Virus record (IMG/VR): IMGVR_UViG_2703718789_000003
Coordinates: 1 to 10,411 of that record
Length of the DNA stretch: 10,411 nucleotides
Origin: a virus
Lineage: Duplodnaviria; Heunggongvirae; Uroviricota; Caudoviricetes
Strand: one strand, 5' to 3'
The translations under genes were made by a program, and so were the position numbers. How positions within the stretch are numbered: position 1 is the stretch's first letter; each line of letters begins with the position of its first letter. The notes under the pieces are model-generated. The model did not search any database, was not told where the DNA came from, and saw only the letters and a list, made by a program, of their open reading frames with translations. This document shows positions 1 to 10,411 of the stretch, in pieces.

Positions 1-275
1 TCAGAACGCTCGGTTGCCGCCGGGCGTTTTTTATTGGTGAGTCCATCAAGCGCATACTTAAAAGCCCTGCTAATCGGACTGATGTCTGATGCCATTCCGA
101 AAGCACACAAGACCGAAGCAATAAATCTCCAGTCCGTTCTGCTTATCTTCGATTCATGACAGCCAATCATCTTTGCCAGACCGCGCTGGGTAAGCGTTGA
201 CAGGTTGATAAGTAAATCTGTTTCTGCGCGATCAACGTCGCGCTGTGATAGTTTGCTGTAACTTGTTTGTTCCAT
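1..275 (-). CDS. cII: CII-like transcriptional activator, partial (C-terminal end lies beyond window start)
   Basis: Minus-strand translation from ATG (revcomp of 273-275) gives MEQTSYSKLSQRDVDRAETDLLINLSTLTQRGLAKMIGCHESKISRTDWRF...LTNKKRPAATERSE; the C-terminal stretch TNKKRPAATERSE matches lambda CII as I recall it; open to the window edge, which is why it is absent from the ORF track. Confidence 0.7.
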   Translation of the reverse strand, partial: MEQTSYSKLSQRDVDRAETDLLINLSTLTQRGLAKMIGCHESKISRTDWRFIASVLCAFGMASDISPISRAFKYALDGLTNKKRPAATERS

Positions 276-286
276 TTCTTACTATT
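253..286 (+). promoter_or_regulatory. Candidate CII-dependent pRE-like promoter (TTGC-N6-TTGT with TACTAT -10), reading toward cro antisense and cI
   Basis: TTGC at 253-256, six nt, TTGT at 263-266, overlapping the first codons of the cII-like gene on the other strand; -10-like TACTAT at 280-285; same position and geometry as lambda pRE. Confidence 0.25.
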
Positions 287-394
287 TCCATAGGTAAATA
301 ATTTGGTTTTTTATTGTGCACCATTGACAGTCATCCATGACCACGCCGGGCACCCGACCGTATACCGGGCCGTTCGGTATAAAAATTTGCTTTA

Positions 395-625
395 TTAAGC
401 TGCTTTGTTCGGATTGGGGAACAAAGCGGATAAATCAGGGCGAATCAGGTATGCAGGGACGCTTCCATTGGTAGCCATTTCAATGCGCTTGGCATTTTCA
501 GCGGATACCCTTTTCTTCCCATGCAACCAAGCCCATACAGACGGCTGCTTAACACCGCAGGCATCAGCTAACTTTTGCTGACTTCCTACTGAGTCAATAG
601 CCGCTTTAATAGCCTTGTTGACCAT
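395..625 (-). CDS. Cro-like small HTH regulator (Cro/YdaS family), 76 aa
   Basis: ORF track 395..667(-); I prefer the internal start MVNKAIKAAIDSVGSQQKLADACGVKQPSVWAWL... at 625 because an AGGAG Shine-Dalgarno lies 9 nt upstream on the minus strand (revcomp of 635-639); HTH-like core QQKLADACGVKQPSVWAW; diverges from cI across an operator region. Confidence 0.7.
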   Translation of the reverse strand: MVNKAIKAAIDSVGSQQKLADACGVKQPSVWAWLHGKKRVSAENAKRIEMATNGSVPAYLIRPDLSALFPNPNKAA

Positions 626-656
626 AAAAATAACTCCTGCTGAATTCACAATTAGG

Positions 657-685
657 ATAATAGCCAAAGCTATTCAGAAAGTAAA
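657..685 (-). promoter_or_regulatory. PR-like sigma70 promoter for the cro-like gene (TTTACT -17- TATTAT on minus strand)
   Basis: Minus-strand -35 TTTACT (revcomp of 680-685) and -10 TATTAT (revcomp of 657-662), 17-nt spacer; overlapped by operators at 659-674 and 684-699. Confidence 0.45.
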
Positions 686-723
686 TAGCTTTAGGTATTT
701 GACTAATAATAGCTGTAGCTATA
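659..723. promoter_or_regulatory. OR-like tripartite operator array: AATAGCcaaaGCTATT (659-674), AATAGCtttaGGTATT (684-699), AATAGCtgtaGCTATA (708-723)
   Basis: Three 16-bp inverted repeats with 6-4-6 geometry, centre-to-centre about 25 and 24 bp, lying between the divergent cro-like and cI-like genes and overlapping the candidate promoters. Confidence 0.6.
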
Positions 724-725
724 GG
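699..725 (+). promoter_or_regulatory. PRM-like promoter for cI (TTGACT -15- TATAGG), possibly giving a leaderless or near-leaderless cI mRNA
   Basis: TTGACT at 699-704 and TATAGG at 720-725, 8-13 nt before the cI ATG at 734, with no good SD; third operator overlaps the -10 and second operator abuts the -35. Confidence 0.3.
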
Positions 726-733
726 TTGTACGA

Positions 734-1465
734 ATGAAACTAGATACTTTTTCTCAAAGGCTTACATACGCGATGGATCAGGCTGGGTTTACTCAGGCTT
801 CTCTTGGCAATGCTGTTGGCATGTCTCAGCCAAGCGTCTGGAAACTTACGTCTGGAAAAACACGCAATACGCGCAAACTTTTTGAAATATCAAAAGTGCT
901 TGGAGTTCGTACGGAATGGCTTTCCGATGGAACTGGGCCAATGCGTGATGAGGGAGTTGAACCTTATAATCCAAAATCTTCTATTCCCCATGAAAGCACG
1001 TGGGGATATTTGGACCCATGGGATGGAGGAACGCCTTTAAGAGGTGATGAAGTTGAAATTCCTTACCTTAAAGATATTGAGTTTGCATGCGGGGATGGTC
1101 GGGTGATTGATGAAGATCACAACGGCTTTATGTTGCGCTTCTCCAAATCAACCCTTCGCAGAGTTGGCGCGAACAGTGATGGAAGCGGGGTTGTTTGTTT
1201 TCCGGCTCGTGGCAACAGCATGGAGCCAAACATTCCTGATGGAACAACAGTTGCTGTTAACACCAACGATAAGAAAATAGTTGACGGAAAGATTTACGCC
1301 ATTAACGAGAACGGCTGGAAACGCATTAAGATTCTCTTTCGGTCAGGGCCTGACAAGGTAAGCATTAGAAGCTTTAACTCACTGGAATACCCACAAGAAG
1401 AAAAGAATCTAAGCGATATCGAGATCATCGGAAGAATCTTCTGGTGGTCTGTAGTTGACTACTAA
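734..1465 (+). CDS. CI-like prophage repressor: N-terminal XRE-type HTH plus C-terminal S24 (LexA/UmuD-like) autopeptidase domain
   Basis: 243-aa ORF; HTH-like region QRLTYAMDQAGFTQASLGNAVGMSQPSVWKL; C-terminal GNSMEP (catalytic Ser motif) and downstream Lys (GWKRIKIL) typical of S24 peptidases; divergent from the cro-like gene across the operators. Confidence 0.85.
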   Translation: MKLDTFSQRLTYAMDQAGFTQASLGNAVGMSQPSVWKLTSGKTRNTRKLFEISKVLGVRTEWLSDGTGPMRDEGVEPYNPKSSIPHESTWGYLDPWDGGTPLRGDEVEIPYLKDIEFACGDGRVIDEDHNGFMLRFSKSTLRRVGANSDGSGVVCFPARGNSMEPNIPDGTTVAVNTNDKKIVDGKIYAINENGWKRIKILFRSGPDKVSIRSFNSLEYPQEEKNLSDIEIIGRIFWWSVVDY

Positions 1466-1482
1466 CCTCATCACACCACAAC

Positions 1483-1507
1483 AAACCCGCTTTTTGCGGG
1501 TTTTTTA
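1483..1507 (+). terminator. Rho-independent terminator after cI (stem AAACCCGC/GCGGGTTT, loop TTTTT, then T-run)
   Basis: Perfect 8-bp inverted repeat at 1483-1503 followed by TTTTTT; A-rich upstream so it could act in both directions. Confidence 0.65.
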
Positions 1508-1604
1508 TTGCCCAAAAAACACCAAATCTCACATACAAGAAAAATAAATTACATTAGATATCAATGACTAAATAACCAAAGGAGTTATTTTATAACTATA
1601 GCTA

Positions 1605-1633
1605 TTTACAGCAATAATAGCTTTGGATATAGT
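1605..1633 (+). promoter_or_regulatory. pL-like sigma70 promoter (TTTACA -17- TATAGT) overlapped by an OL-type operator AATAGCtttgGATATA (1616-1631)
   Basis: Near-consensus -35 and -10 hexamers with 17-nt spacer; operator half-site identical to the OR operators; a second degenerate site (ATAGCTAT core, 1597-1604) overlaps the -35. Confidence 0.45.
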
Positions 1634-1729
1634 TAAGCCATGTCGAACGGCGCGACATTAAACCATGCGTCGGGAGCGCGGCGGGTTCAGGATGAACGGC
1701 AATGCTGCTCACTACAAAAGAACATTTCC

Positions 1730-1762
1730 ATAACTTGATAGTTATTAAAGTGTTTTTATATA
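1730..1762 (+). promoter_or_regulatory. Second promoter-like element (TTGATA -16- TATATA) overlapped by a perfect 16-bp palindrome ATAACTtgatAGTTAT (1730-1745) of different sequence from the cI operators
   Basis: Hexamers at 1735-1740 and 1757-1762; palindrome has the same 6-4-6 geometry as the operators but different half-sites. Confidence 0.25.
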
Positions 1763-1840
1763 CGGGGTTAGCGATCTCGTGACACAAACCATTTACGCGG
1801 CAGGCTACCGGAAATCAAAACAATTGACGGCGAGGTAATT

Positions 1841-2203
1841 ATGGGTCAGGAAGAAAAATATGAGCTTAAAAAGCTCATTGAAGAAGACGCCATAGAAGAA
1901 ATTGCAGCATTAACAACAGCTATAAAGAATATTAGGTATGCGCTAAATACGCTTATCTCCTCATGCGACAAAAATAGCAGGGAATTTTTGATACTTGGCG
2001 CAGCTCTAGGAATAGTTGATGCGGCAACGCTTCACCTAATTACTCATGACGATATTCTTATTGAGCCGTATGAAACATTACTGCTTGTCAGGCAAAAAAT
2101 GGCTGATGCCGCAGCAAATGGAGACCTTCAACTTTACATCGACTTAAGGAAAGTATTAAGGCGAATGGTCAGAACTGAAGGAGATATCACCCTGACAAAA
2201 TAA
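1841..2203 (+). CDS. Hypothetical protein, 120 aa, first gene downstream of pL (N position) but with no arginine-rich motif
   Basis: ORF with GAGGT SD 6 nt upstream of ATG; acidic helical N-terminus MGQEEKYELKKLIEEDAIEE; AT-rich by eye; no family recognised. Confidence 0.5.
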   Translation: MGQEEKYELKKLIEEDAIEEIAALTTAIKNIRYALNTLISSCDKNSREFLILGAALGIVDAATLHLITHDDILIEPYETLLLVRQKMADAAANGDLQLYIDLRKVLRRMVRTEGDITLTK

Positions 2204-2383
2204 GGGGGTGAGAGGATTTTACTATTTTTCTCGCTGTAGGGGTACACGAGAACCACCGAGCCTGATGTGGTTAAAAGACAGGCACAATCTTTACTACCGC
2301 AAGCCACGCAGTGAAATGGGTGTAACTTGTGTTGGTCGCCAGAAAATGAAATTAGGCAGCAAACCACTTATTTGAGGTGAGAT

Positions 2384-2854
2384 ATGACAAAATCATGGAG
2401 CGTACCTTTTCCTGAATCAGAAACTGAACATGATGGAATGCCTGTTTTCTGGAGATTCCAGGCGACAGTTGAAGAAGATGGGATAAAAATATTCGCACTT
2501 CAATATATAGCTTTTCATCAGACAGAGCATTATGCATGGTTGGTTCCTGCGCATTGGATTGTTAATTTTAAACCAGCACCAAATCAGTGGTTACAGGAAT
2601 GGAAACAAAGGAGAAATAGATATGCAATTAAGAAAGTAGCAAAAAATGCAGAAAGATCTTTTGCATTCCCAACGAAGAAACTTGCCATTGAAAGTTTATT
2701 GCGCCGGAAGAAATACCATTTAATGAGAATCAAACAAGATTTGGCTGTTGTATCAACTCTTGTTGATGGGATGAAGAATATTGATACATCAATACCAGAT
2801 ATTGAATATAACTTTGGACACAACCAAGAAACAGAAAATTGGGTATTTTATTAG
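2384..2854 (+). CDS. Hypothetical protein, 156 aa, Trp-rich, AT-rich coding sequence
   Basis: ORF with GAGGTGA SD 5 nt upstream of ATG; no family recognised; occupies the ral/sieB-equivalent position between the pL-proximal gene and cIII. Confidence 0.55.
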   Translation: MTKSWSVPFPESETEHDGMPVFWRFQATVEEDGIKIFALQYIAFHQTEHYAWLVPAHWIVNFKPAPNQWLQEWKQRRNRYAIKKVAKNAERSFAFPTKKLAIESLLRRKKYHLMRIKQDLAVVSTLVDGMKNIDTSIPDIEYNFGHNQETENWVFY

Positions 2855-2959
2855 TACGAATAAGCACTGTGTATTCATTCCAGCGAGTGAATACACGGAG
2901 CAATGTCGCTCGTAACTAAACAGGAGCCGACTTGTTCTGATTATTGGAAATCTTCTTTG

Positions 2960-2982
2960 CCCTCCAGTGTGAGGGACTTTTT
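2960..2982 (+). terminator. Intrinsic terminator-like hairpin (CCCTC/GAGGG, 6-nt loop) followed by TTTTT
   Basis: Stem 2960-2964 with 2971-2975, T-run 2978-2982; lies upstream of cIII like a tL-type terminator. Confidence 0.4.
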
Positions 2983-2995
2983 ATATGCATACCAA

Positions 2996-3019
2996 TAACG
3001 CTTCACTCGAGGCGTTTTT
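2996..3019 (+). terminator. Second weaker terminator-like hairpin (AACGC...GCGTT) followed by TTTTT
   Basis: 5-bp stem 2997-3001 with 3012-3016, 10-nt loop, T-run 3015-3019. Confidence 0.3.
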
Positions 3020-3045
3020 CGTTATGTATAAATAAGGAGCACACC

Positions 3046-3186
3046 ATGCAATATGCCATTGCAGGGTGGCCTGTTGCTGGCTGCCCTTCCGAATCTTTAC
3101 TTGAGCGAATCACCCGTAAATTACGTGACGGATGGAAACGCCTTATCGACATACTTAATCAGCCAGGAGTTCCAAAAAATGGATAA
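3046..3186 (+). CDS. cIII: CIII (FtsH/HflB inhibitor that stabilises CII), 46 aa
   Basis: MQYAIAGWPVAGCPSESLLERITRKLRDGWKRLIDILNQPGVPKNG is nearly identical to lambda CIII as I recall it, but ends 8 residues earlier; AAGGAG SD 6 nt upstream of ATG 3046; the ORF-track entry 2944..3186 is an upstream in-frame extension. Confidence 0.85.
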   Translation: MQYAIAGWPVAGCPSESLLERITRKLRDGWKRLIDILNQPGVPKNG

Positions 3187-3292
3187 AACACTTATGGCTA
3201 TCCAGACTAAATTCACTATCGCCACTTTTATTGGCGATGAAAAGATGTTTCGTGAAGCCGTAGAAGCCTACAGAAAATGGAGGTCAAAATGA
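3179..3292 (+). CDS. kil: Kil-like small protein (lambda Kil is an FtsZ-targeting host-killing protein), 37 aa
   Basis: MDKTLMAIQTKFTIATFIGDEKMFREAVEAYRKWRSK resembles my recollection of lambda Kil; AGGAG at 3165-3169; starts 8 nt before the cIII stop as in lambda; sits inside ORF-track entry 3053..3292. Confidence 0.5.
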   Translation: MDKTLMAIQTKFTIATFIGDEKMFREAVEAYRKWRSK

Positions 3293-3477
3293 TTCCGGTA
3301 GAACTGGCGAAAACCCCAGAGTTAAGTCGATTAAAAAGAGAGTATCACATTGCTGAGGCTCGTTACTGGCGTAAAGCGGGAGATAAATCAAAGAAACAAC
3401 TTTGCTTATGGCAGGCACAAAGAGAGCGCATGAATGAGCGCGAATTTCTTTCCTCCCCATCCGAATTACCATTCTGA
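3289..3477 (+). CDS. Hypothetical small basic protein, 62 aa
   Basis: GGAGG SD at 3279-3283, ATG 3289 overlapping the kil stop (ATGA coupling); MIPVELAKTPELSRLKREYHIAEARYWRK...; no family recognised. Confidence 0.45.
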   Translation: MIPVELAKTPELSRLKREYHIAEARYWRKAGDKSKKQLCLWQAQRERMNEREFLSSPSELPF

Positions 3478-3485
3478 GGTGAATT

Positions 3486-4142
3486 ATGGGTACTGCGACA
3501 TTAATACTCGGTGAGTCTGGCACCGGAAAATCAACCAGTTTAAGAAACTTACCACCAGAAAAAACATTAATCATACAGTGCATAAACAAACCGCTACCAT
3601 TCCCATCAAGTGATTGGGTTAAAATAAGCAAGGAAAACAATAACGGGAACATATACAGAACAGATAATACTGAAAATATTGTAAGGGCACTAATTAATGC
3701 TCCGCATGAAATTGTAGTTATTGATGATTATCAGGCTGTGATGGTTAACGAACTAATGGGTAAATGCAATGAGAGAGGATATGACAAATTTACCTCGATA
3801 GGGAAAAACGCATGGGATGTGTTCAGGGCTGCTGGTGAAGGTGCAGACACTCGGAGAGTTTATATTCTGGCACACACGCAAACTGATGATTTTGGCTATA
3901 CACGAATGAAAACCGTCGGAAAACTAGTCGATTCGACACTTGTTCCTGAAGGTTATTTCACTATCGTGTTAAGAACTCACGTACAGAACGGAAAATACTC
4001 ATTTTCCACCCAGACAAACGGGAGTGATTGTTGTAAAAGTCCGGTTGGGATGTTTGATAGTCAGTTTATTGATAATGATTTGTACGAAGTAGATAAAAAA
4101 ATATGCTCTTACTATGGGTTTGAAAAAAATGAGACGTCTTGA
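3486..4142 (+). CDS. P-loop ATPase, Sak4-like / AAA_24-type (RecA-core-only recombination ATPase of phages)
   Basis: Walker A GESGTGKST at residues 9-17, Walker B-like hhhhDD (EIVVIDD) about 65 residues later, conserved-looking YILAHTQ segment; lies where lambda has exo/bet/gam; GAGGTGA SD. Confidence 0.6.
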   Translation: MGTATLILGESGTGKSTSLRNLPPEKTLIIQCINKPLPFPSSDWVKISKENNNGNIYRTDNTENIVRALINAPHEIVVIDDYQAVMVNELMGKCNERGYDKFTSIGKNAWDVFRAAGEGADTRRVYILAHTQTDDFGYTRMKTVGKLVDSTLVPEGYFTIVLRTHVQNGKYSFSTQTNGSDCCKSPVGMFDSQFIDNDLYEVDKKICSYYGFEKNETS

Positions 4143-4734
4143 GGTATCCGGCGAGAGATTTGGCAATTTAGTTGTTATTGGTGATGCAGGAATGCGTGGT
4201 ACTCAAAGGTTGGTAAACTGTGTGTGTGACTGCGGAGTAGTTTGTGTTAAACAGCTTGGCAACCTCCGTTCAGGGCACACAAGAAGTTGTGGTTGCTCAC
4301 GCTCATCTACAACAAAAGCAAGAAAAAACAAACATGGCATGTATGGAACACCAACATACAAGTCATGGTCTTCAATCTTAACAAGATGCTTCAATGAAAG
4401 AAATAGTAAATACAAACACTATGGAGGAAGAGGAATAACTGTTTGTGAACGGTGGCTGAACTTTAAATTATTTTTCGCTGATATGGGAAAAAGACCTGAC
4501 GGAACTACATTGGGAAGAATTGATAACAATGGTAATTACGAACCATCAAATTGCGAATGGCAGAAAAGTATCGAGCAAGCAAGAAATAAGAGTAATACCG
4601 TATTATTTAAATTCAATGGAGTGCTGGCAACAATTTCAGAGCACTGCGAAAAAACTGGATTAAACCCAAGCACGGTAAGAAGCAGGATTTACACATATCA
4701 TTGGTCTGTAGACAAGGCCTTATCAAAAGGATAA
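4129..4734 (+). CDS. HNH-like (HNH_3-type) Cys-rich putative nuclease / DNA-binding protein
   Basis: Cys cluster CVCDCG...SCGC followed by YKSW...YGGRGITVCERW...GRIDNNGNYEPSNCEW, a pattern I associate with phage proteins annotated as HNH endonucleases; start uncertain (ATG 4114 or 4129, neither with a strong SD); overlaps the end of the ATPase gene. Confidence 0.5.
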   Translation: MRRLEVSGERFGNLVVIGDAGMRGTQRLVNCVCDCGVVCVKQLGNLRSGHTRSCGCSRSSTTKARKNKHGMYGTPTYKSWSSILTRCFNERNSKYKHYGGRGITVCERWLNFKLFFADMGKRPDGTTLGRIDNNGNYEPSNCEWQKSIEQARNKSNTVLFKFNGVLATISEHCEKTGLNPSTVRSRIYTYHWSVDKALSKG

Positions 4735-4738
4735 AAGC

Positions 4739-5326
4739 ATGAGCAACGTAATTTTTACTTATAACGAAGAAGCAGCACTGACCGCAGGGCAAGGTGGTTT
4801 TATTAACGAAACTGGCGCTCACATAATTACCATTACTGAAGCAGAACTCAAGCAATCAGAAAAAGGAGCCAAATTTATTGAGTTTTCTGGAGAATCCGAC
4901 GACGGACGTAAAATCCAGTATCTTAGCGTCTGTGTTCAGAAAAATGACGGCACGGAAAACAAATTTGGCGCAAATGTCGTTCACGCCATGATGGGGTGTG
5001 CCGGGATTGGACAATTAACGCAACATATGGTTTCCGCCAGTAAATTTGTTGCACCTGAATTTCATGGAAAGAAAATCGGGTTAGTGCTCCAGAAAGTATT
5101 AACCACAAACAAAAAGACTGGCGCAGACAGCTACCAGATGGAAATACGCATCCCGTTTATTGCACAAACAGGTCAAACCCTTAAAGAAAAGGCAGAAGGC
5201 AAGCAACCAGAAACTATCGCCAACATGGTTGCCAGCCTCAAAGATAAAGACAATCGCTCTAAAAACGTAAGCCATAATCATGCAGATGATTATGGTTACA
5301 GCCAGAACGATTACCCTCCTTTCTGA
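4739..5326 (+). CDS. Possible ssDNA-binding protein (SSB/gp2.5-like acidic-aromatic C-terminal tail); function uncertain
   Basis: 195-aa ORF ending ...HADDYGYSQNDYPPF, reminiscent of the SSB C-terminal DDDIPF tail; Sak4-type ATPases are commonly encoded near an SSB; the N-terminal region is not recognisably an OB-fold SSB by eye. Confidence 0.35.
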   Translation: MSNVIFTYNEEAALTAGQGGFINETGAHIITITEAELKQSEKGAKFIEFSGESDDGRKIQYLSVCVQKNDGTENKFGANVVHAMMGCAGIGQLTQHMVSASKFVAPEFHGKKIGLVLQKVLTTNKKTGADSYQMEIRIPFIAQTGQTLKEKAEGKQPETIANMVASLKDKDNRSKNVSHNHADDYGYSQNDYPPF

Positions 5327-5349
5327 TTACTGAAAATAAGGCTCCCATT

Positions 5350-5646
5350 ATGCCAGCGCCTCTGTATGGTGCGGATGACCCGCGCAACTGCTCCGGTAGC
5401 TCCAAGGCGGAGGTGCTGGAAAATATCAAAAACAATTTCGACGCGTTTCTTGCTCTGACACCAGAAACAAAAGCAGAACGGATGTACCGACGCGATATAC
5501 AACTCGCGCTAAAACAGGAGAAGGACCGAACAAACGAAACAGCAATGAGACCGTTGCGAAAAGCGACAATAGACAAATTCCCTGAATATATCGACCCGCG
5601 CCTGCGTAATTACCGCTCACGCTATGGCGCTATCAGTAATGACTGA
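5350..5646 (+). CDS. Hypothetical protein, 98 aa
   Basis: ORF in the same operon and strand; no motif recognised. Confidence 0.45.
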
Positions 5647-5656
5647 GGAATTTACC

Positions 5657-5824
5657 ATGAGAGGACTTGCATACAATCCCGGCATTCTTCCGGCAGAAAT
5701 GATTATTCGCCAACGCGTAAAGCCAATGCCCTCGAGAGAGGAATTGCTTAAGAGAAAGAGTTTCGGTTCTGTTAATGACAACAAATATCTGAATGCGATG
5801 TTGCGCAAAGGAGGCAACCAGTGA
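5657..5824 (+). CDS. Hypothetical small protein, 55 aa
   Basis: Inside ORF-track entry 5624..5824; I prefer ATG 5657 with GAGG 8 nt upstream; its stop overlaps the next gene's GTG start. Confidence 0.35.
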
Positions 5825-6414
5825 GCAAAATTGACTATCAGGTACTGCGTGAAAAGGCAGAAAAAGCAACGTGTGGTGAGTGGTCTCTCGAATATGGAGA
5901 GAGCCGATTTGATGGTGATGATGCACTAATTCATCGCGAGGCTGCTGGATATATTCCCATTTGCAGAATTGAAGGAGCGCATCCTGAAAGCGGTTTCGAT
6001 GAAGATTTCCAAATGGAACAGCAGGCCAATGCTGAATTCATCGCCGCAGCCAATCCGGCTACCGTCTTGGCGCTGCTGGATGAGCTGGAAAGAAACCAGC
6101 AATACATCAAACGCCGCGACCAGGAGAACGAGGATATTGCGCTAACGGTAGGGAAACTGCGTGTTGAGCTTGAGGAAGCAAAATCAAAACTCAACGAGCA
6201 ACGCGAGTATTACGAGGGAGTAATCGCGGATGGAAGTAAGCGCATAGCAGAACTGTCTGCTAGCCACAGCAAATTGCGCGACACAATGGCTGGCATCCAC
6301 AACACAATCCGAATGGATGGCGGCTATACGCCACTGGCAGCAATCCTTAACGCTGCTAAACGCGCATATGAAGAATCAGCAAGCGCCGCTGGCATCAAGG
6401 AGGAGTCTGAGTGA
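5821..6414 (+). CDS. Ead/Ea22-like protein (coiled-coil-rich phage early protein)
   Basis: GTG start with AGGAGG SD; N-terminal [21 protein letters not shown] resembles the start of proteins I recall as Ead/Ea22-like in enterobacterial prophages; central coiled-coil-like region. Confidence 0.5.
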
Positions 6415-6905
6415 TGGTCATTTCACCTATAACGCTGAAAGCGGCGCAGGAATTTATCGCACAGCACCACCGACACAATAAACCACCAGTGGGGCATAAA
6501 TTCAGCATTGGTCTGAGAAATAATGCCGGAGAATTGATAGGTGTGGCGACAGCTGGTCGACCTGTTGCACGACATTTGGACGATGGATTAACGCTTGAAG
6601 TAAATCGCACATGTACCACAGGAGAACGCAACGCTAACAGCGCGCTTTATGGTGCTGTCTGGCGGGCAGCAAAAGCTATGGGTTATCAACGTTGTATTAC
6701 GTACACCCAGGCAGATGAATCAGGAGCATCTCTTCGCGCAGCTGGTTTTGTTCGTGTGAAAGAGCTTCCTCCAAGAAAAAGCTGGGCGGAATCAAGCGTC
6801 GCCCTGCGGAGTAAACGCGATCCGGTCGGAAACGGTGGTATTCCTCGTGTGCTCTGGGAAATCAGGAGAATGAGTACCGCTGGCATTCGCATCAAAGGAG
6901 AGTGA
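6411..6905 (+). CDS. Hypothetical protein, 164 aa, with HHRHNKPPVGH and GVATAGRPVAR motifs
   Basis: Start overlaps the upstream stop (GTGATG); GAGGAG SD; no confident family assignment. Confidence 0.55.
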   Translation: MMVISPITLKAAQEFIAQHHRHNKPPVGHKFSIGLRNNAGELIGVATAGRPVARHLDDGLTLEVNRTCTTGERNANSALYGAVWRAAKAMGYQRCITYTQADESGASLRAAGFVRVKELPPRKSWAESSVALRSKRDPVGNGGIPRVLWEIRRMSTAGIRIKGE

Positions 6906-6906
6906 G

Positions 6907-7098
6907 ATGAACGGACAAATCTCAATTGTTCGACCGGGAGCATGTGACGATCGCGAGATACGAATGATTATTCGTCTGGCGATGGGGAAAACAATAACTG
7001 CTCTCATTACTCCAGAAAATCTCGCATTAGCATTAACCGGAAAGTCAGACCTGCCAGTAGAGCTAAAGCTGCGAAATGTTGAGATTAAGGTGAAATAG
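6907..7098 (+). CDS. Hypothetical small protein, 63 aa
   Basis: AAGGAG SD, start overlapping upstream stop. Confidence 0.4.
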   Translation: MNGQISIVRPGACDDREIRMIIRLAMGKTITALITPENLALALTGKSDLPVELKLRNVEIKVK

Positions 7099-7100
7099 CT

Positions 7101-7718
7101 ATGACCACTATTACCGACAAAGAGCTAATTAAAGAAATTAAAGAACATATCAGCAGTCTGGGGGTGCGGGACAATATTGAGCGCCGTGCTTATGAAATTG
7201 CGTTGACTGCATTGACCGCTGAACCATTCGCCACTATCGACACCGCGGGAATTGAGCTCGTTAAATATGGTTGTAACACGTTTATTTGTCCCGACAATTC
7301 GATGGATCCGGGAAATGTACCGCTATATATCGGCCTGCCACGAATTGAGCCAGCAAGCCAGACTGCCAAGCTGTCATTCCAGGAATGGTTGTCAGAACAA
7401 AAAGAAAAAATAGACGTTGATTGCGGATGTGTGAGCACTGAAACGCTTATGCACTGGATGCGTGTGGCGTATGAGGCTGGCAACTCTCCGGTAACTCCGG
7501 ATGGTTGGATAAGCTGTAGTGAGCGAATGCCGAAAAAGAATCAGAACGTACTTATTTCGGTGAATTTCGATAGTGATCTGGTTGAGCCGCTAATATGCTC
7601 CGCACGCTATACCGGAAGCACCTTTCGGCGAGGAGATGTAACGATTAAGCCGGGCAATGGTGTTGAGCAGGTAACCCACTGGATGCCGCTACCAGAACCG
7701 CCGCAGGAGGTTAATTGA
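7101..7718 (+). CDS. DUF551-domain phage protein
   Basis: C-terminal GWISCSERMPKKNQNVLISVNF...VTHWMPLPEPP matches the DUF551 signature (W-I-S...R-L/M-P ... HWMPLPEPP) as I recall it; AGGTGA SD. Confidence 0.6.
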   Translation: MTTITDKELIKEIKEHISSLGVRDNIERRAYEIALTALTAEPFATIDTAGIELVKYGCNTFICPDNSMDPGNVPLYIGLPRIEPASQTAKLSFQEWLSEQKEKIDVDCGCVSTETLMHWMRVAYEAGNSPVTPDGWISCSERMPKKNQNVLISVNFDSDLVEPLICSARYTGSTFRRGDVTIKPGNGVEQVTHWMPLPEPPQEVN

Positions 7719-8002
7719 TGGACTCCTTCGCGAAATATACGATTATTGACTGGATAGCATTCCTTCAGGTTTTGCTCATCTGGTTTTATTTGGCTTATAG
7801 GAGTGGACAGTGGATTGTCAGTGTAGCCTGTAGCAAGGGATGGCGTTGGTGGAACCGAAAGAATAAAAAAGCACTGGCCTTGGATTCATTTTACGAAGCA
7901 TTCAATCTTAACAGCCTTCAGCCTGGTTCTGTCGTTGTAGTCACCACTCAAAGCGGCATGACGATACAAATTCACAAGCCAAAGGAGGAAGGTCGTGGCT
8001 AA
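7715..8002 (+). CDS. Small hypothetical protein with an N-terminal hydrophobic (possible transmembrane) helix
   Basis: AGGAGG SD, TGATG stop-start overlap with upstream gene; hydrophobic stretch IIDWIAFLQVLLIWFYLAY. Confidence 0.45.
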   Translation: MMDSFAKYTIIDWIAFLQVLLIWFYLAYRSGQWIVSVACSKGWRWWNRKNKKALALDSFYEAFNLNSLQPGSVVVVTTQSGMTIQIHKPKEEGRG

Positions 8003-8279
8003 CCTGCAACTTGCAGTCAAAGGTGAATACTTCGATGCCATGATTCGCGGGGAGAAAACAGAAGAATATCGCCTGTGCAATGACTGCTGGAATAAGCGAA
8101 TTATGTTCCGGGAATATGACCGCCTGATTATCACAAAGGGATATCCTAAGCGCGAGGATTCCAGTCGCAGAATTGACGTTCCGTATGACGGATATGAAAT
8201 CAAGACAATCACACATCCGCACTTCGGTGATAAACCGGTAAAGGTGTTCGCGATAAAGGTGAATATCGGCAATGAATAA
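7995..8279 (+). CDS. Hypothetical protein, 94 aa, possibly ASCH/PUA-like (DUF3850-like)
   Basis: GTG start preceded by AAGGAGGAAGG; GEYFDAMIRGEKTEEYR resembles the ASCH-like YF..V..G.KT.E.R motif; low-certainty family call. Confidence 0.4.
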   Translation: MANLQLAVKGEYFDAMIRGEKTEEYRLCNDCWNKRIMFREYDRLIITKGYPKREDSSRRIDVPYDGYEIKTITHPHFGDKPVKVFAIKVNIGNE

Positions 8280-8283
8280 CAAT

Positions 8284-8309
8284 CCTCGCACTCGCGGGGA
8301 TTTCTTTTA
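8284..8309 (+). terminator. Terminator-like GC hairpin (CCTCGC/GCGGGG with one G-U pair) plus U-rich tract
   Basis: Stem 8284-8289 with 8294-8299, followed by ATTTCTTTT. Confidence 0.35.
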
Positions 8310-8313
8310 TCTG

Positions 8314-8338
8314 AACTCGCTACGGCGAGTTTTGTTTT
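8314..8338 (+). terminator. Rho-independent terminator (AACTCGC/GCGAGTT, loop TACG, TTTGTTTT)
   Basis: 7-bp stem 8314-8320 with 8325-8331 and T-rich tail; marks the end of the coupled early operon. Confidence 0.55.
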
Positions 8339-8350
8339 ATGGAGATGATT

Positions 8351-8650
8351 ATGGCCTGTTCAACATTCAACCCTCTAACGTTACAGAAATACCAGCCAGA
8401 CCCTGAAGATTTATGCTCACTGTGTGGCGGAAATCATGGCAAAGCCGCCATGATCGAATGTAAAGACAAAATCCACATTTGCCTTAATTGCGTTGATGTC
8501 CTCGTTGATATCAAAAATGAGAGAGAAGATAAAAAGCGTAGCGAGGCTGTTCGCGCCTTAGATTCATGGATGCGAGATGGGTATAGTGCCGCGCAAATTT
8601 ATGACTTAGCAATATCAAAAGGCGAAATACCAGGAGTGCGCATCGAATAA
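8351..8650 (+). CDS. Small Zn-ribbon-like protein (CxxC...CxxC), 99 aa
   Basis: Inside ORF-track entry 8339..8650; ATG 8351 preferred (GGAG 7 nt upstream); Cys pairs CSLCGG and CLNC; bracketed by terminators on both sides. Confidence 0.5.
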   Translation: MACSTFNPLTLQKYQPDPEDLCSLCGGNHGKAAMIECKDKIHICLNCVDVLVDIKNEREDKKRSEAVRALDSWMRDGYSAAQIYDLAISKGEIPGVRIE

Positions 8651-8690
8651 GACGTAACCAATATTCGAATTGAAGAACTGAAAGAACACC

Positions 8691-8716
8691 AAGCCGCCTG
8701 ATGGCGGTTTTTTCTT
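8691..8716 (+). terminator. Rho-independent terminator (GCCGCC/GGCGGT, loop TGAT, T-run)
   Basis: Stem 8693-8698 with 8703-8708, followed by TTTTTT. Confidence 0.5.
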
Positions 8717-8735
8717 ACACATGCAGAGGCAACTT

Positions 8736-9020
8736 ATGCGCGAGTTAGTAAACCAACATAACCATGGCATTCAGCCAGTCATCACACCTGTTGTACAGAT
8801 AAATGCGAATGAATGGGTAACACTGGAGCTTTTAATGGCTGTAACAGGCCTGAGAAAAGGAACAATATTACGCGCCAGGGACAGTGCGTGGATGAACGGC
8901 AGAGAATATAAACAAATCGCCCCCGACGGAACGCCAAAGAAAAACAGCGAATGTCTCTATCATCTTCCTACCATCAACACTTGGATCAAAAACCAACCCT
9001 TACCATCTCAGGATGTTTAA
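8736..9020 (+). CDS. xis: Excisionase-like (Xis) small DNA-binding protein
   Basis: Immediately upstream of int; EWVTLELLMAVTGLRKGTILRARDSAWMNGREY fits the winged-helix excisionase pattern; start at 8721 or 8736 (GAGG SD before 8736). Confidence 0.5.
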   Translation: MRELVNQHNHGIQPVITPVVQINANEWVTLELLMAVTGLRKGTILRARDSAWMNGREYKQIAPDGTPKKNSECLYHLPTINTWIKNQPLPSQDV

Positions 9021-9072
9021 TTCTTGTCCATAAGAGTATAACCTGAGCGTGCTCTTGGACGCAGGAGGAACA

Positions 9073-10383
9073 ATGGCGAATTCAGCCTATCCAGCCGGCG
9101 TTGAAAATCACGGAGGAAAACTCCGAATAACGTTTAAGTACAGGGGTAAACGAGTGCGCGAAAATCTTCGCGTGCCCGATACACCGAAAAACAGAAAGAT
9201 CGCTGGTGAGTTAAGGGCTTCGGTCTGCTTTGCAATCAGAACAGGAACGTTTGATTATGCCGATCGATTCCCTGACTCACCTAACCTGAAGCTATTTGGC
9301 CTGGTAAAAAAAGATATCACCGTCGGTGAACTGGCACAGAAATGGCTTACTCTGAAAGCAATGGAAATCGGTAGTAACGCCTTAAATCGTTATCAATCAG
9401 TGATGAAAAATATGCTACCGAGGCTTGGTCCTGGCAGGCTGGCGTCATCGATTACAAAAGAAGATCTGCTGTTTATCAGGAAAGATTTACTGACCGGGGA
9501 AAAGGGAAGCAGGAAAACCAGCACGTCCCGAAAAGGAAGAACCGTACCCACAGTGAACTATTACATGACAACAACAGCCGGAATGTTCAGCTTTGCCGCC
9601 GAAAACGGGTATCTGGAGAAAAACCCGTTTAATTCAATAACACCGCTGAGGAAATCAAAACCAGTGCCGGATCCACTGACCAGAGATGAGTTTAGCCGTC
9701 TCATTGATGCCTGCCATCATCAACAGACCAAAAACCTCTGGACAGTGGCTGTTTTTACAGGGATGCGACACGGTGAAATTGCCGCACTTGCATGGGAGGA
9801 TATCGACCTGAAAGCTGGCACGATAACAGTGCGACGAAATTTTACAAAAATAGGTGATTTTACGCTACCAAAGACCGACGCAGGCACTAACCGGGTTATA
9901 CATCTTCTGGCACCAGCAATTGAAGCACTTAAAAACCAGGCGATGCTTACTCGTCTTAGCAGGCAGCATCAGATCACTGTTCAATTACGCGAGTACGGAA
10001 GAACAATTTTGCACGAGTGCACTTTTGTTTTCTGTCCGCAAATCGTTCGCAAGAATCACAAGGCGGGTATTAACTACGCGGTAAGCTCCATCGGAGCGAC
10101 ATGGGATTCAGCAATAAAAAGAGCGGGTATCCGATCCCGTAAAGCGTATCAGTCACGCCATACCTATGCGTGCTGGGCTTTATCTTCCGGAGCAAACCCG
10201 ACATTTATTGCATCACAGATGGGGCACTCCAGCGCCAGCATGGTCTACAATGTTTATGGTGCATGGATGCCTGAGTGCAGCGTGACTCAAGTTGCCATGT
10301 TGAATAATGTCCTTAATGCCCGTGCCCCAGACGTGCCCCAAAGTGACCAGGAGGATGAAATAAAATTATATTTTTCAAAATGA
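9073..10383 (+). CDS. int: Tyrosine site-specific integrase (phage integrase family)
   Basis: AGGAGG SD 4 nt before ATG 9073 (ORF track begins at upstream in-frame ATG 9049); N-terminal arm-binding-like GGKLRITFKYRGKRVRENL; C-terminal catalytic-domain motifs including HxxRHT-like SRHTYACWAL and terminal Tyr region MVYNVYGAWMP. Confidence 0.9.
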   Translation: MANSAYPAGVENHGGKLRITFKYRGKRVRENLRVPDTPKNRKIAGELRASVCFAIRTGTFDYADRFPDSPNLKLFGLVKKDITVGELAQKWLTLKAMEIGSNALNRYQSVMKNMLPRLGPGRLASSITKEDLLFIRKDLLTGEKGSRKTSTSRKGRTVPTVNYYMTTTAGMFSFAAENGYLEKNPFNSITPLRKSKPVPDPLTRDEFSRLIDACHHQQTKNLWTVAVFTGMRHGEIAALAWEDIDLKAGTITVRRNFTKIGDFTLPKTDAGTNRVIHLLAPAIEALKNQAMLTRLSRQHQITVQLREYGRTILHECTFVFCPQIVRKNHKAGINYAVSSIGATWDSAIKRAGIRSRKAYQSRHTYACWALSSGANPTFIASQMGHSSASMVYNVYGAWMPECSVTQVAMLNNVLNARAPDVPQSDQEDEIKLYFSK

Positions 10384-10411
10384 TAAACCATATCCTTAGA
10401 CATGTTGAAAC

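Follow-up and report, generated by a model that had tools for sequence, protein, structure and literature searches.

The question raised by this locus is whether the short palindromes on either side of a putative phage repressor gene are the operators that this repressor reads and, if so, whether they belong to a known immunity type. The window, i.e., the whole stretch of 10,411 nucleotides that was analyzed (Caudoviricetes; IMG/VR record IMGVR_UViG_2703718789_000003, positions 1 to 10,411), had previously been described in a first-pass annotation, which proposed that copies of the motif AATAGC-N4-GCTATT mark a distinct immunity group. From the evidence presented below, we consider it very likely that the window, as the early-left arm of a lambdoid E. 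coli prophage with a P22-like/HK022-like mosaic composition, carries the immunity region of this prophage: The palindromes are the predicted shared operators of CI and Cro in a lambda-style switch, the half-site ATAGC would be read by the residues QPSVW, and the specificity is unlike that of the characterized lambdoid phages.

Gene Organization of the Immunity Region

The palindromes are embedded in the following genes and elements:

From 275 leftward past the window end, minus strand: cII (Pfam Phage_CII, 3.7e-34)
395–625, minus strand: cro, 76 aa (YdaS/P22_Cro, 2e-19 and 2e-7), with the recognition helix KQPSVWAWL
734–1465, plus strand: cI repressor, 243 aa (HTH_3 and Peptidase_S24)
1483–1503, plus strand: intrinsic terminator 3′ of cI, which keeps transcription from PRM apart from the pL operon
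3033–3091: cIII thermometer RNA (Rfam gathering scan)

From left to right, the window thus contains cII, the leftward cro, the right operator region (OR), the rightward cI with its terminator, the left operator region with its promoter (OL/pL), and a putL-like leader, which is an inverted order with respect to the lambda map. cI, whose 243-aa reading frame was already recognized in the first-pass annotation and is confirmed here, diverges from cro; the intergenic region between the two genes measures 108 bp and contains three dyads (659, 684, and 708). The remaining window genes comprise Kil, the anti-RecBCD protein Abc2, Ead/Ea22, DUF551, and integrase. The locus has in common with lambda the divergent cI/cro pair, the S24 C-terminal domain in CI, the position of cII downstream of cro, and the cIII thermometer. 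It differs from lambda in a CI that carries a 434-type N-terminal domain and is just 23% identical overall, in a Cro of the all-alpha P22-Cro/YdaS type instead of lambda Cro, and in a pL leader with an HK022-type putL in place of nutL and N. Moreover, the rexAB genes are missing, which leaves only about 0.9 kb between OR and OL. The pL leader shows 92.8% identity to annotated putL; the assignment rests on this identity, since folding of the put-like leader (1640–1720) was no better than that of shuffled sequences (z = −0.2) and adds no support. An Rfam gathering scan of the window yielded no family over the operator or put region, its sole match being the cIII thermometer.

The C-terminal domain of CI is a Peptidase_S24 domain (PF00717, 3.7e-15), and its HTH_3 match scores 23.1 bits at a cut-off of 23. 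Residues 6–68 match the 434 repressor (PDB 2r63/1per; phmmer, E = 2.7e-8 to 5.2e-8 over 62 residues), thereby aligning the recognition helix Q32-P-S-V-W-K-L to Q28-Q-S-I-E-Q-L of 434. S162 and K196 are invariant and align to the catalytic Ser/Lys pair of lambda CI, and the motif FACGDG is the same as in CI of phi80, which is cut at Cys-Gly. With this Ser/Lys dyad and a Cys-Gly as predicted cleavage site, CI carries the sequence hallmarks of the S24 self-cleaving repressors. The closest characterized repressor is phi80 CI with 51% identity, nearly all of which falls into the near-identical C-terminal domain, whereas no sequence relationship exists in the N-terminal domain and the recognition helix (SPQTVNNW in phi80, SQPSVWKL here). 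The recognition helices of CI (QPSVWKL) and Cro (QPSVWAW) have their first five residues, QPSVW, in common, as one would expect if both proteins read the same operators.

Identification of the Predicted Operator Palindromes

We searched the 10.4 kb of the window with AATAGCNNNNGCTATT (AATAGC-N4-GCTATT), allowing at most two mismatches, and obtained five matches compared to 0.61 expected; not one of 200 shuffled windows contained five. None of the five falls outside the two intergenic stretches beside cI; three are in OR and two in OL, and they are listed here together with a weaker candidate:

659–674: OR1, AATAGCCAAAGCTATT; perfect 6+4+6 palindrome closest to cro, lying over the PR spacer and reaching 4 bp into the −10 element
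684–699: OR2, AATAGCTTTAGGTATT; one mismatch, 2 bp shared with the PR −35 and 1 bp with the PRM −35 element
708–723: OR3, AATAGCTGTAGCTATA; one mismatch, within the PRM spacer, 2 bp shared with the PRM −10 element
1616–1631: OL1, AATAGCTTTGGATATA; two mismatches, between the pL hexamers, 4 bp shared with the pL −10 element
1591–1606: OL2, TATAACTATAGCTATT; two mismatches, 2 bp shared with the pL −35 element, 25 bp from OL1
1571–1586: possible degenerate OL3, AATAACCAAAGGAGTT; four mismatches, 20 bp from OL2

An independent repeat finder recovered the five copies as mutual direct and inverted repeats. The four copies at 659, 684, 708, and 1616 had all been located correctly in the first-pass annotation; its operator set was nevertheless incomplete, as OL contains two good sites, of which the copy at 1591 had been missed, and possibly a degenerate third one. 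This third OL site may be situated at 1571–1586, where the window carries a degenerate sequence: Across the relatives described below, the left half of the candidate is kept and the right half is variable, and better copies are present in the relatives L025 and L029 (AATACCTAAAGCAATT and AATAACCAAAGCAATT, respectively).

A cluster of this kind could conceivably be a chance accumulation of similar AT-rich words, given that the intergenic regions are AT-rich and that the consensus was derived afterwards. Since it was taken from those same sites, the shuffle test is partly circular, and independent weight comes from the relatives and from whole-phage scans rather than from the window count. In the complete phage APC_JM3.2 (39.8 kb) we found six sites with at most two mismatches, five of them at OR/OL; in 41.5 kb of E. 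coli MBT-5 around an identical region, five of nine such sites are at OR/OL. The site density outside OR/OL is therefore approximately at chance level, and a comparable density of the motif across the genome, which the first-pass annotation had named as an observation that would speak against operators, is not what the two prophage scans display. By chance, a stretch of 5 Mb should contain about 0.3 perfect copies of WATAGCYWWRGCTATW. A position weight matrix scan of the window separated the five sites (at least 17.7 bits) from all other positions (at most 9.5 bits), which carries little extra weight because the matrix was trained on the same five sites. The regular spacing of 24–25 bp also speaks against chance, and the shuffle test in combination with the retention of the sites at homologous positions in relatives with diverged flanks effectively refutes it.

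Comparison of 21 distinct sites, that is, 42 half-sites, allowed us to refine the motif. Positions 2–4 are ATA in all 42 half-sites, whereas G occupies position 5 in 31 and C occupies position 6 in 38 of them; position 7 is always a pyrimidine, and the center reads roughly YWWR. The center of AATAGC-N4-GCTATT is thus not free, and the motif is better given as WATAGCY-WW-RGCTATW with the invariant core ATAG-N6-CTAT. Two further groups of similar words were rejected as operators: Within cro, AATAGC half-sites occur at 596 and 608, but they represent Ala-Ile codons (KAIKAAI) and are not kept in the relative L007. In relatives, the ribosome-binding site of cro is covered by a match to a half-site only (AATAGCTCCTGC), which was discarded because it is missing from the window, where the sequence is AATAACTCCTGC.

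The refined motif can be compared with the operators of characterized phages. Those of 434 are 14-bp sequences of the type ACAA-N6-TTGT, to which the core ATAG-N6-CTAT corresponds in its 4+6+4 = 14-bp geometry and in A as the first base. The two systems further share a homologous DNA-binding domain, in which Q32 aligns to Gln28 of 434, a recognition-helix start common to repressor and Cro, and an AT-rich operator center that, by analogy, is probably not contacted by the protein. They differ in the recognition residues (QPSVWK here, QQSIEQ in 434) and in core positions 2 and 4, which are T and G here as opposed to C and A in 434; in addition, one more conserved flanking base per side extends the sites of the window to a 16-mer. 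The lambda operators, in contrast, are 17-bp sequences of the TATCACCGC type, whereas the sites here are even 16-bp dyads, WATAGCY..RGCTATW.

Overlap of the Predicted Operators with Promoters

The positions of the palindromes relative to promoter elements were examined for three promoters, which were assigned as consensus matches only:

657–685, minus strand: PR-like promoter of cro; TTTACT 685–680, 17 bp, TATTAT 662–657 (promoter scan, 9/12 matches)
699–727, plus strand: PRM-like promoter of cI; TTGACT 699–704, 17 bp, TAGGTT 722–727 (read from the sequence)
1605–1633, plus strand: pL-like promoter; TTTACA 1605–1610, 17 bp, TATAGT 1628–1633 (promoter scan, strong sigma-70 match with 10/12 positions)

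The promoter scan detected three promoter-like sites in the window compared to 3.1 in shuffled sequences, i.e., no excess, and did not call PRM. Both the −35 and the −10 hexamer of PR lie within invariant blocks of the OR alignment of the relatives, and the frame of the PRM −10 element reads TAGGAT, TATGAT, and TATATT in the relatives. With these assignments, the overlap of the OR sites with PR-like and PRM-like hexamers and of the copy at 1616 with pL, as put forward in the first-pass annotation, is borne out by the scan for PR and pL and by reading of the sequence for PRM: OR1 and OR2 lie over PR, OR2 adjoins the PRM −35 element, OR3 is located in PRM, and the second cluster with the same motif, consisting of OL1 and OL2, sits over pL.

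The center-to-center distances amount to 25/24 bp in OR and 25/(20) bp in OL. Thus, the spacing previously termed lambda-like is indeed close to the 24/23 bp between the three OR operators in the annotated lambda record, and OL, with its weak third site, resembles the 24/20 bp of lambda. In lambda as well as here, OR2 adjoins the PRM −35 element, and OR3 and the PRM −10 element end 10 nt and 6 nt, respectively, before the ATG of cI (734 in the window). The center of OR2 is at approximately −42.5 with respect to the inferred PRM start. In lambda, the arrangement TAGATT, 6 nt, ATG yields a leaderless cI mRNA; by analogy, the cI mRNA transcribed from PRM is probably leaderless here, too. A comparable organization with three operators at OR and OL and the same promoter overlaps is found in phi80.

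Conservation and Covariation in Related Loci

Scans of genome and viral contig collections identified 33 loci that encode relatives. We defined as group A those with the recognition helices QPSVWKL in CI and QPSVWAW in Cro; their CI proteins are 63–100% identical, they stem from Escherichia, Pseudocitrobacter, and others, and they provide 13 distinct OR sequences. In the alignment of these 13 sequences, invariant columns account for 31 of 36 in the half-sites and for 23 of 72 in the rest of the intergenic region (Fisher p = 1.3e-7, a value that overstates independence because the relatives are related sequences), while the central columns are invariant in only 2 of 12 cases. Half-sites are thus kept, and centers and spacers drift, among relatives whose repressors are 63–92% identical. 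On the left side, OL1 is kept in all group A relatives, and the OL1/OL2 pair is found 25 bp apart in every relative, including L007, in which extra genes place OL 2.2 kb from the ATG of cI.

We considered whether the conserved AT-rich blocks are nothing but the −10 and −35 elements of the densely packed promoters PR, PRM, and pL, with palindromy as a by-product of divergent promoters. Several blocks would fit this explanation: The left halves of OR1 and OR2 coincide with the −10 and −35 elements of PR, the right half of OR2 coincides with the −35 element of PRM, and the right ends of OL1 and OR3 (TATA) fall on −10 elements. Yet the right half of OR1 (668–675) and both halves of OR3 are located in promoter spacers and are still invariant in the 13 relatives, most of OL2 is located upstream of the −35 element of pL, and one and the same 16-bp dyad is repeated five times at a spacing of 24–25 bp. 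A further argument is provided by a Symbiopectobacterium relative (L005), in which the recognition helices are changed to QPAIQKM in CI and QPAVHKW in Cro. Its operators read AATAAC-N4-GTTATT at the same positions, with a spacing of 25/24 bp in OR and 25/20 bp in OL; promoter function does not require such a concerted change from AATAGC to AATAAC at all sites. An origin of the palindromes from promoter elements is consequently highly improbable, and we retain their interpretation as operators.

The relative L030 of group D (QAGIQKL) was left out of the covariation evidence because only two convincing dyads were found in this locus. Placement, enrichment, and conservation of the sites as well as their covariation with the recognition helix are direct observations. 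In sequence terms, the scaffold of the switch is conserved and the DNA word changes together with the recognition helices.

Proposed Mechanism of the Switch

Binding of CI and Cro, the order of affinities, cooperativity, activation, and heteroimmunity are what we infer from these observations, and lambda and 434 serve as models for the individual steps. Binding is supported indirectly by the QPSVW residues common to both helices and by the covariation of helix and half-site. CI dimers would bind OR1 and OR2 via the 434-type helix-turn-helix, thereby blocking PR. From OR2, centered at about −42.5, CI would touch the PRM −35 region, by which PRM could be stimulated; at high concentration, CI would also fill OR3 and switch PRM off, resulting in negative autoregulation. 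Occupation of OL1 and OL2 by CI would block pL. Upon induction, SOS-activated RecA would trigger self-cleavage of CI by Ser162/Lys196 at the Cys-Gly bond in FACGDG, as in phi80 CI. With its identical QPSVW residues in the recognition helix, Cro would then occupy the same sites and silence PRM. That the perfect OR1 is the strongest site, that the dimers bind cooperatively, and that OR and OL loop over the 0.9-kb gap are guesses drawn from the analogous systems.

Distinctness and Distribution of the Proposed Immunity Specificity

If the palindromes are operators, the second part of our question is whether their sequence belongs to a characterized immunity type. Immunity regions of lambda, phi80, and POCJ13 contain no operator match at up to two mismatches, in line with the initial impression that the motif is unlike the lambda operators. 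phi80 has 19-bp operators of the form AATCAACA-N3-TGTTAATT, and POCJ13, whose repressor is 53% identical, has TTAACT-N3-AGTTAA dyads. Of the 50,697 phage records searched, APC_JM3.2 and Wanchaivirus PDP110P2 are the only two with a 100% identical CI DNA-binding domain; identity is at most 55% in all others. The DNA of these two phages is 99% identical to that of the window over positions 380–1714 of the latter, comprising cro, OR, cI, OL, and putL, and contains all five operator sites. Annotation in their records is limited to a 'helix-turn-helix/peptidase S24 protein' plus an 'antirepressor' or is missing altogether, and it names neither operators nor an immunity type. A literature search for the operator strings returned one irrelevant match, and none of the papers searched contains the strings; the names of the two phages led to a genome announcement (APC_JM3.2) and taxonomic mentions only, and a search for lambdoid immunity groups and recognition helices did not uncover a description of this specificity.

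It remains to be considered whether the palindromes are true operators of an immunity group that is either wider than this repressor or already named. Pantoea-type relatives (L006 and L031–L035; CI QPTIWRL, Cro QPSVS) carry AATAGC-ATAT-GCTATT and other ATAG-N6-CTAT sites at 54–57% repressor identity, and because they share the ATAG core, the immunity group could extend beyond this repressor or cross-react. Furthermore, classical collections contain many immunity groups without sequence data, so that the specificity might correspond to an immunity type of wild lambdoid phages, for example an mEp or HK group, that has been named but not sequenced. The QPTIWRL relatives differ, however, in the recognition helix (T/I/R in place of S/V/K), in Cro, and in the spacing between OR2 and OR3, which is 34 bp; moreover, no characterized phage exceeds the 55% identity in the DNA-binding domain mentioned above, and the operator strings are missing from the literature searched. 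We therefore regard a wider or previously named group as unlikely.

The preferred reading is hence that of a separate specificity: No characterized phage matches the window in both operator sequence and DNA-binding domain, and a difference from the known lambdoid types (lambda, 434, P22, 21, phi80, HK022, 933W, and others), as suspected in the first-pass annotation, is supported by these sequence comparisons. Given the distinct DNA-binding domain and operators, heteroimmunity towards known phages is well supported by inference. The immunity region is present in 31 of 5,426 complete E. coli genomes (about 0.6%; coverage of at least 80%, with a few plasmid copies included).

Implications

The specificity described here is previously uncharacterized, while the kind of switch is itself thoroughly known and its design is that of a textbook example. 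Our understanding of phage switches is unchanged, as the lambda paradigm applies here with another DNA word. What is gained is a map of operators and promoters for an immunity type carried by about 0.6% of the complete E. coli genomes and by two isolated phages, in none of whose records regulatory sites are annotated; the map can be used for prophage annotation, for predicting which prophages exclude which phages, and as a source of orthogonal repressor/operator parts.

Beyond this, we tentatively suggest, as a possibility that we consider less probable than its alternatives, that the repressor family might constitute a natural specificity series on a fixed 25/24 and 25/20 architecture. Along this series, a small alteration in the recognition helices of both proteins, namely the replacement of QPSVW by QPAIQ in CI and QPAVH in Cro, in which Trp36 is exchanged, would be accompanied by one half-site change from AATAGC to AATAAC, and the ATAG core would be kept by the 55%-identical QPTIWRL repressors. 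Should these correlations be causal, they would provide a simple recognition rule for 434-type phage repressors, and partial cross-immunity would be predicted even for phages that are only distantly related and belong to different genera.

Leader of pL and edge of the immunity module

Two assignments lie downstream of the pL-like promoter:

1634-1714: HK022-type putL antiterminator leader, assigned by 92.8% identity to the annotated putL of HK022, HK75 and O276
1841-2203: 120-aa ORF, named "antitermination N domain protein" in RefSeq

The homology to putL starts exactly where the pL −10 hexamer ends (window 1634). Four relatives (L004, L025, L028 and L029) carry a different leader, and in these the changeover falls at the same point just past the −10, which places the joint of the immunity module, as judged by this sequence comparison, at about pL +1. 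The predicted RNA fold of the putL-like segment was not better than that of shuffled sequences.

Downstream of the put site, window 1789-1850 matches HK620, HK629 and HK630 at 98% identity, across the 3′ end of their gene N and the start of hkaQ; the segment seems to be what is left of an N gene. The 120-aa ORF follows this segment, and a Pfam search with it gave no match, despite its RefSeq name.

Operator-like repeats and operator variants

OR1 and OR2 form, together with their flanks, a 24-nt inverted repeat (651-707, 79% complementary, centred at about 679), which reaches past the two 16-mers (ATTAG...CTAAT). Within cro, two AATAGC half-sites lie 12 bp apart (596-613). They are Ala-Ile codons of the peptide KAIKAAI, kept in close relatives but lost in the relative L007, and probably reflect coding constraint rather than operators.

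Among the relatives, one viral contig (L029, 2476-2490) has an OR3 homologue whose centre is 1 bp shorter (AATAGC-TTT-GCTATA); the deletion reflects either an error in sequencing or a naturally occurring variant with a defective OR3. The prophage of E. coli MBT-5, whose identity to the window stops at about position 2200, carries an additional good operator-like dyad, AATAGCTTTAGCGATA (L038, 22251-22266), situated about 1 kb past OL within a leftward ORF, in DNA that is absent from the window.

Other regulatory elements

253-285 (+): PRE-like element inside the 5′ end of cII
3033-3091: Rfam Lambda_thermo, the cIII thermoregulator (88.5 bits)

The PRE-like element consists of TTGC (253-256)-N6-TTGT (263-266), followed after 13 nt by TACTAT (280-285); it is directed towards cI and laid out as the CII-activated PRE of lambda. 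Lambda_thermo overlaps the start of an ORF (3053-3292), the C-terminal part of which matches Lambda_Kil.

Occurrence on plasmids

The same immunity region was found at 10 plasmid places in E. coli records; E. coli records with this region include the 179-kb plasmid NZ_CP158430.1 and the 41-kb record NZ_LT599830.1. In the latter, the match is in two pieces and an HNH endonuclease gene is annotated under it; this record may represent a phage-plasmid or a prophage maintained outside the chromosome.

Follow-up and report, generated by a model that had tools for sequence, protein, structure and literature searches.

The DNA analyzed here, a stretch of 10,411 nucleotides referred to below as the window, belongs to a lambdoid prophage, of which it holds the immunity region and the early-left operon in full, with its + strand corresponding to the leftward direction of lambda (Table 1). 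The closest relatives of the pL operon are Lederbergvirus (P22-like) phages, e.g., HK620, APC_JM3.2, and UPF_BP1, and the immunity region is of a type common to phage APC_JM3.2 and Wanchaivirus PDP110P2, not to HK022. Its repressor operators follow the motif TAATAGCNNNNGCTATTA, which, when up to three mismatches are allowed, occurs at five sites in the window (0.49 expected), three of them at OR and two at OL. Downstream of pL, the + strand carries a homologue of hkaQ from phage HK620, followed in this order by a gene of unknown function, the cIII thermosensor, kil, a gene for a Sak4-like annealing protein, an HNH endonuclease gene, SSB, abc2, several genes of unknown function, xis, and int. 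The lambda cIII thermoregulator is the only Rfam 15 family that scores above its gathering threshold anywhere in the window.

Table 1. Features of the window, from its first to its last position; promoters, terminator-like sites, and RNA elements are predictions
Feature	Position	Strand	Evidence or remark
oop/t0-type terminator	3-30 (window 1-40)		Overlap with the 3' part of cII, which runs on the other strand
cII, 5' part	ATG at 275	-	
putR, second put copy	313-382	-	Covariance model, 61.8 bits; pattern match at 323-376
cro-like gene	395-625	-	
OR, three repressor operator sites	658-724		Motif scan
pR hexamers	685-657	-	Promoter scan, predicted; -10 ends at 657, putR begins at 382
CI-like repressor gene	734-1465		243 aa
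Terminator after the CI-like repressor gene	1483-1503		
OL, two repressor operator sites	1590-1607, 1615-1632	+	Overlap pL
pL promoter	1605-1633	+	-35 TTTACA (1605-1610), 17-nt spacer, -10 TATAGT (1628-1633)
putL antiterminator RNA (very probable)	1640-1712	+	HK022 homology; HK022 nt n = window 1638+n
putL 5' duplex	1641-1645 with 1653-1657	+	HK022 3-7/15-19; A1640-U1658 as possible sixth pair
putL stem I proper	1648-1652 with 1668-1672	+	HK022 10-14/30-34; pseudoknotted with the 5' duplex
Stem I linker	1659-1667	+	Holds AACCAT (1661-1666) and U28 (1666)
putL stem II	1674-1689 with 1693-1710	+	HK022 36-51/55-72; U68 (1706) bulged; tip GTTCA-GGA-TGAAC
AT-rich hairpin into U-tract	1718-1762 (hairpin 1718-1757)	+	-12 kcal/mol, z = -4.2
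31-nt joint	1758-1788	+	No match in related loci compared
N-gene fragment, HK620 type	1789-1838	+	Last 15 codons and stop
First pL gene, hkaQ homologue (HK620)	1841-2203	+	120 aa, unknown function; phrog_7374, E = 2.7e-78
Second N-gene fragment, different allele	2292-2375	+	3' end, last ~27 codons
Terminator-like sites before cIII	2960-3026 (stems 2960-2975, 2997-3016, each followed by a T-run)	+	Consensus matches
Lambda cIII thermoregulator RNA	3033-3091	+	Rfam Lambda_thermo RF01804, 88.5 bits, full-length
Terminator-like sites before xis/int	8281-8302, 8313-8332, 8691-8710	+	Consensus matches
int	9049-10383	+	

The promoter pL is the best-scoring promoter-like site in the window (10 of 12 in a sigma-70 consensus scan), and its hexamers align with the annotated -35 and -10 elements of HK022 pL. 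Judging from promoter spacing, transcription is predicted to start at A1640, 7 nt past the -10 hexamer, in agreement with an earlier note on this DNA that had placed the start near 1640; since the first ATG that opens a real gene lies at 1841, the leader also has the length of about 200 nt given there. The beginning of this leader is indeed GC-rich amid AT-rich DNA, with a GC content of 0.603 at 1640-1712, compared with 0.267 at 1505-1639, 0.316 at 1713-1788, and 0.442 over the whole window. Two inverted repeats had been read from the GC-rich segment, namely, ATGTCG (1640-1645)/CGACAT (1653-1658) with a gap of 7 nt and GTTCA (1685-1689)/TGAAC (1693-1697) around GGA, and both are present exactly as claimed.

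On their own, these two short repeats do not exceed what chance would give: perfect hairpin repeats with loops of 3 to 8 nt number 37 (6 bp) and 106 (5 bp) in the window. RNA folding, which had been proposed as a check, adds nothing in their favor, as shuffled sequences reach minimum free energies at least as favorable as that of 1636-1716 (z = +0.72); the same was seen for the second copy, putR (z = +0.57), and the known structure described below was not recovered from the single sequences. This failure is expected of a fold that contains a pseudoknot and five noncanonical pairs, so that single-sequence folding is uninformative here, and folding energy provides no independent thermodynamic support for the put fold. 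One might therefore hold that the repeats arose by chance in a GC-rich patch or, alternatively, that they are DNA palindromes bound by a protein. However, the segment shows strong homology to a characterized RNA, its family displays covariation that preserves pairing, and a second copy occupies the equivalent place in the pR operon, while the repressor operators follow a different, AT-rich motif, an 18-bp palindrome of the form TAATAGC-N4-GCTATTA that is distinct from the putL repeats. We consider both variants of this explanation to be next to impossible. The significance of the element thus derives from homology and covariation and not from the repeats.

Homology identifies the segment as putL. 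In a blastn comparison with phage genomes, window positions 1634-1714 are 92.8% identical over 83 nt to HK022, HK75, and O276, where the corresponding feature bears the annotation "putL: antiterminator RNA" or "putL site" (O276 carries "putL antiterminator RNA"). Matches of 84 to 99% also extend to phiEt88, to HK639 ("putL-like antiterminator RNA"), and to several Salmonella and Enterobacter phages. Position by position, 67 of 74 nucleotides equal those of HK022, and the seven that differ are nt 1, 2, 3, 5, 17, 19, and 74. Among these, A3-U19 and A5-U17 of HK022 are both U-A in the window, i.e., four of the seven changed bases make up two compensatory pair swaps, which leaves the 5' duplex intact. 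In HK022, put is inactivated by mutations in the 3-7 duplex and at A9, U28, G35, G45, A64, and the bulged U68 (PMC9378689); all six of these single residues are the same in the window (1647, 1666, 1673, 1683, 1702, and 1706, respectively). Similarly, the putL-specific -10-like motif NANNAT at +23 to +28 (PMC9378689) is found unchanged as AACCAT at 1661-1666. The element begins at about 1640, with the predicted promoter ending 6 nt upstream of it at 1633, and the spacing between the -10 hexamer and the core is 1 nt shorter than in HK022, so that the transcript would begin at HK022 position 2 and carry the 5' duplex at its very 5' end. We therefore conclude that 1640-1712 very probably encodes a putL RNA of the HK022 "polymerase utilization" family, with antitermination activity that we infer from this membership. 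The element is of a known kind, essentially HK022 putL itself, and an ordinary member of its family. A search of Rfam 15, another check suggested in the earlier note, matched no family at putL or putR and returned nothing with an E value of up to 1 over 1640-1712 or 313-382.

The cryo-electron microscopy (cryo-EM) structure of HK022 put features a 5' duplex of nt 3-7/15-19 and a stem II tip of nt 47-51/55-59 (PMC9378689). Noncanonical pairs are A9-G35 at the junction and G42-U65, G43-A64, and C44-A63 in stem II, with U68 unpaired (PMC9378689). Superimposed on this structure, the first inverted repeat of the window is the 5' duplex, whereas the second corresponds to the tip of stem II, a stem that is identical to that of HK022 over its full length. 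All 23 pairs tested can form in the window, with the register of pairs 40-67 and 41-66 deduced from the pair counts and the unpaired U68 of the published work (PMC9378689).

To place the window in its family, we retrieved 119 viral contigs with a pattern of the invariant core, which yielded 49 distinct put sequences, 32 of the putL type and 17 of the putR type. Among 29 representatives aligned with MAFFT, 91.8% of the cryo-EM structure is paired, the pseudoknotted duplex included, and 10 of the 23 pairs have changes in both partners. From this alignment, we built a covariance model, which found 148 copies in 100 sources, 52 of the copies being distinct. Across these 52 sequences, 92.6% of cells pair, compared with 24 to 51% when the partners are slid by one to three columns, although such cell counts overstate the number of independent events because many family members are closely related. 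Changes on both sides affect 12 of the 23 pairs, and the covariation score is 0.335, against 0.02 to 0.08 for the slid partners; none of 500 shuffles reached it. By helix, three of the five pairs of the 5' duplex covary, stem I proper is paired in 100% of cells (with pair 14-30 alternating between G-C, C-G, and A-U), and stem II has changes on both sides in 8 of its 13 pairs. The structure used for scoring was taken from one member of the family, and both the MAFFT and the model-based alignment shift the upper stem II of putR by one column in many rows, which lowers pairing for four pairs and renders the counts conservative. Since the model and the alignments contain the window's own sequences, the scores obtained with them, such as the 99.9 bits of putL at 1638-1713, are high partly by construction. 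The structure is thus conserved with covariation in related phages, a point on which the earlier note had made its proposal depend.

The survey extended over viral contigs and the genomes of E. coli. When genome contigs were scanned with a relaxed pattern, GAACGGCNCG...GTCGG...GGAWGA, there were, among the matches listed, only chance hits in GC-rich genomes. A divergent copy of the putL type, at 9304-9379 (- strand) of locus L027, reaches 58 bits and had escaped the fixed pattern; its whole stem II is rewritten and yet paired (CCCCAU...AUGCGGG; AGCC...GGUU). Another observation was a third hairpin that follows putLs of the HK639 type and of the "CACAAGCG" type in many loci (e.g., at 1573-1632 of L003), with stems that vary and a loop that keeps UUUNCGAG, as in GCTTTTACGAGAGC and CTCTTTGCGAGGGG.

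The predicted start of transcription coincides with an ATG, which opens a frame of about 31 codons (MSNGATLNHASGARRVQDERQCCSLQKNISIT) running to about 1735 and also listed as an open reading frame (ORF) in the sister contig L018, so that the segment could, in principle, encode a small leaderless protein. Yet there is no ATG at this place in HK022 (ATAGACG) or in the HK639 type (CAGTCG), the substitutions within the family are paired as in RNA helices and not placed by codon, and putR has the RNA core without the frame. We rejected this ORF, as it is not conserved in relatives, and consider a coding role of the segment next to impossible.

A second put copy, putR, lies on the opposite strand. 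It follows the cro-like gene after 13 nt, and the predicted start of pR transcription is about 268 nt upstream of it; in HK022, putR is located about 270 nt from pR (PMC9378689). The invariant-core pattern matches the window at two sites, 1644-1703 (+) and 323-376 (-), and at none in 200 shuffles, and the covariance model likewise finds exactly two copies in the window, putL and putR.

Besides an HK022 put-like element, the earlier note had offered a divergent nut site as the second option, i.e., a boxA and boxB that would recruit an N-like protein and Nus factors. Several features of the locus invite such a reading: the element sits where nutL lies in lambda-like phages, the original HK022 GenBank record (X16093) marks a "put. 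nutL equivalent" just downstream of the matching segment, and the operon contains two N-gene fragments. However, the leader has no boxA-like sequence (CGCTCTTTA-like), in line with the earlier note, and the three one-mismatch matches elsewhere in the window are at chance level; as also noted there, boxB is absent. Furthermore, the segment is homologous to put and not to the annotated nutL of HK620, to which homology begins only at 1789. No N-like protein, dependence of read-through on which the earlier note had counted against its proposal, is encoded between pL and int, as judged from PHROG, Pfam, and tblastn searches. In particular, none of the 20 main ORFs, 18 of which lie between pL and int on the + strand and which include the cro- and cI-like genes, belongs to an N or Nun family in PHROG or Pfam, and HK022 Nun finds nothing better than E = 0.4 in the window by tblastn, so the nun gene downstream of putL is absent. 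The first pL gene, the hkaQ homologue, has no match to Pfam N_peptide, which HK620 N matches at 1e-15, and is not an N protein. In RefSeq, this hkaQ homologue (also at L126 2162-2524) goes by "antitermination N domain protein" in E. coli MBT-5, while strain 01_3327 has it as "hypothetical protein"; given the lack of a Pfam N_peptide or NCBIfam match, the former name looks like an annotation error.

With N of HK620, Nun of HK022, and N of lambda as queries, tblastn finds in the window only two C-terminal fragments of N, which are without the N-terminal RNA-binding part. The first, at 1789-1838, is 98% identical at the DNA level to the N/hkaQ junction of HK620, HK629, and HK630 (blastn), and its product IYAAGYRKSKQLTAR, encoded at 1791-1838, equals HK620 N at 15 of 15 residues. 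The second, at 2292-2375, shows 59% identity over 27 amino acids to the C terminus of lambda N and 97 to 99% DNA identity to the annotated 3' ends of N in Dewey, Sf101, and 933W-like phages. Taken together, a nut site is highly improbable, and of the two options in the earlier note it is the put-like element that stands.

C-terminal N fragments similarly trail putL in many other loci. Locus L113 combines an HK639-type putL (at 2714) with a full-length lambda-N-like ORF (3438-3758, +) about 650 nt downstream on the same strand, which is 71% identical over 107 amino acids to lambda N; put and N may thus coexist in one operon. Nun, in turn, is matched (E ≤ 1e-4) in 10 of 114 putL-bearing loci, in one of them weakly (30% identity), and is not a defining feature of put.

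The earlier note had treated the long leader as the candidate element. This holds for its first ~73 nt, while the remainder is made up of a hairpin, an unmatched joint of 31 nt, and an N-gene fragment. The hairpin just past putL (1718-1762) is possibly a weak terminator or a pause hairpin. Phage UPF_BP1 and related contigs have this hairpin, too, with one C-G pair replaced by U-A in a compensatory manner, and other put phages have different hairpins at the position of 1718-1757. Homology to UPF_BP1 and the related contigs stops at 1757. The sister contig L018 is 98.5% identical to window positions 9-1757 and 97.7% identical to 1789-2305, and these two blocks are separated by 628 nt in L018 but by 31 nt in the window. 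These 628 nt hold an HNH endonuclease gene (L018 1046-1579, -) and a longer N fragment, and the HNH gene ends exactly where the truncated N gene begins. With putL, hairpin, joint, and N fragment directly adjoining, the leader is a recombination patchwork.

In 14 of the 114 putL-bearing loci (L018, L006, L007, L013, L019, L023, L026, L032, L036, L054, L062, L064, L079, and L095), the start of an HNH gene is found no more than 400 nt downstream of putL. It is tempting to speculate that putL may spread as a cassette together with an HNH homing endonuclease, overwriting nutL and the 5' part of N, but we regard this as rather doubtful. If it were true, the window would be an HNH-less derivative with a scar consisting of the hairpin, the 31-nt joint, and the last 15 codons of N, and homing would let protein-free antitermination displace an N system.

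The patchwork also raises the question of whether the element is still in use. The exact junction of the window is present in only 2 of 5,426 complete E. coli genomes, putL being found in 38 of them, and relative to L018, a deletion has removed 628 nt right after the hairpin. As the prophage may be defective, put could be intact and nevertheless unused in a decaying mosaic. Yet every functionally tested residue is conserved and putR is intact, too, as are, within the window, the promoter, the operators, and the open frames of cI, cro, cII, cIII, xis, and int; moreover, an identical 76-mer occurs in several independent viral contigs, all of which makes disuse an improbable explanation, if less so than a nut site. 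A working putL remains our preferred reading, with support from homology, the covarying structure, the essential residues, the promoter and operator context, the presence of putR, the lack of N and Nun, and the terminator-like sites downstream.

In the following, transcription start, folding in vivo, polymerase binding, and read-through are carried over by analogy from the work on HK022 (PMC9378689). Transcription from pL would begin at about 1640, and the first ~73 nt of the nascent RNA would fold into a V-shaped, two-stem structure consisting of the 5' duplex pseudoknotted with stem I and of stem II. This RNA would bind the β' zinc-binding domain and the β flap tip of its own polymerase at the RNA exit channel and stay bound, traveling along with the enzyme. 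Once in place, it would keep the polymerase nonswiveled and resistant to pausing and would impede the formation of terminator hairpins. The polymerase could then read past the terminators of the ~8.7-kb pL operon, with cIII, kil, the recombination genes, xis, and int, in the absence of any N-like protein, and putR would do likewise for the pR transcript. In HK022, put-modified polymerase ignores terminators up to at least 10 kb downstream (PMC9378689). Likely targets in the window are the candidate terminators at 2960-3016 and 8281-8710, and perhaps also the hairpin at 1718-1762; the sites at 2960-3026 occupy the slot of the annotated tL2A/tL2B before cIII in HK620.

The biological value of the locus is small, as it represents another instance of the HK022 put system. 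Possibly useful by-products are a diverse alignment, the covariation of the 5' duplex, and the finding that an HNH gene repeatedly follows putL. The 52 distinct sequences support the cryo-EM 5' duplex by natural covariation and could seed an Rfam family. In the RefSeq E. coli genomes, no annotated feature underlies putL in any of the eight matches listed, and putL is also unannotated in phages such as APC_JM3.2. With put unannotated and no family in Rfam 15, such operons may look as if they had no antitermination, or their neighbors may be mislabeled. From sequence comparison, put would seem to act as a module that depends neither on nun nor on the immunity type of HK022.

Compared with known systems, the element serves the same purpose as lambda nutL/N, a terminator-resistant polymerase at pL, and does so from the same genomic slot. 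Antitermination in lambda needs the N protein, boxA/boxB, and the Nus factors of the host (PMC9378689), whereas the window has no boxA, boxB, or N beyond the two gene fragments. By resisting swiveling, put RNA suppresses backtrack and hairpin pauses as RfaH does (PMC9378689); in the case of RfaH, however, a DNA element (ops) recruits a protein, whereas put is the nascent RNA itself. The putL-like RNA of HK639 (GenBank HM208537; referenced in PMC9378689) has the same core, CGAACGGCGCG...GTCGG...GGCGGG...CAAT, and the same helices. Its lower stem II is wholly different in sequence and still paired (ACCAUA/UAUGGU), and its annotation spans 126 nt including a third hairpin, in place of which the window has a different one. 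The closest counterpart is HK022 putL (also in HK75 and O276), the mechanism of which has been described at near-atomic resolution (PMC9378689). With it, the window shares the two-stem fold, the essential residues, the -10-like motif, the place after pL, and the partner putR. It differs from HK022 putL in the two compensatory swaps of the 5' duplex and the possible sixth pair A1640-U1658. The surroundings differ as well: the immunity of the window is another one (243-aa repressor, other operators), as in APC_JM3.2, and in place of nun, putL is followed by the hairpin, an N fragment, and the hkaQ homologue. The putR of the window differs from that of HK022 in its flanks and in one loop base (GGTCATGGATGAC versus GGTCAAGGATGAC). 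Like HK022 putR, it is without the long stem I linker and the AACCAT of putL, and it is otherwise nearly identical to the annotated HK022 element, with cro and cII on its two sides and pR about 270 nt away, as in HK022.

What the first reader, a model, noticed from the sequence alone, without database searches (positions are those of the whole stretch)
1841..2854. AT-rich two-gene island in the N/ral/sieB position, with no N-like antiterminator
The first genes downstream of the pL-like promoter are two unrecognised ORFs (120 aa and 156 aa) that look clearly more AT-rich by eye than the cI gene or the 5.3-8.3 kb operon. In lambda-type phages this slot holds N plus accessory exclusion or anti-restriction genes (rexAB, sieB, ral), and is a known site for lysogenic-conversion and defence cargo. 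Neither protein has the arginine-rich N-terminus of N/Nun, although terminators (2960-3019) lie between them and cIII. They may therefore be an uncharacterised exclusion/defence pair or an unconventional antitermination factor.
Basis: partly seen in the sequence, partly recalled or inferred. Interest (0 to 1): 0.65.

Follow-up and report, generated by a model that had tools for sequence, protein, structure and literature searches.

The report
Two cargo genes behind putL antiterminator
The two "mystery" genes are already-catalogued but unstudied accessory genes (HK620 hkaQ and 933W L0079) of a mosaic E. coli prophage. The missing N antiterminator is explained by an HK022-type put RNA just upstream, so the locus is ordinary.

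Summary
The two ORFs exist exactly as described (1841-2203, 120 aa; 2384-2854, 156 aa) and are the first complete genes after a good pL promoter (1605-1633, overlapped by two operators).

The puzzle of "no N" is solved outside the finding's coordinates:
- Window 1639-1712 is a near-copy of the phage HK022 putL antiterminator RNA (67/74 identical, positions 20-73 identical, 5' duplex kept by two compensatory pairs).
- A putR copy lies at 316-380 on the minus strand (56/57 over the annotated 57-nt putR, 316-372).
- No nut sites are present.
- Only the last 16 codons of a 933W/HK620-type N gene survive (1789-1838), marking a recombination joint.

The terminators before cIII are tL2A and tL2B (2959-2986, 2997-3018). 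put-modified RNA polymerase should read through them without any phage protein.

ORF120 is HK620/HK630 hkaQ. ORF156 is 933W L0079. Both are real genes under purifying selection, with no Pfam, NCBIfam, PADLOC or fold match. They are separate cassettes rather than a pair: 96 versus 598 of 5426 E. coli genomes, with independent presence and absence.

The low GC is real but modest and not unique in the window. Their function stays unknown; accessory exclusion or host-directed roles are only inferred from the slot they occupy.

The parts
316..380 (-). putR, the HK022-type antiterminator RNA. The equivalent of the annotated 57-nt putR is 316-372; the 5' duplex extends to about 380.
   Evidence: 56/57 identical to the putR annotated in phage O276/HK022. 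It lies between cro and cII, about 270 nt downstream of pR, as described for HK022 (PMC9378689).
657..685 (-). pR promoter (TTTACT-17-TATTAT), within the oR operators (660-722)
   Evidence: Promoter scan; three copies of the operator palindrome at 660-673, 685-698 and 709-722.
734..1465 (+). cI repressor (HTH plus S24 peptidase)
   Evidence: Pfam Peptidase_S24 3.7e-15 and HTH_3; phrog_4.
1483..1503 (+). Intrinsic terminator after cI (tIMM-like)
   Evidence: 8-bp stem followed by a T-run.
1592..1633 (+). oL operators (1592-1605, 1617-1630) overlapping pL (TTTACA at 1605-1610, 17-nt spacer, TATAGT at 1628-1633)
   Evidence: The -10 to putL spacing matches HK022 to within 1 nt.
1639..1712 (+). 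putL, the HK022-type cis-acting antiterminator RNA, starting at or next to the pL transcription start
   Evidence: BLAST 92.8% identity to HK022/HK75/O276 putL, E = 5e-24. 67/74 identical, and positions 20-73 are 100% identical. The 5' duplex A3-G7/C15-U19 is kept by two double compensatory changes, and A9, the -10-like AACCAT (+23 to +28), U28, G35 and U68 are all conserved (direct reading against PMC9378689).
1718..1757 (+). AT-rich 16-bp hairpin of unknown role between putL and the N remnant
   Evidence: MFE -19.3 kcal/mol for 1712-1790, z = -3.5. Shared with about 8 E. coli genomes and Salmonella phage UPF_BP1.
1789..1838 (+). 3' remnant of an N antiterminator gene (last 16 codons, ...IYAAGYRKSKQLTAR*). 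It carries the Shine-Dalgarno sequence of ORF120.
   Evidence: 97.9% identical to the 933W N 3' end. Pfam N_peptide matches only profile positions 85-100. Stop codons lie upstream in this frame.
1841..2203 (+). ORF120, a homologue of hkaQ (HK620/HK630/HK629). Predicted helical protein, pI 5.0, function unknown.
2204..2383 (.). Spacer holding two cassette joints: the hkaP-less joint at 2205-2215, and the left end of the L0079 cassette at about 2285 relative to HK620 (2322 relative to 933W)
   Evidence: BLAST and direct alignment with the O26 prophage, HK620 and 933W.
2384..2854 (+). ORF156, a homologue of 933W L0079. Basic, Trp-rich protein, function unknown.
2864..2899 (+). Perfect 14-bp hairpin just after the ORF156 stop codon
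   Evidence: MFE -21.7 kcal/mol, z = -6.5. Also present in HK620 and O276.
2959..3018 (+). Tandem intrinsic terminators tL2A (2959-2986) and tL2B (2997-3018)
   Evidence: Terminator scan. 26/28 and 20/22 matches to the annotated HK620 tL2A and tL2B; 26/30 to O276 tL2a.
3033..3186 (+). cIII thermoregulator RNA (3033-3091) and the cIII gene (3047-3186)
   Evidence: Rfam Lambda_thermo 88.5 bits, E = 4.9e-21. cIII is named by its 96% DNA identity to the 933W and O276 cIII/kil region.

Best explanation
The finding lies in the early-left (pL) operon of a mosaic lambdoid E. coli prophage that uses HK022-type put RNA antitermination instead of N/nut.

Proposed sequence of events:
1. On induction, RNA polymerase starts at pL (about position 1640) and immediately transcribes putL (1639-1712).
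2. By analogy with HK022, the folded putL RNA binds the beta' zinc-binding domain of the same polymerase and makes it resistant to pausing and termination.
3. That polymerase transcribes ORF120 and ORF156, reads through tL2A/tL2B (2959-3018), and continues into cIII, kil, the Sak4/HNH/SSB recombination genes, xis and int.
4. putR (316-380, minus strand) does the same for the pR operon.

The 50-nt N fragment at 1789-1838 is a recombination scar. It joins a put-type immunity/pL module to cargo that normally follows an N gene.

ORF120 (hkaQ of HK620) and ORF156 (L0079 of 933W) are two independent single-gene cassettes of the variable pL-to-cIII slot. They are real genes under purifying selection, but they are neither antiterminators nor an obligate pair. 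Their most likely role, inferred only from position, is a non-essential early function aimed at the host or at competing phages (exclusion or anti-defence type).

Shown here: sequence identities, gene anatomy, distribution across genomes. Inferred: put activity in this phage, and the proteins' roles.
For: put system:
- putL matches HK022/HK75/O276 putL at 92.8% (E = 5e-24). 67/74 identical, with positions 20-73 identical.
- All seven differences lie at positions 1-5, 17, 19 and 74. A3-U19 and A5-U17 of the cryo-EM-defined duplex (PMC9378689) both become U-A.
- putR is 56/57 identical and about 270 nt from pR.
- pL and the operators are confirmed.

Absence of N/nut:
- No nut or boxA of HK620 or 933W type in the early region. 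The best ungapped matches are about 45-60% (22-31 of 42-67 positions; no shuffle control was run), and the only CGCTCTT is inside int.
- N is reduced to 16 codons.
- The same putL-spacer-N-remnant joint occurs in plasmid pCDF6_2 with different downstream genes.

Terminators: tL2A and tL2B are confirmed.

Identity of the ORFs: ORF120 = hkaQ; ORF156 = L0079.

Independence of the two ORFs:
- 96 versus 598 of 5426 genomes.
- Only 2 genomes carry the whole 1466-3050 arrangement.
- hkaP and L0079 behave as clean insertions or deletions.
- L0079 homologues occupy other positions in other phages.

Real genes: dN/dS about 0.14 for ORF120 and 0.04-0.24 for ORF156.
Against: - No experiment shows put activity in this prophage.
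- Single-sequence folding energies of putL and putR are no better than shuffles (z = -0.1 and +0.9). So the structural support rests on identity to HK022 and two compensatory pairs, not on thermodynamics.
- The prophage could be defective.
- The functional guess for the two proteins has no direct support: no PADLOC, Pfam or NCBIfam hit, no informative fold match, and nothing found in the literature.
- The low GC3 of ORF156 (0.274) is compatible with foreign cargo but says nothing about its function.
Confidence: 0.85

Rival explanations
1. At least one of the two proteins is a superinfection-exclusion, anti-phage defence or anti-defence factor.
For: - The slot holds exclusion genes in sibling prophages: a P22 gp17-type sie (Pfam GP17, 2e-53), SieB, and hkaP, annotated as a 'putative superinfection exclusion protein' in HK620.
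- The cargo varies behind the same cI/putL.
- Low GC3 is typical of morons.
- ORF120 has a conserved hydrophobic helix at residues 49-67 (Kyte-Doolittle 19-residue mean 2.03).
Against: - No hit in PADLOC, Pfam or NCBIfam, and no fold similarity to known defence or exclusion proteins.
- No promoter of their own above chance that would allow expression in the lysogen: 5 promoter-like sites were found against 8.8 expected.
- L0079 homologues also sit at the int-proximal end of the operon or in a different phage type, so the position argument is weak.
Confidence: 0.3
2. The two proteins form an obligate two-component system (the 'pair' idea).
For: They are adjacent, on the same strand, and both low in GC.
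Against: - Occurrence differs sixfold: 96 versus 598 genomes.
- 933W has only L0079 and HK620 has only hkaQ.
- In O26 prophages an opposite-strand gene separates them.
- They are 180 bp apart, and cassette joints lie in that spacer.
Confidence: 0.04
3. ORF120 or ORF156 is an unconventional protein antiterminator that replaces N.
For: - PGAP labels some ORF120 homologues 'antitermination N domain protein'.
- ORF156 has a strongly basic, highly conserved central segment (net +13 over residues 61-120).
Against: - The label has no model support: no Pfam N_peptide or NCBIfam hit even for the 148-aa extended form. That extension is just an out-of-frame read across the N 3' end.
- putL and putR already explain antitermination.
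- No nut sites are present.
- In HK620 and 933W these genes coexist with an intact N.
Confidence: 0.03
4. hkaQ (ORF120) is functionally coupled to N, for example as a modulator of N activity or stability. In this put-type phage it would be an orphaned passenger.
For: In every other context examined it starts 2 nt after the stop codon of a 90-aa N_peptide gene, with its Shine-Dalgarno sequence inside N's last codons. This holds for HK620, HK630, the O26 prophage, and 63%-identical metagenomic homologues.
Against: - Tight linkage may simply reflect a shared module boundary.
- The gene is intact and nearly unchanged here without N (3 amino-acid differences from HK620).
- 933W-type N phages lack it.
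- There is no structural clue.
Confidence: 0.1

Closest known systems
Phage HK022 put (polymerase-utilisation) antitermination, putL and putR (also HK75, O276; more distant in HK639)
   Same: - Nearly the same RNA sequences: 67/74 for putL and 56/57 for putR.
- The same placement: putL at the pL start, putR about 270 nt from pR between cro and cII.
- No N gene and no nut sites.
- An HK022-like cII/putR segment (93.6% over window 9-384).
   Different: - The immunity region differs (cI, cro and operator sequence).
- The 5' duplex of putL carries two compensatory pair swaps.
- HK022 has nun after putL. Here the slot holds an N 3' remnant, hkaQ and L0079.
- Activity was not tested here.
HK620 / HK630 early-left region (N, hkaQ, hkaP, tL2A, tL2B, cIII)
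   Same: - hkaQ is 97.8% identical at the protein level.
- The TAA-TT-ATG junction with the end of N is the same.
- tL2A, tL2B and cIII follow in the same order.
   Different: - HK620 has an intact N gene and nutL/nutR.
- HK620 has hkaP on the opposite strand (containing tL1).
- HK620 has no L0079 cassette.
933W / Stx-phage early-left region (N, L0079, ea10/ssb, cIII)
   Same: - L0079 is identical apart from one amino acid.
- The flanking DNA is 98.7% identical (window 2322-2987).
- The N 3' end is the same sequence.
   Different: - 933W has a full 127-aa N gene and nutL.
- 933W lacks hkaQ.
- 933W carries ea10/ssb before cIII, which is absent here.
Lambda/P22 accessory genes of the N-to-cIII slot (ral, sieB, gp17, ea10)
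   Same: The same genomic slot, and the same cassette-like presence and absence.
   Different: No detectable sequence or fold similarity of ORF120 or ORF156 to any of them.

Membership tests
HK022-type put antiterminator RNA | Sequence homology to HK022 putL and putR | tested here: met
   putL 92.8% by BLAST (E = 5e-24) and 67/74 identical; putR 56/57 identical.
HK022-type put antiterminator RNA | Position: putL directly downstream of the pL start, putR about 270 nt downstream of pR | tested here: met
   The pL -10 ends at 1633 and putL starts at 1639-1640. The pR -10 ends at 657 and putR starts at about 380 (PMC9378689).
HK022-type put antiterminator RNA | Two-stem structure, including the 5' duplex (A3-G7 with C15-U19) and the functionally critical residues A9, U28, G35 and U68 | tested here: met
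   - The duplex is kept by two double compensatory changes (U1641-A1657 and U1643-A1655).
- All named residues lie in the identical stretch or are unchanged.
- The MFE fold gives the same stem II as HK022.
- Caveat: folding energies are not better than shuffles (z = -0.1 and +0.9).
HK022-type put antiterminator RNA | Promotes terminator read-through in cis without a phage protein, and depends on the RNA polymerase beta' zinc-binding domain | not testable with these tools
   This needs reporter or in vitro transcription assays.
N-family antiterminator proteins (Pfam N_peptide PF25694; arginine-rich motif plus nut sites) | A protein matching the N profile with an N-terminal arginine-rich motif | tested here: not met
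   - ORF120, ORF156 and the 148-aa extended form P0001 give no hit.
- The controls 933W N and O26 N90 score 2.1e-15 and 1.1e-15.
- The remnant matches only profile positions 85-100.
N-family antiterminator proteins (Pfam N_peptide PF25694; arginine-rich motif plus nut sites) | nutL and nutR (boxA/boxB) downstream of pL and pR | tested here: not met
   No boxA in the early region. The best ungapped matches to the HK620 and 933W nut sites are about 45-60% (no shuffle control was run).
Known anti-phage defence or superinfection-exclusion proteins (PADLOC-DB, P22 gp17, SieB) | Profile match to a known defence or exclusion family | tested here: not met
   - PADLOC gives only a 12-bit Cas1 noise hit for ORF156 and nothing for ORF120.
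- Pfam GP17 hits the neighbouring gene in sibling prophages, not these two ORFs.
HkaQ family (phrog_7374) | Full-length profile match and near-identity to HK620 hkaQ | tested here: met
   2.7e-78 over residues 1-120 of 120. 97.8% identity by tblastn over residues 30-120 of 120, as residues 1-29 were not aligned. Over the full 120 codons there are 3 non-synonymous differences from HK620 hkaQ.
933W L0079 family (phrog_1636) | Full-length profile match and near-identity to 933W L0079 | tested here: met
   6.2e-112 over residues 1-156 of 156. One non-synonymous difference from 933W.
Two-gene system (co-inherited pair) | The genes co-occur and keep their adjacency across genomes | tested here: not met
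   96 versus 598 of 5426 genomes. HK620 and 933W each have only one of the two genes.

The most novel reading that the evidence does not exclude
L0079 (ORF156) is present in about 11% of complete E. coli genomes, including most Stx-phage backgrounds, and is conserved at 55-84% identity across Enterobacterales temperate phages. It could be a new type of early phage effector with no known fold. One possibility is a nucleic-acid-binding anti-defence or host-takeover protein, given its invariant basic core. Separately, hkaQ could be a previously unrecognised partner of short N proteins.
Probability: 0.2. Interest if true: 0.5.

Novelty: new member of a known kind. Interest (0 to 1): 0.25.

Why it matters
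Mostly it closes a question. The apparent lack of an antiterminator is not a new mechanism. It is a further natural example of HK022-type put RNA antitermination, here combined with a different immunity region and with cargo borrowed from N-dependent phages.

The surviving 16-codon stub of N next to putL is a clear footprint of how lambdoid phages swap whole regulatory strategies by recombining at module borders.

The natural putL variant, with two compensatory pair swaps in the 5' duplex, independently supports the duplex seen only in the 2022 cryo-EM structure.

The two proteins remain function-unknown. L0079 is common in Shiga-toxin phages, so a simple knockout and phage-challenge study would be worthwhile, but nothing here marks it as exceptional.

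Tried and rejected
- Profile searches of both ORFs: no meaningful hit in Pfam, NCBIfam or PADLOC. PHROGs gives only 'unknown function' families.
- Protein homologue searches and an exhaustive HMMER scan of 1.84 billion representatives for ORF120. ORF120 is nearly an orphan (8 hits). ORF156 homologues are all 'hypothetical'.
- PDB sequence profile search for ORF156: nothing better than E = 0.66.
- Profile search of both families against all ORFs of 20 related loci, to find distant relatives in the same slot: none.
- Rfam: only the cIII thermoregulator passes threshold. No put family was matched, so putL was found by BLAST against annotated phages instead.
- Rejected: the Arg-rich 22-codon mini-ORF MRRERGG... 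(1665-1733) as an N-like peptide. It lies inside putL, is shared with HK022, and has no Pfam hit.
- Rejected: the PGAP name 'antitermination N domain protein', treated as an annotation artefact.
- Rejected: a promoter for lysogen expression inside the region. Promoter-like sites are below the chance expectation.
- Literature searches for L0079, hkaQ and the protein accessions gave no functional data.

Full report
**Layout of the window.** ORF listing and profile searches show a lambdoid immunity and early-left region, oriented so that pL transcription runs on the + strand:
- cII 3' part (34-275, minus strand) and a cro-like gene (395-667, minus strand).
- cI (734-1465, +), followed by a 375-bp non-coding stretch.
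- ORF120 (1841-2203) and ORF156 (2384-2854).
- cIII with its Rfam thermoregulator (3033-3091, 88.5 bits), then kil.
- A Sak4-like/HNH/SSB recombination module, an Abc2-type anti-RecBCD gene, Ea22-like and DUF genes, an excisionase and an integrase (9049-10383).

**Check of the observation.** Both ORFs are at the stated coordinates and have strong ribosome-binding sites. The pL promoter is real: TTTACA-17-TATAGT at 1605-1633 is the best sigma-70 match in the first 3.6 kb. It is overlapped by two copies of the 14-bp palindrome ATAGCTnnAGCTAT, which occurs three times at oR.

They match the annotated tL2A (26/28) and tL2B (20/22) of phage HK620.

The AT-richness is real but modest. GC is 0.389 for the finding against 0.442 for the window. 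ORF120 is 0.394 and ORF156 is 0.357, with GC3 of 0.274. However, the spacer between the ORFs is 0.461, and the Sak4/HNH genes are just as low (0.385-0.391). It is therefore not a single distinct island.

**Why there is no N.** Megablast of 1466-3050 against phage genomes showed that identity to 933W and other Stx phages begins abruptly at window 1789, inside the 3' end of N. Translation confirms that only ...IYAAGYRKSKQLTAR* survives, preceded by stop codons. Pfam's N_peptide model sees only its last 16 positions there.

A more sensitive search with 1466-1800 then hit the putL elements of HK022, HK75 and O276 at 92.8% (E = 5e-24), plus weaker matches to the HK639 'putL-like antiterminator RNA'.

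Direct comparison gives 67/74 identity to HK022 putL, counted from the transcript start. Positions 20-73 are identical. The differences fall at positions 1-5, 17, 19 and 74.

[quoted passage not shown] In the window, A3-U19 and A5-U17 have both become U-A, so the duplex is preserved by two double compensatory changes. The residues that paper names as critical are all unchanged: A9, the -10-like AACCAT at +23 to +28 with U28, G35/G36 and U68.

A second copy, putR, lies at 316-380 on the minus strand. It is 56/57 identical to the annotated O276/HK022 putR (316-372). It sits between cro and cII, about 270 nt downstream of the pR-like promoter at 685-657, exactly as described for HK022.

No boxA/boxB nut sites of the HK620 or 933W type exist in the early region.

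Single-sequence folding energies of putL and putR are not better than shuffled controls. The structural argument therefore rests on identity and the compensatory pairs, and activity is inferred rather than shown.

**Mosaic history.** The joints are sharp:

| Window coordinates | Content | Closest relative |
|---|---|---|
| 9-384 | cII and putR | HK022/O276-like, 93.6% |
| about 385-1633 | cro, cI, operators | a different immunity type |
| 1634-1714 | putL | HK022 |
| 1715-1788 | spacer with a stable AT-rich hairpin (z = -3.5) | about 8 E. coli genomes, Salmonella phage UPF_BP1 |
| 1789-1838 | N 3' stub | 933W/HK620-type N |
| 1841-2215 | hkaQ cassette | HK620 |
| about 2285-2857 | L0079 cassette | 933W |
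| from 2858 | tL2A, tL2B, cIII, kil | HK620/O276/933W |

The same putL-spacer-N-stub joint is present in plasmid pCDF6_2, followed by completely different genes (sieB, gp17-type sie). The joint therefore predates this particular combination.

With the same cI and putL, other E. coli prophages carry yet other cargo before cIII. Only 2 of 5426 complete E. coli genomes have the full 1466-3050 arrangement. None holds more than 54% of the whole window in one place.

**ORF120.** It is hkaQ of HK620, and is also in HK629 and HK630 (97.8-98.9% identical at the protein level).
- In those phages, in O26 Stx1 prophages and in 63%-identical metagenomic relatives, it starts 2 nt after the stop codon of a 90-aa N_peptide gene.
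- Its Shine-Dalgarno sequence lies in N's last codons, which this window retains.
- It is nearly an orphan: 8 hits among 1.84 billion representatives, and 96 of 5426 E. coli genomes.
- It is nonetheless under purifying selection (dN 0.25, dS about 1.7 against the distant homologue).
- The RefSeq label 'antitermination N domain protein' on some homologues has no model support. It appears to come from a 148-aa version whose extension reads across the N 3' end in another frame.
- The only literature mention found is an engineering paper that inserted reporters in the hkaP/hkaQ intergenic region of HK620 without loss of viability (PMC4506075).

**ORF156.** It is L0079 of 933W, differing by one amino acid.
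- It occurs in 598 of 5426 E. coli genomes.
- Its family is conserved at 55-84% identity in temperate phages of Cronobacter, Pectobacterium, Brenneria, Rosenbergiella and others, with 40 invariant positions, many in a basic core.
- Its position varies. It lies between N and cIII in Cronobacter, immediately before xis/int in Pectobacterium and Brenneria, and beside a ParB-like gene in another phage type. It has no constant neighbour.
- The PDB sequence profile search and a second profile search of the protein database add nothing.

**Conclusion.** The antitermination question is answered by a known mechanism found just upstream of the finding. The two ORFs are independent, already-catalogued cassettes of unknown function in a known variable slot.
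- The 'pair' reading is contradicted by the distribution data.
- The 'antitermination factor' reading is contradicted by putL/putR, and by the coexistence of these genes with an intact N in HK620 and 933W.
- An exclusion, defence or anti-defence role remains possible for either gene, but it is supported only by the company they keep in sibling prophages (gp17, SieB, hkaP).

I rate the finding as ordinary. It is a new member of the HK022-type put phages, with a tidy evolutionary scar and a natural compensatory variant of putL as its most noteworthy details.

Noticed in passing
window 316-380 (-): A second put element, putR. It is 56/57 identical to the HK022/O276 putR (annotated span 316-372), lies between cro and cII, and is about 270 nt downstream of the pR-like promoter.
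   Followed up: yes
window 3-30 (+): A strong terminator hairpin with a T-run, antisense to the 3' end of cII. From memory it looks like the lambda oop/t0 terminator.
   Followed up: no
window 1718-1757 (+): An AT-rich 16-bp hairpin (z = -3.5) between putL and the N remnant. It is conserved in about 8 E. coli genomes and in Salmonella phage UPF_BP1. Its role is unknown.
   Followed up: partly
window 2864-2899 (+): A perfect 14-bp hairpin (z = -6.5) directly after the ORF156 stop codon, with no T-run. It is also present in HK620 and O276 upstream of tL2A. It could be an RNA processing or stability element.
   Followed up: partly
window 2205-2215 and about 2285; L004 3429-3961; L019 2807-3301: hkaP is a 164-aa opposite-strand gene annotated as a 'putative superinfection exclusion protein', and it contains tL1 in HK620. 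It is cleanly absent here, with short similar sequences at the joint. L0079 is in turn a clean insertion relative to HK620. This is cassette-style gain and loss.
   Followed up: partly
L003 3376-3738 and RefSeq WP_069201255.1; P0001: hkaQ homologues are labelled 'antitermination N domain protein' in RefSeq although no Pfam or NCBIfam model supports this. The 148-aa form is an upstream extension that overlaps the end of N out of frame.
   Followed up: yes
window 6411-6905 (+): A 164-aa ORF with a sub-threshold match to the Pfam Mom family (24.2 bits against a cutoff of 27.1). It may be a DNA-modification-type acyltransferase in the early-left operon.
   Followed up: no
window 3486-5646 (+): The recombination module is Sak4-like ATPase, HNH endonuclease, SSB and a P22 Abc2-type anti-RecBCD gene, instead of lambda gam/bet/exo. 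The Sak4 and HNH genes are as low in GC (0.385-0.391) as the finding.
   Followed up: partly
L008-L011 (metagenomic contigs with the 63%-identical hkaQ homologue): These phages carry a short N_peptide gene before hkaQ, a convergent overlapping 94-aa gene with a weak GhoS hit, and further downstream a 98-aa protein that hits Pfam Phage_N_antitermin. That makes two N-like genes in one early-left operon.
   Followed up: no
window 660-722 and 1592-1630: The operator palindrome ATAGCTnnAGCTAT occurs three times at oR and twice at oL, spaced 24-25 bp apart. It defines an immunity type shared by about 40 of 5426 E. coli genomes, judged from the oL-pL-putL DNA (window 1466-1800) matching in 40 of 5426 genomes.
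   Followed up: partly

Follow-up and report, generated by a model that had tools for sequence, protein, structure and literature searches.

A gene that is tightly packed into a phage recombination module may be a working member of the module or a passenger in it. [quoted passage not shown] A first-pass annotation of positions 3486–5326 had described a module built from all three products, and had left open whether the middle gene was a homing-type insertion or a functional partner. The findings point instead to a working module of Sak4 and SSB (plus Abc2), with the middle gene as an insertion. Taken as a whole, the locus is probably an HK620-type module carrying a freestanding homing-type passenger that is not a core component.

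The HK620-type recombination module

Three open reading frames on the + strand make up the region (3486–4142, 218 aa; 4114–4734, 206 aa; 4739–5326, 195 aa), in agreement with the first-pass annotation. All three are real genes; chance open reading frames are excluded by PHROG matches (E values of 4e-82, 3e-63 and 3e-66 in gene order), by dN/dS values of ~0.03–0.3 against relatives, and by the 100% identity of positions 3200–5700 to the Stx2a-converting phage Stx2_16002. The region is an already-characterised HK620-type Rec module in a lambdoid Stx2a prophage, interrupted by the middle gene. The functional module is wider than positions 3486–5326, with an hkaM-like gene upstream and abc2 downstream (Table 1). 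HkaM has been called an orphan protein (Hutinet 2018; PMC5928155). The abc2 product matches PF11043 over its full length with 121.7 bits (cutoff 25). By homology to HK620, Abc2 would modify RecBCD, and hkaM, sak4, ssb and abc2, in this order, are presumably transcribed as part of the early-left operon.

Table 1. Features of the recombination module and of the block inserted in it (positions in the window)
Feature	Position	Strand	Evidence
hkaM-like small ORF, first Rec-module gene	3289..3477	+	98–100% identity to HK620 hkaM and TL-2011a; phrog_1723, E 2e-33
sak4, divergent allele; Sak4-type RecA-core ATPase/annealing protein	3486..4142	+	phrog_2872, HkaL homology, Walker A/B
sak4 5′ patch (Walker-A codons) common to HK620-type alleles; left recombination boundary	3486..3538	+	
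Foreign 1.2-kb block: 3′ five-sixths of sak4 plus HNH-like gene	3539..4736	+	
HNH-labelled gene, putative freestanding homing-type	4129..4734	+	201 aa from ATG 4129; 206 aa from ATG 4114
ssb, HK620-type SSB (HkaK, 'SSB-2', DUF669-type), C-terminal NDYPPF tail	4739..5326	+	HkaK identity, phrog_743
abc2, P22-type anti-RecBCD protein, last Rec-module gene	5350..5646	+	PF11043; phrog_656, E 5e-45

Sak4 and its SSB

The ATPase had been proposed to be of Sak4 type, and it is. It matches phrog_2872 at E 4e-82 (positions 1–216 of 219) and is 51% identical to HK620 HkaL over residues 1–211, or 97% of its length (E 4e-81; tblastn E 3e-67). Walker A (GESGTGKST, residues 9–17) and Walker B (IVVIDD, residues 76–81) are present, and its 218 aa agree with the ~220 aa of a class that lacks the extra N- and C-terminal domains of RecA. 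Profile searches gave neither a DnaC-type nor an ABC-type assignment, and a sequence search against the PDB returned only noise. The expected AAA_24 family is the best Pfam match, although at 24.1 bits it falls below the gathering threshold of 27; the HK620 Sak4 used as control itself reaches only 30.0 bits, which means that the model hardly picks up this clade. An ssDNA-binding and annealing activity dependent on ATP has been shown only for the HK620 Sak4 (PMC5928155). By homology, the ATPase in the window would consist of the RecA core alone and would need ATP to anneal complementary single strands.

The suggestion that the third protein, with its SSB-like tail, is the cognate SSB proved correct. 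It is identical to HK620 HkaK (SSB_HK620) at 193 of 195 positions (99%) and to the TL-2011a protein at all 195, it matches phrog_743 at E 3e-66, and its final six residues, NDYPPF, are the published Sak4-interaction motif (PMC5928155). Binding of ssDNA by the HK620 SSB has been demonstrated experimentally, and the NDYPPF tail is required to recruit and stimulate Sak4 (PMC5928155). The SSB in the window would, by homology, do the same, i.e. coat ssDNA and act on Sak4 through its tail. HkaK was assigned to DUF669 by Hutinet 2018 (PMC5928155), and a 99%-identical protein carries the PGAP name 'DUF669 domain-containing'; a Pfam scan for DUF669 gave no hit even at E 10, either for the SSB in the window or for the HkaK control.

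The closest relatives of this Sak4 are found in other enteric lambdoid contigs (78–86% identical) and in Burkholderiales prophages (~66%). The SSBs of the nearest of these are only 39–68% identical to that of the window. Judged by these identities, Sak4 here is paired with an SSB of another lineage than the one its nearest relatives use.

The HNH-labelled gene and its protein

The middle open reading frame overlaps the sak4 stop codon (4140–4142). The true start is likely ATG 4129, which gives a 14-nt overlap with sak4; it is supported by where homologous proteins begin and by how RefSeq annotates the identical prophage. When the insert was scanned for a promoter or terminator of its own, promoter-like sites were less frequent than in shuffled sequence, and no terminator on the + strand was detected within it.

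The gene had been described as overlapping, Cys-rich and HNH-like. The overlap stands, as does the Cys-richness (motifs CxCxCG...SCGC); the protein has neither an HNH profile match nor the catalytic His. Pfam and NCBIfam scans placed the protein in no curated family and gave weak HTH matches only, and among 46 members of its family none matched an HNH Pfam family at E ≤ 0.05. In an hhalign comparison with a 41-sequence HNH_3 profile, the C-terminal HTH alone was aligned (probability 25%). No match to PDB sequences was found by phmmer or by profile hmmsearch. The AF2 model has a pLDDT of 93, and Foldseek found nothing significant for it in the PDB. In its putative architecture, a Cys-rich N-terminus resembling a zinc ribbon is followed by a ββα-like core and, at the C-terminus, an HTH.

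The position of the general-base His of ββα-Me nucleases is taken by an invariant Arg (R135) throughout the family, and in the sak4-linked clade the residue before it is Gly in place of Asp. Along with R135, residues Y142, N146, Q155 and N158 on the predicted ββα element are invariant in ~46 diverse members. No endonuclease activity has, as far as could be found, been demonstrated for any member of the family. This counts against homing, as do the replacement of the His and the negative HNH-profile and Foldseek results. The gene is under purifying selection (dN/dS 0.05–0.3).

A young foreign block

In nucleotide alignments with TL-2011a and HK620, sak4 is near-identical as far as nt ~3538, where similarity collapses. 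The block that begins there stands in place of a 622-bp segment of HK620-type phages, and blastn of the block against TL-2011a and HK620 found no similarity. Both of its boundaries fall at conserved patches.

The block is present in three of 5,426 complete E. coli genomes. In one of the three the middle gene is split by an IS3 element; the reading frame is intact in all other carriers. The gene is absent from HK620, TL-2011a, strain 20AR0300 and ~70 Stx phage records, and three annotated examples show that sak4 and ssb overlap by 4 nt where there is no insert. Variable presence among related prophages had been named as the check on the status of the gene, and its absence from nearly all related Stx phages favours a homing-type insertion over a functional partner. 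No window-type sak4 allele lacking the insert was found among the complete E. coli genomes; the nearest insert-free relative has a Sak4 that is 79% identical (locus L012).

In other carriers the divergence of the block is smaller than that of its flanks by a factor of ~5–9. In two of these loci (L005 and L011) it differs from the window by 0.4–0.75%, against 3.5–3.7% for the flanks (Fisher p = 3e-6 and 8e-9), and synonymous divergence is 0.014–0.023 in the block vs. 0.146 in ssb. The block is younger than its flanks; this is a matter of observation, as are the gene identities, the block boundaries, the variable presence and the recurrence of inserts at the same junction described below. Most likely, the middle gene and a foreign version of the greater part of sak4 came in together. 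It should be pointed out that ordinary homologous recombination combined with selection could give a young-block pattern of this kind without a nuclease, which speaks against homing.

The sak4–ssb junction in other phages

In distant phages, too, homologs of the middle gene lie exactly between sak4 and ssb, among them phages of Enterobacterales and Burkholderiales. A survey of loci yielded 24 with the order sak4–HNH–ssb and 48 with sak4 directly followed by ssb. On the Sak4 tree the gene has a patchy distribution and is missing from sister branches. Loci L017 and L019 differ by a clean indel of 612 bp vs. 64 bp between flanks that are both 79% identical. Between L017 and L072, identity is 83% for Sak4 and 80% for SSB but falls to 39% for the HNH-like protein. 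At least four lineages of the middle-gene family occupy the junction, L046 and L081 representing further ones.

The presence of the gene is sporadic, its intergenic site is defined and its boundaries are clean, and there is evidence of recent horizontal spread with co-conversion of a flank (two backbones; four lineages), as with freestanding homing genes. Patchiness together with at least four lineages at one junction resembles the behaviour of a homing endonuclease.

Within the main lineage the identities of the HNH-like protein and of Sak4 co-vary (86/81, 83/70, 78/66 and 66/60). This co-variation and the translational coupling to sak4 also fit a long-standing functional partnership, and both count against homing.

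The family itself is large, with 4,790 homologs. A search of phage records gave homologs at 1,229 places in 1,075 records, across phyla and with up to three in one record. Genomic contexts differ, e.g. a position after a portal gene or a lone gene on the reverse strand. Longer members have tandemly repeated DNA-binding modules. In these respects the family resembles freestanding homing genes. A nuclease domain of their own in the longer members would reduce the core to a DNA-binding module; this possibility was considered and rejected, as they repeat only the Cys-rich module or the core.

Homing and its alternatives

Most probably, the middle gene is a selfish mobile element of the freestanding homing type, and we infer a nuclease activity and a homing mechanism for its product. 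The protein would cut or mark sak4–ssb junctions of co-resident phages that lack the gene, and recombinational repair would then copy it into the junction. Donor Sak4 is only 51–52% identical to the HK620-type protein and the DNA has no similarity detectable by blastn; repair crossovers would therefore be confined to the two patches that are conserved, one at the Walker-A codons of sak4, the other at the 5′ end of ssb. With crossovers so limited, the insert would bring along the foreign 3′ five-sixths of sak4 as a single 1.2-kb block.

A different possibility, and an unlikely one, is that the protein is a working partner of Sak4 and SSB, providing as a nuclease or nickase the DNA ends or ssDNA for which Sak4 modules have no other source. 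Exo is present in lambda and RecE in Rac, but HK620 is without a nuclease; however, Sak4 and SSB of HK620 are active in vivo and in vitro in the absence of the middle gene (PMC5928155). Recurrence at exactly the same position in Enterobacterales, Burkholderiales and other phages would be expected of a partner, but unrelated lineages of the family are found at this site on near-identical backbones, and two-thirds of the related modules examined, as well as sister branches on the Sak4 tree, do without the gene. The overlap of its start with the sak4 stop, its co-divergence with Sak4 in the main lineage and the purifying selection on it all suit a partnership, whereas the persistence of an IS-disrupted copy in one genome and the occurrence of the family in structural-gene contexts do not. 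In a 2025 survey of lambdoid Rec modules (Genome Res), certain HNH genes that are tightly packed are considered probable legitimate members (PMC12315714); the middle protein is unrelated to gp47, the HNH protein of the ES18 Rec module.

It is also rather unlikely that the protein is a non-catalytic, sequence-specific DNA binder (a degenerate nuclease or a regulator), with patchiness arising from modular recombination or from mobilisation in trans. The invariant Arg at the catalytic His position, the Gly for the preceding Asp and the lack of an HNH profile match would agree with this, yet the invariant polar residues R135, Y142, N146, Q155 and N158 suggest an active site and not a relic, and the best match by structure is PacI, an HNH enzyme that is active with Tyr in place of His. 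DNA-binding modules do dominate the architecture (zinc-ribbon-like, tandem in long members, plus the HTH), and T4 offers a precedent in mobE, which mobilises the defunct homing endonuclease I-TevIII in trans (PMC2790892). Without a site-specific activity, on the other hand, it is difficult to account for independent invasions of one site. It is highly improbable that the reading frame is functionless, whether as a remnant in decay or as an ORF arisen by chance; the IS3-split copy and the lack of a curated family match would suit this reading, but it is contradicted by purifying selection and conservation, as seen in the dN/dS values, the intact frame in all other carriers, the size of the family and the confident AF2 model.

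Significance

The Sak4–SSB core is textbook HK620 and nothing new; what interest there may be lies in the insert. It provides a concrete, testable case for a question that the 2025 survey leaves open, namely whether nuclease-labelled genes in lambdoid Rec modules are partners or parasites (PMC12315714). If homing takes place, a selfish gene swaps 51%-identical recombinase alleles between Stx-converting prophages, and natural hybrid Sak4/SSB pairs arise, which bears on the specificity of Sak4 for the SSB tail and on the choice of recombineering pairs. Annotation quality is also at issue, since a very large phage family is routinely labelled 'HNH endonuclease' despite having neither the HNH catalytic His nor an HNH profile match. 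If the family is active, it is relevant to nuclease mechanism. A broader proposal can be made tentatively: this 'HNH'-labelled family (>4,700 members, with no Pfam model or solved structure) might be an uncharacterised class of homing endonuclease with a His-less, ββα-derived active site (invariant Arg/Tyr/Asn), of which several lineages target the sak4–ssb junction, each invasion replacing most of the resident recombinase gene and driving allele turnover.

Comparison with known systems

The Rec module of HK620 consists of hkaM, hkaL (Sak4), hkaK (SSB_HK620 or SSB-2) and hkaJ (abc2) (PMC5928155). The module in the window has the same gene order, the same operon position after cIII and kil, and abc2 as the last gene. 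The SSB is 99% identical, NDYPPF included, hkaM is 98% identical, and Sak4 shows full-length homology and conserved Walker motifs. The differences are the Sak4 itself, which from residue ~19 onward is a foreign allele only 51% identical, and the additional 0.6-kb gene between sak4 and ssb.

The freestanding homing genes of T4-like phages (mobE, segB, segG; 'intronless homing') are likewise inserted between conserved genes and are sporadic among close relatives. They share with the present gene the co-movement of flanking sequence, the combination of DNA-binding modules with a small core and the presence of multiple copies in some phages. Unlike them, the core in the window has no canonical HNH His and no HNH profile match, and the gene is seamlessly coupled in translation within a temperate-phage operon. 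The co-converted flank also differs, being a highly divergent allele and not a set of point markers.

ES18 gp47 is a T7 gp7.7-like HNH_3 endonuclease of the 'HNH nuclease' type that the 2025 survey gives for lambdoid Rec modules (PMC12315714). It too is a small nuclease-labelled gene packed in a lambdoid Rec module near ssb and abc2, and the same question of member or mobile element applies. In contrast to the protein in the window, gp47 matches Pfam HNH_3 (E 9e-13), and its gene sits after ssb in an Erf-type module and not between annealase and ssb. That the two are the same kind of gene was considered and rejected; they belong to different families, and hhalign between these aligns only the HTH (probability 25%). 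The restriction endonuclease PacI (PDB 3m7k), an HNH enzyme rich in Zn, has Tyr as its general base and shows that a base other than His is possible.

Organization of the recombination module

The first-pass annotation had proposed a three-gene recombination module, and the three ORFs lie on the + strand at exactly the positions it gave, in the early-left operon of a lambdoid prophage. Between 3200 and 5700, the window has the sequence of the Stx2a-converting phage Stx2_16002 (100% identity), and a prophage of E. coli UTAK-1 matches it at 99.9%. The gene order is that of phage HK620, and is completed by an hkaM-like ORF upstream and abc2 downstream. PHROG 1723 and the RefSeq HK620 record label the hkaM-like ORF 'recombinase'. 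Hutinet et al. (2018; PMC5928155) list HkaM as an orphan whose function is unknown, and the label looks like a carry-over of the old 'arf' annotation.

Features of the window, and insert-family genes lying outside the sak4/ssb junction
Feature	Position	Strand	Length	Match or remark
cI-like repressor	734-1465
cIII and kil	about 3046-3292
hkaM-like ORF	3289-3477	+	62 aa	PHROG 1723
sak4-type ATPase	3486-4142	+	218 aa
Insert ORF, HNH-labelled	4114-4734	+	206 aa
ssb	4739-5326	+	195 aa
abc2	downstream of ssb			PF11043, 121.7 bits
Ead/Ea22-like protein	5821-6414	+		PF13935, 136 bits; downstream of Rec module
Mom-like DNA-modification protein	6411-6905	+	164 aa	phrog_1384, E 1e-43
DUF551 protein	7101-7718	+		80.6 bits; downstream of Rec module
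Integrase	9049-10383
Insert-family genes, locus L031	61-585 and 5277-5918
Insert-family gene, locus L047	3017-3661
Insert-family gene, locus L059	2656-3114

The Mom-like protein scores 24.2 bits with Pfam Mom, slightly below the cutoff of 27.1; against a PHROG profile of 245 positions it may be a truncated or short variant.

The Sak4 reading of the ATPase is correct. The protein matches phrog_2872 ('Sak4-like ssDNA annealing protein') over its full length (E 4e-82) and shares 51% of its residues with HK620 HkaL (E 4e-81); both Walker motifs, A and B, are kept. AAA_24, the family expected from Pfam, is indeed the best match there, but at 24.1 bits it stays slightly below the cutoff of 27; the characterised HK620 Sak4, as a control, scores just 30.0 bits. 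Pfam and PHROG profile searches gave no indication of a DnaC- or ABC-type protein. One Sak4 allele (99% identical) carries two PGAP names, 'DEAD/DEAH box helicase family protein' and 'AAA family ATPase', in E. coli RMDEC465 (locus L005, 3877-4533) and UTAK-1 (L002, 4287-4943), respectively; neither annotation mentions Sak4.

The 195-aa protein, proposed to be an SSB, is identical to HK620 HkaK at 193 of 195 residues and to the protein of phage TL-2011a at all 195, which bears out the proposal. HkaK has been purified and proven to be a genuine SSB, which boosts both the annealing activity of Sak4 in vitro and, in vivo, recombineering (Hutinet et al., 2018; PMC5928155). Both this stimulation and the binding of Sak4 to ssDNA coated with the SSB depend on its last six residues, NDYPPF (PMC5928155), and thus the aromatic tail noticed earlier is the published Sak4 interaction motif. 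A Pfam scan of the SSB gave no match, but neither did HkaK, so the empty result probably reflects the model and not the protein. In nearly all SSBs of the family, the C-terminus is an acidic stretch plus a final (I/Y/F/T)-P-F, and therefore the tail interaction is probably generic. The first ~30 codons of ssb (MSNVIFTYN...; window 4739-4830) are conserved, also at the nucleotide level, among enteric SSB types otherwise 55–68% identical (loci L073, L074 and L013), and may be a recombination 'linker' defining a mosaic boundary.

A replaced block and its age

The middle gene, here termed the insert, is variably present, a point that the first-pass annotation had suggested checking. It is absent from most relatives, including HK620, TL-2011a, E. 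coli 20AR0300 and about 70 Stx-phage records; the three annotated examples among them show a 4-nt overlap of sak4 and ssb, with no gene in between. In E. coli SCPM-O-B-7615 (NZ_CP144926; L006, 4791-6004), an IS3-family element splits the gene after codon ~77, and the flanking sak4 and ssb are intact.

Near-perfect nucleotide identity to insert-free phages runs through the Walker-A codons, ends at about nt 3538, and returns at 4737, 2 nt before the ssb ATG. The replaced block (3539-4736) is 1,198 bp versus 622 bp in insert-free phages, and holds the 3′ five-sixths of sak4 plus the insert. It is carried by just 3 of 5,426 complete E. coli genomes, one of them the genome with the IS3-split copy. 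The mosaic region 3′ of the module (Ead/Ea22-like, DUF551) varies among otherwise identical carriers.

Two further carriers, L005 and L011, have different backbones. Their blocks diverge from that of the window by 0.75% and 0.42%, respectively, whereas their flanks (435 bp upstream; the 590-bp ssb downstream) show 3.5–3.7% divergence (Fisher p 3e-6 and 8e-9). Synonymous divergence between the window and L005 is 0.014 for sak4, 0.023 for the insert and 0.146 for ssb; protein-level selection cannot account for this gap. As the block is far less diverged than its flanks, synonymous sites included, sequence comparison indicates recent lateral spread into diverged backbones, and the block is younger than its surroundings. 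The insert has a dN/dS of 0.05–0.3, i.e. it is under purifying selection.

Reuse of the sak4/ssb junction

Relatives of the Sak4 allele were gathered from GTDB genomes and IMG/VR, and their neighbours typed by local profiles. The insert lies between sak4 and ssb in 24 loci, and 48 have the two genes directly joined; both kinds are intermixed on a neighbour-joining Sak4 tree. Partner SSBs of these relatives are 39–68% identical to the window SSB, and the window therefore holds a natural hybrid Sak4/SSB pair. The three nearest insert homologs (81, 70 and 67% identity) each lie between sak4 and ssb on other lambdoid contigs. L017 (with insert) and L019 (without) have flanks that are 79% identical on both sides, as far as the stop codon of sak4 and the start of ssb; between these points L017 has 612 bp where L019 has 64 bp, a clean difference. 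Between L017 and L072, Sak4 is 83% and SSB 80% identical, but the insert proteins just 39%. Further lineages occupy the junction in L046 and in L081, a non-lambdoid phage.

Insert homologs occur at 1,229 places in 1,075 phage records of many phyla, with more than one copy in some genomes. Some follow a portal gene or stand alone on the reverse strand close to capsid genes, and in some Sak4-containing viral contigs they are upstream of sak4 or directly 3′ of ssb. In population-genetic terms, these comparisons together give the signature of a homing-type gene that is freestanding and favours a particular site.

Nature and origin of the insert

The HNH label on the middle gene is a weak one. Pfam HNH models match none of 46 diverse family members, NCBIfam and PDB sequence searches with the insert protein gave no match, and 41 canonical HNH_3 proteins, collected around ES18 gp47 into one profile, align with the family over the HTH only. 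The AF2 model (high confidence, pLDDT 93) has a β-rich N-terminal domain with cysteines (CxCxCG...SCGC), a core of β-hairpin plus helix at 131-157, and a helical C-terminal HTH; Foldseek found no match in the PDB. The residue that closes the first strand, in HNH enzymes the general-base His, is an invariant Arg (R135) in this family, and the preceding Asp is replaced by Gly in the sak4-linked clade. Y103, Y142, N146, Q155 and N158 are also invariant. Automatic names of BFVD neighbours are mostly 'uncharacterized', with some HNH endonuclease, HTH homing endonuclease and AP2 domain-containing entries. Long family members (311–355 aa; P0041-P0105, alignment A4) have no other nuclease domain, just two to three tandem N-terminal Cys-rich modules (GxRFGxLxV...CxCxCG...SCGC) or a duplicated core, which suggests a modular DNA-recognition unit that can be repeated.

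PacI, an active HNH enzyme with Tyr instead of His (PMC4081073), provides a precedent for His-less activity. The predicted nuclease activity is therefore no more than plausible. That the insert is a working partner of the module (one of the two roles first offered for it), here as a nuclease, is unlikely in view of its variable presence and the reuse of the junction. The HTH and the lack of Pfam HNH matches might instead describe a non-catalytic protein that binds DNA and was spread by ordinary recombination, a reading that is likewise unlikely. The other role first offered is favoured: the insert is probably a selfish homing-type insertion that brought a foreign sak4 segment along.

The insert 3′ end is homologous to those of L073 and L074, and this homology extends as far as the ssb ATG. 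The block is thus bracketed by conserved patches on both sides, in the Walker-A codons of sak4 and at the ssb 5′ end, where homologous crossovers can take place. The alleles in between are too different to recombine, so that insert and foreign sak4 segment would travel together.

Comparison with known systems

Among the papers on Sak4 that were searched, the supplementary tables of the Rec-module survey excepted, none was found to describe the insert. A common identity of the insert with the ES18 Rec-module HNH (PMC12315714) was considered and rejected, because the profile alignment is limited to the HTH; ES18 gp47 is of canonical HNH_3 type, and the insert protein falls outside HNH_3 matches. 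The core of the finding, with HK620's gene order and characterised parts, is an already known system: Sak4 plus SSB is an experimentally characterised module, here carrying a new, divergent Sak4 allele.
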